DNA from: Dehalococcoidia bacterium
GTDB taxonomy: Bacteria; Chloroflexota; Dehalococcoidia; Lucifugimonadales; UBA1127
Reading direction: 5' to 3'
Assembly: GCA_034422455.1 (NCBI GenBank)
Contig: DAOUJQ010000023.1
Location: 108,290 to 172,289, forward strand
DNA: 64,000 bases
Shown here: in pieces, positions 1-64,000 of the stretch
How positions within the stretch are numbered: position 1 is the stretch's first letter
Layout of the letters: each line of letters starts with the position of its first letter
Notes under the pieces: generated by a model
Databases searched by the model: none
Seen by the model: only the letters and a program-made list of their open reading frames with translations
Told to the model about the DNA's origin: nothing
Position numbers and translations under genes: made by a program

Positions 1-469
1 ACTCCTTGTCGCTGACTTTGGCGACACCCACCTTGTCTACAGCCAGGGGATCCAGGAACAGCTCAGGTCCGTGGGCGTCCAGGCGACGGTCACGCAGCTG
101 AACCCCACGGAGTACGCCGATCGGGTCTGGCGCCGGGGCGACTTCCAAGCCTACCTCGGCCCGCTTCCTCCGCTGAACGCGCCGAACACCTACTTGGTCG
201 GCCTCATCCGCGGCGACTCGCCCGGCAACAAGACCGGATACGCATCCTCCGCGCTGGACGACCTCGTGGAGGAGCAGGCCGTGCAACTGGACGCGGCCAT
301 GCGGCGCGACCTTGCGCGCAAGGCTGCGTTGATGCTCCTGGAGCAGGGGGTGCGGTTCACGCCCGCCGCCCCGGCACAGGTGTGGAGCTGGTGGCCGCAG
401 GTGAAGGGGCTGCATGTGAACTTCGCCAACCGGGAGTACCATTTCTGGTCCCGCGTCCGGGTTGAGTAG
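1..469 (+). CDS. ABC transporter substrate-binding protein (peptide/nickel, family 5), C-terminal part; truncated by window start
   Basis: Frame is open from base 2. C-terminal text (RRGDFQAY...LDDLVEEQAVQLDAAMRRDLARKA...) is typical of SBP_bac_5. Confidence 0.75.
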   Translation, partial: LLVADFGDTHLVYSQGIQEQLRSVGVQATVTQLNPTEYADRVWRRGDFQAYLGPLPPLNAPNTYLVGLIRGDSPGNKTGYASSALDDLVEEQAVQLDAAMRRDLARKAALMLLEQGVRFTPAAPAQVWSWWPQVKGLHVNFANREYHFWSRVRVE

Positions 470-479
470 GCTAGTCCGG

Positions 480-965
480 CTAAGCGTACGCGCTGAGGCT
501 CTGGTCGAGCGCCCACCAGGCCAGCAGGGCGCACTTCACGCGCACGGGGTAGTGGCGCACGGCCACCAGTCCCGTCAGCTCGCCAAGGAGTTCATTCTCT
601 TCATCGCTCATGGTCTCGCCGCGCATCATGCGGATGAAGAGCGCCGAGAGGTGGAGCGCTTGCGCCGGTGTCATCCCCTCCACGGCCTCCGACATGAGCG
701 AGAGCGACGCCTGGCAGATGGAGCACCCGGCGCCGTCCGTCGACACGGGGGTGAGCACGCCGTCCGAGAGCCTGGCGCGGAAGGTGCACTCGTCGCCGCA
801 GAAGGGGTTGATCTCGGTGGCTTCCACGTCGGCCGCGCCGATGTCCGCCCGGTTCCGCGGGTTGCGGAAGTGGTCCATGATGAGGGCCTGGTTGGCCGCG
901 CCGATGGCGCCCCATCCCACGGCTGTGGGGACCTCCGGCGTACCGTCCTGCTCAGCGTAGTCCAT
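480..965 (-). CDS. sufU: SufU/IscU-type Fe-S scaffold or sulfur-transfer protein
   Basis: IMDHFRNPRN, NPFCGD, GCSICQAS and RVKCA motifs, with the SufU-type insertion before the last Cys. Confidence 0.88.
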   Translation of the reverse strand: MDYAEQDGTPEVPTAVGWGAIGAANQALIMDHFRNPRNRADIGAADVEATEINPFCGDECTFRARLSDGVLTPVSTDGAGCSICQASLSLMSEAVEGMTPAQALHLSALFIRMMRGETMSDEENELLGELTGLVAVRHYPVRVKCALLAWWALDQSLSAYA

Positions 966-976
966 GGCGCCGCCTG

Positions 977-1288
977 CTACAGCTCGACTTCCACGTCGCC
1001 GTCCTGCACGCGCACGGCGAAGCACTCAACGGGCATGATGGCGGGCAGGGTGAGGGCCTTGCCGTTGCGGACGTCAAAGTAGGCGAGATGCCTGGGGCAC
1101 TGGATGCGGAAGCCGTCGAGCGCGCCCGCCCCCAGCGGCCCGTCGTCGTGGGTGCACAGGTTCTCGATGGCGAAGAACTGGCCGTCGACGTTGCAGACGG
1201 CCAGCGACGCCTCCGGCAGCTCGACCTCGATCGACGTGCCGGGAGGAATGTCCTGCTCCCTCGCAACCTTCACGAACTTGCCAGGCAT
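977..1288 (-). CDS. Rieske [2Fe-2S] ferredoxin (non-heme iron oxygenase ferredoxin type)
   Basis: CTH...CPRH Rieske ligands in a 103-aa protein. Confidence 0.92.
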   Translation of the reverse strand: MPGKFVKVAREQDIPPGTSIEVELPEASLAVCNVDGQFFAIENLCTHDDGPLGAGALDGFRIQCPRHLAYFDVRNGKALTLPAIMPVECFAVRVQDGDVEVEL

Positions 1289-1312
1289 AAGGCTCCTTGT
1301 TGCGTTGGCATT

Positions 1313-2665
1313 CTAGTTCGCCTGGACAGCCGCTTCCTCCGGCCAGTCCAGCATCTGCACGTCAACCTCCGAGCCCGCGGGCATCTCCTCGATGTCCTCC
1401 GGGCAGATGGCGAGGCCGTTGGCGCGCGCCATGGAGGTGAGGAGGTTGCTGCCCTGCGGGCCCGTCAGCGACGCCCGGTAGCGGCCGTCCTGCCACGTGA
1501 CGATGGCGCGGGCGTACACGCGCCGCCCATCAAAGTTGGTGATGGGGTCGTCGAGAGTGGCGCGCACCGTTGGCTTGGCGTAGCTGGTGCGGCCCAGCAT
1601 CTTCAGGATGGCGGGGCGGCAAAACTGCTCGAACGCCACCAGCGCGCTCACCGGGTTCCCGGGCAGGCCGACATGGGGCACTCGCCGCCCACCCGGCGCG
1701 TGCAGCACACCGAAGGCCAGGGGCCGCGCTGGGCGCATCCGCACGGACCAGAAGGCGATCTCCCCGTTGGCCGTCAGCACGTCCTTGATGAAGTCATAGT
1801 CGCCCTTGGACACGCCCGCGGTGGTGATGAGTAGGTCGGCGGCGGTGCCCTCGCCGAGTTTCCGTGCAGTGTCCTCCAGCGTGTCCCTGGCGATGCCCAG
1901 CATCCACGGCTCGCCGCCGTAGCGCCGCACGGCCGATGCGATGCTGAAGCTGTTGGAGTCGTAGATCTTGCCGCCGCCGGGGCTCTCGCCCGGCGCGAGG
2001 AGCTCGTCGCCGGTGGAGAGGATGGCGACGATGGGCCGCCGGAGGGCGGTGACGGTCTGCCGGCCCACGGACGCCAGCACGCCGATCTCGCCGGGTCGCA
2101 GGACGTCGCCGGGGACCATGACGCGCTCTCCGGTGCGGAGGTCCTCGCCCGCAGGGCGGACGTTGGCGCCCGACGCGGGCTTCTGCAGGATGCGGATGCG
2201 GTCGAGGGCTTGCCCGGCCTCCTTTCGCTCGACCTCGTCCGTGTCCTCGAAGGGCACGACGGTGTCGGCGCCGGGCGGGACGGGCGCGCCGGTCATGATG
2301 CGGATGGCCGTGCCGGGCTGCAGGTCGCGGTCCGGCAGCGCGCCCGCCTGCACGTAGCCGATGACCGGCAGGTCGCTCGGGTTGTGGGGCCCCGCGCCCG
2401 ACACGTCCTCGTAGCGCACCGCGAAGCCGTCCATCGCCGAGTTGTCCATGGGCGGCAGGTCCAGCGGGGAGAAGACCTCCTCGGCCAGCGTCAGGCCGAG
2501 GGCGTCCGAAAGCGGCACGTCCACCGGCTCCATCGGCGAGACGTAGGAGAGGATCTTCTCCAACGCCTCCTCCACGCTCAGCATGTCCTCCTGGTGACCG
2601 GCGTGGTGGTGATGGTGGTGCGCGTGGTGATGATGTTCGTGATGACGGTGGTGATGCTCCGTCAT
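1313..2665 (-). CDS. moeA: Molybdopterin molybdotransferase MoeA with poly-His N-terminal extension
   Basis: SAMDGFA, RIMTGAP, STGDEL and GLPGNPVSA motifs. Confidence 0.95.
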   Translation of the reverse strand: MTEHHHRHHEHHHHAHHHHHHAGHQEDMLSVEEALEKILSYVSPMEPVDVPLSDALGLTLAEEVFSPLDLPPMDNSAMDGFAVRYEDVSGAGPHNPSDLPVIGYVQAGALPDRDLQPGTAIRIMTGAPVPPGADTVVPFEDTDEVERKEAGQALDRIRILQKPASGANVRPAGEDLRTGERVMVPGDVLRPGEIGVLASVGRQTVTALRRPIVAILSTGDELLAPGESPGGGKIYDSNSFSIASAVRRYGGEPWMLGIARDTLEDTARKLGEGTAADLLITTAGVSKGDYDFIKDVLTANGEIAFWSVRMRPARPLAFGVLHAPGGRRVPHVGLPGNPVSALVAFEQFCRPAILKMLGRTSYAKPTVRATLDDPITNFDGRRVYARAIVTWQDGRYRASLTGPQGSNLLTSMARANGLAICPEDIEEMPAGSEVDVQMLDWPEEAAVQAN

Positions 2666-2703
2666 GGCTTTCCCCTGCCTGCCCTCTCTTTTGCTGTGGA
2701 GCG

Positions 2704-5118
2704 CTACGTTCCCTGCCTCTGCACGGCCCCCAGCTCCCGTTCCAGCCGGGACAGGAGGCGGCCCATGGCCCGCTGCACCTCTTCCGCCGTCAGCGTGCGG
2801 TCCTGCGCCTGGAAGGATACGCGGTACGCCAACGACCGTACCCCTGCGCCAAGCTGCTCGCCCGCGTAGACGTCGAAGAGGGTGGCGTGTGCCACGAGCG
2901 GGTTCTGCTCGATGATCTCCTGCACCCTGGCCGCGGGCACGTCCATGCCCACCACCAGCGCGAGGTCGCGCAGCGCGTCGGGGTAGACCGAGAGGCTGCT
3001 GAACCGGCGCTCCGCCTCCGGCACCGCGGCCGTCAACGCCGCAAGGTCGACCTCGAAGTAGACGGCGCCCTCGTCGCGCACGTCGAATGCGTCCAGCACC
3101 TCTGGGTGCACCTCGCCCAGCTCGCCGATACGGCTCCCGTCGATGCTCACCGACGCCGCGCGGCCGGGGTAGTAGAAGGGGTCGTCCACCGGCTCGAAGC
3201 TGGCCGAGACGCCCAGCCGGTCACAGATGGCTTCCACCACGCCCTTGGCGTCGTAGAAGCCCGCCGACGCCTCGGCCACGGCCCACGACGACTGCGCGCC
3301 GGGGCCGGACAGGACGCCCGCCGCCTTCTCCCGTTCCTCCGGCAGCCCCTCGCCGTGGAAGAGGAACTCCTTGCCAACCTCGAAGTACCACTGGGGCAGG
3401 CCCTCGTGCCGCTGGTTCAGCGCCAGCGTGCGCAGCAGGCCCGGCCGCAGCGAGGTCCGCAGGTACTCGTGCTCGGCGCTGATCGGGTTGAAGGCACGCA
3501 TGGGCGGCGTCCCGCCCTGGGCGCCCCGCGTCGCAAGCTCCAACGCCTGAGCGCTGACCATTGAGTAGGTGATGACCTCCTGCATGCCTATGGACGCCAA
3601 AAGGTCTCGCACCTCTTCCTTGACCGCCTGTGCGGCGTTGGGCTCGCTCAGAGGAATGGGCGTTGCCAGCGGGGCCGTGGGCACGTCGTCATAGCCGATG
3701 ATGCGGACCACCTCCTCGACGAGGTCGTCCTCGATGGCGATGTCCGCGCGCCACGGTGGGGCCTCGGCTTCAATCGTGTCGTTGCCGGTCTGCGTGCTGG
3801 GGATGCCGAGCGCGTTCAGCGTCCGCGCGGCCTCCGGCATCGGGATGGACACGCCGAGCACCTGCTCCATGCGCGCCCGCGTCAGGGTCAGGCGAGCCGC
3901 CTCCTGCCGCTGCGGGTAGACGTCGATGATGCCCTGCGCCGCCTCGCCGCCCGCGACTTCCAGCATCAGCTTGACCGCGCGCCGCAGTCCGACGGACGGG
4001 AGGCCCTGCCGCCAGCCCTTCTCGAAGCGCAGCGACGCCTCCGTGCGCAACTTCAGCTCGTCCGCCGTGCGGCGCGTGTTGAAGGGGTGGAAGCTGGCCG
4101 ACTCCAGCAGGATGGTGCTCGTCTCCGGCGTGACCTCCGTGTTGGCGCCGCCCATGACGCCGCCAAGGCCGACGGCCTTCTCCGGATCTGCGATGACCAC
4201 CATCGGCGGGGCAAGCTCGCGCTCCACGCCGTCCAGCGTGACATGCTTCTCGCCTGCCGTCGCCTGCCGCACGATGATGCGCCCATCCGCAACCTTGTCG
4301 AAGTCGAAGGCGTGCAGCGGCTGTCCGGTCTCCAGCATGACGTAGTTGGTGACGTCCACGATGTTGTTGATGGGACGCTGCCCTGCGCGCATGAGCCGCT
4401 CCTGCAGCCACTCCGGCGACGGTCCGACAGAAATGCCGGTTAGCAGCGCCGCAGTGTACCGGGCGCACAGATCCGGGTCGGCGATCTCCACGGAGGCCTG
4501 CGCCTCGATGGGCCCGCCTGCCTCCGGGTAGCTCTCGTCCGGCTCGGTGACGGTCGTGCCGGTGATGGCGGCGACCTCGCGGGCGACGCCGACGACGGAG
4601 AAGCAGTCGGGCCGGTTGGCGGTGACCTCCAGCTCCAGCACAGCGTCGCCCAGGTAGTCGGCCAGCGGCGTGCCGATGGGTGCGTCGTCCGGCAACACCA
4701 GGATGCCGTCGTGCTCCTCGCCGATGCCGAGCTCCAGCACGGAGCAGATCATGCCCTCCGACGTGACGCCCCGGATCTTCGCCGCCTTCAGGGGCTCGAC
4801 CTTGCCGGAGTGGGTGTTGAAGAGGGTGGCGCCCACCTTGGCGAAGGCGATCTTCTGCCGCTCGGCGACGTTGGGCGCGCCGCAGACCACCTGCAGCTCC
4901 TCTCCGCCGATGTCCACGGTGCAGAGGCGCAGCCGTTCCGCGTTGGGGTGCGGCTCGATGGTCAGCACGTGGCCGACGTAGCAGTCGGTCCAGCCGCCGA
5001 CCTGCTCGACGCCGCCCACCTCGATGCCGGCCATGGTCAGGCGGTGGGCAAGCTGGTCCACGGGCATGTCCACGTCGACGTAGGCCCGCAGCCAGGACAG
5101 CGGGACGTTCATCGCCAT
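2704..5118 (-). CDS. pheT: Phenylalanine-tRNA ligase beta subunit
   Basis: Starts MNVPLSWL; SEGMICS, NRPDC, NNIVDVTNYV and RTSLRPGLL motifs plus C-terminal FDX-ACB domain. The longer ORF in the track is a spurious upstream extension. Confidence 0.97.
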   Translation of the reverse strand: MAMNVPLSWLRAYVDVDMPVDQLAHRLTMAGIEVGGVEQVGGWTDCYVGHVLTIEPHPNAERLRLCTVDIGGEELQVVCGAPNVAERQKIAFAKVGATLFNTHSGKVEPLKAAKIRGVTSEGMICSVLELGIGEEHDGILVLPDDAPIGTPLADYLGDAVLELEVTANRPDCFSVVGVAREVAAITGTTVTEPDESYPEAGGPIEAQASVEIADPDLCARYTAALLTGISVGPSPEWLQERLMRAGQRPINNIVDVTNYVMLETGQPLHAFDFDKVADGRIIVRQATAGEKHVTLDGVERELAPPMVVIADPEKAVGLGGVMGGANTEVTPETSTILLESASFHPFNTRRTADELKLRTEASLRFEKGWRQGLPSVGLRRAVKLMLEVAGGEAAQGIIDVYPQRQEAARLTLTRARMEQVLGVSIPMPEAARTLNALGIPSTQTGNDTIEAEAPPWRADIAIEDDLVEEVVRIIGYDDVPTAPLATPIPLSEPNAAQAVKEEVRDLLASIGMQEVITYSMVSAQALELATRGAQGGTPPMRAFNPISAEHEYLRTSLRPGLLRTLALNQRHEGLPQWYFEVGKEFLFHGEGLPEEREKAAGVLSGPGAQSSWAVAEASAGFYDAKGVVEAICDRLGVSASFEPVDDPFYYPGRAASVSIDGSRIGELGEVHPEVLDAFDVRDEGAVYFEVDLAALTAAVPEAERRFSSLSVYPDALRDLALVVGMDVPAARVQEIIEQNPLVAHATLFDVYAGEQLGAGVRSLAYRVSFQAQDRTLTAEEVQRAMGRLLSRLERELGAVQRQGT

Positions 5119-5144
5119 GTGCGGACTCCGGTCATGGTCTCTCC

Positions 5145-6215
5145 CTAGAACTGCCGCAGAAAGCGGGCGTCGTTGCTGTAGAAGTAGCGGATGTCGTCGA
5201 TGCCGTGCTTGAGCATGGCGATGCGCTCCACGCCCATGCCGAAAGCGAAGCCGGTGTACTCCGTGTGGTCGATGCCGGACATCTCCAGCACGCGCGGGTG
5301 CACCATGCCCGCGCCCATGATCTCGATCCAGCCGCTGCCCCGGCAGATGCGGCAGTCGGGCGCGCCCGCGCCGTCGCAGCTGAAGCAATCGATGGCCACG
5401 TCCACGCCCGGCTCGACGAAGGGGAAGAAGTCGCAGCGGAAGCGCACGCGACGCTGCGTACCGAACAGCAGCCGCGCGAACTCGTACAGCGTGCCCTTCA
5501 GGTTGGCAAAGGTGATTCCCCGGTCGACGGCCAGCCCCTCCACCTGCGTGAAGTGCCACTCGTGCGTGGCGTCCGTCGCCTCGAAGCGGTAGACGCGGCC
5601 CGGAACGATGACGCGCACAGGGGGGCTTGTCGCCTCCATGATGCGGGCCTGCATCGGCGAGGTGTGGGTGCGCATCAGCATCTCGCGCTCGCCGTCGGCG
5701 TTGGTGTGGTCGAGCCAGAGCGTGTCGAACATATCGCGCGCCGGGTGGCCCTTGGGGATGTTCAGCATGCCGAAGTTGTAGTGGTCCAGCTCCACCTCCG
5801 GGCCCTCGACGACCTGGAAGCCCATGGAGATGAAGGCGCGGGTGATCTCCCGCATGGTCTGCGTGATGGGGTGCAGCCGTCCTAGGGCGGGGCGCCGTCC
5901 GGGCAGCGTCACGTCCAGACGGCCCTCTTCCGCGCCCTGCGCCAGCCGGGCCGACCTGAGCTCCTCCTCCTTGGCGGCGAACTGCGACTCCAGCAGCGAC
6001 TTGACGTCGTTGGCCTGCACGCCGACGGTGCGCCGCTCGTCCGGCTCCAGCGACGCCATGCGGCGCATGATGAGGGTGAGGCGACCCTCGCGGCGGCCCA
6101 GGTAGGCGATGCGCCACGATTCGAGCGCGTCGGCGTCCTCCACGGCGTCAAGCTCGGCGACGGCGACGGTGCGGATGTTATGCAACGTACCGAGAATCTC
6201 GGGTGCGGTGGTCAT
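5145..6215 (-). CDS. pheS: Phenylalanine-tRNA ligase alpha subunit
   Basis: HPARDMFDT, MRTHTSPMQ, FPFVEP and GFAFGMGVERIAM motifs; Cys-rich insert CFSC...CRIC. Confidence 0.97.
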   Translation of the reverse strand: MTTAPEILGTLHNIRTVAVAELDAVEDADALESWRIAYLGRREGRLTLIMRRMASLEPDERRTVGVQANDVKSLLESQFAAKEEELRSARLAQGAEEGRLDVTLPGRRPALGRLHPITQTMREITRAFISMGFQVVEGPEVELDHYNFGMLNIPKGHPARDMFDTLWLDHTNADGEREMLMRTHTSPMQARIMEATSPPVRVIVPGRVYRFEATDATHEWHFTQVEGLAVDRGITFANLKGTLYEFARLLFGTQRRVRFRCDFFPFVEPGVDVAIDCFSCDGAGAPDCRICRGSGWIEIMGAGMVHPRVLEMSGIDHTEYTGFAFGMGVERIAMLKHGIDDIRYFYSNDARFLRQF

Positions 6216-6266
6216 GCGGTCCTTCACGGGCGCGGCCTGAAAGCGCGGCGAGATATCGTAGCTGCC

Positions 6267-6296
6267 ATTATATGGGACGCGCGGAAGGGCGGGCAA
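6267..6296 (-). promoter_or_regulatory. Probable sigma70 promoter of the pheS operon
   Basis: Minus strand TTGCCC-N18-TATAAT about 50 nt upstream of the pheS start. Confidence 0.5.
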
Positions 6297-6377
6297 ACGA
6301 GGGGAGAGGGGAGGGGTGATTGAGTGAGGGGTAGTAGTCGGCTACGATGGAAGGCTTGATACAAACGGAGCGCAAAG

Positions 6378-6623
6378 ATGACCATCGAACCCATCCACCC
6401 CGGAGAGCACCTGGCGGAGATCCTGGAAGACCTCGGCATCTCTCAATACCGGCTGGCCAAGGCCATTGGCGTGCCGCCCATCCGCGTCCACGACATCGTC
6501 CACTGCCGCCGGTCCATCACCGCGGACACGGCGCTGCGCATCGGACGAGCCTTTGGCACCACGCCCGAGTTCTGGCTCAACTTGCAGCGCATGTATGAGG
6601 CGGATCTAGAGGAGGTGGGTTGA
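6378..6623 (+). CDS. higA: HigA-family addiction-module antitoxin (HTH_XRE), no adjacent toxin
   Basis: PIHPGE...ISQYRLAKAIGV...ITADTALR...FGTTPEFWLNLQ signature. Confidence 0.9.
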   Translation: MTIEPIHPGEHLAEILEDLGISQYRLAKAIGVPPIRVHDIVHCRRSITADTALRIGRAFGTTPEFWLNLQRMYEADLEEVG

Positions 6624-6657
6624 AGGAGCAACACTGCTAAAGGGGTCGTCGACATTA

Positions 6658-7239
6658 CTACTTCTTCAGCAGACTAGGCAGATGCTGCTGGACTAACTCG
6701 GCGGATATGGCAAAACCGACTGCATCTATCCGCTGTTCAACCATCTTGAATGTGTTGATGCCCAAAATCTCACCCGACATGGAAAACATGGGGCCGCCAC
6801 TGTTGCCAGGGTTAATGGCAGCATCAGTCTGGAATATCTTGCCGCCATAGCGTGAGTCTTGACGGACTGCGGATATGATGCCTCTTGTGACTGTTGCCTC
6901 ACCTTCGAGGCCGAGCGCGTACCCGATATTCAAGACCTCTGCGCCGGACTTAAGTTTGGTGGTGTCGCCGAAGGGAACTGCTCTGAACTTTGAGCCGAAA
7001 AGAGTCAAGACTGCAAGATCATGCTCTGGATCCATCCCCAACACAGTTGGCGCAAACTTAGGTAAGTCGCGAACGGTTACCCTAATCTTGGTGGCGTTTT
7101 CAAGTACGTGGTAGTTCGTGACGACATAGCCGAGAGTTTTGCTGGTGTCAAAGATGACACCAGAACCGCTCCCAGATTCTGTTTCTATTCTTACAACCGA
7201 CTGCTTGAGTCGCTGAATTAGATCCGCTAGTGAAGGCAT
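6658..7239 (-). CDS. Trypsin-like serine protease (S1C/HtrA-like) without PDZ domain or signal peptide
   Basis: Triad motifs TNYHV, DLAVL and INPGNSGGP; GC visibly lower than the flanks. Confidence 0.88.
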   Translation of the reverse strand: MPSLADLIQRLKQSVVRIETESGSGSGVIFDTSKTLGYVVTNYHVLENATKIRVTVRDLPKFAPTVLGMDPEHDLAVLTLFGSKFRAVPFGDTTKLKSGAEVLNIGYALGLEGEATVTRGIISAVRQDSRYGGKIFQTDAAINPGNSGGPMFSMSGEILGINTFKMVEQRIDAVGFAISAELVQQHLPSLLKK

Positions 7240-7409
7240 GATTCACTTATACCAAGCGCGACAATTTCCAATGGTGTGAGATTCCTGCAATGCATCTTGA
7301 TTGAAGCACTCGATGAACATTTGAAACTAAACAATATCCACTCAGTTAGTTTTTCCGCAACCCTATGCCGTTTGTGATCTACACGGCAGCGTCACTATAG
7401 CCCCCGCTC

Positions 7410-8261
7410 CTATCGCCGTCCCAGCAGGCTCCCCGGCTGGCAGGCGCGGCAGTAGTCCGTGCGGTAGCCGTTGCTGGTGATGTGGGTGAGCTTGGAGCCG
7501 CAGGAGGGGCACGCCTCGTTGCCCCTCCCGTGCACCTTGAGGTGGTCGCGGACCTTGCGATGAACGTCGGCGCCCATGCGCTCGCGGAGGACGGGGACGG
7601 CGTCGGCGGGCACGCGGTAGACGGCGTCGTGGAGGGCGGCCAGCTCGGCCGGCGAGAGCGACGTGCGCTTCTTGAACGGGTAGATGCCCGCCGCGAAGAG
7701 CACCTCGTCGGCGTAGGCGTTGCCGATGCCGGACACCGCGCCGCCGCGCGTCAGCACGCCCTTGATCTCGCCGCGGTACGGCTTCAGGCGAGCGGTGAAG
7801 TCCGCCAGAGAGAGCGGCTCGTCCAGCACGTCTGGCCCCTGCTCCAGTAGCCGCGCGGCCTGCGAGAGCTGCTCCGGGTGCAGGTAGTACACCATCCCCA
7901 TCTGGTCGTCGTCGAGGTAGCGGAGCTGCGTGCCGTCCGACAGGGTCAGCACGAGGTACGTCCGCGCCGAGACCCGCTCCGATGGGGCGCAGTGCTGCAG
8001 CGCGCCGCTGAGCATCGGGTTGACGACGAGGGTGCGGCGCCCGCCGTCATGTCCGCCGGACAGCTCGATGCCGAGGAACTTGCCTCGCCGCCAGAAGGCG
8101 TCGAACGTGCGGCCCGCGATGTCGTCGCCGAACCGCTCCAGCGGCGCCGCGAGCGAGCGCAGGACGATCGGGCGCAACGCCTCCGCCTTCGTCACCGATT
8201 GGCCGGTAAGGTTGCGCTCCAGGTACTCCCTTATGACGAAGAGGTCCGGCGCTTCCGGCAT
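7410..8261 (-). CDS. Fpg/Nei-family DNA glycosylase/AP lyase
   Basis: N-terminal MPE, RRGKFL, H2TH motif [10 protein letters not shown] and C-terminal zinc finger CPSCG...CRAC. Confidence 0.9.
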
Positions 8262-8281
8262 GTCTTTTCCCTCGTGGCTTG

Positions 8282-8398
8282 CCTTGCCCGTTCATCCTTC
8301 GATTTCCCTCAGGACGAGCGGGCAAGGGCGCCGCCCCTTGACGGCCCTTCGAGAGGCTCAGGGTGAACGGAGTGGGCGGCCACAAGGGCCGCCCCTAC
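8282..8398. repeat. Cluster of REP-like palindromes
   Basis: Hairpin CCTTGCCCG(8282-8290)/CGGGCAAGG(8319-8327); element CCCTTCGAGAGGCTCAGGGTGAACGG (8345-8370); GTAG-type REP whose reverse complement is GTAGGGGCGGCCCTTGTGGCCGCCC (8374-8398). Confidence 0.7.
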
Positions 8399-8490
8399 GT
8401 ACCGCTGTTGGGGCGGCTCGCTCTTTGCGAGGCGTTGGTAGTGTACTATTATGCCTACTTACTCGGAAATCGACGGAGGTATGGCGAGCC

Positions 8491-9285
8491 GTGACGACGT
8501 TGATGCCTGAAACCCCGCCGCAGGCCGTGCGGGAGCGCATACGCTCCGGCGAGTGGACGCGCCCGACGGCGGGGCTCGCGCCCGGTCACGTGCAGGCCAA
8601 CCTCGTGTCGCTGCCGCGCGAGCAGGCCTTCGACTTCCTGCTCTTCTGCCAGCGCAACCCGCGGCCCTGCCCGCTCATCGAGGTGATGGAGGCCGGCTGC
8701 CCCGAGCCCGCCTTGACCGCGCCGGGGGCCGACATCCGCACGGACCTGCCTGCCTACAACGTCTACCGCGAGGGCGTCCTCAAGGCCACCGTGCCCGACG
8801 TCCTCGACTACTGGCGCGACGACCTCGTCACCTTCCTGCTCGGCTGCAGCTTCACCTTCGAGGCCGCGCTGGCCGCCTCCGGCATCCCGCTGCACCACGT
8901 CGAGGCGGAGCGCAACGTCGCCATGTACAAGACCAACGTCGCGACCACCCCTGCCGGGGTGTTCGCCGGCCCGCTGGTTGTCTCAATGCGCCCCGTTCCG
9001 CGCGAGCAGGTGGTGAAGGCCGTGCAGGTGACCAGTCGCTTCCCCAACGCCCACGGCGCGCCGGTGCACGTCGGCGAGCCCGAGGCGCTGGGCATCCGCG
9101 ACCTTGCGTCGCCGGACTACGGCGACCCGCCCGTCATCAACGACGGCGAAACGCCCCTCTTCTGGGCGTGCGGCGTCACGCCGCAGGCGGTGGCTGTCGC
9201 GTCCAAGCCGCCGTTCATGATCACCCACGCGCCGGGGCACATGTTCGTCACCGACCTGCGCGACGAGGACATCGCCGCGCTATGA
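8491..9285 (+). CDS. Putative hydro-lyase, DUF1445/YcsI (D-glutamate cyclase N-terminal-like)
   Basis: [41 protein letters not shown] and [12 protein letters not shown] motifs. Confidence 0.9.
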
Positions 9286-10139
9286 CGACGACCATCGAGG
9301 ACATCATCCTGCGGTACGACAAGCGGGGCATGACGCCCCTGCGGCCGCACCTGCCCGCCGACTACTGCACCCGCGCCGCCCGGCGCCTCCTGGACGCCCC
9401 GGCCGGCCCCGCGCTCATCGCCACGGGCTTCTACATCACCCGCATGGGCGCGACGGAGACCGACGGCCCGCCGGGCGCCTACTTCATCGGCAAGGCGCTT
9501 GAGGCCCTCGGCCGCCCTGTCACCTACGTGACCGACAGCCTCACCGCGCCCGTCTTCGACGGTCTCGTTGCGCCTGACGCCGTGGTCGACTTTCCCTTTG
9601 CGGACGCCGAGACGAGCGAGGCGTTCGCCGTGGAGCTGCTGGCGCGGCTGCAGCCGTCGGTGGCCATCGCCATCGAGCGGTGCGGGTTCACGGGGCCCGG
9701 CCGGTACCTGAACATGCGCGGGCAGGACACGTCCGACGTTCACGCCAAGCTGGACTACATCTTCCTGCACCACGGCACGACGGTGGGCATCGGCGACGGC
9801 GGCAACGAGATCGGCATGGGGAACCTGCAGGAACACATCCCGTCCGTGGAGCAGCTGCCCAACGAGCCGTGCGTCACGACGGTGTCCGAGCTGATCATCG
9901 CGAGTGTGTCCAACTGGGGCGGCTCAGGCTTGATTGCCGCGCTGTCGCTGTTGACCGGGCGGGTCCTGCTCCCGTCGCCGGACGAGGAGGAGGGGATCAT
10001 CCGCGCGATGGTGGACAACGGCGCCGTCGACAGCGGCGGAGCGCACACGTACGGCGTCGACGGCTTCACTCCGCAGGAGAACCGCCGGACGCTTGAGGCG
10101 CTCCACCGCCTGCTGGCGGAGCACGGCGTGGGGGAGTAG
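9282..10139 (+). CDS. DUF4392 / glutamate-cyclase-like domain protein
   Basis: TGF...[27 protein letters not shown] and SVSNWGG motifs; ATGA overlap with the upstream gene. Confidence 0.88.
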
Positions 10140-10185
10140 CTACCCGACAGCCTGCAGGCTGAAGCGCAACCGCAGGGAGCGTTCC

Positions 10186-10749
10186 ATGGACATCGGAGAG
10201 ACGCTCTACGTCTCCGACAGGAAGCCCTGGCGTGAGTGGTTGGAGGCCAACTTCGACACCGCCGAGGAGATCTGGCTGGTCTATCCCAACAAGGCGTCCG
10301 GGGAGCCGCGCATCCTCTACAACGACGCCGTGGAGGAAGCCCTGTGCTTCGGCTGGATAGACAGCATCATCAAGAAGCTCGATGGACTGCGCGCCGTCCA
10401 GCGCTTCACCCCAAGAAACCCCAGGAGCGGCTACTCCCAGCAGAACAAGGAGAGGCTTCGCTGGCTGGCCGGCGAGGGCCTGCTGCATCCGTCGGTGCGA
10501 GAGTCGGTCGGGGACGTGCTGAATGAAGTGTTCGTGTTCCCCGGCGACATTCTCCAGGCGATCCAGAGAGACGAACAGGTGTGGGAGCGCTTCCAGGGCT
10601 TCTCCCCTGCGTACCAGCGGATTCGTGTTGCATATATCGACATTGCCCGGGCGCTCCCGGAGGTGTACGAAAGTCGCTTGAGCAGCTTTCTGAAGGCTAC
10701 CGCACAGGGCAAGCAGATAGGCTACGGCGGCATAGAGAAGTATTTTTAG
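10186..10749 (+). CDS. YdeI/OmpD-associated family protein
   Basis: WREWLEAN...IWLVYPNK...YNDAVEEALCFGWIDS...FTPR...SQQNK pattern. Confidence 0.88.
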   Translation: MDIGETLYVSDRKPWREWLEANFDTAEEIWLVYPNKASGEPRILYNDAVEEALCFGWIDSIIKKLDGLRAVQRFTPRNPRSGYSQQNKERLRWLAGEGLLHPSVRESVGDVLNEVFVFPGDILQAIQRDEQVWERFQGFSPAYQRIRVAYIDIARALPEVYESRLSSFLKATAQGKQIGYGGIEKYF

Positions 10750-10850
10750 GAGGAGAAGAGTACGAATTGAATCGCAATTGGTATAGCTGGCGATGGCACT
10801 ATTTTGTTGTTCGCACGCCGGTGCCTCGGAGTCATCGTGGTCGTGCCGTG

Positions 10851-12248
10851 ATGAGAACAAGCGTGGCAGCCGGCATCCTCGTGTTAGCCGCCTTGCTTGC
10901 CGGCTGTAGCGCTGTCGAGCAGGTATCAGTCGATACACCAGCGCTGGCGCCCTTGTCGATCCCTCCGCTGCTCGGGCCAACGACTGAGAATGGCGTCTCA
11001 CACTACGAGCTTACGATCGGTACGTCTCAACACGATTACAAACAAGCAAGGATGACTGACACCTACTCCTACAACGACACGTCTGTGCTTGGCCCCACAC
11101 TACGTCTCCGAACCGGAGACTCGGTGGTCATCAGCGTCACGAACGAGTTGAACGAGCCCACGACGACGCACTGGCACGGAGCCGACGTCCCGGCCGAGGA
11201 TGACGGCGGGCCCCACAGCATCATCGAACCCGGGAAAACCTGGGTTGCTGACTTCGACGTGATCCAGCCGGCAGCCACTCTCTGGTATCACCCCCACGCC
11301 CATGGGTCCACAGCCGAGCATGTCTATCGCGGCGCCGCAGGTCTGCTAATCATTGAAGACGACAACCCTGCAGCCGCAACGCTACCAGCGACCTACGGGG
11401 TAGACGACATTCCGGTCATCATCCAGGACAGGGACTTCACCGACGAAGGCCAACTCGACTTCGCCATTGACGGCGACGACGAGGGCAACCTTGATGGCGT
11501 TCTGACGGTAAACGGTACGCTCAACCCGTACGTCGAGACACCCACGGGGCTGGTCCGTCTCCGGTTGCTGAACGGCAGCCAGGCCCGGATATATGAACTG
11601 AGTGTCGAGGGGGCCAATATGACCAAGATCGCCTCCGACGGCGGCTATCTGACCAGTCCCGTCGTACTCAATCAGCTTGTGCTCGCACCCGGAGACCGCG
11701 CAGAGATCATCGTCAATGTCGGGGAGGAATCCGCCGCTTTGGTCGACAGTGCGTTTGGCCGGGTGCTGGAGCTCCGCCCGAACGGGTCAGCTTCAGGGAC
11801 GGATATGCTTCCGGACGAGCTCGCCACCATAGAGCGCATATCCGAGTCGGAGATCACGGTGGACCGGAGCTTCCACATGGGGGATGTGCGCAACTTCTGG
11901 GAGTTCGACCCAAGCTGGGCAATCAACGGAGTCCAGTTCGACATGAACAGGATCGACGTGACGGTGCAACTCGGCGACACCGAGCGCTGGACTCTCTCCA
12001 GTGATGACGGCGAGCACGTGTTTCACCCGCACCAGATTCAGTTTCAGATACTGGCCATCAATGGCGAACCTCCACCACCAGAGGAATCAGGATGGGAGGA
12101 CTCCGTGCTGGTGAACGCCGACCGTGAAGTCGTCATCGCCGCGCGGTTCCATACGTATGCCGCTGAAGACATTCCGTACATGTTCCACTGCCACATTCTC
12201 GATCACGAGGACCTGGGTATGATGGGGCAGTTCCTGATCGTTGAGTAG
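10851..12248 (+). CDS. Multicopper oxidase, predicted lipoprotein
   Basis: HWHG, WYHPH, HVFHPH and HCHILDHEDLGM copper motifs; lipobox LAGC. Confidence 0.92.
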   Translation: MRTSVAAGILVLAALLAGCSAVEQVSVDTPALAPLSIPPLLGPTTENGVSHYELTIGTSQHDYKQARMTDTYSYNDTSVLGPTLRLRTGDSVVISVTNELNEPTTTHWHGADVPAEDDGGPHSIIEPGKTWVADFDVIQPAATLWYHPHAHGSTAEHVYRGAAGLLIIEDDNPAAATLPATYGVDDIPVIIQDRDFTDEGQLDFAIDGDDEGNLDGVLTVNGTLNPYVETPTGLVRLRLLNGSQARIYELSVEGANMTKIASDGGYLTSPVVLNQLVLAPGDRAEIIVNVGEESAALVDSAFGRVLELRPNGSASGTDMLPDELATIERISESEITVDRSFHMGDVRNFWEFDPSWAINGVQFDMNRIDVTVQLGDTERWTLSSDDGEHVFHPHQIQFQILAINGEPPPPEESGWEDSVLVNADREVVIAARFHTYAAEDIPYMFHCHILDHEDLGMMGQFLIVE

Positions 12249-12362
12249 CTCACGGGCGCTGCCTGCAACCAAATGGGGAGTGCTTCACTGGGGTACTCAC
12301 GGTATTGTGTAGTAGCTTGGCTGCCTCGCGGCCGCGGCAGCAGAGAGCGGAAGTAGCCGGGA

Positions 12363-12872
12363 TTATTCCCCGGCGTTCGGGTCGAAGGGCTCGCCGTCCA
12401 CCAGCACGTCCTTGATGACGGCGTTGCCGTCGCTGTCGAGGTTGACCACCACCTTCACGTCACCGGCGGTCTCAATGATGCGGCCGGTCCCCTCCGGCAC
12501 AAAATACGTCCCGATGCCAAAGTCGAGATGCCCCCTGCGGTCGACGCGGCCCTTTATGAAGGTTTCTCCGGCGACTTGGCTGTGTTTCGTGGTGTAGTCC
12601 CATGCACTCCAAACGTCCGGATGCCGTTGCAGCTCGACGTAGACCGTGCTGCCTGTCGATAAGTCGCGCATCCAGTCCGGCGTGCGCGCAATCTCGTAGT
12701 CCAGGATGGCGTAGTCGCCCTGGAGGAGGGAGCGGGGGTCGACGGGGACGGTCTGCAGCACCACCTCCGTGCCGGTGCGCAGCGCAACCTCACGCACGGT
12801 GATGAAGCCGATCAGGAAGACGATCTGCGCGGCGACGATGGCCCAGAAGGCGATGCGGACCCACGGCTTCAT
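12363..12872 (-). CDS. GDYXXLXY-domain membrane-anchored protein
   Basis: PVDPRSLLQGDYAILDY motif after one N-terminal TM segment. Confidence 0.9.
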   Translation of the reverse strand: MKPWVRIAFWAIVAAQIVFLIGFITVREVALRTGTEVVLQTVPVDPRSLLQGDYAILDYEIARTPDWMRDLSTGSTVYVELQRHPDVWSAWDYTTKHSQVAGETFIKGRVDRRGHLDFGIGTYFVPEGTGRIIETAGDVKVVVNLDSDGNAVIKDVLVDGEPFDPNAGE

Positions 12873-14113
12873 GCCTCGCCCTCCCGCTCGCGCATGGCGG
12901 CGAGCATCCGGCGGCGGCCCCGGTCGAGCAGGTAGCCGCCGGCCAGAAGCACCACGCCCGCGCCGAAGAACACCAGCGAGCTGTCCAGCAGATCGATCGA
13001 GAACTCGAAGTAGCGGGTGATGACGTAGAGGGCGATGAGGGCGAGGGAGAGGTTGACGCGGCCCTCGTGGTCGCGCAGGTAGCCGGAGGCCATCAGCCCC
13101 AGCGCCGACAGGGCGAACAGGGGGTTGAACACGATGGGGTAGAGCGGCTCCCAGTCGACGGCCACCAGCGGCGGGAGGTGGACGGTGGCCAGCAGGACGG
13201 CGATGATGCCCGCCTCGGCGAGGTCCACGGGGGAGCGGTCGCCGCGGCGTTCCCGCTGCCACGCCAGCCCGGCGGTCAGTGCGACGGCGGCGACCGACGC
13301 GCCGGCGGTGAGCGCCCAGAAGGCCCAATGCGCGCCGCTGAAGTCTTCGACCGCGTCGAAGAGATCGTGGAAGGTGAGCATGTAGAGGGCAAGGAAGGCC
13401 GTGACCAGGCCGATCGCCTGGAAGAGGCCGCCGGTGACCTCCCACCCGTCCATCTGTCTCTTGACCTTGCCCACCGCGAAGAGGAACGCGCCCAGGGCGA
13501 TGTAGAGGGCAACCCCTGCAATGAAGGACTCGTTCTCGCCCATGCCCTGCAGCCAGTCCTGCAGCCGGAAGGCCACGGCGGCCAGGAAGAGCACGACGGC
13601 GAGGAACATGACCGGCCGGGACCGGGTGACGTAGGCGAGGGGCGCGACGCCCAGGAACCAGAACATCGAGAGGTTGGGATGGTCCACGGAGACGTGGTAG
13701 ATCTGACCGATGAGGTGGACCCCGGCCCCGTAGACGATGCAGCCCAGCAGCACGAAGGCGGCGGCATAGGCCGTGGGGCCGGACCGCTGCCAGATGGCGT
13801 ACCCCGCGCCGTAGGACAGGGCCATGGCGGCGATCAGCGACGCCAGCTTGACGGTCTTCGGGATCTCGTCCCAGTTGGCGGCGAAGAAGGTGATGACGCC
13901 GAGGCCGATGAGGACCCCGCCTAGGATGGACAGCCCGGTGACGAGGCCCTGCCGCCTGCGGGAGGCCTCGTGGCCGGGGGGATAGTCCGGGTAGCGGGCG
14001 AGGATGGCCTGCGCCTGCTCGTCGGTGACGGTGCCGTCCTCCAGCCACGCCTCTACTTCCTCCCGCAGGCGGGAGACGAAGCGGGGGGTGTTGGCGTCGA
14101 GGGGATTCATCAC
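12869..14113 (-). CDS. DUF2157 multi-pass membrane protein
   Basis: VEAWLEDGTVTDEQAQAI, GVITFFAANWDEI and LIGQIYHV motifs; overlaps the GDYXXLXY gene by 4 nt. Confidence 0.88.
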   Translation of the reverse strand: MMNPLDANTPRFVSRLREEVEAWLEDGTVTDEQAQAILARYPDYPPGHEASRRRQGLVTGLSILGGVLIGLGVITFFAANWDEIPKTVKLASLIAAMALSYGAGYAIWQRSGPTAYAAAFVLLGCIVYGAGVHLIGQIYHVSVDHPNLSMFWFLGVAPLAYVTRSRPVMFLAVVLFLAAVAFRLQDWLQGMGENESFIAGVALYIALGAFLFAVGKVKRQMDGWEVTGGLFQAIGLVTAFLALYMLTFHDLFDAVEDFSGAHWAFWALTAGASVAAVALTAGLAWQRERRGDRSPVDLAEAGIIAVLLATVHLPPLVAVDWEPLYPIVFNPLFALSALGLMASGYLRDHEGRVNLSLALIALYVITRYFEFSIDLLDSSLVFFGAGVVLLAGGYLLDRGRRRMLAAMREREGEA

Positions 14114-14166
14114 CGTTTACGATAACGCATTACGGTGGCGGGGGTCGATAGGAGCGGGGGCGCAAA

Positions 14167-14191
14167 GGGCGACCACAAGGGTCGCCCCTAC
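14167..14191 (-). repeat. GTAG-type REP palindrome downstream of rpoD
   Basis: Minus strand GTAGGGGCGACCCTTGTGGTCGCCC; covaries with the copy at 8374-8398. Confidence 0.7.
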
Positions 14192-14207
14192 GGGATGATG
14201 CAACGCC

Positions 14208-15737
<1,530 letters not shown>

Positions 15738-15759
15738 GCTCTTCTCCTGGCGAGTTCGC

Positions 15760-17583
15760 CTAGATGTCTCTTCGCGGTCTGGCGGCGTCCAACTCCCGCC
15801 GCCGGGTATTGTGCTCGTGCAGCTGCTCTTCCTCGTCCGCGGTGTCCCGACCCTCTTCCATCGCTTTAGCTAAAGACGCGCCCAACAGGATGTTCTGTTC
15901 CCGGAGAAAACGCTTTTCCAACTCGCGAATGCTCTGGGAAAGGGAATCGGAGCGTTGCTTGTGGTCAAGGAAGTCTATGTCGGGGCGTTCGAGGGTGAGG
16001 AGGCCGTCCACGTGCTCCTGCAACAGGACGTCCAAGTCTACTTTCATCTCTTCTATTGTAGAACATTCGGCCCACTTCTGGAAGACCTCGCGGTTCTCGC
16101 TCCTGTGGAAGAACTCGGGCCGCAGCGGGCCGGCCGAGCCGCGCAGGTCCGGGTGCCGCATGAGCAGCGTCAGCGGGAACGTCTCGACGGGGTCACCCTT
16201 CGCGAAGGCGGCCACCGGCGCCTCGACGTCCGGCTGCCGCGCCGGCGTGTCCGCGCGGCGTCCGGGCGACTGCGGCGGCCCGTCGAGCAGCGCGCGCCGT
16301 TGACGCTGCAGCACCTGCTCCAGTGTCTGACGAGAGACGCCCACCAGACCTTCCAGCTTCTCCAGGTAGCGGTCCTGCTCCGTCTCGTCCTGCACGGAGA
16401 GGATCCAGCCGCCCAGCTCCTCGGTGAGCGCGCGCCTGCCGTCGTTCGTTTCCAGGTCGAACTTGGACGCCAGCACCCGGAAGCCGAAGTCGACGCGCGG
16501 CTCGGCGGCCTCCAGCGCCTCCGGCCACCGGTCAGGGGCCTCGCGGATGAGCTCGTCTGGGTCCTTGCCCTCCGGCAGCAGCGCGATGCGGACGCCGGGT
16601 ACCTTGTCCCAGGAGGTCTTGAGGCTCCGCATCGTCGCGTCCTGCCCCGCAGCGTCGGGGTCGAGGGCGAGGGTGAAGCGCAGGGGCTGTGCGCGCCGGT
16701 CGCGCTCGGGGCGCCCGTCGAGGCCCGTCAGTGCCGCCACCTGCCGCGCCGTGAGCGCCGTGCCCATGGAGGCTACGACGTTGTCGTAGCCGTGCTGGTG
16801 CGCCATCAGCGCGTCCATGTAGCCCTCGACGATGACCCCCTCGCCGCGCAGCTGGATGCTCTCCTTCGCGGCGTCGAGGCCCCAGAGGAGGTCCGACTTG
16901 TTGAAGACGGGCGTCTGCGGTGTGTTCAGGTACTTGGGCACGCTGCCGTCCAGCTCCCGCCCGCCGAACCCTACGACCTTCCCCTCGCTGTTCTTGATGG
17001 GGAACATGAGCCGGCCCTGGAAGAGGTCGCGGGAGCCGCCCTGCTGCGGCCGGGTGACGAGGCCTGCCCGCTGGAGTTGCTCCTCGGTGAACCCCTGCCC
17101 CATGAGGTGGGTCTTGAGCTCCTCACGGCCGTCGGGAGCGAGGCCCAGCCCGAAGGCCGCCGCCGTCTCCGGCGTGACGCCCCGCTCCTGCAGGTACCCC
17201 AGCGCGTCCTCACCCTCCGGCGACTGCAGCCGGCGCTGGAAGAAGCGCATCGCCTCCTCGTTGGCGCGGAGGAGCGGGTCCATCTGCGCCTGCTGCCTCG
17301 GCGTCGGCAACGGCACGCCGACGCGGGCCGCCAGGGTGCGCAGCGCCTCGCTGAAGGGCTGGTTCTCCATCTTCATCACGAAGCGGATGGCGTCGCCGCC
17401 CTCGGAGCACGCGCCGAAGCAGTGCCACGAGCCGCGCTCCGGGTCGACGACGAAGGACGGCGTCCGCTCCGTGTGGAACGGGCACCGCGCCTTGAAAACG
17501 CGGCCGGCCTGCTGCAGCGCGACGTAGCCCGACACCACGTCCACGATGTTCAGGCGGGCCTTGACGTCGTCCAGAAAGCTCAT
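15760..17583 (-). CDS. dnaG: DNA primase
   Basis: Zn finger CPFH...CFGAC, KYLNTP, VEGYMD and TOPRIM DPDAAG / GKDPD motifs; dnaG-rpoD synteny. Confidence 0.96.
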
Positions 17584-17627
17584 AGGCGCCTCAACCGGAG
17601 GTGGGGTGTGGAAATCAGAGCACCATT

Positions 17628-18572
17628 CTACGCTTCTGCGTGGGGGATTCCAGCGGTTTTCGCGCCGTCTCGCAGCGCTTCCAGCGCGGCCCGCAGGTCC
17701 GGCGGCAGCGGCGCGGTCACCGTCACCGTCTCGCCCAACGCAGGCAGCCGGAACGTCAGCGACGCCGCATGCAGGAAATGCCGCGTCAGGGTCGACGGTC
17801 TGCGCGGGCCGTAGAGGGCGTCGCCGACAAGCGGGCAGCCGATGTGCGCCATGTGGACGCGGATCTGGTGCGTGCGCCCGGTCACCGGCCTCGTCTCCAC
17901 CAGCGCGGTGTCCGGCAGCCGCTCCAGCACGTCGTAGTGCGTCACGGCGTCGCGCCCGCCGGTGACGACGGCCATGCGCTTTCGGTCCGCCGGGTGCCGC
18001 GCGATGGGCGCGTCGACCGTGCCCGTCACGGGTCGAGGGCAGTCCCACACCATCGCGAGGTAGCGCTTCTGGACGCGCCGTTGCTGGAGCTGTCCCGCCA
18101 GCGAGTGGTGGGCGGCGTCGTGCTTCGCCACCAGCATGAGGCCGGAGGTGTCCTTGTCCAGCCGGTGCACGATGCCGGGCCGCTGCGCCCCGCCGATGCC
18201 GGACAGGTTGGGCCGGAGCGCCAGCAGCGCGTTCACCAGCGTGTGCGAGGGATGCCCCGGCGCGGGGTGCACCGTCAGGCCCGGCGGCTTGTCTACCACG
18301 AGCAGGTCGTCGTCCTCGTAGACGATGGGGACGGGTATGTCCTCCGGCGCCAGGTCCAGCGGCGCGGGCGGCGGGATGGTCAGCTCGATGCGGTCGCCCT
18401 GCCGCACGGGCTGCGACGGCCTGCTCGCCTCGCCGTTCACGGCGACCATGCCCTGCTGGACGAGACGTGCCAGCCGGGAGCGCGTCAGGTCGGGGCAGCG
18501 CTCGGCCAGGTACCGGTCCAGTCGAGCGCCGGACTCGTCGGCGATGAAGCTGCGCGACTCAGGGCTGGCCAT
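17628..18572 (-). CDS. rluD: RluA-family 23S rRNA pseudouridine synthase (RluD-like)
   Basis: S4 domain RLDRYL, VDKPPGLTVHP, HRLDKDTSG and TGRTHQIRVH motifs. Confidence 0.93.
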   Translation of the reverse strand: MASPESRSFIADESGARLDRYLAERCPDLTRSRLARLVQQGMVAVNGEASRPSQPVRQGDRIELTIPPPAPLDLAPEDIPVPIVYEDDDLLVVDKPPGLTVHPAPGHPSHTLVNALLALRPNLSGIGGAQRPGIVHRLDKDTSGLMLVAKHDAAHHSLAGQLQQRRVQKRYLAMVWDCPRPVTGTVDAPIARHPADRKRMAVVTGGRDAVTHYDVLERLPDTALVETRPVTGRTHQIRVHMAHIGCPLVGDALYGPRRPSTLTRHFLHAASLTFRLPALGETVTVTAPLPPDLRAALEALRDGAKTAGIPHAEA

Positions 18573-19158
18573 CGGGAGTCCCCTCGCGAGGGGAGAGCGG
18601 CGCGGGATCGGCATCGCCAGCGTCCCCCGCCGGCACCTCCGGTGCGGGCGCGGCCGCCGCGGCCTCCCGTCTCTTCACCAGGAACTGGGGGAAGAGGTAG
18701 ACGACGCCCAGAATGACCACGCCGGTCACGATGGAGGAGTCCGCCAGGTTGAAGACCGGCCATGCGCCAACGTCGAGGAAATCGGTCACCTTGCCCAGCG
18801 CAACCCGGTCGATGAGGTTGCCGACGGCCCCGCCCAGGAGTAGGCCGAGCGCCAGCCGCACGCGCCAGTCGCCGCCCGCGTTCGCGTGGTAGAAGTAGAG
18901 GAGCACGGCGATGCCCACGAGCGACGCGCCCGTCATCACGATGACCTGGTTGGGGAAGAGGCCGAAGATGGCCCCGCTGTTGGTGACGTGGGTCAGGCGG
19001 AGGAACCCCTCCTCCGGGATGGACTCGCCGACGCGCAGCCCGCCGCGGACGAGCGCCTTGGTGAGCTGGTCGACGGCCAGGGTCAGCGCAAACACCGCCA
19101 GCACCAGGAGGTCCTGGTAGATGCGGGGCCGTTGCGCCTGGGGCGGGTTCTGCGACAC
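18559..19158 (-). CDS. lspA: Signal peptidase II
   Basis: DQLTK, NSGAIFG, GNLIDR and FNLAD motifs. Confidence 0.95.
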   Translation of the reverse strand: MSQNPPQAQRPRIYQDLLVLAVFALTLAVDQLTKALVRGGLRVGESIPEEGFLRLTHVTNSGAIFGLFPNQVIVMTGASLVGIAVLLYFYHANAGGDWRVRLALGLLLGGAVGNLIDRVALGKVTDFLDVGAWPVFNLADSSIVTGVVILGVVYLFPQFLVKRREAAAAAPAPEVPAGDAGDADPAPLSPREGTPDGQP

Positions 19159-19230
19159 GGAGCTTCCTATGACCTGGTTGCATTCAGGATAGCATAGGGC
19201 AGTGGCGACGGGCGTGGGGCGCGCAGGCGC

Positions 19231-20376
19231 CTACGCCACCAGCGGGTCCGGGTGCTTGATGAGGACCTTGGCGACCTCCGGCCGGATGAGCCCGCCCTCG
19301 GGGACCGTGCCGCTGGTCATCAGGTTCCGCAGCAGCGTGCCGCTGAACTGCTCCTGGTGCTCCGGCCCGTGAGGGCAGGTCTTCTCGTTCACAACGCTGC
19401 CGCACTTGTGGCACATGAAGAAGGACGTGAAGAACATCGGCGTGATGCCCAGGCCGGGGAAGTCGTCGAAGATCTCCTGCGCCGCGTAGGGCGTGTAGTA
19501 GCTGCCGACGCCCGCGTGGTCGCGCCCGACGATGAAGTGGGTGCAGCCGAAGTTCTTGCGGACGATGGCGTGGAAGATGGCCTCCTTGGGTCCCGCGTAG
19601 CGCATCTCCGTCCGCAGCACGGCCATGACCGCCCGTTCCGGCCGGTAGTAGTGCTCCATCAGCGCCTCGTACGTGGCGAGAATGGCGTCGTCCGTGAAGT
19701 CGCCCGACTTCTTGCGGCCGATGACCGGGTTGATGAAGAGCCCGTCCACAAAGCTGAGCGCCGACTTCTGTACGTACTCGTGGCCCAGGTGCGGCACGTT
19801 GCGCGTCTGGAAGCCGACCACCGTGCGCCACCCCTTGGCCTCGAACAGCACCCGCGTCTCGATGGGGTCGAGCGTGTACGCCGGGAACGCCGCCTCCGGC
19901 TCCGCGACGAGGTCGATGGCGCCGCCCAGCAGCGTGTCGTGGCGCTCCAGCAGGCCCGCGACGCCGGGGTGCTCCGTGTCCGTCGTGCCGAAGACGTGCT
20001 GCGCATAGCGCTCCTTGTCGTAGCCGTAGCGGTCCGTGACCTGCATGACGGCCACCGTCCGGCCGTTGGGCGCGGCGAGGGCCGCACGGTCTCCGAGGCC
20101 CTTGGCCTCCTCCGGGTCGACGTCCAGCACGATGGGAATGGTCCACGGCGTGCCGTCCGCAAGGCGGTCCGAGGAGAGGACGCTGTCCAGGTCGTGCCGG
20201 CCAAGGAAGCCTTCCAGCGGGCTGTAGGCGCCCGTTGCGATGTTGACGATGTCCGAAACCACGTCCGCCGACACAGTGAGGGTGGGCAGGCTTGCGGCCT
20301 CTTCCACCGCTTTCTGCTGCGCGTCGCCGGTGAGGACCCGGCGGACGAGGCGGCCTCCGTGTGGTGCAGGCAACAT
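19231..20376 (-). CDS. sat: Sulfate adenylyltransferase (Sat type)
   Basis: YSPLEGF, FQTRNVPHLGH, VRKNFGCTHFIVGRDHAG motifs. Confidence 0.96.
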   Translation of the reverse strand: MLPAPHGGRLVRRVLTGDAQQKAVEEAASLPTLTVSADVVSDIVNIATGAYSPLEGFLGRHDLDSVLSSDRLADGTPWTIPIVLDVDPEEAKGLGDRAALAAPNGRTVAVMQVTDRYGYDKERYAQHVFGTTDTEHPGVAGLLERHDTLLGGAIDLVAEPEAAFPAYTLDPIETRVLFEAKGWRTVVGFQTRNVPHLGHEYVQKSALSFVDGLFINPVIGRKKSGDFTDDAILATYEALMEHYYRPERAVMAVLRTEMRYAGPKEAIFHAIVRKNFGCTHFIVGRDHAGVGSYYTPYAAQEIFDDFPGLGITPMFFTSFFMCHKCGSVVNEKTCPHGPEHQEQFSGTLLRNLMTSGTVPEGGLIRPEVAKVLIKHPDPLVA

Positions 20377-20379
20377 GGC

Positions 20380-20988
<609 letters not shown>

Positions 20989-21316
20989 AGGCACACTCCT
21001 TCTGCAATTGGGGCGCATCATGGGCTGGTGGAATGCCGCGAGGGAACCGTGGGCCTGCGGTGCGCATGAATGCTTAGCGGGTACACATGGCGCCCCCATT
21101 ATGGGACACATTCCCGGCTTACGCAAACCCGTGTACCGAGACCTTTGCGCAAGTGCATATCCTCCCTTTGGGAGGGATGTTGGGCGTGTTGGAGGCCCGG
21201 GGTCTCCGGGCCTCCGCCGGATTGAGGACTGTCGGCGCCTGCCGTATGCTGAAGGAGGAACGGACCGGGCGCGGTCTGCCCGGAGGTCCTCGCCCGGTGG
21301 AAGGTGAGCAAGCCTC

Positions 21317-22825
21317 ATGCTCCTGGATACGGTTCGCGTCGGACTGGCGTCGGTCGCGGCCGCGACGCTCTTGGCGGCGGGCTGCGTCGCCCCGCCGACG
21401 CCGACGCCCGTTCCCGTCCCCTCGCCGGACCCCACGGCGACTGCAAGACCCGCCCCAACTCCGGCGGCAACCCTTCCCGCATCGCCAACGCCGCCGTCCT
21501 CGCCGGCTCCTGACCCAACGGCCGCGTCGACGCCCACGCCAACAGCTATGCCGATACCAAAACCCACGGCCACGCCAACAGCTACGGCCACGCCGACGCC
21601 CATGCCAAAACCAACCGCCACGCCAACGCCAACCCTCACTCCTGAGCAAGCCGCCCATGCCGCGCTGTCCCAGTTGCTCCCGTGGTACAGCGATCCGCCT
21701 TACCCGGGCGCCGTGATACCGATCCTCGAAGTTTGGCTCAGAGACCCTGATCTGGGACGTGATCTGGCGCAGGCCCTTTGGGTCACCGACGGCATCAATC
21801 GACTGGAGGATGATGCGATCTATGGGCTGGGCCTCGTTTACGACCATGATCCTGCCCTGGCGCGCCGGTTGCTTGCGTACGCGTCTGAGGAACCGGTGCA
21901 GTCCAGAAACACCATGTTCCTGGGCAGTCTGAACGGAATGATCAGGGGCGACAGGGATAAGTTTGAGCAACTCATCGCCCGGCCCTGGTTTGCGGACGGA
22001 CTCGACGCGGAGGAGCGCGCCTTCATCACGGCCGTCAGCAAGGTCACGGGTTTAGACGCGCTGTACGAGGGCCTGCTCACCTCGCCGCGCATCACGCGGT
22101 CTGAGACCATTTCGCTGCCCCTGGCCGGCGAGGTCAATCTCTGGGTGTTTTACACCGATTCGCCACCGCCGAATGAGAACATTCTGGCGACGATAGAGAG
22201 GGGCGTACGGGGCGCCGAGGGGATCATAGGAGCGCCGTTCCCACTGACGGACCTCATTGTCCTGTCAGCCAATGTCGAGGAGTACGACATCGGGTACGGT
22301 GGTGTGAATTGGGTTGATTCCCTGGTCCTGCTTAGAGAAAAGGGTCTGTCTCTAGGTGAGAGCATCCTCTACCATGAGATCGCTCACTTCTATCTGACCG
22401 CCGAAATCGGGCCCTTCTGGCTTTATGAGGGCGGGGCCAATTTCGTCGCCGAGTACATCAAAGCGCAGCATGAACGAAATGGTGAGCTACGGTTGAACGA
22501 GCACGCTCTGCAATACTGCCGGGATCAGGAAGTGCCCAATCTCCACGCGCTGAACGACCCCAACCACCCGCATCCCGTGGGCCAACAAACTTGCGGCTAT
22601 TCGCTCGGCCTGTACTTCCTGACCAGTCTGTTCAACACCATCGGGGAAGCTGCCTTCTCATCGGCAATCCGGGAACTGTATGAGTTGTACCTGGACTATG
22701 AGTACTACGCAACTGATGAACAGGTCTACCGCATATTCCTGAAGCACACTCCGGCGGATCGGGAAGAGGCGTTCCTGAACGTGTACCGGCGGCTCCACGG
22801 CGGGCCTTTCCTCGACGAGAGTTGA
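21317..22825 (+). CDS. Lipoprotein with Pro/Thr linker and C-terminal gluzincin (clan MA) metallopeptidase domain
   Basis: Lipobox LAAGC, PT-rich stretch, HEIAH followed by WLYEG. Confidence 0.75.
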   Translation: MLLDTVRVGLASVAAATLLAAGCVAPPTPTPVPVPSPDPTATARPAPTPAATLPASPTPPSSPAPDPTAASTPTPTAMPIPKPTATPTATATPTPMPKPTATPTPTLTPEQAAHAALSQLLPWYSDPPYPGAVIPILEVWLRDPDLGRDLAQALWVTDGINRLEDDAIYGLGLVYDHDPALARRLLAYASEEPVQSRNTMFLGSLNGMIRGDRDKFEQLIARPWFADGLDAEERAFITAVSKVTGLDALYEGLLTSPRITRSETISLPLAGEVNLWVFYTDSPPPNENILATIERGVRGAEGIIGAPFPLTDLIVLSANVEEYDIGYGGVNWVDSLVLLREKGLSLGESILYHEIAHFYLTAEIGPFWLYEGGANFVAEYIKAQHERNGELRLNEHALQYCRDQEVPNLHALNDPNHPHPVGQQTCGYSLGLYFLTSLFNTIGEAAFSSAIRELYELYLDYEYYATDEQVYRIFLKHTPADREEAFLNVYRRLHGGPFLDES

Positions 22826-22984
22826 GGGCCGGGGGAGAGACCGCCGGTCCGCGCCGGGGCCCTCAGCGATTCCAGCAGCCGCATACAGGCCGCACCCTGC
22901 CACGACCGCCTTGCGCGGGCCGTCGCGCGGAAATCACACTTGCCGTCACACCCATTGGGAATTCTGTGATGGAGGTCGACTGCC

Positions 22985-24307
22985 GTGACACCTACTCTTC
23001 CCCAACAGTTGGAGCAACGAGACGCAGCCCGCATGCGGGCGTACCAGGAGAACCTCGCCTTCTACTCGGGCGCGCACTGGCCCGGGTCGCCCCGGCGCCG
23101 GGAGCGGCGGCTCACGTTCAACTACGTGCGCACGTTCGTGCACAAGCTCACCGCCGCGCTCATGGCCGGGCTGCACGTGGCCGTCGAGCCGGCGGACGAC
23201 TCGGCCGAGGCCGAGGCACGCGCGGCAGTGGCCCGCCGGGTCCTGCTGACCGCGTCCGAGGCCAATGACCTCGAGGAACTGGACTTTGAGACGGAGCTGG
23301 ACGCCGCCATCCTCGGCGACGGCTGCTACAAGGTCACTTGGGAATCGGACGGAGTCGCCGCCGCGCCCTGCGTCCGCGTGTCGGCGCCGGACGTGCAGGG
23401 CCTCCATGCCTGGTGGGTCGGCGATGACGTCACGCAGGTGTGGCGCGTCGCTAGCCGCTACAGGCTGACGGCCGAGGAGGCAGATCTGCTGTACGGGTTT
23501 ACCCCCTCCGGAAGCGAGGCCGTGGTTGTCGAGGCATGGACGCGGGAGACGTTCAGCCTCTGGGCGGACAACGGCCTGCTTGACGAGCGGCCCAACCCCT
23601 ACGGCTTCATCCCCTTCGTCGTGTTTCCCAACCTGCGGGAGCCCAAGCAGTTCTGGGGGTCGGCCGACGTGCCTGTCCTGATGGAGCCGCAACGGGAGAT
23701 CAACCGGGCGTTTTCCCAGCTCTCCACCATCCTGGAGCTCTCCGGCAACCCCATCGCCGTGCTGGAGGGCGTCGAGGAGGCGCAGGACATCGCCGTGCAG
23801 CCGGGGGCCGTGTGGGAGGTCCCGGAGCGCGCCCGCGCCTACCTGCTTGACCTGCTGCAGGGCGGCGGCGTCCGCCTGCACACGGAGTACATCGAGCTGC
23901 TCTACCGCGTGCTGCACGACCTCTCCGAGACCCCGCGGACTGCCTTTGGCGACAGCGGCCGGGACCTGTCCGGCGTTGCACTCGAGATGGAGCTCTATCC
24001 GATGGTGCAACGCGTGGCGCGCAAGCGCCTGCTCCGCAACTCCGTCTACCGGCAGCGTGCCGAGATGATGCTGCGAGTCCATCAACAGCGCACGGGGGAG
24101 ACCTGCATGCCGGTGCGCCTGCGCACCACGTGGGGCACGGCGCTCCCGCAGGACAGGGACCGGCTGGTGCAGCAGGAAGAGCGCCTGGTCAACGCGGGAC
24201 TGCAGAGCAGGCAGCGGGCGATGGCCAACCTGGGCGTTGCAGACCCCGAGGGCGAACTGACGCGCATTGGGGAGGAAGAGCGTTCACCGACGGGAACGAA
24301 GGAGTGA
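22985..24307 (+). CDS. Phage portal protein (SPP1 gp6-like)
   Basis: AFYSG..W, LTFNYVRTFVHKL, AAILGDGCYKV, NPYGFIPFVVFPN...FWGSAD and EINRAFS motifs; GTG start with GGAGG RBS. Confidence 0.85.
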   Translation: MTPTLPQQLEQRDAARMRAYQENLAFYSGAHWPGSPRRRERRLTFNYVRTFVHKLTAALMAGLHVAVEPADDSAEAEARAAVARRVLLTASEANDLEELDFETELDAAILGDGCYKVTWESDGVAAAPCVRVSAPDVQGLHAWWVGDDVTQVWRVASRYRLTAEEADLLYGFTPSGSEAVVVEAWTRETFSLWADNGLLDERPNPYGFIPFVVFPNLREPKQFWGSADVPVLMEPQREINRAFSQLSTILELSGNPIAVLEGVEEAQDIAVQPGAVWEVPERARAYLLDLLQGGGVRLHTEYIELLYRVLHDLSETPRTAFGDSGRDLSGVALEMELYPMVQRVARKRLLRNSVYRQRAEMMLRVHQQRTGETCMPVRLRTTWGTALPQDRDRLVQQEERLVNAGLQSRQRAMANLGVADPEGELTRIGEEERSPTGTKE

Positions 24308-24389
24308 CGCCCGTGCCCTGGGTACAGGGCACAGTCCCATCCGGCAAGAGCCCAAAGCCCGGAAGCAAAGGCGGCGGCGCCCGGTGCTC

Positions 24390-24734
24390 CTAGGTGGCGG
24401 CCGCTGCCCGCATGGCCTCGATCAGCGCCTTGGGACGCCGGCCCCTGCGCTTGATGATGCCCGCAACCTGGAGCGCCCGCAGCCCGTCCTCGACGGACAT
24501 CGCGGGGTGGGTCTCAATGTCGAAAACGTCCGTCCAGGGGTAGTTCGCCGCCAGCACGGGGCCGACGCTTTCGGCCTCGACAATGCTGATGACCTGGGGT
24601 GACCCTTGTATCCAGTACTCGGCCACCAGCTCCAGCCCGTTGGGCACACGCCACCGGGCCCTGCGCTGAGAGGCCTGGTCAATCTGTTGACGGGTCAAGT
24701 GCGGCTTGAGTGTCATTAGATTGACAAATAACAT
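24390..24734 (-). CDS. DUF3303-like small protein with basic C-terminal KRRGRRPK tail
   Basis: MLFVNL...LVAEYW...ISIVEAES...PWTDVFDIETHPAMSVEDGL pattern; strong GGAGGAGG RBS. Confidence 0.7.
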   Translation of the reverse strand: MLFVNLMTLKPHLTRQQIDQASQRRARWRVPNGLELVAEYWIQGSPQVISIVEAESVGPVLAANYPWTDVFDIETHPAMSVEDGLRALQVAGIIKRRGRRPKALIEAMRAAAAT

Positions 24735-24934
24735 GCGTCCTCCTCCTGCTCCCCACTCATCTATCCGCAATCAATTGAGAGATTTGATTGTGTGTCACGC
24801 CCACATACCCCATATTGAGAAGGTAACAATACACCATTTTTGGCATAGAGTCGATACGTCGAATACGCCCCTCCGCGTAAGTGTCACTCCTATTTGCTGG
24901 ATTGCATGGTGGGTAGGAGAGCGTGTAGGGCGCA

Positions 24935-24977
24935 GAACAAAGGAACTCCGGCAAGAGCCGCCGGAGTTCCTTTGTTC
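24935..24977. terminator. Perfect 18-bp hairpin, terminator-like on both strands
   Basis: GAACAAAGGAACTCCGGC-aagagcc-GCCGGAGTTCCTTTGTTC, about 50 nt past the stop of the minus-strand gene at 25030. Confidence 0.75.
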
Positions 24978-25029
24978 GAGTTGCGCAATTGAGACTCGCC
25001 TGTAGTTGAAAACCGCGAATTCTGGCAAC

Positions 25030-25485
25030 TTATTGAGACTGTTGCAGTCCCAGCATGATCTTCTGCTGAGGCGTCAGGCCCGCCGGGTCCATGGCGCGGC
25101 GGGCGGGCGCCCCTGCGGGAACACGCTGCTGCGCGGCCTGCTCCGCGGCCCTGAGGCGCAGCGTTTCCACCAGCCCGGACGCCCGGGTGTAGGACGCCTC
25201 GATCTCTGCGATGGTGTTCCCCTCCACCATGTCCGGCGGCACGTCCGGGTCCTTCGACAACAGAAGTTCCCGGTAGCGCTGCAGCGCTTCCGCGAGCTGC
25301 GTCCGCAGGGCGTCCGCGGCGGCGCCGTTCGCTGCCGCCTCGGCTCTCGCATCGTCCGCCTGCCGCTGCAGGTCCTCCATGCGCTCATCCGGCGCGGGGT
25401 CATCGATGGCCTCACCCTCATCCACCGCCATGGTCTCCTCAGTCTGCAGGGTCTCCTCTTCCGCGTTGACGTCTTCCGGGTCCAT
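25030..25485 (-). CDS. Probable phage capsid scaffolding-like protein (acidic coiled coil)
   Basis: Acidic N-terminus, coiled coil, YRELLL...P.VP.DMV.G.TI.EI.AS and C-terminal VPAGAPARR...LTPQQKI. Resembles, from memory, the gene preceding major capsid genes in Dehalococcoidia. GGAGG RBS. Confidence 0.6.
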   Translation of the reverse strand: MDPEDVNAEEETLQTEETMAVDEGEAIDDPAPDERMEDLQRQADDARAEAAANGAAADALRTQLAEALQRYRELLLSKDPDVPPDMVEGNTIAEIEASYTRASGLVETLRLRAAEQAAQQRVPAGAPARRAMDPAGLTPQQKIMLGLQQSQ

Positions 25486-25624
25486 GTTTCCTCCTTGCCG
25501 TGTGTTGTGAGGCAGCGTACCGCCTGGGGGACCCTCACGCGCAAGGCGCACGTGTCAGGGTGTTGCGCCCCCTACGCGCGCTCAGATAGAATCAACCAAT
25601 TCCCCGGTCAGGAGGTATGTCCCT

Positions 25625-27628
25625 ATGGGTCCCTTTACCACGGAACAGCTGCGCAACGTGGTCCTGCTCTCCCATAGCGGAGCCGGCAAGACCTCTTTGG
25701 CAGAGGCGATGCTGCTGACGTCCGGCTCCATCACCCGGCTGGGCAAGACGGAGGACGGCACCACCACCGGCGACTACGAGCCCGAGGCCATCAAGCGGAC
25801 CAGCAGCACGCAACTCTCCGTCCTTCCCTGCGCGTGGAAGGGCCAAAAGGTCACGTTGCTCGACAGCCCCGGATATTTCGACTTCATCGGTGATGCACTG
25901 TCGTCCCTGCGGGTGGCCGACGCCGCGGTGCTCGTCGTCGCGGCGGGCGCCGGCGTCGAGGTCGGCACCGAGCAGATGTGGCGCGCGCTGCGCCGGCACG
26001 GCCTCCCGTGCGTCATCGTGGTCAACAAGCTGGACCGCGACAACACGGACTTCATGGCGACGGTTGAGGACCTCCGCAACAACTTGGGCCGCGAGTGCTT
26101 CGCGCTGCAGGTGCCCGTGGGCGAGGCGGCCGGCTTCAAGGGCGTCGTCCCCATCCTCCCGGCCCCCTCGGAAGTGCCTGCCGAGGCGCAGGACGCCTAC
26201 GAGCTGGCCCGCGAGTCCCTCGTGGAGTCCGTCGCGGAGACCGACGACGACCTGGCCACCAAGTGGCTGGAAGAGGGGACGCTGACCGACGAGGAGATGC
26301 TGGAGCCGCTGCGGCGCGCGGTCATCGAGGGCACCGCCGTGCCGGTCCTGGCCGCCTCCGCGACCCACAACGTGGGCGCGGCGGAGGTGCTGGACGCGCT
26401 GCTCGCCCTGGCCCCGTCGCCGTTGGAGGGCGAGAACCCCGTCGACCCGAGCGGCCCGCTGGCGGCGCTGGCCTTCAAGACCTCCGCCGACCCCTACGTC
26501 GGCAAGCTGACATTCCTGAAGGTCTACAGCGGCACGTTGAACAGCAACACGGAGGTCTACAACTCCCTGAAGGAGCGCTCGGAGCGGCTGGGGCAGCTCT
26601 TCGTGCCCATGGGCAAGAGCCAGGAGCAGGTGGCAACGCTGGTGGCCGGCGAGATCGGGGCCGTTGGCCGGTTGGTCGAGACCACCACGGGCGACACCCT
26701 CTCCACCAAGGACTCAGGCGCCAGGATGGTGGGCATCGACTTCCCCGCCCCCATCTACACCATGGCCGTCTACCCGGCGACCAAGGGCGACACCGACAAG
26801 ATGGGTTCCGCCCTCAGCCGGTTGTCGGAGGAGGACCCCAGCCTGCACTTTGTCCGCGACCAGAGCACCAGCGAGTCCCTGCTGTCCGGCATGGGCGACG
26901 CGCACCTGGACGTGATGGTGCAGCGCGCGCAGCGGAAGTTCGGCGTCAACCTGCTGCTTCAGACCCCCAAGGTCCCCTACCGCGAGACCATCGGCGGCAC
27001 CACCAGGGTGGAGCACCGGCACAAGCAGCAGTCCGGCGGCCACGGCCACTTCGCCCACATCCTGCTGCGCGTGGAGCCCACCGGAGGCGCGTCCGAGGGC
27101 GAGTTCGCCACGGAGGTCGTCGGTGGCGCCGTGCCCAAGGAGTTCATCCCCGCGGTCGAGAAGGGTGTCCGCAGGGCGTGGGCCGAGGGCATCGTCGCGG
27201 GCTTCCCCGTCGTCGACACCAAGGCAGTCCTCTACGACGGCAGCTACCACCCCGTCGACTCGGCCAGCATGGACTTCGAGACCTGCGGCTACTTCGCGAT
27301 GAAGAAGGCCTTCGCCGAGGGCTCGCCGCAGCTCCTGGAGCCCATCATGCTCCTGCGCGTCAATACGCCGGACTCCTACACGGGCGAGATCATCGGCGAC
27401 CTGAACAGCAAGCGGGGGCGCATCCTCGGCATGATCCCGCAGGAAGACGGCGCCACGGTGGTCGAGGCCAACGTGCCCCTGCCGGAGGTGCAGCGGTACG
27501 CCCTGGACCTGCGCTCCCTGACGCAGGGCCGTGCCACCTTCACCATGGAGGTGGACCACTACGAGCCCCTGCCCTCGAACCTGGCGCAAAAGGTCGTGGA
27601 GCAGTACAAGGCAGGCGCCGGCGCGTAG
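25625..27628 (+). CDS. fusA2: Elongation factor G-like protein (EF-G2)
   Basis: Divergent G1 SHSGAGKT, DSPGYFDF, NKLD, KQQSGGHGHF and YHPVDS motifs. Confidence 0.93.
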   Translation: MGPFTTEQLRNVVLLSHSGAGKTSLAEAMLLTSGSITRLGKTEDGTTTGDYEPEAIKRTSSTQLSVLPCAWKGQKVTLLDSPGYFDFIGDALSSLRVADAAVLVVAAGAGVEVGTEQMWRALRRHGLPCVIVVNKLDRDNTDFMATVEDLRNNLGRECFALQVPVGEAAGFKGVVPILPAPSEVPAEAQDAYELARESLVESVAETDDDLATKWLEEGTLTDEEMLEPLRRAVIEGTAVPVLAASATHNVGAAEVLDALLALAPSPLEGENPVDPSGPLAALAFKTSADPYVGKLTFLKVYSGTLNSNTEVYNSLKERSERLGQLFVPMGKSQEQVATLVAGEIGAVGRLVETTTGDTLSTKDSGARMVGIDFPAPIYTMAVYPATKGDTDKMGSALSRLSEEDPSLHFVRDQSTSESLLSGMGDAHLDVMVQRAQRKFGVNLLLQTPKVPYRETIGGTTRVEHRHKQQSGGHGHFAHILLRVEPTGGASEGEFATEVVGGAVPKEFIPAVEKGVRRAWAEGIVAGFPVVDTKAVLYDGSYHPVDSASMDFETCGYFAMKKAFAEGSPQLLEPIMLLRVNTPDSYTGEIIGDLNSKRGRILGMIPQEDGATVVEANVPLPEVQRYALDLRSLTQGRATFTMEVDHYEPLPSNLAQKVVEQYKAGAGA

Positions 27629-27716
27629 GGAGAGTCTCGCGCAGTCCGCGGCCGCAAACGCGTGGGCAAGGAACCAGTCTGTGCCGTGTAACGTTCTGGA
27701 TTTGGGAGGTGGAGAT

Positions 27717-28037
27717 ATGCTTCGCGAGAGCTTTGCCATGCTCCATTATTCAGAGAGGGTCGTGACAGAGGTGCTGATCCTCACCGCTGAGTTCGATCAA
27801 GAGGGGGATCAGTGGACTGGTGAGTGTCTTGAATTGGGCACAGCCACGTGTGCGGATACCCTTGAGGATGTCCGCAAGGAGCTCTACGAACTTGTCGACA
27901 TGCACGTCAATGGCGTCGACAAGATGGGCTTCATTGAAGAGTTCTTGAGCGAACGCGGCGTCAAACCCCTGCCTGTCGCAGATGTCGGCCAGGAATATGC
28001 CGCAAACACCTACGTGACGGTAGGAGCCCCTCTCTAG
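27717..28037 (+). CDS. hicB: HicB-like antitoxin without an obvious DNA-binding domain
   Basis: WTGECLELGTATCADTLEDVRKEL fits the HicB RNase-H-like core; lower GC; start uncertain (27717, 27738 or 27762). Confidence 0.7.
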   Translation: MLRESFAMLHYSERVVTEVLILTAEFDQEGDQWTGECLELGTATCADTLEDVRKELYELVDMHVNGVDKMGFIEEFLSERGVKPLPVADVGQEYAANTYVTVGAPL

Positions 28038-28040
28038 CCC

Positions 28041-28292
28041 ATGCCGATCGCAATTTCCGGCAAGGCCTTGGTAGAGCTATTGCTCAAGGATGGCTGGCAA
28101 ATAGAGCGACGGACCAACCATGGACTCCTCATGTGGAAGATGTTTCCCGGAGAATCCACTCGCCGAACCACCATCGTCCCGGACAAGTCAAAAGATCTTG
28201 CCGACAAGATTCTGGGTGTGATTCTCGGCGTCAAGCAGACGCGAATCGGACGCCAGGGCCTGCAGGAACTCATCGACCGCTATGGCAAATAG
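28041..28292 (+). CDS. hicA: HicA-family toxin (dsRBD-like mRNA interferase)
   Basis: SGKALVELLLKDGWQIERRTNHG...TTIVP...ILGVIL pattern. Confidence 0.7.
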   Translation: MPIAISGKALVELLLKDGWQIERRTNHGLLMWKMFPGESTRRTTIVPDKSKDLADKILGVILGVKQTRIGRQGLQELIDRYGK

Positions 28293-28297
28293 CCCCT

Positions 28298-28732
28298 CTA
28301 CACCCGCGACCACACGGTGTAGTAATTCTCGCCGCGAATGACCGCGACCATCTCCTGGCGCTCCAGCCTGTAGAGCTCCTCGAGGGCCTGGGCGCACTCC
28401 TCCGGCAGTGGCGGGTGGCCGGAGTCCTCGGCGCGGCGGAGCAGCGCCCCGTAGATGCCGAGGCTCTCAAAGGTGCCGACGCTCTTGCTCCACGGAAACA
28501 TGGTCACGTTGGTGGGGCGGGGCAGGCTCGGCCGCTGCCTGCGGATGTACCGCAGCCGGTCTTCCGGCCCGCGCGACTGGGGCGCGATGCGGATGATGGG
28601 CGGCTCCTCGTGGTGCGGGCGCAGGTCGACCACGAGGCTTTTGCGAAACATCGTGAACAGGATGGAGATGACGTCCGCTTCCCTGATGCTCTCGAGGACG
28701 CGGTCCAACTCTCCCTGCAGGTCATCTTCCAA
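28298..28732 (-). CDS. Conserved hypothetical protein (Chloroflexota-type)
   Basis: TTG start after AAGGAG, host-like codon use, C-terminal I.GENYYTVWSR. Confidence 0.65.
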   Translation of the reverse strand: MEDDLQGELDRVLESIREADVISILFTMFRKSLVVDLRPHHEEPPIIRIAPQSRGPEDRLRYIRRQRPSLPRPTNVTMFPWSKSVGTFESLGIYGALLRRAEDSGHPPLPEECAQALEELYRLERQEMVAVIRGENYYTVWSRV

Positions 28733-28949
28733 GGCCGCGCTCCTTCGTGACGCTTCCGGGCGGCGGGGGCTCGCGGTGAGGTGAACGACGGAAACCCGAT
28801 CGGGCGTGCCCGCCACCGTCCATGGCGGGCGCAATGCGCTCAAAGACGGTATAGCGGGCAAGGCCAATCTAGCACGGGCCTATGGGGGTGTCAAACTGCT
28901 GCAGACGGGGTTCCGTGCTTTCCACCGCGCCCGACACGATAATGGAAAC

Positions 28950-30269
28950 ATGAGAGACCTGGGCATCCACAGGCGGCTTCATGCGCTATCGACAACCCTG
29001 CACGTTCCCGCGCTACGACGGGCGGCCGGGGTTGCGCTGCTCCTTCTGCTGCTGGTTGCCGCGCTGAACGCGGACACCGTCCGGTGGACGCCAACGGAAG
29101 AGGCCATCGCCCGCGACCGGTTCGGCCTGGTGGAGTGGATGGGCCTGAACCTCCTCGAGGGCGGCCTGGACTCCGTCGTGGGACTCTTTCCCGGCGGCGT
29201 CCCGTTCGAAAGCGAGCGCCGGGCCGCGGTCGAGCGGTACTTCGAGCTCGGCGGCAGGGTGCGGCAGATCGAGGGGTTCCTCGCGTTGGCCGTGGCCCGC
29301 GACGGGGCCGGTGCCAACCCGGAGGCCGACGCGATCCAGCAGGAGCTCACAGCCCTGCGCCGGGAACGGGACTCGTTGAGCGACATCGTTGAGTGGACCA
29401 TAGGGAGGGCGGTGTCGGACGTCCTGCGGGAAGAGGGCCTCGAACGCGACTGGGGCCCCGTTGATCCCCTCTTTCCGCCGGTGTCCTTCAAGATCACCCG
29501 CGTGCCCAAGCTCATCGTCGTGTCGCCGCGCGACCGCATCCGCAATGAGGAGTCCCGGCTGCTGGAGCCGGACATCACCGTGGCGCGCATGGAGGAGCTG
29601 GAGGAGCTGGTTGGCCCGGACCAGGGCAAGTCGGCCATCGTGACGCGCATCGGTGGTGTGGCCACCTTCCCGGCGTTGGTGTCGGACTCGCAGTCTTTCC
29701 GGTCGGCGGTGCAGACCATCGCCCACGAGTGGCTGCACCACTACTGGTTCTTCCACCCGCTCGGCCAGGGCTACTACGACTCGCCGGAGATGGCGTCGCT
29801 GAACGAGACGGCCGCGGACCTTGCGGGCGACGAGATCGGCGACCTGGCGCTCGTGGCCCTGGGCGAGCAGCCTCCGCCGCCCAGGACGGCTCCCCCGCCG
29901 TCGTCGGGAGCCGCGCCGGAGCCGCCCCGCTTCGAGTTCGCGAAGGAGATGCGCGAGACCCGCCTCCGCACCGACGAGCTTCTGGCAGAGGGCAAGGTGG
30001 ACGAAGCCGAGGCCTACATGGAGGAGCGCCGCCTGCTCTTCGTCGAAAACGGCTATCCCATTCGCGCGATCAACCAGGCCTACTTCGCCTTTCACGGCAC
30101 CTACGCCGAGAGCCCGGCGTCGTCGAGTCCCATCGGCGGGCAGGTACGCCGCTTCCGCGAGCACGTTGACAGCGTCGGCGACTTTGTCCGCCGAATCCGG
30201 GAGTTCGCGACCTACCGGGAGTTCGTGGACTACCTGGACGCGCTGCCGGAGGCCGAGAGCGCGCCGTAG
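28950..30269 (+). CDS. Membrane-anchored hypothetical protein with gluzincin-like HEWLH...NE motif
   Basis: N-terminal hydrophobic segment; AHEWLHHY followed 22 aa later by NE; RAINQAYFAFHGTYA. Confidence 0.7.
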   Translation: MRDLGIHRRLHALSTTLHVPALRRAAGVALLLLLLVAALNADTVRWTPTEEAIARDRFGLVEWMGLNLLEGGLDSVVGLFPGGVPFESERRAAVERYFELGGRVRQIEGFLALAVARDGAGANPEADAIQQELTALRRERDSLSDIVEWTIGRAVSDVLREEGLERDWGPVDPLFPPVSFKITRVPKLIVVSPRDRIRNEESRLLEPDITVARMEELEELVGPDQGKSAIVTRIGGVATFPALVSDSQSFRSAVQTIAHEWLHHYWFFHPLGQGYYDSPEMASLNETAADLAGDEIGDLALVALGEQPPPPRTAPPPSSGAAPEPPRFEFAKEMRETRLRTDELLAEGKVDEAEAYMEERRLLFVENGYPIRAINQAYFAFHGTYAESPASSSPIGGQVRRFREHVDSVGDFVRRIREFATYREFVDYLDALPEAESAP

Positions 30270-30331
30270 CTTGCCCGCAACCCTGGTGTCGGATACCCTC
30301 AGGGGCGCCAATCCGCCCCAAGGACACGCCC

Positions 30332-31069
30332 GTGCAGCACCGACGCGAGGCCCTTCAGGCAGCAGCCGTTCGCTGTTGGCGGCCCGTGTCCCTCGCCGTG
30401 CTGGCGGCCGCGCTGGCCGTCATGGCCGTGATGGCGCACGATGAGCCATCCTTCGGCTGGGACCGAGCCCTTGCTGACTGGCTCCTCGGCCTCTCCACCC
30501 CCGCCTACGACGCCTTCATGGAGGTCGTCTCGGTGCCGGGCAACTACTGGAACATCGTCATCATGATGCTGGCTGGCGCCGTGCTGGCCACGTGGTGGCT
30601 CGGATGGCGCGCCGGGCTGCTGGTGTTCGCCGGACTGGGGCTGATGGGCGTCAACGAGGTCTTCAAGGACATCGTCGACCGTCCGAGGCCGCTGGACCCG
30701 GTAACGGGCGGCGGCGAGAGCTTTCCCAGCGGCCACACCCTCCACGCCGTGTTGATGTCCGGGCTGGCGTGGCTGCTGGTGGCGCCGCGGCTGCTCCGCC
30801 CGGCGCACCGCTGCGCGCTGCTGGCCCTGGCGGTCCTCTGGCCGGCCCTCGTCGGCATATCGCGCGTCCACCTGGAAGTGCACTGGCCCAGCGACGTGCT
30901 CGGCGCGTACGTCTTCGGAGCGATGCTGCTCATCGTGCTGTCATGGGTCTGGCCAAGGGTGCAGCCCGCTGCCTCCGCTCGCCCTGACGCCGTCCTGCGC
31001 TCGACGAAGGGGCCTGTCGAAGGGCCGTCTTCGCCCCTTTCCGATGCCACGCATGAGGGCGCGCCATGA
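30332..31069 (+). CDS. PAP2-family membrane phosphatase
   Basis: K.IVDRPRP, SFPSGH and SRVHLEVHWPSDV motifs. Confidence 0.9.
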   Translation: MQHRREALQAAAVRCWRPVSLAVLAAALAVMAVMAHDEPSFGWDRALADWLLGLSTPAYDAFMEVVSVPGNYWNIVIMMLAGAVLATWWLGWRAGLLVFAGLGLMGVNEVFKDIVDRPRPLDPVTGGGESFPSGHTLHAVLMSGLAWLLVAPRLLRPAHRCALLALAVLWPALVGISRVHLEVHWPSDVLGAYVFGAMLLIVLSWVWPRVQPAASARPDAVLRSTKGPVEGPSSPLSDATHEGAP

Positions 31070-32382
31070 GCAAGCCGCTGCCGCAACGCCTGCCCTTCTT
31101 CTACGGCTGGGTCATCGTGGCCTTTGGCTTCGTGTTTGGCGCGTTCAACGTCGGCATGACGTCCTGGGGCCTTGGTGTTTTCGTGACCCCAATGCAGGAG
31201 GACCTGGGCTGGGACCGCGGCCTCGTCTTCCTGCCGCTGCTCATCGGCGCCATCGTGACCACGCCCCTCGGCATCATCGTGGGCCCCTGGGCCGATTCCC
31301 GGCACGGCGGCCGCCTCCTGGCGCTGGTCGGGATCCTGCTCTTTGGGGCGTCGCTCATGTACATGCGGTTCTCCGACAACCCCCTGGGCTACATTCTCAT
31401 CTTCGGCGTCGTCGGGGGACTGGGACGGTTCTCGGTCGCGATGGCCCTCGTGGTTGTGCCCAAGTGGTTCGTGCGCCGGCGGGGGCTTGCCCAGGCTACC
31501 GTCTCGGCGGGCTTCTCCATGGGCCCGCTGCTTTTCCCGCTGGTGCTCCAGACGCTGGTGGATACCGTCGGTTGGCGCGACGCGTGGTTCATCATGGGTG
31601 TCGCGCTCATCGTGCTGGCCGGCCCGGGCTGCTTCTTCATCGTCCGGTCGCCGGAGGACGTGGGGCTGCGGCCCGATGGCGACACGGAGGACGAGCCCCC
31701 TACAGCGCCGGGCGCGCAGCGGCCGGGGCCCGGCCCCGGCGGCCGCATCACCGCCGCGACGGAGGTGAGCCTGACGCGCCGCGAGGCCCTGCGCACCACC
31801 CAGTTCTGGATGCTCATCGTGGCCATCGGCATGGCGACGCTGGCCATTCGCGGCATGATCCCCAACTTCCAGCCCTTCTTCGTCTCGCTGGGATTCAACG
31901 CCACCGTCGTGGCGACCTCTATCAGCGCATACGCGGTGCCGGCCATCGTCATGGGTTTCGTCTTCGGCTCCCTTGCCGACAGGCATGGCCCGCAGAGGCC
32001 GTTCCTCGCCGTCTGCAGCATCGTTGCCAGCGGTCTCTTCCTTGTCTCGCTGGTGTCGCAGTTCCAGAACGTCGGCATGATGTTCGCGACGATGCTCTAC
32101 CTGGGCTTTGGCCTGAACGCCTTCTTCATCGTGGGCCAGGTCTTCGTCTCCAACACCTTTGGGCGGCAGCACCTGGGGGCCATCCGGGGCGTCATGGCGA
32201 CGGTCAACAACCTTGCGACCTTCGGCGGCCCGTGGCTCTTCGGTGTCCTGTTCGATGTCTACGCGGAGTACTCGCTGCTGTTCACCGTGGCGGTCGCCAT
32301 CTGGATCGGCACCATCGTGCTGGGGGCGCTCGTGCGGCCGCTGCGGCCCCGGCAGCCCGTGGAGACGCCGGCAAACGTGTAG
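31066..32382 (+). CDS. MFS transporter
   Basis: About 12 TM segments, GPWADSRHGGR motif-A-like loop, KWFVRRRGLA. Confidence 0.9.
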   Translation: MSKPLPQRLPFFYGWVIVAFGFVFGAFNVGMTSWGLGVFVTPMQEDLGWDRGLVFLPLLIGAIVTTPLGIIVGPWADSRHGGRLLALVGILLFGASLMYMRFSDNPLGYILIFGVVGGLGRFSVAMALVVVPKWFVRRRGLAQATVSAGFSMGPLLFPLVLQTLVDTVGWRDAWFIMGVALIVLAGPGCFFIVRSPEDVGLRPDGDTEDEPPTAPGAQRPGPGPGGRITAATEVSLTRREALRTTQFWMLIVAIGMATLAIRGMIPNFQPFFVSLGFNATVVATSISAYAVPAIVMGFVFGSLADRHGPQRPFLAVCSIVASGLFLVSLVSQFQNVGMMFATMLYLGFGLNAFFIVGQVFVSNTFGRQHLGAIRGVMATVNNLATFGGPWLFGVLFDVYAEYSLLFTVAVAIWIGTIVLGALVRPLRPRQPVETPANV

Positions 32383-32460
32383 CCCCGCCGCCTTGACCCC
32401 GTGCCGGGGCGTGGGTCTAATGGGGCCTGCGGCCTGCCGAGGCGTCTGAGAAAGGAAGCG

Positions 32461-33198
32461 ATGCCCGTGCCCGGTTGGAGGGAACCCGCGACATGGCCCG
32501 ACGCTGAGGCCTTCGAGCAGGGCGAGGCCGTCTCCTGCGACCTCGTGCCCCTCGGCTCCAACTACACCTTTCTCGTCTGTCTGCAGGGCGCTGACGGCGA
32601 CACCGTCAAGGCGATCTACAAGCCGCGCAAGGGCGAGGTGCCCCTGTGGGACTTTCCCAGCGGCACGCTCTACCTCCGCGAGTACGGTTCCTACCTGCTG
32701 GCCGAGGTCCTGGGCTGGCACTTCATCCCCGAGACCATCCTGCGCGACGGCCCCTACGGAGAGGGCTCCATGCAGCGCTACGTGGAGCACAACCCCCGCG
32801 ACCACTACTTCACCCTGAGAGAGCAGTACGAGGAGCAGTTTCACCGCATCTGCCTGTTCGACCTGCTCACCAACAACGCCGACCGGAAGGCGGGGCACAC
32901 GCTGCTGGGCGAGGACGAGCGCATCTGGGGCATCGACCAGGGCCTGACCTTCAACGCCTACCCCAAGCTGCGGACCGTGATCTGGGACTTCGCCGGTGAC
33001 CCGGTCCCTAAGGAGCTCCTGGACGACCTGTGCCGGCTGCAGGGATATCTCGACGGCGCCGAGGATGTGGTCCTGCCCATCGTGGACCTGCTGCACCCGA
33101 AGGAGGTGGAGGCGCTGCAACGGCGGCTGTCGCTCATCCTGGAGCACGCCGTCTATCCGGACCCGTCCAACGCGCGCCACTTCTTTCCGTGGCTCTAG
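32461..33198 (+). CDS. SCO1664-family PI3/PI4-kinase-like protein
   Basis: GSNYTFL, AIYKPRKGE.PLWDFP..TLY.RE, FDLLTNNADRKAGH and GIDQGL motifs. Confidence 0.88.
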   Translation: MPVPGWREPATWPDAEAFEQGEAVSCDLVPLGSNYTFLVCLQGADGDTVKAIYKPRKGEVPLWDFPSGTLYLREYGSYLLAEVLGWHFIPETILRDGPYGEGSMQRYVEHNPRDHYFTLREQYEEQFHRICLFDLLTNNADRKAGHTLLGEDERIWGIDQGLTFNAYPKLRTVIWDFAGDPVPKELLDDLCRLQGYLDGAEDVVLPIVDLLHPKEVEALQRRLSLILEHAVYPDPSNARHFFPWL

Positions 33199-33233
33199 CG
33201 TTCCGTGCGAAACATCGCTCTAGAGGGTCAAGT

Positions 33234-33677
33234 GTGAGAAGACCGATAGGGCCGCTCCTGACGATACTGGCCTGCACTTGCCTGATCGCCTCAGCGGGGT
33301 GCTCGAGCCAGGCGGGCGTCGCCACCCGCATCGCGACGGACTGGGTCACCGACAGCACATCGATCGTCACCGGGGAATTCGTCGAACTGGTCGTCGGCGA
33401 CATCCCCTTCGTCAGCCAGCTGGCACGGAGCGTGTTGGAAGACCAGATACGCGACAGCGTCACGTGGGAGTTTTCGACGCCCGAATGCGGGTCAAACAAC
33501 CGGTGCGAAGTCGTCGCGACGGCGTCGGTGGAGATCGTGGTTGACCTGCCCCTCGCGGAGCCGAGGAGGTTCACCGCGTCGCTGCCCTTCAACCTGCTGG
33601 TCGACACCGAGCGGCGCGAGGTGGTCCGCTGGGTCCCCGACGTGCCTGCTGCGTCCGTCTGGGAGCGGCCGGGGTAG
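33234..33677 (+). CDS. Hypothetical lipoprotein
   Basis: GTG start after GAGGG, signal ending SAGC, then a soluble domain. Confidence 0.6.
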   Translation: MRRPIGPLLTILACTCLIASAGCSSQAGVATRIATDWVTDSTSIVTGEFVELVVGDIPFVSQLARSVLEDQIRDSVTWEFSTPECGSNNRCEVVATASVEIVVDLPLAEPRRFTASLPFNLLVDTERREVVRWVPDVPAASVWERPG

Positions 33678-34003
33678 GCCACGGCCGGGTCCCGGAGGTG
33701 CGCAGGCCCACCCTGCCACCAACCCCTCGCGCGAATGCTGTGTCGCTCCCTATCCTCCTCCCATGAGCGGCCAAATGAAGGACCCCAACGTCCACATGGA
33801 CCTTCTCCTGTGGGCCACCCAGTTCTTGCCCGCATGGCTCGGGTTGAAGATCGTATGCGCCTCGGCCTGTGACCCTCAGGAATTGTTTCTCACGGGCGGC
33901 AATTTTTTTGCCGTAGCTGGGAGGCCCCAAAACAGCTACGGCGCGACAAATGAAGTCAATTTCCCGCAGCTACGAGGTCTGGCGAAACAATTCGGCAAAG
34001 TCT

Positions 34004-34062
34004 GTAGGGGCGACGGAGCCTTGAGGCCTGTCCTGAGCCCAGACAAAGGGCTCGCCCTCTAC
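34004..34062. repeat. Composite REP-like element
   Basis: GTAGGGGCGA...TCGCCCTCTAC arms enclose GTCCTGAGCCCAGACAAAGGG, a variant of the CCCTGAGCTTG.CGAAGGG element. Confidence 0.5.
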
Positions 34063-34331
34063 CGCCGTCCCCGGCCGCGCCGCCGACGGCGCGGCGAGGG
34101 TGAGGTCGTGGGCTCGCTCGCCGCCGCGGTCGCGATGGCCCGGCCGCTGATCCGCCGCGCGATCATGTGCAGCGGCATGCCCAGCACCACCATGAGCCCC
34201 AGCATCATCGCCGCCTCCAGCGCCCCCTTCACGCCGAAGCCGTCCCTGATGAGCACGAAGACCGCCGCCATCAGGAAGAAGAAGACGACCAGCCAGAAGA
34301 GCGTGCCGGTGATGAGCGCCAGGGCGGCCAT
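34059..34331 (-). CDS. Small two-TM membrane protein with Arg-rich tail
   Basis: Two hydrophobic segments, GGAGG RBS, directly downstream of the IMPase gene. Confidence 0.65.
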   Translation of the reverse strand: MAALALITGTLFWLVVFFFLMAAVFVLIRDGFGVKGALEAAMMLGLMVVLGMPLHMIARRISGRAIATAAASEPTTSPSPRRRRRGRGRR

Positions 34332-34347
34332 GGGTCCTCCATCGGCT

Positions 34348-35280
34348 CTAGGGGTTGGCGCCCGCGGGCTTGCGGCGCTTGAGCGCCTGCCTGGCGCCTC
34401 GGACGACGCGCGTGCTCAGCGGCAACGGCAGCAGGCCCTCCTGCACAAATCGCACCATCTCCGCGTTGCCGCACAGCACGGGCTGCCGCCAGTCGCGGAG
34501 CTGCTTGGTCGCGTCGCCATCAGCCGGGTCGTTGAGGAAGCTGGTCAGCGGACGCCATCCCTGCCGGTCGCGGCTGACGGCGACGCCGCCGGCCTCCTGC
34601 ACCAGCACGACGCCCGCGGCCACGTCCCAAGTGTGCGGGTTCCCGTGCAGCGTGAACTGGTACGTGCCGTCGGCGGTGAGGGCGAGCTCGTACGCCGTGC
34701 TGCCCACGGAGCGCTGCTGCCCGCCGTTCTTCAGCAGCTCCTTGCTGGGGCGGAACCGGCCCGGCAGGAAACCGCCCCGCACCGTCACGCGCCCCGCCAC
34801 GGGCTTGTCGCCGGGCGCGACGTGGAGGGGCTCCTCGCCCTCCCACGCGCCGCCGCCGCGCCGGGCGTGGAAGACCCGGCCGCCGGGCGTGTCCGGCCAG
34901 GGCAGGAAGATGGCTCCCACCACCGGCGTGCCGCGCTCCAGCAACGCGACGGAGCAGCAGAAGGACGGCAGCCCGTTGGCGAAGTTGGTGGTGCCGTCCA
35001 GCGGGTCGACGACCCACGTCAGACCGCCCTCGCCTGCCTCGCGGCCCTCGCCCTCCTCGCCGACGAAACCGTGGTCAGGAAAGCGGGACGCCAGCTCGGC
35101 GGAGAGGAAGGACTCGGCGGCGCGGTCGGCCTCCGTCACGGGGTCGCGCCAGCCCTCCTTGTCCTTGTACTCGATGGACATGGGGCGCTGGAACCGCTCC
35201 ATGAGGATGCGGCCGGCGTCGCGCACCAGCTTGACGGCGTACTCCTCCGCTTCCTGAAGCCATGGGGCTGTATCGGGCAT
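34348..35280 (-). CDS. Inositol monophosphatase family protein
   Basis: DPVTEAD, GEE, WVVDPLDGTTNF and WDVAAG motifs. Confidence 0.93.
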   Translation of the reverse strand: MPDTAPWLQEAEEYAVKLVRDAGRILMERFQRPMSIEYKDKEGWRDPVTEADRAAESFLSAELASRFPDHGFVGEEGEGREAGEGGLTWVVDPLDGTTNFANGLPSFCCSVALLERGTPVVGAIFLPWPDTPGGRVFHARRGGGAWEGEEPLHVAPGDKPVAGRVTVRGGFLPGRFRPSKELLKNGGQQRSVGSTAYELALTADGTYQFTLHGNPHTWDVAAGVVLVQEAGGVAVSRDRQGWRPLTSFLNDPADGDATKQLRDWRQPVLCGNAEMVRFVQEGLLPLPLSTRVVRGARQALKRRKPAGANP

Positions 35281-35376
35281 CCGCCACCTTCTCGGGCCGC
35301 GCTCGGTCGATGGGCGGCCACTGCGCTCATGGTACACAGATGCAATTCAGGCTGCCAGCGAGGGGTGCCGCCGCCC

Positions 35377-36303
35377 CTACGGCAGGCTGACGCGTGTGGC
35401 GCCGCCGTTATCCTGCAGCGCGACGAGGCCGTCCCGTGCGAGGCCCTCCAGCAGCCCGTGCAGCCATTGCGCGTCGCCGGCCGAGTAGTCCGGCTTGATG
35501 GCGCGGCCAAGGTCGCTAGTGTCGCACGACTCCCCTGCGGCGAGGCCGCGCAGGTGCGCCACGATGCGCCCGCGGTAGAACCGGCTGGACCCCTTGAACC
35601 GCTCCGCTTTGGGCCGGTAGAGCGCACGGCCCTCGGCCACCGCTGCCGCTGGCTCAGCCTCGAACGCCCCCGCGGCCCGGCAGTCGGCGCGCACAGGGCA
35701 GAGAAGGCACGTCGGCCGCCGCGACGTACACACCGTCGCGCCAAGGTCCATCAACGCCTGGTTCCACGCCCACGCCTGGCCGCCGGGCAGGACGTCGTGG
35801 GCGGTCGCGGCCACCTGCCCGTCCGACGGCGTCTCCGGCCAGTGGAAGATGCGCCCAAGGACGCGCCGCACGTTGGTGTCGACCACCGCCGTCTGCTGCC
35901 CCAGCGCGAAGCACGCCAGCGCGTCCGCCGTGTACTCGCCGACGCCTGGGAGGGCACGCAGCCCCTTTCGGTCCGCCGGCAGCTGGCCGCCGTGCCGCTC
36001 GACCACAGCCTGCGCCGCCCGCTGCAGGTTCAGCGCACGCCGGTTGTAGCCCATGCCCGCCCACTCGCGTATGACGTCGGCGGTGGGCGCCTCGGCAAGG
36101 GCGCGGAAGGTGGGGAACCGCCGCAGGAATGCGTGGTAGACGGGGATGACGCGCTCCACCTGCGTCTGCTGCAGCATGACCTCGGAGACGAGGATGGCGT
36201 AGGGGTCGCGGGTCTCGCGCCAGGGCAGTCGGCGGCCCGCCGCGTCGAACCACGACAGCAGCGCGCGCTGAACGCGCTCGACGGTGCCTCCGGCGGCGTA
36301 CAC
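35377..36303 (-). CDS. mutY: A/G-specific adenine glycosylase (short MutY without NUDIX domain)
   Basis: LPWRET.DPY.ILVSEVMLQQTQV, GMGYNRRA, LPGVGEYTA, VDTNVRR and Fe-S cluster C-x6-C-x2-C-x5-C. Confidence 0.93.
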   Translation of the reverse strand: MYAAGGTVERVQRALLSWFDAAGRRLPWRETRDPYAILVSEVMLQQTQVERVIPVYHAFLRRFPTFRALAEAPTADVIREWAGMGYNRRALNLQRAAQAVVERHGGQLPADRKGLRALPGVGEYTADALACFALGQQTAVVDTNVRRVLGRIFHWPETPSDGQVAATAHDVLPGGQAWAWNQALMDLGATVCTSRRPTCLLCPVRADCRAAGAFEAEPAAAVAEGRALYRPKAERFKGSSRFYRGRIVAHLRGLAAGESCDTSDLGRAIKPDYSAGDAQWLHGLLEGLARDGLVALQDNGGATRVSLP

Positions 36304-36436
36304 GACCGTCTTCCCTCCGCCTAGCGTGGCTGCGTCCGAGTGTAGGGTCGCGCCGGGCGGGGCACAACGGGTCAGACGCCGCATCCGCGTCCGTTCTGGG
36401 CCTGTCGGAGGACGTGCCGTCGAGGCCCCTCTCAAC

Positions 36437-36466
36437 TTGACACTCGTATTGGGGCGATGCTACATT
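36437..36466 (+). promoter_or_regulatory. sigma70 promoter of the tRNA pair
   Basis: TTGACA-N18-TACATT with an extended -10 TG, about 30 nt upstream of tRNA-Lys. Confidence 0.6.
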
Positions 36467-36495
36467 CAGCTATGGAATTCCTACCTCTGAGCGTT

Positions 36496-36569
36496 GGCCC
36501 GCTAGCTCAATTTGGCAGAGCAACTGACTCTTAATCAGTGGGTTCTCGGTTCGAGTCCGAGGCGGGTCA
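36496..36569 (+). tRNA. tRNA-Lys (CTT)
   Basis: Acceptor GGCCCGC/GCGGGTC, anticodon arm CTGA-CTCTTAA-TCAG, T arm GGTTCGAGTCC; CCA not encoded. Confidence 0.96.
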
Positions 36570-36608
36570 CTTCTCCCACCACGCAGCCTGCGGGCCCAAC
36601 GATGCGCC

Positions 36609-36692
36609 GGGGATGTGTCGGAACTGGCAGACGAGCATGACTTAGGATCATGTGCCTATGGCGTCCGGGTTCGAATCCCGGCATCCCCACCA
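36609..36692 (+). tRNA. tRNA-Leu (TAG)
   Basis: Acceptor GGGGATG/CATCCCC, anticodon arm CATGA-CTTAGGA-TCATG, long variable arm, GGTTCGAATCC, encoded CCA. Confidence 0.96.
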
Positions 36693-36759
36693 AACGCTCG
36701 CGGTCATGCGCAGGACGCCTGCGCAATGGATGGAGGGCGGAGAGAAGGGAGCCGCGCGC

Positions 36760-38127
36760 ATGAGCGCCAAGCGGGTCGTCATAGTTGGTGGGGGCTTCGC
36801 CGGCCTCAGCGCTGCCTACACGCTGATGAAGCGGGGCATCACGCCCCTCCTGCTCGAGGCCAACGATCGTGCAGGCGGACGCGGCATGGGCGAGAAGGTC
36901 GACGGGTTCTCCCTGGACATGGGCGCGTTCGTCTTCACCTCCACCTACGACACCGCATTCCGCCTGTGCGAGGAGTTGGGGCTGCCGCTGGTGCCTTCGA
37001 TGATGAAGTTTGGCCACTACCGCGGTGGGCGGTGGGTTACCACGACGCCGGACCAATCGCTCTGGAACTTCATACGCCACTTTCGCACGGCCGTCACCAT
37101 GGGCTTCCTCTCACCCTCAGGCATGCGGGCCGGTTTCAAGGTGATGCGGGAGATCCATCGCCAGTCGTCATACATGAGTTTCGCCGGCGACAGCCCCCTC
37201 GCTGAGATAGACGACGAGGAGTCCTTCGGCGATTACCTGGAGCGGTTCGGCGTGCCCGAGAAACTGCAGATGACGCTCAGAGGGCCCCTCGACATGATAT
37301 TGGGCGATCCCATGCCCGCGGGCCAGGCGCTGATGCGGGCCTACATCGGAGAAACGATGCTGCACTCCGGCAGGGTCTACATGCCCGAGCGGGGCATCGG
37401 CTCCCTGAGCGAAGCGCTCGCCAATGCCTGCTCCCATGCGATTCGCGTGTCGACCCCCGTCAGGAGGATCGTCGTCGCAGACGGGAAGGCGACCGGCGTC
37501 GTCGTGGACGGCGAGATCATCGAGGCGGACGCGGTCATCTGCGCCGTCCCCGGCACGAAGGTCATCGACCTCGTCCCCGAACTGCCAGAAGAGACGCGCC
37601 GCGCGCTCAACGCCGTCAGCTACTCGACCGGTTGTCGTGTGGTGATCGGCCTCGACCACCCCCCGCTCCCTCCCGGCTGGCATGGCGCGCTCTACCCGGA
37701 GGACGACGACACGCCGCTCCTGCTGAACCGGACCGCCTTTCTGCCTGCCTGTGCGCCTCCGGGCAAGAGCATCCTCGACTTGCTCATCGGACGTGACCGC
37801 GCCAAGGAGCTCATCCCGCTCGACGATGAAGAGATAAAGCGTGAACTGCTGGGCGCCGCTCGCCGGAAGGCGCCTCCAGGATCCGCCCTACCCGGCGACG
37901 ATGAGGGTCTGTTCTACCGCGTGTACCGCTGGGAAGAGGCGCTGTGCATGGGAACGCCCGGCATGCTCGCCGCGATGGCGAGCGTCCCGGAGCAGATCGC
38001 GGGGCGCATCGACAACCTGTTTTTGGCGGGCGATTACATGCGCGTTCCGGCGGTCAACGGCGCCCTTTCCAGTGGCGAGAGCGTTGCAGTCGAGGTCGCG
38101 GACTTGCTGGCGTCTCGCAGCAGTTAG
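36760..38127 (+). CDS. FAD-dependent oxidoreductase (amine oxidase / protoporphyrinogen oxidase superfamily)
   Basis: VVIVGGGFAGLSAA, EA.DRAGGR, LFLAGDY...GALSSG motifs. Confidence 0.85.
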   Translation: MSAKRVVIVGGGFAGLSAAYTLMKRGITPLLLEANDRAGGRGMGEKVDGFSLDMGAFVFTSTYDTAFRLCEELGLPLVPSMMKFGHYRGGRWVTTTPDQSLWNFIRHFRTAVTMGFLSPSGMRAGFKVMREIHRQSSYMSFAGDSPLAEIDDEESFGDYLERFGVPEKLQMTLRGPLDMILGDPMPAGQALMRAYIGETMLHSGRVYMPERGIGSLSEALANACSHAIRVSTPVRRIVVADGKATGVVVDGEIIEADAVICAVPGTKVIDLVPELPEETRRALNAVSYSTGCRVVIGLDHPPLPPGWHGALYPEDDDTPLLLNRTAFLPACAPPGKSILDLLIGRDRAKELIPLDDEEIKRELLGAARRKAPPGSALPGDDEGLFYRVYRWEEALCMGTPGMLAAMASVPEQIAGRIDNLFLAGDYMRVPAVNGALSSGESVAVEVADLLASRSS

Positions 38128-38217
38128 GCAGGGAATCACTTTGGCCCTATCCTATTCAAGGGCGGGTCGATGGCGTCGGGATGGAACGGCAAGACCGGAA
38201 TTCATCAGGAGAGGAAC

Positions 38218-39132
38218 GTGAGCAATTTTGAGACAATGCAGGGTCGCCTGGCAGCTGGGGAGACGATCTTGATGGACGGGGGCATGGGCTCGGAGCTGGA
38301 AAAGCGTGCCCTGACAAGCCCCGCCACGTGGTCGGGCGATCCGATGCTCACCCATCCTGAGACGGTGAGGGACATTCATCAGGAATTCATAGAAACGGGC
38401 GCCGAGATCATCATCACCAACACCTTTGCCACGGGTCGTGACGTGCTGGAATACGGCGGCCTCGAGCATAGGGTAGCCGAGGCCAACAGGCTGGGCATCG
38501 AAGCGGCGGTGCAGGCAAGAAAAAATGCTGGGGCGGAGGACTCGGTGGTCATTGCGGCCTCAGTCTCCACGATGGCTCCCAAGTCATACGCGGAAGTCCC
38601 GGTGCCTTATGAGAAGGCTTTGGAGACCTACCGGGAGCAGCTGGCAGAGATGGCCAAGGGGGGCACGGACGTGGCGGTGGGCGAGATGCTGGTCCGGATA
38701 TCGGACACGCTGGCGGTGATTGAAGCGGCAGCGGAGGCGGGTCTCCCGGTGTGGGTCGGGCTCTCCCTGGTCCGGGACGGAGACGAGCTTTACCTGGGCG
38801 TCAACGGCAGGCATGGAGGCGAGACCCTTCAAGCGACCATGGACGCCATCAAGGAAAGGGAAATCGCATCGGTGTTCATAATGCACACGCCGGTGGACGA
38901 CACGGGGCCGGGACTGGAGATAGTCAAGAGGAATTGGTCGGGGACCTTCGGCGCCTACGCCCACTTCCCCGGCCATGGCGGCCCTAACGCCGAGGCGACC
39001 TTCCTGAACCCACAACAGTACTTGGAATACGCCAAGGGGTGGCATGAGCAAGGGGCGCGGATTATCGGAGGGTGCTGCGGCACAGGCCCCGACCATATCC
39101 GAGCGCTCAGGGAGTGGCTGTCCCGTTCCTGA
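38218..39132 (+). CDS. Homocysteine S-methyltransferase family protein
   Basis: ILMDGGMGSEL, GAEIIITNTF and IIGGCCGTGPDHI motifs. Confidence 0.88.
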   Translation: MSNFETMQGRLAAGETILMDGGMGSELEKRALTSPATWSGDPMLTHPETVRDIHQEFIETGAEIIITNTFATGRDVLEYGGLEHRVAEANRLGIEAAVQARKNAGAEDSVVIAASVSTMAPKSYAEVPVPYEKALETYREQLAEMAKGGTDVAVGEMLVRISDTLAVIEAAAEAGLPVWVGLSLVRDGDELYLGVNGRHGGETLQATMDAIKEREIASVFIMHTPVDDTGPGLEIVKRNWSGTFGAYAHFPGHGGPNAEATFLNPQQYLEYAKGWHEQGARIIGGCCGTGPDHIRALREWLSRS

Positions 39133-39168
39133 CCCTCCAGTGAGGCATCAACCAGGCAGGAGACATCC

Positions 39169-39810
39169 GTGGACTTGAGTGTTGAGACCCACATGGGAGC
39201 AGTGGAACGGACCGTGGCGTTTCTGGAACGCGATGGAAAACCGGCCAGCGCGGTCACCCTCGCGCGAACCTTCGACGCGCCGGTCGAGGACGTGTGGAAT
39301 GCCGTGACGGACGCCGAGCGCATACCTCGCTGGTTCTCGCCCATCACCGGCGAGCTCCAGCTGGGCGGCCGCTACCAGTTGGAGGGCAATGCGGGCGGCG
39401 AGATCACGTCGTGCGAGCGGCTGTCCGGCTTCGCGGCCACATGGGAGTTCATGGGCGACGTCAGCTGGGTCGAGGTCCACCTCGCTGATGGCGGCGGCGG
39501 GGGCGTCCGTGTCGCTCTCACCCACACTGCGCTCCTCTCGCCGCATTGGGACATGTTCGGGCCGGGAGCCGTCGGCGTCGGCTGGGAGATGGGTTTCCTG
39601 GGGCTGGCGCTCTACCTTGCTGCGCCGGACGAGCCCAAGATCGACGAGGAGGCTTTCGTCGCGTCGCTCGAGGGCCGGGCGCTCCTCACCGCCAGCAGCG
39701 AAGCCTGGGGACAGGCAGCCATCGCGTCCGGCACGGACCCGGACATCGCGGCCTCGTCGGCAAGGCGCACGACTGCGTTCTACACGGGCGATGAGGTCGA
39801 ACCTGCGTAA
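39169..39810 (+). CDS. SRPBCC/AHA1-family protein
   Basis: RTFDAPVEDVWNAVTD.ERIPRWF and GVGWEMG motifs. Confidence 0.85.
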   Translation: MDLSVETHMGAVERTVAFLERDGKPASAVTLARTFDAPVEDVWNAVTDAERIPRWFSPITGELQLGGRYQLEGNAGGEITSCERLSGFAATWEFMGDVSWVEVHLADGGGGGVRVALTHTALLSPHWDMFGPGAVGVGWEMGFLGLALYLAAPDEPKIDEEAFVASLEGRALLTASSEAWGQAAIASGTDPDIAASSARRTTAFYTGDEVEPA

Positions 39811-39868
39811 AGCGGGCGCGCGGCCCCAAAGCGTTGTCCGCCGTCTTTGGCTGTGCTAGTGTCCCGCC

Positions 39869-40606
39869 ATGCAGACCAATGCCGTCGTCGAGGCGATCGA
39901 CCTCACCTTCAGCTACGGCGCCCTGCAGGTGTTGAACGGGCTTTCACTGACCGTGCGGGGTGGGGAAATCTTCGGCGTGCTGGGCGCCAACGGCTCCGGC
40001 AAGACTACGCTCATGCGCATGATGGTGGGGCTGCTCAGCGCCAACGGCGGATCACTGACCGTCCACGGAAATGCCCCCTCTGCCCGCCAGGCCTCGGACG
40101 TTGGCTACATGCCCCAGCTCAACGCCCTGTACCAGGAACTCTCCGTCAGGGAGAACGTCGACTTCTTCGCGCGGATGTACGGGATGTCCGACCGTCGGGT
40201 GCGCGGCCAGCAGGTGGAGGAAGCGATCGACCTGGTAGGGCTTTCCCCGCGAATCGCCGACACCATCCTCAGCCTGAGCGGCGGCATGCGGCAGCGCGTC
40301 AGCCTCGCCATTGCGCTGGTCCACCGCCCGGCGCTTCTGCTGCTCGACGAGCCGACCGTCGGTCTGGATCCCGACCTGCGAGCGGCGTTCTGGGAGCGGT
40401 TCAGGCAGATGGCCGAATCGGGAACGACCATCGTGGTCACCAGCCACACGATGGACGACGCCGCCCACTGCGACCGGCTGGCCTTTCTCAGGGACGGCAG
40501 AGTAATCGCCCTTGACACCCCTTCCGGGCTCCGCGCGGCAACCGGGCGCCCGGACGCGTCCCTAGAAGACGCATTCATGCACTTCCTGCGGGCCTCGGAC
40601 GAGTGA
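39869..40606 (+). CDS. ABC-2 exporter ATP-binding protein
   Basis: GANGSGKT, LSGGM and LLLLDEPTVG motifs. Confidence 0.93.
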   Translation: MQTNAVVEAIDLTFSYGALQVLNGLSLTVRGGEIFGVLGANGSGKTTLMRMMVGLLSANGGSLTVHGNAPSARQASDVGYMPQLNALYQELSVRENVDFFARMYGMSDRRVRGQQVEEAIDLVGLSPRIADTILSLSGGMRQRVSLAIALVHRPALLLLDEPTVGLDPDLRAAFWERFRQMAESGTTIVVTSHTMDDAAHCDRLAFLRDGRVIALDTPSGLRAATGRPDASLEDAFMHFLRASDE

Positions 40607-41334
40607 TGTCTACCGACCGCGTTCTGGCCATCACTGAGCGGATCATCCGTCAGATCTTGCGCGACCGGCGGTCCATCGGACTGCTCATCGTGGGCCCACT
40701 CATCGTCATGACCCTGGTCGGGTTCAGCCTCTACGAGCAGCGGGCCGTGCTTGACCGGGTGGCGCCCGGACTCCTCGCCGTGTTCGTGCTGTTCTTCACC
40801 TTCATCCTGACCGGCGTCGGCTTCCTCAGGGAGCGTGCGCAAGGGACCCTTGAGCGCCTCCAGACGACGCTGGTGGGGAGCTTCGACATCATGCTCGGCT
40901 ACATGCTGGGCTTCCTCATCTTCGCCATCGTCCAGACCGTCGTCATCTTCTCGTTCACGATCTTTGCCCTGGACATCGACTACCAGGGCAGCCTCTGGGA
41001 AATTGGCGTGGTGCTCTTCCTCGTGGTCGTTGTCGCCGTCAGCCTGGGCATCTTCATCTCCAGCTTTGCCAACAACGAGTTCCAGGTCGTCCAGTTCATC
41101 CCGGTTGTCCTGGCGCCGCAGATATTCTTGTCGGGCGTGATCATCCCCGTCGAGCAGATGCCCGAGGTCTTCGAGTGGCTTTCCGTCGTGCTGCCCCTGA
41201 CGTACGCCGTGGACGCCTTGCGGGAGATCATGTTGCGCGGCACGGACCTGTCTTCCTTGTGGCTGAACCTGGCTGTCCTGGCCGCCTTCTCCGGAGCGCT
41301 CCTGGCGGCGGCTGTCGCCTCTCTGCGGCGGTAG
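40606..41334 (+). CDS. ABC-2 type permease
   Basis: RERAQGTLERL, NNEFQVVQFIP and LPLTYAVDALR; about 6 TM segments. Confidence 0.92.
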   Translation: MSTDRVLAITERIIRQILRDRRSIGLLIVGPLIVMTLVGFSLYEQRAVLDRVAPGLLAVFVLFFTFILTGVGFLRERAQGTLERLQTTLVGSFDIMLGYMLGFLIFAIVQTVVIFSFTIFALDIDYQGSLWEIGVVLFLVVVVAVSLGIFISSFANNEFQVVQFIPVVLAPQIFLSGVIIPVEQMPEVFEWLSVVLPLTYAVDALREIMLRGTDLSSLWLNLAVLAAFSGALLAAAVASLRR

Positions 41335-41431
41335 CCGTTTGCACCCTGTTGTGTCGCAGTGTAAGCTCCCCGCGATGTTGCGCCCGATTGGCGGGGCGCC
41401 CGTCGAATCCTCTCGGTAAAGGTGACCCCAC

Positions 41432-42430
41432 ATGAAATTCGGGCTGTTTCTTGGCGCGGAGTTCCCCGCCCGCCGGTCGATGGAGGCGCGTATACATGCA
41501 CTCGTCGAGCAGGTTCGGCTGGCAAACTCGATGGGCTTCGACTGCGCACTGGCGGGCCAGCACTACCTGAGCTACCCCGTGCAGATCCTCCAGCCCACGC
41601 CACTGCTGGGCCGGCTGGCGGCCGAGGCCGGCGACATGCGCCTGGGGACGGGCATCGTCCTGCTCCCCCTTCAGCACCCCGTGGACATGGCGGAGCAGGT
41701 CGCCACGCTGGACCAGATCACGGGCGGCAAGTTCATCTTTGGCGCCGGCCTGGGGTACGAGCAGGAGGAATTCGAGGCTTTTGGCCTGCAGGTGTCGGAC
41801 CGCGCCGGGAGGTTCGAGGAATCGCTCGCAATCATGAAGGGCCTCTGGACGGAGGACGAGGTCCACTTTGAGGGGAAGCACTTCACGTTGCACGCCCGGC
41901 CATCAGCCTGGCCGGTCCAGAAACCCTACCCGCCGGTCTGGATCGCTGCCAACGGCCACGCCCCGGTCCGCCGCGCCGCACGGCTGGGCGACGTCTGGTT
42001 CGCCAACCCGCACGCCAAGTTTGAGACCCTGGCCGGGCAGATGGACATCTACGAGGCCGCCCTGTCCGAGTACGCCACACCGCGTCCCGACGAAGTGGTG
42101 GTCAGCCGCGAAGTGTTCGTAGCCAAAACGCACGACGAGGCCGTGCGCATCGCAAGGCCCGCGCTGCACGAGCGGTACCGGGTCTACGCACAACAGGGAC
42201 AGGACCTGCAGCTGCCGCCGGGAGACCGGTTTGAAAGCGGGTTCGATGACCTTGCGGCGGACCGCTTCGTGCTGGGCGATCCGGACGAGTGCATCGCGGA
42301 GATCAAGCGTTACGAGGCCCTCGGCTTCAACCGATTCATCCTCGACTACCACTGGCTCGACCTTGACGATGCCGAGGCGCTCGCCATGCTGAAGCTCTTC
42401 GGCGAGCAGGTGCTCCCGGCCTTCCGCTAG
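41432..42430 (+). CDS. LLM-class flavin-dependent oxidoreductase
   Basis: GQHY, PVDMAEQVATLDQITGGK and PVQKPYPPVW motifs. Confidence 0.92.
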   Translation: MKFGLFLGAEFPARRSMEARIHALVEQVRLANSMGFDCALAGQHYLSYPVQILQPTPLLGRLAAEAGDMRLGTGIVLLPLQHPVDMAEQVATLDQITGGKFIFGAGLGYEQEEFEAFGLQVSDRAGRFEESLAIMKGLWTEDEVHFEGKHFTLHARPSAWPVQKPYPPVWIAANGHAPVRRAARLGDVWFANPHAKFETLAGQMDIYEAALSEYATPRPDEVVVSREVFVAKTHDEAVRIARPALHERYRVYAQQGQDLQLPPGDRFESGFDDLAADRFVLGDPDECIAEIKRYEALGFNRFILDYHWLDLDDAEALAMLKLFGEQVLPAFR

Positions 42431-42452
42431 CCTCGCAAGCGCTGCCCGGCCC

Positions 42453-43586
42453 TCACCCGGCGTCGGTGAATCGCGGCATAACCTTCGTGGCAAACCTCTC
42501 TAGGTTCGCCAGGGTCTTCTTCAACGGAATCCCCATGTGCGTGAACTCGACAAGCAGGTATTCCAGGTTGCATACCTCTTGGAGTTCATGGATCTTCTCC
42601 ACCACGTTCTCGGGAGAGCCGACCAGCAGCGTGCGTGGCTCCAGGAAGTCCCAGTCCAGCTTGACATCAGGGTCGAGGACCTCGTCCGGGTTGGTGAAGA
42701 CCTGCCGCCCGCGAAAGGGGTCGTTGAAGATGAAGGCGGACATGATGCCCGCTTCCGCATCCCTGCGGGCCTCCTCCATTGAGGAGGCGACATAGGTGGA
42801 GCGCATGACCGCCTGGTCCTCCCCAATTCTGAAGGGTCTCCCCTCCAGCTCGGTCCTTACCTGCGCGTAGAGCTCCATGCGCTGCCTGATCCTGAGTGGC
42901 GGAGGCTGCCAATAGCAAGCCTTCAGCCCCATCTCCGCAGCGGTGGACACGGAACGGTCCGTAGAGACGGTCATCCACAGCGGCGGGTGCGGCTTCTGGT
43001 AGGGCTTCGGCGTCACTCGCAGCTTCGTCACCCGGTCCCCTTCCTGCCAAGTTGGGTCCGATGGATACAGCGGATGAGAGAAGACGGTGTCATCTGCGGG
43101 GAAGGTGTAGTTGTTCCCCTGGTGCGAAAAATACTCGTCGGTCCATATCTTCCGCACGATCTCCACAGTTTCTCGGAACAGCTCCCTGTTCTCGCTGTCC
43201 TTGCGAGGGTCTGCATTGGTGTGAAACTGTGGGCCCTCATACGGCCAGATTCCCCTGCCGAAGCCGACCTCCACGCGGCCGCGGGTCATGTTGTCCAGGA
43301 TGGCGATGTCTTCAGCGAGCCGTATCGGATGCCAGTGCGGTGCGATGTTCGCCATCTGTCCGATGCGAATCGTCGACGTCCGCGCTGCAAGGTCAGCGCC
43401 GAGGAGGATAGGGTTGGGCAAGTCGCCCGCCCTGTACGGACCAAAGTGGTGCTCCCCGAGCCACATGGCCTCGAAGCCGAGCTCCTCTGCCAGCACGGTC
43501 TGCTGCCTGAGGTTGTCGATGAACTGCTCCGGGCTGATTGCCTCACCCGCGGAAGCCGCCACGGTCGTGAACGCCCCAAATCTCAT
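42453..43586 (-). CDS. LLM-class flavin-dependent oxidoreductase
   Basis: WLGEHHF, HPIRLAEDIAILDNMTRGRVEVGFGRG and PYQKPHPPLW motifs. Confidence 0.92.
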   Translation of the reverse strand: MRFGAFTTVAASAGEAISPEQFIDNLRQQTVLAEELGFEAMWLGEHHFGPYRAGDLPNPILLGADLAARTSTIRIGQMANIAPHWHPIRLAEDIAILDNMTRGRVEVGFGRGIWPYEGPQFHTNADPRKDSENRELFRETVEIVRKIWTDEYFSHQGNNYTFPADDTVFSHPLYPSDPTWQEGDRVTKLRVTPKPYQKPHPPLWMTVSTDRSVSTAAEMGLKACYWQPPPLRIRQRMELYAQVRTELEGRPFRIGEDQAVMRSTYVASSMEEARRDAEAGIMSAFIFNDPFRGRQVFTNPDEVLDPDVKLDWDFLEPRTLLVGSPENVVEKIHELQEVCNLEYLLVEFTHMGIPLKKTLANLERFATKVMPRFTDAG

Positions 43587-43692
43587 GGCTGGAGTCTCCC
43601 TCCGACCAGCCCCCGGTCCGGTGGGCACAGCTTTGCGCCCCGTATGGGGTGGTGGTACACTTGCGGGCCAGCTTACAGCAAGGAGTGGGGCC

Positions 43693-44745
43693 ATGCCATC
43701 GGGCCGGAACAGGGGTCTCGTCCAGACCGTGCTGGGAACGGTGCCTCCGTCCGAACTGGGGCCTACGATGACCCATGAACACCTCTACATAGACTTCAGG
43801 TTCATGTACCGCCCCGCGCAGGACACACCGCGCGATGACATGGCGGACGCGCCCATTGCCCTGGAGAACCTGGGGTGGATCCGGCGCAACTATTACAGCA
43901 ACCGCATCAACCTCGACCTGCTGGACCTGGACACCACCATCAGCGAAGTCAAGAAGTTCGGCGACGTGGGCGGCGGCACGATGGTGGACGCGACCTCCAT
44001 CGGCATCGGCCGCAACCCCGAGGCGCTGGCCCACATTTCCCGGGAGTCTGGCGTCCACGTCATCATGGGCGCCGGCCACTACGTCGCCGCCGTCCACCCG
44101 GACGACATGGATGACCGGACGGAGGAGGACATAGCGCTGGAGATCGTCGGCGACATTGTCGACGGTGTTGGAGACAGCGGCGTCAAGGCGGGCATCATCG
44201 GGGAGATTGGGTGCACCTGGCCGCTGGCCCCGAACGAGCGCAAGTCGCTGACAGGGGCGGCCATCGCGCAGCAGGAAACGGGCTCGGCGCTGTTGATACA
44301 CCCCGGCAGGAACCCGGACGCGCCCCTGGAGATCCTGGACGTGCTTGCGAAGGGAGCAGCCGACCTGTCCCGCGTGATCATGAGCCACTTGGACCGGACG
44401 GTGTTTGATGTCGACGAGCTCTTGGGCATCGCCGCCTCCGGCTGTTACCTGGAGTGGGACCTATTCGGTAATGAGGGGTCGTACTACCCCCTCGCCGAGA
44501 TCGACATGCCCAGCGACGCCCAGCGGATCGGCTTCCTCAGCCGAATGGCAGACGCGGGCTACGCCGACAAGATCGTCATCGCCCAGGACATCTGCACCAA
44601 GCACAGGCTCACCAAATATGGCGGGCACGGTTACGGCCATATCTTGGAGAACATCGTGCCCAGGATGCGGCGCAAGGGGTTTTCGGAAGAGTTGATTCAC
44701 GCCATTACGGTGGACAACCCGGCCCGGATTCTCGCGTTCGTGTAG
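43693..44745 (+). CDS. Phosphotriesterase-related (PHP/PTER) amidohydrolase
   Basis: THEHL, IIGEIG, IHPG, MSHLDR and AQDIC metal ligands. Confidence 0.92.
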   Translation: MPSGRNRGLVQTVLGTVPPSELGPTMTHEHLYIDFRFMYRPAQDTPRDDMADAPIALENLGWIRRNYYSNRINLDLLDLDTTISEVKKFGDVGGGTMVDATSIGIGRNPEALAHISRESGVHVIMGAGHYVAAVHPDDMDDRTEEDIALEIVGDIVDGVGDSGVKAGIIGEIGCTWPLAPNERKSLTGAAIAQQETGSALLIHPGRNPDAPLEILDVLAKGAADLSRVIMSHLDRTVFDVDELLGIAASGCYLEWDLFGNEGSYYPLAEIDMPSDAQRIGFLSRMADAGYADKIVIAQDICTKHRLTKYGGHGYGHILENIVPRMRRKGFSEELIHAITVDNPARILAFV

Positions 44746-44830
44746 GGCTGGCCCCGCCGTTCTGCGGTAGAATGCGCCGTGTCGCGGCCGAACGCCCGGG
44801 TTGAGGCGCCTGCGACCCTGAGGGAAAAGA

Positions 44831-45982
44831 ATGCCGGACTCCCTGCCGACAAGCGTCCAGACTAACGCTCCACGTGTGGGCGACCCCGTGTTCGAGCGCA
44901 TCGTCGCGCGCATCTCCGGCGCCGCGGACGAGATCGAACGGCAGCGCCGGATCCCGGCGGACATCTCGGACGAGATGATCGACGAGGGGCTGTACCGGCT
45001 GCTGGTGCCCCGCTCCCTTGGTGGCGGGGAGGTGGACTATCTCGACTACTTGGCGATGGTGCGGGCCATCGCGGCTGCGGACGGCAGCACAGCGTGGTGT
45101 TTCAACCAGAACAACATCCTGGGGACCATGGCCTCCCTCATGCCAAGGCATCTGGCGGAGGAGATCTGGAGCGACCCGCGCTCGGTGCTCTGCAACGGCC
45201 CGCCCGAGTTCGCGGACGTTACGCCCGTCGATGGCGGCTACAGGCTCAGCGGCCGGTGGCGATTCAGCAGCGGGTCGCCTCAGGGGTCGTGGGCGGTCGC
45301 GATCAGCCGTGTGGCCGATGCCAACACCATGACGTTCATCATCCCAAAGGACCAGGTGACCTTCGTCGACACGTGGCAGGTGAAAGGCCTTCAGGGAACA
45401 GGCAGCTTCAGCTTTGAGGCGAAGGACCTCTTCGTGCCGGAGAGCCGGAGCTACGTGGAGTCCCGCACGCCCAATGAGCGTGGTCCCCTGTATCTCATCC
45501 CCCGCGGCCTGTTCTTCGGGTCCGGCTTCGGCTCCGTCGCGCTGGGCGTTGCCCGTGCGAGCCTCGACGCGGCGAAGGAGGTCGCCCAGCGAAAGACTCC
45601 GCAGGAGCAGGCGCTGCTCCGCGACCAGCCCGCCGTGCAGGGCGACATCGGCCGCGCCGAGGCCCTGTGGGGGGCGGCGTCCGCCTTTCTGTGGGAGAAG
45701 GCCGCGCAGCTCTGGCGCAGCGCGGTCGATAGCGGCGCCGTTTCCATGGACGAGCGCGTGGAACTGCGGCTGGCCAGCACCCACGCCATCCGGCAGGCGG
45801 CCGAGGTCGTGGACATCGCCTACGGTGTTTTCGGCGCAACCGCAATCTTCGAGTCGAGTCCGGTGCAACGTCGATTCCAGGACGCCCACGCCATCACCCA
45901 GCAGATCCAGGGCCGCATGGAGCACTATCAGACTGTGGGACAGCACTTCCTCGGCATGGAGCCCCAGGCACGTCTGATTTGA
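44831..45982 (+). CDS. Acyl-CoA-dehydrogenase-fold flavin-dependent monooxygenase (HsaA/IacA-like)
   Basis: ADGSTAWC, WRFSSGS, DTWQVKGLQGTGS and QRRFQDAHA motifs. Confidence 0.88.
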   Translation: MPDSLPTSVQTNAPRVGDPVFERIVARISGAADEIERQRRIPADISDEMIDEGLYRLLVPRSLGGGEVDYLDYLAMVRAIAAADGSTAWCFNQNNILGTMASLMPRHLAEEIWSDPRSVLCNGPPEFADVTPVDGGYRLSGRWRFSSGSPQGSWAVAISRVADANTMTFIIPKDQVTFVDTWQVKGLQGTGSFSFEAKDLFVPESRSYVESRTPNERGPLYLIPRGLFFGSGFGSVALGVARASLDAAKEVAQRKTPQEQALLRDQPAVQGDIGRAEALWGAASAFLWEKAAQLWRSAVDSGAVSMDERVELRLASTHAIRQAAEVVDIAYGVFGATAIFESSPVQRRFQDAHAITQQIQGRMEHYQTVGQHFLGMEPQARLI

Positions 45983-46190
45983 CCGCTTCCCGCGACTGTC
46001 CGTCTCCAATTGTCGTGCGCTTCACTGGACCTGGCGGATACCCGCGTAGCTGATGCTAAACGCGCGCTTCCGGAGGCTGCCCGCGTCCCGCAAGTCGGGT
46101 CAGGATGAAGAGGGCATCTTTTGCATTGGGCAATGAACATGACGTGGACACGACCGCACACGTGCCGGCGCGAGCTTCGGGGCTAGGACG

Positions 46191-48110
46191 ATGATCGTTG
46201 GCCTCCGGATCCGCAACATCATTGACATAGTATTCGTGGCCCTCGCCTTTGCCGTCGGGCTGCAACTGCTCCGTGTGTTTGTCACAGGGCTGGTCTTCTA
46301 CCTCAGAGAGGTCCGCGAGTTCGACAGCATGGCAGTGGGCGGCGTCGCATTTGGGGTGTTCGGCACCGCGTTCCTTGCTCCCCTGGCGCTGCGGACGCTG
46401 GGGCCGCGCAGTTTCCTGTTGGCGGCGCTGGCCGTCATGGGCGTCGCGCGACTGGCCGAGCAGAGCGTGACCGTCCCGTCCATCGACCTCATCATTTCCG
46501 GCGTGGGTGTCGCCGCCTTCCTGCCCGTGGTCCCTCTGGCGATGGCGATGCTCGATACCAACTCCACGACCGGCCGGTCGCTGTGGCGGATCGGGCTGCT
46601 GTTCGGCTTGGCGCTCGATACGGCCATCAAGGGCGGGCTCGGCACCGTGGACGCCTCCTGGCAGGCCGGCGCGTGGGTAGGCCTCATCGGCGTTGGCGTG
46701 GCCCTCGCCCTACTGGCGCTGACCCACCGCGAGATCCTCCGGCACTCGGCGGAAGTCCACGTTCTCCCAACGGCCCGGTCGGCCCTGCCGCTTCTCGCCG
46801 TCGGTCCCTTCCTGTTCCTGGAGTTGCTGCTCTTTCAGAACGTGGCCCAGCAGACGGCGCTCATCGAGTGGAGCCAACCCGCAGTCCTCGCATGGATTCT
46901 CCTGGCCAACGTCATCGGCATTGCAGTGGCAGTCCTCGTGACGGGACGCCACATCCCGTGGCCTGTCATCGTCGCGGCGGGGTTGTTGCTCGCGGCGGCC
47001 GTGGGTGCCGAGCGCGGCGGGTGGCAGGCTGCCGGGAGTCTGCTGGCGGGGCATCTCCTCGCGGTGACGCTGCTGTCCAGGGCCATCGACGGCAGGCCGA
47101 TGCCGGCCGATGCGTGGGGCCTGAGCGCCCTCTGGACCGGGGCGGTTGGACTGTTGCTCTTTCTTGGCCTTTCCTTCCTCTACTATTCCGGTTATGACCT
47201 CGACCTGGGCATAGAGCGGTCGTATCTCCCGCTCGCTGCTGTCGCGCTGATTGGCGTGCCGGTGTTGGCGGCATGGCGCACACAGGCGCCGGCCTTGGAG
47301 TGGAATCCCCTGGCCATAGCCTTGCCGCTTATCCTGTTCGTCTCCCCGCTTGCCCTGCTTATAGCCTGGTCGCCACAGCATTCGGGAGGCCTGGAGGGGC
47401 ATCCGCTCCGCGTCATGAGCTACAACATCCACCAGGGCTTTGGCACGGACGGGAGCCTGAGCATGGAGGCGTTGGCGCTGGCCATAGAGGCGGAATCCCC
47501 GGACATCATCGCGCTGCAGGAGGTCTCGCGGGGCTGGATGATCAACGGGTCAGTCGACACGCTGGAGTGGCTCTCCCAGCGACTCGACATGCCCTACGTC
47601 TGGGGTCCCGCCGCCGATTCCACCTGGGGCAATGCGGTACTCACCCGCCTGCCGGTTACGGGCGTGGAGCACCACCAGATGCCCAATAACGATGAGCTTC
47701 TCATGGACCGGGGTTTCCTTTGGATGGAATTGGACACCGGGCAGGGCACCCGGCTGCGAGTAATCGCGACCCACTTCCACCACCCCACGAACGAGGGGCA
47801 TCTTCGCCTGCCCCAGTCCTTTGCTGTGTTGAAACGGTGGAACGGTGAGCCACGGACGGTCCTCATCGGTGACTTCAACGGTCTGCCGGGTTCGCCGGAA
47901 ATAGAGGCCTTGACCCAGGCGGGGTTCAAGGACGCCTTTGTGGAAGCCGGGGTGCCTGGCCCCGGGTTCACCTTTGCGTCCGACGACCTGTATGAGCGAA
48001 TCGACTACGTCTTTGTGACCCCGGACCTGACCGCGCGAGACTACTCGGCGCGGGTCACCCAGGCGTCCGACCACCTACCCGTCGCCGTGACCGTGGACGT
48101 CGCGCCGTAG
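46191..48110 (+). CDS. Polytopic membrane protein with C-terminal endonuclease/exonuclease/phosphatase domain
   Basis: About a dozen or more hydrophobic segments followed by SYNIH, LQEV, WGNAVL, GDFN, IDY and SDH. Confidence 0.85.
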   Translation: MIVGLRIRNIIDIVFVALAFAVGLQLLRVFVTGLVFYLREVREFDSMAVGGVAFGVFGTAFLAPLALRTLGPRSFLLAALAVMGVARLAEQSVTVPSIDLIISGVGVAAFLPVVPLAMAMLDTNSTTGRSLWRIGLLFGLALDTAIKGGLGTVDASWQAGAWVGLIGVGVALALLALTHREILRHSAEVHVLPTARSALPLLAVGPFLFLELLLFQNVAQQTALIEWSQPAVLAWILLANVIGIAVAVLVTGRHIPWPVIVAAGLLLAAAVGAERGGWQAAGSLLAGHLLAVTLLSRAIDGRPMPADAWGLSALWTGAVGLLLFLGLSFLYYSGYDLDLGIERSYLPLAAVALIGVPVLAAWRTQAPALEWNPLAIALPLILFVSPLALLIAWSPQHSGGLEGHPLRVMSYNIHQGFGTDGSLSMEALALAIEAESPDIIALQEVSRGWMINGSVDTLEWLSQRLDMPYVWGPAADSTWGNAVLTRLPVTGVEHHQMPNNDELLMDRGFLWMELDTGQGTRLRVIATHFHHPTNEGHLRLPQSFAVLKRWNGEPRTVLIGDFNGLPGSPEIEALTQAGFKDAFVEAGVPGPGFTFASDDLYERIDYVFVTPDLTARDYSARVTQASDHLPVAVTVDVAP

Positions 48111-48123
48111 CTCCGGGACCGCA

Positions 48124-48561
48124 TCACCAGAATGAGGCGCACGTCCATTCGCTCGTCACCAGCACCGCGTACTGGTCGAAGAGGCCTTTGTACGCCTGCG
48201 CGACCTCCGCGACCTTCCCCGGCGTCTCCCCATCGTCCTGCGCCAGGATGACGAGCACCTTGGAACGCTCCCGTTCGACCACCCCCGACGCGTCCTGCCA
48301 TTGACCGTGCCCGTCGAGCACCGTGAGGCCCGCCGGGAACTTCGGCGTCACGATGTCCCGGACAAACACGTCCCAGGTCTGGTCATCGACCACCTCCTCG
48401 CCGCCGCTGTTGCGGCCCATGAAGAGGCGGTACTCCACGACCCGCTGCGTACCCTCCGGGCACGTGGTCGCATCGATGGCCTCCTCCGCCCCGGAACCCG
48501 AACAAGCCGCCCCGACGAGGGAGACGGCAATGGCGGCGAAGAGTATCGCGAGGCGGGGCAC
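48124..48561 (-). CDS. DUF3574-family lipoprotein
   Basis: RLFMGRN, W..FVRDIVTPKFPAGLTVLDG.GQW, ERERSKV; lipobox GAAC. Confidence 0.85.
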   Translation of the reverse strand: MPRLAILFAAIAVSLVGAACSGSGAEEAIDATTCPEGTQRVVEYRLFMGRNSGGEEVVDDQTWDVFVRDIVTPKFPAGLTVLDGHGQWQDASGVVERERSKVLVILAQDDGETPGKVAEVAQAYKGLFDQYAVLVTSEWTCASFW

Positions 48562-48740
48562 GGCTGGCCTCCGTCAGGGCGCTGGATGGCGCGACGGGAA
48601 GTTGTCGCACCTTGGGTCAGCGCCATTGTACGCACGGGATGCCCCCAAGCGCCACGCTCCTCGTCCTTCCCCGCGCCCGTGCTCCCCTGCTATCCTGTGT
48701 CCATTCTTGCCCGCGGGTCTTTCGCCGGCTTGGAGGCCCC

Positions 48741-50183
48741 TTGTCCATCGGCACGCTGGTCCGTGAACTGCAGCAGGCCGTCGGCAGCCGCTATGTGCTG
48801 TCGCGACCGGAGGAGCTGCTGGTCTACGAGTACGACGGCGCAGTGGAGCGCGCGCTGCCGAACGTCGTGGCCGTGCCCGGTACTGCGGAACAGGCCGCGA
48901 GGGTGGTGTCGATTGCGCGGCGGCACGGCGTGCCGGTGGTGCCGCGGGGCGCGGGCACGGGCCTCAGCGGCGGGGCGATTGCCATTCGCGGCGGGGTTCT
49001 CATGCCGATGACCCGCCTCAACCGCGTGCTGGAGATCAACCCCGAGGAGCGCATGGCCGTCGTGGAGCCGGGCGTCGTGAACATCGACATCTCCAAGGCG
49101 GCCGCACCCTACGGGCTGCGCTACGCGCCGGACCCGTCCAGCCAGAAGGCGTGCACCATCGGCGGCAACGTCGCGGAGAACGCCGGCGGGCCCCACTGCC
49201 TCGCCTACGGCGTCACCACCAACCACGTCATGGGCATGGAGGTGGCGCTCGCGGACGGCGCCCTCGTCTGGGTGGGCGGCCGTCAGCACGAGCTGCCCGG
49301 CTACGACCTGCGCGGCGTGCTCATCGGCTCGGAGGGCACCCTCGCCGTGACGACGAAGGTGGCCGTCCGCCTGCAGCCCGTGCCGGAGGCGGTCACCACC
49401 ATGCTGGCGATCTTCCAGGACGAGGACAACGCCAGCGCCGCCGTGTCGGCCATCGTCGCCGCCGGCATCGTGCCCGCCGCCATCGAGATGATGGACCGGC
49501 TCACCATCCAGGCTGTGGAGCCCGCCATTCACGCCGGCTACCCCCCGGACGCCGCCGCGGTGCTGTTGGTCGAGGTGGAGGGCCTCCGGGAGCCCGTCGA
49601 GGAGGAGGCCCTCGAGGTGCAGGAGGTCTGCTACCGCCATCACGCCACGGAGGTGCGCGTCGCGGAGGACCCCACGCTGCGCGAGCGGCTGTGGGCCGGG
49701 CGCAAGACCGCGCTGGGCGCCCTTGGGCGGCTGGCCCCCAACTACTACCTGCTGGACGGCGTCGTCCCGCGGACCAGGATCATGGAGGCCCTGCGGCGCA
49801 TCCGGGAGATCTCCGGCGAGTACAGCCTCCCCATCGCCAACGTGTTTCACGCGGGCGATGGCAACCTTCACCCCTGCATCCTCTTCGACGAGCGGGTGGG
49901 CGACCAGCTGCGCCGCTCCAAGGAGGCCGGCGCCGCCGTCCTGCGCACCTGCATCGACCTGGGCGGAGCCCTCTCCGGCGAGCACGGCGTCGGTCTTGAG
50001 AAGCAGGAGTACATGGACCTCAGCTTCACCGAGGCCGATATGGACGCCATGGCACGCCTGAACCCGGCATTCGGCGCGGGCGACACCTTCAACCCCGGCA
50101 AGATCTTCCCCACGGGCGCTTCCTGCGTGGAGCTCCTGCAACACCCGGCCATCGCCCGGCTTGGAGTCGACGCCTTTGTCTAG
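48741..50183 (+). CDS. glcD: Glycolate oxidase subunit GlcD (FAD-linked oxidase)
   Basis: RGAGTGLSGG, PDPSSQKACTIGGNVAENAGG, HAGDGNLHP and GEHGVG motifs. Confidence 0.92.
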   Translation: MSIGTLVRELQQAVGSRYVLSRPEELLVYEYDGAVERALPNVVAVPGTAEQAARVVSIARRHGVPVVPRGAGTGLSGGAIAIRGGVLMPMTRLNRVLEINPEERMAVVEPGVVNIDISKAAAPYGLRYAPDPSSQKACTIGGNVAENAGGPHCLAYGVTTNHVMGMEVALADGALVWVGGRQHELPGYDLRGVLIGSEGTLAVTTKVAVRLQPVPEAVTTMLAIFQDEDNASAAVSAIVAAGIVPAAIEMMDRLTIQAVEPAIHAGYPPDAAAVLLVEVEGLREPVEEEALEVQEVCYRHHATEVRVAEDPTLRERLWAGRKTALGALGRLAPNYYLLDGVVPRTRIMEALRRIREISGEYSLPIANVFHAGDGNLHPCILFDERVGDQLRRSKEAGAAVLRTCIDLGGALSGEHGVGLEKQEYMDLSFTEADMDAMARLNPAFGAGDTFNPGKIFPTGASCVELLQHPAIARLGVDAFV

Positions 50184-51519
50184 CAACGTCTCAACAGCCG
50201 ATCTGCGCCAGCAGTTGGAGAACGCGGGCGTCGTCGTGGGCGCCGACCCCTCCTCGTACGCTATCGCGAACGCCGTACCCCTGGCGGTGGCGCTGCCGCG
50301 GACGGAGGAGGAGGTGTCGGCGGTTCTCGCTGTGGCTTCGCGGCTCGGCGCCGCTGTTGCGCCGTGGGGCGGCGGCACGCGATTGGGGTTGGGCAACCCG
50401 CCCGCCCGATACGACCTTGCCCTGGACATGCGGGGCCTCGGGCGCGTCGTGGTTCACGAGCCCTCCGATCTGACCGTCACCGTACAGGGCGGCTGCACGC
50501 TGGCCGCGCTGCAAGAGACGCTGGCACAGGCCCGGCAATGGCTGCCGCTGGACCCGCCGCTGCCCGACCGGGCCACCGTCGGCGGCGTGCTGGCAACAGG
50601 CGTCGGCGGCCCGCTTGGCGCCGCTTTCGGCCTCCCGCGGGAGATGGTCATCGGCATGCGCGCCGCATTGGCCGACGGGACGATTGTGAAGAGCGGCGGC
50701 AACGTGGTGAAGAACGTCACCGGGTTTGCCCTCGACCGGCTGCACGTGGGCGGCCTCGGGACGCTTGGGGTCATCGTGGAGGCAACGTTCAAGGTCCTCC
50801 CCCTTCCCCGGACCGAGGCCACCGTCGCGGCGCGGTTCACCGACGCAGCTGCGGCAGTCGCTGCCACGACCGCTGTAGAGGCCATCGGATTTCCGACGCT
50901 GGCCGTCGAGTTGGTGAGCGACGCCGCGTGGACGGTGATGCACCCGGGCTGGACGCCGCCGCCTCCGCCGGATGCCGAAGAGGGCGCCGAGGCCGTTCCG
51001 GGGCACTGGCTGATTTCGCGGTCCGCCGGGCGGCCATCGGGCGTTGCCCGCGCCCGGGACGCCTGGGCGGCCGCATGCGAGAGCAACGATGCAACCGAGG
51101 TGGAGTGGTTGGAAGACGCTGAGAGCTCCGCGCTCTGGGGCCGGATCACGGACCTGGGATGGGGGGACGGGACGCCCCTCTTGGCCGTCCGAACGGCGGC
51201 CCCGCCGTCGAAAGGGGCGGAACTGCTGGCCGCGCTGGGTGATTCGCCGTCCGTCGTCGCCCTCAGCGTCACCCGCGGGGTTGCGCGGGCCGCATGGGGG
51301 GCTTCGGAACTGCCGGACGATCCCGCGGCATATCTTGGGGAGCTGCGCGATGCCGTCACGGCCCTCGGCGGGTCTCTCGTCGTGGAGTCGGTGGCGCCTA
51401 TCGAGGGCGTGGACCCGTGGGGCCCGCCCGGCGAGGCGTACGAGGTCATGCGCGGGCTCAAGGACCAGTACGACCCCAAGGGCATCCTGAACCCCGGCCG
51501 GTTCATCGGAGGGATATAG
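50176..51519 (+). CDS. glcE: Glycolate oxidase subunit GlcE
   Basis: ATVGGVLA, GGNVVKNVTGF and KDQYDPKGILNPGRF motifs; lies between glcD and glcF. Confidence 0.88.
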   Translation: MSSNVSTADLRQQLENAGVVVGADPSSYAIANAVPLAVALPRTEEEVSAVLAVASRLGAAVAPWGGGTRLGLGNPPARYDLALDMRGLGRVVVHEPSDLTVTVQGGCTLAALQETLAQARQWLPLDPPLPDRATVGGVLATGVGGPLGAAFGLPREMVIGMRAALADGTIVKSGGNVVKNVTGFALDRLHVGGLGTLGVIVEATFKVLPLPRTEATVAARFTDAAAAVAATTAVEAIGFPTLAVELVSDAAWTVMHPGWTPPPPPDAEEGAEAVPGHWLISRSAGRPSGVARARDAWAAACESNDATEVEWLEDAESSALWGRITDLGWGDGTPLLAVRTAAPPSKGAELLAALGDSPSVVALSVTRGVARAAWGASELPDDPAAYLGELRDAVTALGGSLVVESVAPIEGVDPWGPPGEAYEVMRGLKDQYDPKGILNPGRFIGGI

Positions 51520-52850
51520 TGGCCGCCGGAACGCGGGGCAGGGTTGTGGCATCCGGTTTCATCGGGCCGGACGCCCCGAAGGCCGAGGACCTCTACCGCT
51601 GCGTCCACTGCGGGCTGTGCCTGAACGCATGCCCCACCTACGTAGAGACGGGCCTGGAGACCGAGTCGCCCCGAGGCCGCATCGCGCTGATGAAGGCCGT
51701 GTTCGAGGGGCGGGCGGGCATTGGCCCCGGCGTGGTGGAACACTGGGACCTGTGCATCCAGTGCCGTGCATGCGAGGCGGCCTGCCCGTCGGGCGTTCCC
51801 TACGGCCGTCTTATCGAGCAGGCCCAGGCGCAGGCCAGACCCCGGAACCGGGGAGTCCTCGGCCGCTTTCTCGCATGGCTTGCCTACGGCCTGCTGCTGC
51901 CCAACCCCGGCAAGCTCTACTTCGTCGGCGGGCTGCTGCGGCTCTACCAGCGCACCGGCCTGCGCCGGCTGGTGGGGGCAAGCCGCATCCTCCGGCTGGT
52001 CAGGCCCCTCGCCGAGGCCGAAGCGTCGTTGCCCGATCTCTCCCACCCGGCCTTTCGCGCCTGGGGGCAGGTCTACCCGGCCCAGGGCGCCGTGCAATAC
52101 CGGGCCGCGCTGCTCTCCGGCTGCGTCATGCCCCTCTTCCAGGGGCCGACGATGGAGGCCACCGTCCGCGTGCTGACCCGCAACGGCTGCGAGGTGCACG
52201 TGCCGGCCGCCCAGACGTGCTGCGGTTCGCTGAACCTGCACGGCGGCGACCTGGACGGTGGGCGCGCCATGGCACGCCGCAACATCGACGCCTTCCTGGC
52301 CGCGGGAGTGGACGTCGTGCTGTCGGCGTCCGCCGGGTGCGGCGTGTCCATGAAGGAGTACGCAGACCTGTTCCGCGATGACCCGGTGTACCTGCCAAGG
52401 GCCGAGCGGCTGGCGGCAATGACGCAGGACATCACGGAGTTCCTCGCCGCGCTGCCCGTCGACCCGCCGCGCGCCGCCGTCCCCATGCGCGTCACGTACC
52501 AGGACTCGTGCCACCTGGTGCACGCGCAGCGCATGTCCGCGCAGCCGCGGGCTTTGCTGGCGTCGGTCCCCGGACTGGAGCTGGTCGAGATGGAGCACCC
52601 GGACCGGTGCTGCGGCGCGGGCGGCAGCTACCAGCTGACCCAGCGGGAGATGTCCGGCCAGCTCCGCGCGCACAAGCTGGAGGACGCCGCGGCCACCGGC
52701 GCGGAGACCATCGCGACCGCCAACCCCGGCTGCATGGTGCAGCTTGCCCTCGGCGCCAGCGAGGCCGGACTGCCGGTGCGCGTCTGCCACGTCGTCGACC
52801 TGCTGGACGAGGCCTACCAACGGGAGGCCGCCGCCGCGGGACCGAAGTAG
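51519..52850 (+). CDS. glcF: Glycolate oxidase Fe-S subunit GlcF
   Basis: CVHCGLCLNACPT, CIQCRACEAACPSGV and two CCG domains. Confidence 0.92.
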   Translation: MAAGTRGRVVASGFIGPDAPKAEDLYRCVHCGLCLNACPTYVETGLETESPRGRIALMKAVFEGRAGIGPGVVEHWDLCIQCRACEAACPSGVPYGRLIEQAQAQARPRNRGVLGRFLAWLAYGLLLPNPGKLYFVGGLLRLYQRTGLRRLVGASRILRLVRPLAEAEASLPDLSHPAFRAWGQVYPAQGAVQYRAALLSGCVMPLFQGPTMEATVRVLTRNGCEVHVPAAQTCCGSLNLHGGDLDGGRAMARRNIDAFLAAGVDVVLSASAGCGVSMKEYADLFRDDPVYLPRAERLAAMTQDITEFLAALPVDPPRAAVPMRVTYQDSCHLVHAQRMSAQPRALLASVPGLELVEMEHPDRCCGAGGSYQLTQREMSGQLRAHKLEDAAATGAETIATANPGCMVQLALGASEAGLPVRVCHVVDLLDEAYQREAAAAGPK

Positions 52851-52918
52851 CTGCGGCGCTGCGGGCCCAGCGGCGCTGTTCGCATGCCCCGGTACCCGGA
52901 TTCCACACCTGAAACGTT

Positions 52919-52937
52919 ATTCCATCTATAATGGAAT
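52919..52937 (+). promoter_or_regulatory. Palindromic operator candidate overlapping a TATAAT box
   Basis: ATTCCAT-ctata-ATGGAAT containing TATAAT (52927-52932), upstream of the redoxin lipoprotein genes. Confidence 0.45.
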
Positions 52938-52961
52938 TGAACGAAAGGGGAGGGTGAAGGA

Positions 52962-54227
52962 ATGTTGCGTGCGTGGGGGCCTGCCGCGAAAGTCCGTCGT
53001 TGCATCCTGGGCCCAGCCGCCCTTCTGGCCATCGCCGCGCTGCTGACGGCCGCCTGCGGGGGGGACTCGGACGCGATGAGCCTGCGGGCGACGCCGACCC
53101 CGCTGCCGGACGCCGTTCCCCTCGATCTGCCGACGCTGGATGACGCTGCGCCGTCGACGGCCGTGCAGGAGTTCGGCCCTTATCCCGGCGAGGTTGGTTC
53201 TCCCGCCGAAGAGTTTCACGAGCAGGACCCCTCCGCTTGGATAAACTCCGGGCCGCTCACCATCGACGACCTGAAGGGCCGGGTGGTCCTCGTCGACTTC
53301 TGGACATACACCTGCGTTAACTGCATCCGCACGCTGCCGTACCTCCGGGAGTGGCACGAGAAGTACGGTGACCTGGGCCTCACCATCGTGGGCGTCCACG
53401 CGCCGGAGTTCGAGTTCGAGCACCTCCGGGAGAACGTGGAGGAGGCGGTCGAGGAGTTCGACATAGGCTGGCCGGTGGTCCAGGACAACGAGTTCCGGAC
53501 GTGGCAGGCCTACTTCAACCAGTTCTGGCCGGCCAAGTACCTCATCGACCAGCACGGGATCATCCGCTTCACCCACTTCGGCGAAGGCGCATACCTGGAG
53601 ACGGAAGAGCAGATACGCAACCTGCTGCTGGACGCGGGCGTGACGCTGGCGGGCGTCCCCGCCGGCACGGACGCGGGCCCGGAGTTCGACCCGCGCGCCC
53701 TGGTCAACGATTACGACACGGGACAGACCCGCGAGCTCTACGCCGGCCTCCGTCCGCAGTTCCTGGCGCGGATCCCCTACCTCCTGCAGCCGGAGATATA
53801 CAGCGCCACCCCCGGCGACCCCGTGACCTTCGAGGACCCGGGCGAGCACCAGAACCACTACCTCTATTTCCACGGGCAGTGGATACCCGATCAGGAAAAC
53901 GCCAGGCACGCACGGGAGACCGAGAACCTGGAGGACTACGTGGCGCTGCGCTTCAACGCGAAGAGTGTCAACGTGGTGATGGAGATCGACGAGGATCCCT
54001 ACCGCGTCTACGTCACGCTGGACGACCAGCCCGTGCCCGAGGCCGACTGGGGCCTGGACATCCAGCAGGACGAGGAGGGAGGCACGTACATCCTCGTCGA
54101 CAAGGACCGCATGTACCGGGTGATCGAGTCGCCGGAGTACGCCACTCACGAGTTGAAGCTCAGTTCCAACTCGGCGGACTTCACCATCTTTGCGTTCACC
54201 TTTGGGTCCTACCCCTCCGGGCCGTAG
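52962..54227 (+). CDS. DipZ-like redoxin lipoprotein (thioredoxin domain plus C-terminal beta domain, no CcdA domain)
   Basis: VVLVDFWTYTCVNC, GVHAPEFEFE, WPAKYLID and FAFTFG motifs; lipobox LTAAC. Confidence 0.85.
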   Translation: MLRAWGPAAKVRRCILGPAALLAIAALLTAACGGDSDAMSLRATPTPLPDAVPLDLPTLDDAAPSTAVQEFGPYPGEVGSPAEEFHEQDPSAWINSGPLTIDDLKGRVVLVDFWTYTCVNCIRTLPYLREWHEKYGDLGLTIVGVHAPEFEFEHLRENVEEAVEEFDIGWPVVQDNEFRTWQAYFNQFWPAKYLIDQHGIIRFTHFGEGAYLETEEQIRNLLLDAGVTLAGVPAGTDAGPEFDPRALVNDYDTGQTRELYAGLRPQFLARIPYLLQPEIYSATPGDPVTFEDPGEHQNHYLYFHGQWIPDQENARHARETENLEDYVALRFNAKSVNVVMEIDEDPYRVYVTLDDQPVPEADWGLDIQQDEEGGTYILVDKDRMYRVIESPEYATHELKLSSNSADFTIFAFTFGSYPSGP

Positions 54228-54257
54228 CCCGTGGGGCACATTCTGAGGAGGAAGCAT

Positions 54258-55232
54258 ATGCTCAAGGGCCTGCGGGTCCTGCTCATCGGCGCAGCCCTCG
54301 CCGCACTGCTCGCGGCGGGGTGCAACGGCGACAGCGGCGCGACAACGCCCGTTGAGCCGGCGCCCGCCGAACCCGTGCAGGCGGCGGATTCGGAGACCGC
54401 GACGGGGCTCAACGGCATCCTCGCCACCAAAGACCTTGGCGTCGGCGCCAACCGCGTTTCCTTCCTGCTGACCAGCCCCAAGGCGCTGGTGAAGGTGCCG
54501 ACGGCGACGGTCAAGTCGGTGAACCTGAGCGCCCCGGACTCCGTCGTGGAGACATCGACGGCCGAGTTCTTCCTCTGGCCCTTCGGGTCCCGCGGCAACT
54601 ACGTCACGGAGATGACCTTCGACCAGCCGGGCGATTGGCGCCTTGACGTCGAAGTCACGGAGGAGGACGGCACCGTCAGCATGGCGCAGATCCCGCTCTC
54701 GATTGCGGAGCGCAGCAACACGCCCTCCCTCGGCGACGTCCCGCCCTCGACCGGCAACAAGACCGCCCGCGACGTGGGCACGCTGGCGGAGCTGACGACG
54801 CGCTCCACCCCGGACCCGGACCTCTACCGGCAGACGGTGGAGGAGGCGCTTGCCGAGGAGCAGCCCGTGCTGGTGGTCTTTGCCAGCCCCGCCCTGTGCA
54901 CCAGCCCGACGTGCGGACCGCAGGTTGAGACGGTGGAGGAGCTGAAGGAGCAGTACAAGGGGCAGGCCGGCTTCATCCACGTCGAGATCTACGACAACCC
55001 CGCGGAAATCCAGGGAGACCTGGACCGCGCCCGCTACGCGCCCATGGTGGACGAGTGGGGCCTGACGGCCGAGACCGGCTACCTGAACGAGTCTTGGGTC
55101 TTCATCTTCGACGACGACGGCGCGCTGTCGTCCAAGTACCAGGGCTACGCCAGCATCGACGAGCTCACCAGGGGCCTCGACGCGGCGCTGATGACGAGCA
55201 TCGCCGCGATGATGGACTCGCCGGACTTCTGA
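54258..55232 (+). CDS. Lipoprotein with C-terminal thioredoxin-like domain (CTSPTC)
   Basis: Lipobox LAAGC, VLVVFASPALCTSPTCGPQV, FIHVEIY. Confidence 0.75.
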   Translation: MLKGLRVLLIGAALAALLAAGCNGDSGATTPVEPAPAEPVQAADSETATGLNGILATKDLGVGANRVSFLLTSPKALVKVPTATVKSVNLSAPDSVVETSTAEFFLWPFGSRGNYVTEMTFDQPGDWRLDVEVTEEDGTVSMAQIPLSIAERSNTPSLGDVPPSTGNKTARDVGTLAELTTRSTPDPDLYRQTVEEALAEEQPVLVVFASPALCTSPTCGPQVETVEELKEQYKGQAGFIHVEIYDNPAEIQGDLDRARYAPMVDEWGLTAETGYLNESWVFIFDDDGALSSKYQGYASIDELTRGLDAALMTSIAAMMDSPDF

Positions 55233-55261
55233 CCCATCTAGCGCTATCGGGCATAGCGAGG
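55172..55261 (+). repeat. 90-bp direct repeat, copy 1 (3' end of lipoprotein gene plus downstream hairpin)
   Basis: 85/90 identical to 56258-56347 by manual alignment. Confidence 0.92.
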
Positions 55262-55659
55262 ACGTGGACGCCGAGGCCGTCAACGTTCTCCATCCTTTCT
55301 CGCTTCCCCCAAGCATCGACGCTGTTTCCTCGGCCTGCCGCCCGCGGCGCCGGGGGAATTGTTTTTCCATTTGTTTTGTAGCGGCCGTGGCACGTCCCAG
55401 ATACAAAACAGAAAATTTTCATCAGGACAAATCAAACCCAGATCTGCCGGGCCGAGCGCAACCGGTCCTCCCTCCTGAGCAGGCGCGCAAGCAGCCGGGC
55501 GGCGTCGTGCTGCCGGGGGTCCTTGATTTCCTTCTCCATGCGTGGAGGGTAGAGGAGTCGTCCGTGTTCGCGCGAGGGATTGGTGGCAGGGGGCGGGGAC
55601 AAGTCCTGTACAATTCCGAGTATGCAGCTTCCACCCAGTTCCGCCCATTCGAGGTTGTA

Positions 55660-56253
55660 ATGGACGTTCCTGACGGTTACAGTGACATTCCCAGCGGCAA
55701 GACCGTGTCGGTCGTGACGCATCTTCAGATGTTCCAGCGGCCGCCAATGCGGCCGGAACATCCCGAGGCTTCATGGGCGCTCCGCAGGGTCGATGACGTT
55801 GACCCGGATTGGTACCGTTCCCTGTTCCGTCGGATAGGGGAGGACTGGCTGTGGTTCTCGCGCCTGCAGTTGAGCGACGAGGAGATTTGCGCAGTCCTTG
55901 GGAACGCCCTGCATAAGACGTACGTGTTCGAGGCGCAGGGGCGCGAGGAGGGGCTGGTGGAGCTCGACTTCGGCACTGAAGGCGAGTGCGAGATCAGCTT
56001 CTTCGGGTTGACGCCGCCGATGCTCGGCAAGGGCGCGGGCCGGTGGATGATGAACCGGGTGCTTGAGATGGCATGGTCCCGACCAATCCGCAGGCTGTGG
56101 GTGCACACCTGCTCCCTCGACCACCCTGCCGCGCTGGCCTTCTACATCAGGTCCGGCTTCACGCCGTACCGCAGGCAAGTCGAGGTTGCCGACGATCCGC
56201 GGGTGACGGGGTTGCTGCCGAGAACCGCCGCGCCGCACATGCCGATAATTTGA
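55660..56253 (+). CDS. GNAT-family N-acetyltransferase
   Basis: WYRSLFRRIG..WLWFSR, EISFFGL, LGKGAGRWMM and VHTCSLDHPAALAFY.RSGF motifs. Confidence 0.9.
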   Translation: MDVPDGYSDIPSGKTVSVVTHLQMFQRPPMRPEHPEASWALRRVDDVDPDWYRSLFRRIGEDWLWFSRLQLSDEEICAVLGNALHKTYVFEAQGREEGLVELDFGTEGECEISFFGLTPPMLGKGAGRWMMNRVLEMAWSRPIRRLWVHTCSLDHPAALAFYIRSGFTPYRRQVEVADDPRVTGLLPRTAAPHMPII

Positions 56254-56257
56254 GCGT

Positions 56258-56347
56258 GGGCCTCGACGCGGCGCTGATGACAGGCGTCGCCGCGATGATG
56301 GACTCGCCGGACTACTGACCCATCTAGCGCTATCAGGCATAGCGAGG
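56258..56347 (+). repeat. 90-bp direct repeat, copy 2
   Basis: Near-identical to 55172-55261; lies right after the GNAT stop codon. Confidence 0.92.
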
Positions 56348-56390
56348 CAACAGGTGGAGATGCGATGGACCAGTCCTCCGCCCGGCCTCG

Positions 56391-56852
56391 CTACATGCCC
56401 TCGCCGGGCAGCTCCGACGCCTGCCGCAGCCAGCTCGCCAGTTGCTCCTCGTCGACCTGCTCGTCCTCGTGGATGTGGAAGTAGCGCACGTCCGGGTGCT
56501 TCGACTCGACGGGAGGCAAGGGCTGCAGCGACGCGCCGTTCAGGAACGTCACCTTGATGTACTTGTTGAAGCAGTGGTAGGCCACGAACCAGCTCCGGCC
56601 GTCCATCCCGTAGAAGGGCGTGTTCCACTTCACGGCCTTCTGCACGCCGGGCACGGTGCGGTCGATGAGATCGTCCAGGTACCGACCGACGCCCTGCTTC
56701 CAGCCCGGCATGGCGGCGATGTACGCCTGCACGGGCGCGTCGCCGAACCCCTTGGCGATCTGCGGGTTGCCGCCGGACAGCAGCACGGGCTGCCCGCCGG
56801 CCTGATTTGCCCCGCTATCCTTCGCTTGCTTCCCGGACCTCTGACTCGTCAT
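56391..56852 (-). CDS. DUF1801 domain protein
   Basis: VQAYIAAMPGWKQ, KAVKWNTPFYG and IKVTFLNGASL.P.PP motifs. Confidence 0.88.
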   Translation of the reverse strand: MTSQRSGKQAKDSGANQAGGQPVLLSGGNPQIAKGFGDAPVQAYIAAMPGWKQGVGRYLDDLIDRTVPGVQKAVKWNTPFYGMDGRSWFVAYHCFNKYIKVTFLNGASLQPLPPVESKHPDVRYFHIHEDEQVDEEQLASWLRQASELPGEGM

Positions 56853-56898
56853 TCAGCGCGCTCCTGAACTGCGACGACTTTGTGCGTGAACCCCGCCC

Positions 56899-59136
56899 CT
56901 ACCCCCACAGCAGCTCCCGCAGCCCGTTCCGCCACGCGTCCGCCGCGTCGGCGAGCGGCACGTTCAGCAGCCGTCCGGCGTGCAGGCGGTCACCACCGAC
57001 GCGGCCAAGCCGGAGCGCCGGCACGTCGTGGCGCGCCGCCAGCCGGCGCAGCGACGGCAGCCGGCCCGGGTCCACGGAGACAACGATGCGGGAAGGCCCC
57101 TCGCCGAACAGCGCAGCATCCCACCGGCCCACCGGCCTTGCCGTCAGCGTCGCCCCGATGCCGCCGAGGATGCACGACTCCGCCAACGCAACGGCCAACC
57201 CGCCGTCACTGCAGTCGTGCGCGGACGCCAGCAGTCCCGCGCCGATAGCCTCGCGGCATACTTGCTGCACCCGCGTTTCCAGGTCCATGTCCAGCGCTGG
57301 CTGCCCCGCCACCATGCCGTGCAGCGCCTCCAGCGCCTCGCTGCCGGCCAGCGACGCGGCGTCGCCGTCCCACGCGCCCACTCCCAGCAGCACGATGACG
57401 TCGCCCTCGTTACGGAAGCCCGCGCCGCAGCGCTTCGTCACGTCCTCCAGCAGCCCCAGCGCGCCCACGACGGGTGTGGGGCGGATGGCTTGGTTCCCGC
57501 CCTCGTTGTAGAGGCTGACGTTGCCGCTGACCACCGGCACGCCAAGCGCGCGGCAGGCGTCCGCCATGCCCTTGATGCACTCCTCCAGCTGGTAGTACAC
57601 CTCCGGCCGCTCCGGGTTGCCGAAGTTCAGGCAGTCGGTCAGCGCGATGGGCTCCGCGCCGACGCAGGAAACGTTGCGGCATGCCTCTGCGACTGCCATC
57701 TGCCCGCCCACGTAGGGGTCCAGCCAGACCATGCGGCTGTTGCCGTCGGTGCAGGCCGCGATGCCGCGCCCCGTGTGAGGCCCGCCGTGACCCTCCCGCA
57801 GCAGCAGCACGGCGGCATCGGCGCCGCCCGGCGACTGCACCGTATTGGCTTGGACCTGCTGGTCGTACTGGCGGTACACGCCCGCGCGGCTCGCGATGTT
57901 TGCCGAAGCCAGCAGCCGCAGCAACGCCTCGCCGGGCTTCATGCCGGGGAGCGGCAGCGCGGAGAGTTCGACGCGCTGCGCCGCCTCCGTCTCGGCCGAC
58001 TTCACGCCGTTCAGCCGGTAGCGCGGCGCATCGACGAAGTGCTCCACGGGCACGTCGGCCGCCGGCGCTCCCGCGTCGTGGATGCGCACGGTGGCGTCGT
58101 CCGTCACGGTGCCGATGACGCTGGAGGTGAGGTCCCACTTGTCGAAGATCGGCCGCACCGCCTCCTCGTATCCCGGGCGCACCAGCAGCAGCATCCGCTC
58201 CTGCGACTCGGAGAGCATGATCTCGTACGGGTCCATGCCGGACTCGCGCCGGGGCACGCGGGAAACGTCCAGCGACAGCCCGCGGCCGCCCTTGCCCACG
58301 CACTCGACGGAGGCGCTCGTCAGGCCCGCCGCGCCCAGGTCCTGCATGCCGGCGATGCCCTCCGGGCAGGTCTGCAGCGCCTCAAGGCACGCCTCGATCA
58401 GCACCTTCTCCAGGAAGGGGTTGCCCACCTGCACCGTCGTGCGCAGCTCCTGCGTGTCCTCCAGGGTCTGCGACGCGAGGCCGGACGCGCCGTGAATGCC
58501 GTCGCGGCCCGTGTCCGCGCCGACGAGCAACAGCAGGTCGCCGGGGCCGGAGGGGATCGCCCGCACCAGGTCCTCCGTCCGCACCAGCCCAATGCACATC
58601 GCGTTGACCAGGGGGTTGTCGTCGTAGCACGCCGCGAAGGTGATCTCGCCGCCGACGTCGGGCACGCCAATACAGTTGCCGTACCAGGAGATGCCCTCCA
58701 CGACGCCGTGGAACAGCCGCCGGGTCCGCGCCGAGCCGGCCGGGCCGAAGCGCAGGGAGTTCAGCAGCGCGATGGGGCGCGCACCCATCGCCAGGATGTC
58801 GCGGACGATACCGCCGACGCCCGTCGCGGCGCCCTGGAACGGCTCCACGGCTGACGGGTGGTTGTGGGACTCGATCTTGAAGACGACGGAGAGGCCCCCG
58901 CCCACGTCGACGACACCCGCGTTCTCGGCGCCGGGCGATACGAGCACGCGGGGGGAGTCACCCGGGAACAGGGACAGCAGCGGGCGGGAGTGCTTGTACG
59001 CGCAGTGCTCGCTCCAGAGCGCGCCGAAGAGGCCAAGCTCCAGGGGGTTGGGCTCCCGGTCAAGCCGGTCTACGATGCCCTCGTATTCCTGCTGGCTGAG
59101 GGCGATCTCCTTGAGGACCTCTGGGCTGACCGGCAC
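56899..59136 (-). CDS. purL: Phosphoribosylformylglycinamidine synthase subunit PurL
   Basis: LWSEHC.YK, KIESHNHPS, GRDGIHGAS, LSESQERM, DCLNFGNP and HDCSDGG motifs. Confidence 0.96.
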   Translation of the reverse strand: MPVSPEVLKEIALSQQEYEGIVDRLDREPNPLELGLFGALWSEHCAYKHSRPLLSLFPGDSPRVLVSPGAENAGVVDVGGGLSVVFKIESHNHPSAVEPFQGAATGVGGIVRDILAMGARPIALLNSLRFGPAGSARTRRLFHGVVEGISWYGNCIGVPDVGGEITFAACYDDNPLVNAMCIGLVRTEDLVRAIPSGPGDLLLLVGADTGRDGIHGASGLASQTLEDTQELRTTVQVGNPFLEKVLIEACLEALQTCPEGIAGMQDLGAAGLTSASVECVGKGGRGLSLDVSRVPRRESGMDPYEIMLSESQERMLLLVRPGYEEAVRPIFDKWDLTSSVIGTVTDDATVRIHDAGAPAADVPVEHFVDAPRYRLNGVKSAETEAAQRVELSALPLPGMKPGEALLRLLASANIASRAGVYRQYDQQVQANTVQSPGGADAAVLLLREGHGGPHTGRGIAACTDGNSRMVWLDPYVGGQMAVAEACRNVSCVGAEPIALTDCLNFGNPERPEVYYQLEECIKGMADACRALGVPVVSGNVSLYNEGGNQAIRPTPVVGALGLLEDVTKRCGAGFRNEGDVIVLLGVGAWDGDAASLAGSEALEALHGMVAGQPALDMDLETRVQQVCREAIGAGLLASAHDCSDGGLAVALAESCILGGIGATLTARPVGRWDAALFGEGPSRIVVSVDPGRLPSLRRLAARHDVPALRLGRVGGDRLHAGRLLNVPLADAADAWRNGLRELLWG

Positions 59137-59426
59137 GGAACGGCCTCCATGGGGAACGAATGAAGGGACACATGGTCATGCGGGTACGCTGAAAACGGTA
59201 TCAACCCGCCAAATTGCAGTCAAGCCAAATTGCGGCTTGCCCTCGCGCGGCTGTTGGCGTATGCTTGCAAAACCCGATATTGGCCGTCGCCGCTAGGGTT
59301 GACGCTTGCATTGTTATGCGATATGCTCCCCTACGGTATTCTGGTGGCAGTGCCACTATGGGAAACTTGAGACTCATTAAGAAGGCTCCGGTTCTTGACC
59401 CCGGAAAATCGGCAAGGAGGCTTGCG

Positions 59427-60125
59427 GTGCGCACACCTAGGTTGTCTCGGCAGAGTATATCCCCTCGGCTGATCCTGAGTTTGACTCTGGCGTTGTCCCT
59501 TCTGTTCGCCACCGCGAGCAGTGTTTTGGCCGACGGGCACGAGGGCACGTTGCCGGCCTCGGGCGGCACGATCGAGTTCGCCAGCGGCGTCTCCATCAAG
59601 ACGCCCGACGGCGCCAGCAAGACCGACGTGACGGTCACCTACACGGCCCTCGAGGGCGACGACATCCCCGGCATGGCCCCTGAGGGCACGGCGATCGGTT
59701 CCTCCGTCTTCACCCTTGACGCCGGCGGCGCGAAATTCACGCAGCTTGCACAGGTCACAATCCCCTACACTGCGGACGACGTTGCCGCAGCCAAGGACGG
59801 CAGGAACGACAACATTGACGTGGGACTCTGGGACGACGTCAGCGGTTCTTGGATTGTGCAGCCCTCCATTCCGGACGTCTTGAACGATACGTTGACCGTC
59901 TCGCAGAATGAATTGGGCACGTACGCCATTCTCATCACGCTGCCCGACGTATTGCCGCCAACGCCGACCCCGACGCCGCCACCGCCGACGGCAACGCCGG
60001 ACGTGGAAGACCCCGACACCGGTGACATCGGAGTCAGCAACGGCATGATGATGGCGCTTGCCCTTCTGGGCGTGCTCTTCCTCATGGGCGGCGGCTACGT
60101 CCTGGCCCGCAGCCGCAACCGCTAG
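59427..60125 (+). CDS. Secreted protein with ZU5-like beta domain, Pro/Thr linker and sortase-type C-terminal signal (PDTGD-TM-RSRNR)
   Basis: GTG after AAGGAGG; signal peptide ending VLA; PTPTPTPPPPTATP; C-terminal motif, hydrophobic helix and basic tail. Confidence 0.7.
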   Translation: MRTPRLSRQSISPRLILSLTLALSLLFATASSVLADGHEGTLPASGGTIEFASGVSIKTPDGASKTDVTVTYTALEGDDIPGMAPEGTAIGSSVFTLDAGGAKFTQLAQVTIPYTADDVAAAKDGRNDNIDVGLWDDVSGSWIVQPSIPDVLNDTLTVSQNELGTYAILITLPDVLPPTPTPTPPPPTATPDVEDPDTGDIGVSNGMMMALALLGVLFLMGGGYVLARSRNR

Positions 60126-60145
60126 CCTGTAGCACAGGAACATCG

Positions 60146-60186
60146 AGAGCCCCGCCGATCGATTGATCGGCGGGGCTCTTCTTTTG
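60146..60186 (+). terminator. Rho-independent terminator
   Basis: 15-bp stem AGAGCCCCGCCGATC/GATCGGCGGGGCTCT followed by TCTTTT. Confidence 0.85.
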
Positions 60187-60200
60187 CCTGGTTCCATTGC

Positions 60201-60309
60201 CCCCATCCGTTCGCCCTGAGCTTGCCGAAGGGTCTCACGAACGGATGGGGCCGCCGCCATTTCCCTCAACCCCGACCTCGTCATTCCCGCGAAAGCGGGA
60301 ATGACGAGG
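60201..60309. repeat. Two REP-like palindromic elements
   Basis: CCCCATCCGTTCG/CGAACGGATGGGG arms around CCCTGAGCTTGCCGAAGGG, then a perfect 15-bp stem CCTCGTCATTCCCGC-GAAA-GCGGGAATGACGAGG. Confidence 0.75.
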
Positions 60310-60363
60310 GGCTGGGAGGAGGGCGGCGCCCCCTGCAGGAGCGCGTTCAACCGCAATACGCGG

Positions 60364-61773
60364 CTAGGTGCGGTAGCGGAACTTGCCCTCGACGCGGTCG
60401 CGATTGAGCTTCCGGTTCAGGTGCAGGCCGTCCAGCACGAACTCCGCGCCGGACGCAAAGAGCGCCTCCTGCTTCCGGGGGTCTACGCCCAAGCGCTCCG
60501 CCATGGGCGCCAGCCCGGCCTCGCCGCCCAGCCGTTCGGCATAGGCGAAGGAGGGCACGTCGCTGCCGGCCTCGACCTCCAGCCCCTCGTCGAACCGCAG
60601 CACCAGGTCGGTGAAGTCGACGGGGTCGAAGTGGCGGTTGAAGACGTTGAGCACGGCCTTCTTGGTCAGCTCGTCCACCACGCGGTTCTCGCGGCCGTCC
60701 TCCACCGTCTCCAGCTCCACCTTGCCCAGCGTGGATGCGACGATGTACGGCAGGTCCGACACCCGAGGCACGGCCTGCGTCTCCTTGTACCGGATCGCCC
60801 GGCGCAGGGCGCAGGCCGCCAGCGTCTCGTAGTTGGCGATGGACACGCGGACGGAGACGCCGGAGCGCTGGTTGATGTCCGGGCTGCGGCGGGCCAGCGC
60901 CGTGAACTCCGCGATGATCTCCGACATGAAACCGGGCACCACCACGGCCTCCTCCGTGTCGGCGAAGCGGGAGCGCTCCTGCTCCACGATGGCCGCCTCT
61001 TCCTCCACCGTCCTGGGGTAGTGGGTGCGGATCAGGGCGCCGTAGCGGTCTTTCAGCGGCGTGATGATGCGGCCGCGGTTGGTGTAGTCCTCCGGGTTGG
61101 CGCTGGCCACCACGAAGACGTCCAGCGGCAGCCGCACCCGGTGGCCGCGGATCTGGATGTCCCGCTCCTCCATCAGGTTGAAGAGGCCCACCTGGATGCG
61201 CTCGGCCAGGTCCGGCAGCTCGTTGATGCAGAAGATGCCCCGGTTGGCGCGCGGGATGAGGCCGAAGTGGATGGTGAGCTCGTCCGAGAGGTAGCGGCCC
61301 TCGGCCACCTTGATGGGGTCGATCTCGCCGATGAGGTCCGCCACGGAGATGTCCGGGGTGGCCAGCTTCTCCGCGTACCGCTGGTCGCGGGGCAGCCAGT
61401 CGATCTCCAGGTCGTTCCCCTCCTCGGCGGCCCGGGTGCGGCACGCGAGGCAGATGGGTGCGAAGGGGTTGTCGTTGATCTCGCACCCCCGGATCACCGG
61501 CGTCTCCTCGTCCAGGAACTCCACCAGGTTGCGGATGATGCGCGACTTGGCCTGGCCGCGCTCTCCCAGGAAGATGATGTCCTGCCCGGCCAGGATGGCG
61601 TTCTCCACCTGCGGGATGACGGTGTCCTCGTAGCCCATGACGCCGGGGAAGAGATCGCTGCCGTCCCGCATGCGCGCCATCAGGTTGCGGCGGATCTCCT
61701 CGCGCACGGGCAACACGCGGTGGCCGGACTTTCGAAGCTCGCCGAGCGTGGCCGCCCTCTGCGGTTCAGCCAT
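60364..61773 (-). CDS. Magnesium-chelatase-subunit-I-like / MoxR-type AAA+ ATPase
   Basis: LGERGQAKSR, EKLATPD, INELPDLAERIQ and ASANPEDYTNRGRII motifs. Confidence 0.85.
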   Translation of the reverse strand: MAEPQRAATLGELRKSGHRVLPVREEIRRNLMARMRDGSDLFPGVMGYEDTVIPQVENAILAGQDIIFLGERGQAKSRIIRNLVEFLDEETPVIRGCEINDNPFAPICLACRTRAAEEGNDLEIDWLPRDQRYAEKLATPDISVADLIGEIDPIKVAEGRYLSDELTIHFGLIPRANRGIFCINELPDLAERIQVGLFNLMEERDIQIRGHRVRLPLDVFVVASANPEDYTNRGRIITPLKDRYGALIRTHYPRTVEEEAAIVEQERSRFADTEEAVVVPGFMSEIIAEFTALARRSPDINQRSGVSVRVSIANYETLAACALRRAIRYKETQAVPRVSDLPYIVASTLGKVELETVEDGRENRVVDELTKKAVLNVFNRHFDPVDFTDLVLRFDEGLEVEAGSDVPSFAYAERLGGEAGLAPMAERLGVDPRKQEALFASGAEFVLDGLHLNRKLNRDRVEGKFRYRT

Positions 61774-61959
61774 GGGGCCCTCCTGGAATGGAAAGTTGGC
61801 CGGAACGCCTGTGAAGGGTTTTCAGTCTTGCACCGGTACGAAATCATGTCAACCGAGGGCCGCAACTCCTGCCGTGCCGCCTTTTATGTGGTGGGGGCCT
61901 ATGCTACCATTCCGGTAAGCCTCCGCCCCGCTGTCCGGGGCCTGGAACGGAGCATAACA

Positions 61960-62499
61960 GTGCCGCCTGTCCAACCCCTCGTCAACGTGTTGGTGTTCCC
62001 GTCTTTCCGGCGCTGCGTCACGCAGAAGCGCCTGCGCAGCGTCGCGTTGGCGGCCATCGACGTCGGCGTCTCGGGCGGCACGGCGGGAGACCCCGCGCGA
62101 TGCGAGGTCAGCGTCGTCATCGCCGACGACGAGGCGATGCTGGAGCTGAACGAACGGCACCGCGGCGAGGCTGAGGTGACGGACGTCCTCTCGTTCTCGC
62201 CCCACCACGCGGGGGAGTATGAGGGTGACGACCCGCCGCCCGTTGCGGACGACTTCCCAGACTTCCCCACGCCCGACGGCGAGACGGACGAGCTCGGCGA
62301 CGTGGTCATCTCCTACCCGCAGGCCAAGCGGCAGGCGCGGCAGGCCCGTCGCCCCGTCGCCCTGGAGGTCGAGACCCTCGTCGCGCACGGCGTCCTGCAC
62401 CTGCTCGGCTACGACCACGCCGAGCCGGACGAAGAGCGGGCGATGTTCGCGCTGCAGGACGCCGCCCTGGCCCGCGCCGGCGGCGATACGGCAAGGTAG
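61960..62499 (+). CDS. ybeY: rRNA maturation endoribonuclease YbeY
   Basis: LNERHRG...TDVLSF, LGDVVIS and HGVLHLLGYDH motifs. Confidence 0.93.
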   Translation: MPPVQPLVNVLVFPSFRRCVTQKRLRSVALAAIDVGVSGGTAGDPARCEVSVVIADDEAMLELNERHRGEAEVTDVLSFSPHHAGEYEGDDPPPVADDFPDFPTPDGETDELGDVVISYPQAKRQARQARRPVALEVETLVAHGVLHLLGYDHAEPDEERAMFALQDAALARAGGDTAR

Positions 62500-62506
62500 G
62501 CGCACC

Positions 62507-64000
62507 GTGGCGGAGCAGGTCCTCTACAGGAAGTGGCGTCCGCAGCGCTTTGCGGACGTTTCCGGCCAGGACGCCGTGGTGCAGACGCTGCGCCAGGCCG
62601 TCAAGCAGGGCCGCGTCGCCCACGCCTACCTCTTCTGCGGGCCGCGCGGCACCGGCAAGACGACGGCCGCCCGCATCCTCGCCAAGGCGCTCAACTGCCG
62701 GAGCCTCGACCCCGCCCTCGGCGAGCCCCATGACGGCGACCCCGACAACACCTGCCCCTTCTGCCTCGACGTGAACGAGGGCCGCGCCCTCGACCTCGTC
62801 GAGATGGACGCCGCCAGCCACCGGGGCATTGACGACGTCCGCAACCTGCAGGAGCGTGTCTTCGGCGCCGGTCCCGCGCAGGGCCGCGCCAAGGTGTACA
62901 TCATCGACGAGGTCCACATGCTCACGGACTTCGCCTTCAACGCGCTCCTCAAGACGCTGGAGGAGCCCGCGCCGTGGGTCTACTTCATCCTCTGCACCAC
63001 GGAGCCGCACCGGGTCCTGGCCACCATCGTCTCCCGCTGCCAGCGATTCGACTTCCGCCGCCTCGCGCCGCGCGACGTGCAGGCACGATTGCAGACCGTC
63101 TGCGAGGGCGAGGGCTTCGAATGCGAGCCCGACGCCCTCGCCGCCATCGCCCGCGCCACCGGCGGCAGCGTCCGTGACGCCCTCAACATCCTGGAGCAGA
63201 CGGCCCTCTCCTACGGCAACTCCGTAAGCATGCCCGGCGTGGAGGAGCTGCTCGGCCTCAGCCGCGACCCGCGCGCGCTGGAGCTGGTGCGCAACGTCCT
63301 CGCGGGCAATCTGAAGGACGCCCTCCGCGTCACCGCGGACGCCTCCTCCGGCGGCCTGGAGCCCGGCCCCTTCCACCGCGAGGTCGTCGACCGGCTCCGC
63401 GCCGTGCTGCTGCACAAGTCCGGCGTCGGTGGCGACGAGTCCGCGGACGCGCAGGACTCGGTGAAGGAGATCGCCGACGCAACGGAGTGGCCCGCGCTGC
63501 TCCGGGCCCTCCGCATCGTGGGACGGGCCAACCTCCGCACCGGCGAGGGCGCGGCGTGGCTCCCCTTCGAGCTCGCCGTCATCGAGGCGGCGTCGCCGGC
63601 CGAGGAACCCGTCGTTGCAGCGCCCGCAGCCGCGGCGCCCGCAGCCGCGGCCCCACAGCCGCCGAGCGCCGAAAGAGGCCCACGCCCGCCCACGCCCCCT
63701 CGCGCCGGCCCGTCACCGTGGGACCAACCGCCTCCCGCCAGCCCACCGGTGCGCGACGCCGGCGTCCGTGCGCCGGAGCCCGCTATCCCCATCCCGGAGG
63801 GCGCCCGGGCCGTGCAGGACGAAGAGTGGTCCGCGCTGGTAAACCCCCTGCGGCGCCACAAGGGCAAGAAGTTCGTGCTGGGCTCCCTGTTGCTGGACTG
63901 CCGGCAGCGCTACGTCGAGGATGCCACGCTGGTGCTCGTCTTCAAGAACGCCGCCAACCGTGACCGGCTGCAGGAGGAGATGGAGCACGCGCCCAGCAAG
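62507..64000 (+). CDS. dnaX: DNA polymerase III gamma/tau subunit; truncated by window end
   Basis: LYRKWRPQRF, HAYLFCGPRGTGKTT, IIDEVHML, FNALLKTLEEP and SRCQRFDF motifs; frame stays open to 64000 and is absent from the ORF track. Confidence 0.95.
   Translation, partial: MAEQVLYRKWRPQRFADVSGQDAVVQTLRQAVKQGRVAHAYLFCGPRGTGKTTAARILAKALNCRSLDPALGEPHDGDPDNTCPFCLDVNEGRALDLVEMDAASHRGIDDVRNLQERVFGAGPAQGRAKVYIIDEVHMLTDFAFNALLKTLEEPAPWVYFILCTTEPHRVLATIVSRCQRFDFRRLAPRDVQARLQTVCEGEGFECEPDALAAIARATGGSVRDALNILEQTALSYGNSVSMPGVEELLGLSRDPRALELVRNVLAGNLKDALRVTADASSGGLEPGPFHREVVDRLRAVLLHKSGVGGDESADAQDSVKEIADATEWPALLRALRIVGRANLRTGEGAAWLPFELAVIEAASPAEEPVVAAPAAAAPAAAAPQPPSAERGPRPPTPPRAGPSPWDQPPPASPPVRDAGVRAPEPAIPIPEGARAVQDEEWSALVNPLRRHKGKKFVLGSLLLDCRQRYVEDATLVLVFKNAANRDRLQEEMEHAPSK

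Follow-up and report, generated by a model that had tools for sequence, protein, structure and literature searches.

Why should an intact phage portal gene and an intact scaffold-like gene stand face to face in the housekeeping backbone of a Dehalococcoidia bacterium, and what could they do there? The whole stretch of DNA analysed, hereafter the window, is 64 kb long, and the features on which the answer depends are listed below in order of position.

19231-20376: sat, flank of the portal/scaffold-like region
20380-~21000: cysC, flank of the portal/scaffold-like region
cysC/portal interval: 502-aa ORF
22895..22917 (+): upstream element and -35-like box of the portal promoter, CCCTGCCACG-N5-CTTGCGCG
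22936..22944 (+): -10-region element of the portal promoter, ACACTTGCC
22985-24307 (+): portal gene, SPP1-type, 440 aa, intact, GTG start; Pfam and PHROG match
24390-24734 (-): DUF3303 gene, 114 aa; Pfam PF11746, 2.3e-12
24937..24977 (-): 19-bp GC-rich hairpin, terminator-like, without a U tract, 53 nt downstream of the scaffold-like gene
25030-25485 (-): scaffold-like gene, 151 aa, intact, ATG start; weak PHROG scaffold match
25511..25518 (-): -10-region element of the scaffold-gene promoter, ACGCTGCC
25538..25560 (-): upstream element and -35-like box of the scaffold-gene promoter, CCCTGACACG-N5-CTTGCGCG
25625-27628: EF-G paralogue, flank beyond the scaffold-like gene

Portal and scaffold-like genes among housekeeping genes

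The original prediction of two intact, facing genes for a portal and a scaffold-like protein holds, with a full-length Pfam match and PHROG matches for the portal and weak matches for the scaffold. The portal protein matches the Pfam family SPP1_portal (PF05133; E=4e-15, 56.1 bits against a cut-off of 25.5), its residues 9-433 aligning to profile positions 4-411 of 416, and it also matches PHROG portal families (phrog_64, 2e-20) and, in profile searches, the solved portals phiCD508 gp45 (2e-10) and 80alpha. An AlphaFold model made from a 27-sequence alignment was poor (pLDDT 55, pTM 0.35) and is of qualitative use only; the top 29 PDB matches that Foldseek returned for this poor model are all portals, at TM values of only 0.24-0.36. 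The scaffold-like protein is an acidic coiled coil (21% Asp+Glu, 19% Ala) for which no Pfam match was found and whose best PHROG is phrog_1793, 'head scaffolding', at a weak E=4e-4. Its family has the conserved C-terminal motifs RVPAGAP and LSPREKI, weak head-scaffolding PHROG matches (E<0.01) occur in 13 of 29 members, and a profile search of the PDB gave generic coiled coils only. In related genomes, scaffold homologues are present at 126 of 168 loci, a median of 49.5 nt past the portal and directly ahead of the major capsid gene, and are co-oriented with the portal in 115 of these 126; the window gene is inverted and has no capsid gene next to it. Position, composition and the weak profile matches suggest that this gene probably encodes a scaffolding protein, and the opposing orientation of portal and scaffold is a clade-specific inversion.

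Both genes had been described as having strong ribosome-binding sites and host-like GC, which is confirmed by GGAGG at 22971-22975 for the portal, by AAGGAGG ahead of the ATG of the scaffold-like gene, and by the GC contents of codon positions 1/2/3, which are 0.73/0.46/0.88 (portal) and 0.78/0.45/0.84 (scaffold-like gene) and resemble those of adjacent housekeeping genes. The flanks, sat/cysC and EF-G, had likewise been named correctly, but the DUF3303 gene and the 502-aa ORF had been overlooked. The DUF3303 gene lies between the convergent portal and scaffold-like genes, a position that it takes only in the lineage of loci L029, L084 and L085 and in the window clade; with dN/dS of 0.03-0.04, it is an intervening host gene outside the particle system. 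A canonical intrinsic-terminator scan around portal and scaffold-like genes gave no match, and the hairpin listed above does not fit that pattern; the region around it (24920-25035, minus strand) folds at -51.9 kcal/mol (z = -6.6 against shuffles). The absence of further phage genes from the 64 kb, also noted at the outset, was verified in two ways: Pfam scans of ~45 further ORFs recovered housekeeping and metabolic families only (e.g., pheT, moeA, rpoD, dnaG, lspA, and purL), and tblastn with ten families of the phage-like cluster described below found no other member in the 64 kb. Integrase/att, repressor, replication and lysis modules are absent from the window, and the closest tRNAs are 11 kb off.

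The portal evolves like a housekeeping gene. Its dN/dS of 0.10-0.17 compares with 0.14-0.20 for sat and 0.11-0.19 for EF-G, the scaffold-like gene has 0.24-0.40, and dS is 0.6-1.0 for both phage-type genes; at a dS of 0.6-0.9, the clade genomes are not very recent copies of one another. No relaxation or acceleration of the window-clade portal was seen relative to the rest of the family, and synteny with cysC and EF-G is kept across 9 genomes. Portal distances correlate with those of the adjacent HIT (r=0.87) and HD (r=0.96) genes as well as with those of the large terminase TerL (r=0.76) and the major capsid protein (MCP; r=0.78), each at Mantel p=0.001, and the portal is less diverged than HIT or HD. 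The portal is thus not neutral, and distances, used here for the phylogenetic comparison, show it tracking its linked housekeeping genes; both results agree with the prediction that the head genes are kept by selection at the level of the host.

A compact cluster in relatives and its dispersal in the window clade

That similar genes recur in Dehalococcoidia had been proposed, and they do so on a wide scale. The portal occurs at 56-87% identity in at least 585 GTDB species-representative genomes, all Dehalococcoidia or Chloroflexota, and is conserved across the class; many of the portal-bearing sequences are chromosomes of 2-3.4 Mb. Portal relatives number more than 4229 and terminase relatives more than 5351, the best 120 in each case being at least 60% identical. 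The best catalogued phage portal is no more than 24% identical to this one. One portal of 43% identity is found in surroundings that resemble a genuine phage, from which it follows that related free phages exist; the capsid protein of the cluster is 41% identical to capsids of real siphophages, and IMG/VR files 373 related contigs under viral. No published description of such a system was found in the literature on GTAs and phage portals of Dehalococcoidia, Dehalococcoides, Chloroflexi/Chloroflexota and SAR202.

The view of the head genes as isolated is overturned by these relatives, most of which carry the portal within a compact, co-oriented cluster of ~12 genes and ~11 kb. Its TerL module comprises c10 and c7, which are both small membrane proteins, the helical protein c5 and the large terminase, and its head/tail module encodes a zinc-ribbon/HTH protein (c1), portal, scaffold, HK97-type major capsid protein, SU10-type head-tail adaptor, a small protein, a ~660 aa tail protein and another small protein in this order. 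TerL lies upstream of the portal in 87 of the 168 related loci, and MCP is present in 95. The capsid is assigned by phrog_212 (7.6e-79) and PF05065, the adaptor by PF24175 (4.8e-13), and the tail protein by phrog_1887 (1.6e-5). A profile of the terminase found no match among PDB sequences, and the protein was therefore assigned by its fold, for which the top 34 PDB matches are all large terminases. Walker A and B and the three acidic nuclease motifs are invariant, also in the window-clade sequences P0244 and P0277, and such strong conservation of nuclease and ATPase motifs argues that DNA packaging matters. On complete chromosomes, compact clusters hold packaging, head and tail genes only, between housekeeping flanks; integrase, excisionase, repressor, replication and att/tRNA features were found neither within nor beside them, and no clear lysis enzyme was identified.

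Host genes interrupt the cluster at different points in different lineages. Locus L084 has the intermediate arrangement TerL-c1-portal-DUF3303(-)-scaffold(-)-EF-G. In a sister genome from the window clade, the terminase module (at ~31 kb) and the portal (at ~409 kb) are 378 kb apart on one 675-kb contig, and the same module of six genes recurs amid other neighbours in a second genome of this clade; these two sister genomes are the ones from which the module is known in the clade. The ancestral form is the co-oriented ~11-kb cluster, and in the window lineage the set is split into at least three places, namely, the terminase module, the portal and the inverted scaffold gene. A search for partners elsewhere, as originally advised, thus yielded a terminase in the sister genomes themselves and a capsid in more distant relatives. 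The particle system of the window's clade is here assumed to be complete, with capsid, adaptor and tail genes.

Promoters of the dispersed genes

The motif TGMCACGNNNNNCTTGYGCG has exactly two matches in the 64 kb, one upstream of the portal and one upstream of the scaffold gene. The portal copy is 85-87 nt from the start codon, a distance fixed in 9 clade genomes despite a dS of 0.6-0.9, and its layout, CTGMCA-N8-TTG, is the same as in LexA-box promoters of distant relatives; the -10-region element, 18-21 nt past the -35-like box, is kept as ACAC(T)T/GGCC in every genome of the clade. The scaffold-gene copy is kept in 7 further clade genomes and, in degenerate form, in an eighth (L087), with the -10-region element kept in clade genomes as (T)ACGCTG(G/C)C. 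Both promoters have poor -35/-10 hexamers, a consensus sigma-70 promoter scan around both genes gave no match, and a LexA-type box is absent from the two. Among all JGI metagenome contigs, the window-clade motif CCCTGMCACGNNNNNCTTGYGCG gave 101 matches, none near cluster genes, from which one learns no more than that this collection lacks the clade and that chance matches arise at that scale.

In the relatives, each transcription unit is preceded by a sigma-70 promoter composed of a GTGMCA element, TTGACA, a GAAC-N4-GTTC palindrome and TAnnnT. Within 2.08 Mb there are 117 such composite promoters, where simulations gave 0-3; 95 of them immediately precede cluster genes, and 111 have the strand of the portal. 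GAAC-N4-GTTC is the operator type of the Gram-positive SOS box, and from this match the palindrome is regarded as a putative LexA-type box; a LexA motif of Dehalococcoides has reportedly been described. The terminase-module promoter of L168 combines the window-type element with the LexA-type box, the palindrome being kept there with one mismatch. Judged from this comparison, the portal and scaffold genes of the window appear to share a derived version of the relatives' promoter, from which the palindrome has been lost. The motif common to both genes agrees well with the dispersed system that had been predicted, as does the distance of 378 kb between portal and terminase module within a single contig of the sister genome.

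Competing explanations, proposed mechanism and known systems

With only two phage-type genes in 64 kb and a disrupted canonical gene order, the locus could be taken for an ordinary decayed prophage whose portal and scaffold genes are functionless leftovers. This has almost no probability and is rejected, since both genes are intact and under purifying selection (dN/dS: portal 0.10-0.17, scaffold gene 0.24-0.40), the synteny with cysC and EF-G extends across 9 genomes in a family conserved throughout the class, and the promoter motif is kept upstream of both genes. It is also quite improbable that the loci are integrated copies of a widespread, still-mobile temperate phage or capsid-forming satellite. 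SOS-inducible prophages typically have LexA-box promoters, the 373 contigs are viral in IMG/VR, and the 41%-identical siphophage capsids and the 43%-identical portal in a phage-like context point in the same direction; against them stand the absence of integrase, excisionase, repressor, replication and att/tRNA features in and beside compact loci on complete chromosomes, a cluster of only ~11 kb that host genes interrupt at lineage-specific points, pieces lying hundreds of kb apart, portal distances that track neighbouring housekeeping genes, and GC and codon usage equal to those of the host. A functional temperate prophage is contradicted by the lack of integrase/att, repressor, replication and lysis modules and by structural genes up to 378 kb apart, and a cf-PICI-type satellite by the lack of an integrase or rep gene, the conserved context and a divergence that tracks the host.

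Other explanations grant the genes a function of a different kind. The portal and scaffold-like protein of the window clade might have been co-opted for a capsid-free role, e.g., as a membrane or DNA channel, with the capsid and tail genes gone; no capsid, adaptor or tail genes have been located in this clade so far, and both promoters are without the LexA-type box that other modules carry. Such a role is nevertheless unlikely, as the sister genomes keep the six-gene terminase module with all catalytic motifs intact, the portal shows neither relaxation nor acceleration against the rest of its family, and its promoter family is common to the terminase module. A portal-bearing nanocompartment, which the original prediction had offered as an option, is unlikely in view of the intact large terminase with which the portal co-evolves. 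It is doubtful, rather than improbable, that particles are made as a killing or defence device (PBSX/tailocin-like, or for altruistic lysis on DNA damage) in which packaged DNA is incidental and no gene transfer occurs. The SOS-type promoter architecture resembles that of PBSX-like elements, and a role in lysis is conceivable for the small membrane proteins c10 and c7. The conserved nuclease and ATPase motifs of the terminase show that packaging matters, yet PBSX packages DNA too, and no sequence feature separates such a device from a GTA.

A host-controlled, DNA-packaging particle system of GTA- or PBSX-like type is thus the reading considered probable for the whole. From their sequences, the portal and probable scaffold gene appear to be two scattered pieces of an ancient, phage-derived particle-building set that is fixed, inherited vertically and kept under purifying selection across Dehalococcoidia. 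In the window lineage, host genes and rearrangements have split the set, with a promoter copy retained or regained by each piece. The trigger would be a host signal, probably DNA damage acting via LexA and possibly relayed by the HTH protein of the cluster itself, upon which the cell would express all modules. Small short-tailed capsids would then assemble on a portal/scaffold nucleus and be filled with DNA by the terminase; the kind of DNA packaged and its transfer are part of what we infer, and the outcome would resemble GTAs or a PBSX-type defective prophage. Its intactness and vertical inheritance throughout the class make the set a candidate for an undescribed GTA-like system, and gene transfer may be its function. 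Held more tentatively, at somewhat less than an even chance, is a class-wide extension of this: Dehalococcoidia would share an ancient, independently domesticated short-tailed GTA, the first in Chloroflexota, driven by a LexA-type SOS promoter that was copied onto each fragment when the cluster split, so that the regulon survives genome rearrangement, and the window would represent the most fragmented state known.

Dehalococcoidia are abundant in the subsurface, in the deep ocean (SAR202 relatives) and in sponges, and very few have been cultured. If the set makes DNA-carrying particles, it would provide a mechanism of DNA exchange in an almost uncultured lineage that is dominant in many subsurface and marine communities, a role that class-wide conservation and SOS wiring would fit. 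To our knowledge, only a handful of independent GTAs are known, and none is from Chloroflexota. The system would also show, if the reading is true, how the scattered genes of a domesticated virus can go on working as a unit, since each fragment takes its promoter along. For annotation, the terminase is currently labelled 'hypothetical', and counts of Dehalococcoidia proviruses are inflated by the contigs taken for viruses in IMG/VR.

Among known systems, encapsulins resemble the set in having an HK97-fold shell protein of phage origin in cellular genomes, but they are without portal, terminase, adaptor and tail; membership is rejected, as portal, catalytically intact terminase, adaptor and tail all belong to the relatives' set. 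Phages with an SPP1 portal and an SU10/C3-type short tail (Bacillus phage BCD7, Streptomyces phage BRock, and Escherichia phage SU10) have the portal, adaptor and capsid families in common with it, as well as the order terminase-portal-scaffold-capsid-adaptor-tail; unlike the set, they possess modules for replication, lysis and regulation and have not become fixed in the lineages of their hosts, and their portals are at most 24% identical. PBSX and PBSX-like defective prophages of Bacillus are also chromosomal, non-replicating and DNA-damage-inducible, the last being predicted for the Dehalococcoidia set from its promoters. PBSX particles package host DNA. PBSX is, however, a contractile-tailed killer particle of ~28 kb with its own repressor (Xre) in a narrow group, whereas the Dehalococcoidia set is ~11 kb, occurs throughout a class and has been broken up in some of its lineages. 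VSH-1 of Brachyspira hyodysenteriae, which is induced by mitomycin C, and the Dd1/VTA-type GTAs are likewise independent domestications of small tailed phages, but in unrelated hosts and with different gene sets. RcGTA-type GTAs of Alphaproteobacteria (Rhodobacter capsulatus) also derive their head, tail and terminase genes from phages and are free of replication and lysogeny functions. Throughout a large host clade, they too are passed on vertically and kept by purifying selection, and their genes occupy several loci, with expression controlled by the host, a feature that for Dehalococcoidia is predicted from the genes. RcGTA resembles a siphovirus and has a tape measure; its control is exerted by CtrA, GafA and quorum sensing. 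Orthology between the two is limited to generic folds, and the Dehalococcoidia set differs in its Chloroflexota hosts, its promoters with LexA-type boxes, and its SU10-type adaptor and single ~660 aa tail protein, the latter two suggesting a short tail.

The portal and scaffold-like genes

The interval from cysC to an EF-G paralogue in the window contains genes for a portal, a DUF3303 protein and a scaffold-like protein, with the following features (positions in the window):

22895-22917 (+), promoter element 5′ of the portal gene
22985-24307 (+), portal gene, 440 aa, GTG start nine bases after GGAGG
24390-24734 (-), DUF3303 gene, 114 aa
24937-24977, 19-bp hairpin 3′ of the 151-aa gene (-51.9 kcal/mol, z=-6.6)
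25030-25485 (-), scaffold-like gene, 151 aa, ATG start behind AAGGAGG
25538-25560 (-), promoter element 5′ of the scaffold-like gene

The original prediction described intact portal (+) and scaffold-like (-) genes amid housekeeping genes, as is indeed the case, and overlooked the DUF3303 gene between them. About 45 further ORFs examined in the window are housekeeping or metabolic (pheT, moeA, fpg, rpoD, dnaG, lspA, sat, cysC, purL and others), and the codon-position GC of the portal/scaffold-like region equals that of neighboring housekeeping genes. Rfam detects only tRNAs in the window, the nearest being 11 kb away. A pair of HicB-like (110 aa) and HicA-like (83 aa) genes lies just 3′ of EF-G (27705-28292), also in sister genomes; the HicA-like gene matches PF07927 at 8e-4, below the cut-off. 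Between cysC and the portal gene, a 502-aa ORF (21317-22825) is inserted, whose N-terminus is Pro/Thr-rich and lipoprotein-like and which has an HEIAH metallopeptidase-like motif. It is missing here in most sister genomes, in which cysC ends approximately 270-290 bp before the portal gene, and its gene call is uncertain because of its low GC3 (0.72, and 0.39 over the last 1.1 kb in the frame tested).

Pfam SPP1_portal aligns to the full length of the portal protein (E=4e-15, 56 bits; cut-off 25.5), several PHROG portal families also match it, and a profile of this protein and its relatives matches the solved portals of phiCD508 (2e-10) and 80alpha. On the portal fold, proposed earlier as a check, the AlphaFold model is of low quality (pLDDT 55), though portal proteins make up all of its 29 best PDB matches. 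The public call for this protein (P0001) has 424 aa and starts at Met17. Homologs are conserved from residue 4-5 onward, and the GTG at 22985 has a GGAGG before it, which makes the 440-aa form more likely the true one. Another homolog (P0021, 603 aa, on a 1.03-Mb contig) is extended at its C-terminus by about 150 aa; this extension resembles read-through into the antisense strand of the DUF3303 gene that follows, and is probably a gene-call or frameshift artifact.

The 151-aa protein is acidic, Ala-rich and coiled-coil-like, and its match to head-scaffolding proteins is weak (phrog_1793, 4e-4). The best argument that its family is a putative scaffolding protein is position: across 168 loci, the gene lies at a median of 49.5 nt 3′ of the portal gene and directly 5′ of the capsid gene, and is co-oriented in 115 of 126 loci.

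A recurrent phage-derived cluster and its dispersal

Clustering of all ORFs in 82, later 168, related loci revealed a recurrent cluster of co-oriented genes, so that the head genes of the window, originally taken as isolated, are members of a cluster that is fragmented in the window's clade.

Protein families of the cluster
c10, ~105 aa, multi-pass membrane protein
c5, ~115 aa, helical protein
c7, ~80 aa, C-terminal membrane anchor
c3, ~465 aa, large terminase (TerL)
c1, ~100 aa, Cys-rich N-terminus and HTH_23
c0, ~440 aa, portal
c6, ~150 aa, scaffold-like, family of the window's 151-aa protein
c14, ~296 aa, major head protein (phrog_212 7.6e-79, PF05065)
c18, ~210 aa, SU10 adaptor (PF24175 4.8e-13)
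c78, ~110 aa, no assignment
c19, ~660 aa, tail protein (phrog_1887 1.6e-5)
c39, ~80 aa, no assignment

The terminase is labeled 'hypothetical' by NCBI, its sequence match is weak (Terminase_6C, 1.4e-3), and a sequence search against PDB gave no match. It is identified by invariant Walker A (RQGGKN), Walker B (DEAQ) and three nuclease acidic motifs, by its 34 best fold matches, all large terminases (T4 gp17, HK97, Sf6, D6E), and by its similarity to the G20c nuclease domain (TM 0.75). The terminase and capsid partners that the original prediction suggested seeking in other genomes are present in the portal's cluster in relatives. The multi-pass membrane protein c10 is encoded by the first gene of the terminase module (L046 35-343, L086 8905-9237); this protein and the membrane-anchored c7 (L018 7892-8149, L086 9717-9977) possibly have holin- or lysis-type functions, and no endolysin was recognized within the cluster.

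The portal is carried by at least 585 GTDB species-representative genomes, which bears out the recurrence in Dehalococcoidia that the original prediction mentioned. The protein collection contains more than 4229 relatives. Identity is 61% or higher for the best 120, the named organisms among them are all Chloroflexota or Dehalococcoidia MAGs, and many of their contigs span 1-3.3 Mb. Farther relatives range from 49% to about 30% identity, and 24% is the highest identity reached by a portal in 50,697 phage records. Together with these distant portals, a 43%-identical portal in a context resembling a real phage, 41% identity of the capsid protein to capsids of real siphophages, and 373 "viral" IMG/VR contigs with a related portal (52-60% identity; mostly 5-15 kb fragments) make phage ancestry of the gene set clear. 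Viral catalogs probably count the Dehalococcoidia element as a provirus.

In the window, the other ten families do not occur within 64 kb. Eight loci of its clade (L003-L008, L083 and L087; portals 79-87% identical) share its order: sat, cysC, portal, DUF3303(-), scaffold(-), EF-G. An intermediate (L084, portal 69% identical) reads HIT, HD, ..., c5, c7, TerL, c1, portal, DUF3303(-), scaffold(-), EF-G, and in L029 DUF3303 is inserted with the scaffold gene still co-oriented. With the L084 terminase as query, terminases were found on contigs of 675,376 and 663,169 bp that also bear window-clade portals. On the former, a six-gene module (110 aa, 52 aa, c5, c7, TerL, c1), flanked by cytochrome-c biogenesis genes and glmS, lies at ~31 kb and the portal at ~409 kb; the latter has the same module in a different context. 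Because module and portal are far apart on one contig, the gene set is truly dispersed in this clade, as had been proposed, the terminase module being seen in two sister genomes.

A shared promoter family

Both window genes are preceded by a bipartite element, CCCTGMCACG-N5-CTTGYGCG, followed after 18-21 nt by AC(A/G)CT(T/G)GCC. It has exactly two matches in 64 kb (shuffles average 1.4 even with two mismatches permitted), and in sister genomes it stays at fixed distances from the start codons despite near-saturated synonymous sites. A scan of JGI metagenome contigs for this motif gave 101 chance matches and no cluster genes. Two near-identical 20-mers (TGCCACCAAYCCCTCGCGCG) at 33714-33733(+) and 55569-55588(-), which surfaced as two-mismatch matches of the pattern, may be a small dispersed repeat. 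In L004, the portal-type element occurs twice about 1.5 kb apart (8377-8399 and 9902-9924), the upstream copy preceding an inserted 127-aa ORF; this looks like a promoter duplication accompanying the insertion.

Upstream of the modules in distant genomes stands GTGMCAY-N7-8-TTGACA-N5-6-GAAC-N4-GT(T/G)C-TAnnnT, a predicted sigma-70 promoter; the palindrome in its spacer matches the Gram-positive SOS (LexA, or Cheo) box exactly. Over 2.08 Mb there are 117 of these composite sites, where Markov simulations yield 0-3. The site is immediately 5′ of c1, c10, c5 or the scaffold gene in 95 cases, and 111 sites share the strand of the portal. Most of the remainder stand before divergently oriented first genes of the terminase module. 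In 12 loci where host genes split the scaffold gene from the portal, it carries its own promoter copy. The terminase modules of the window's clade retain the box except for a single mismatch:

L086, TTGACC-ATCAC-AAACATTTGTTC-TATTTT
L168, CCCTGACACG-GGCTG-CTTGCGT...AAACATACGTTC-TATTCT

The former is immediately preceded by several tandem units of ~60 bp (…ccgttcgccctgagcctgtcgaagggc…; L086 8400-8800). Since the single L168 promoter unites the window-type upstream element with the box, the window promoters are derived members of the same family, with the palindrome lost and weak hexamers. LexA of Dehalococcoides reportedly binds a GAAC-N4-GTTC motif. The modules may thus be under LexA control, or alternatively under that of a cluster-specific regulator such as c1.

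Inheritance and interpretation

Selection at the host level, as originally predicted, is evident from comparison with sister genomes (dS 0.6-0.9), where the portal falls in the range of sat and EF-G.

dN/dS, window against sister genomes
portal, 0.10-0.17
sat, 0.14-0.20
cysC, 0.16-0.23
EF-G, 0.11-0.19
scaffold-like gene, 0.24-0.40

Portal distances between loci are correlated with the distances of two adjacent housekeeping-type genes, HIT (r=0.87) and HD (r=0.96), and also with TerL (r=0.76) and the capsid protein (r=0.78; Mantel p=0.001 each). With a mean distance of 0.32, the portal is better conserved than HIT (0.44) or HD (0.53). Low dN/dS and distances tracking linked genes are the signature of host genes, and not what a prophage would show that is in decay or moves freely.

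Selection on the genes and their conservation thus exclude a decaying prophage remnant. A mobile prophage or satellite, for which the phage ancestry might speak, is unlikely: divergence tracks the host, host genes are inserted at differing points in differing lineages, and an integration or replication module is absent. On complete chromosomes, genes for integrase, repressor, replication or endolysin do not accompany the cluster, and its neighbors are HIT, HD, acyl-CoA dehydrogenase, SDR, ECF sigma and similar genes; in several genomes (L001, L016), an ECF sigma/zf-HC2 anti-sigma pair is inserted between the portal and the module of scaffold and capsid genes. Co-option of the portal alone in the window's clade, where the terminase module persists, is possible only if capsid and tail genes are missing. 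What is established are part identities, breadth, purifying selection, host-tracking divergence, physical dispersal and a promoter in common. The best-supported reading of these is a particle system of the GTA or PBSX kind that is domesticated, under host control and packages DNA. On this reading the system is ancient in Dehalococcoidia, and the window carries two of its genes, for portal and scaffold, in a broken-up order. DNA damage would induce the modules, short-tailed capsids would be assembled and host DNA packaged, and the particles would transfer DNA or kill. A PBSX-like killing or defense role is possible, and sequence does not separate it from a GTA role.

Full-text searches of the literature turned up no account of a GTA or conserved portal/terminase system in Dehalococcoidia or Chloroflexota. 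GTAs and defective-prophage particles are themselves an already known kind; the present system, if real, would extend them to a new phylum through an independent domestication, and would combine a short-tail gene set with SOS-type promoters and a regulon held together by promoter copies.
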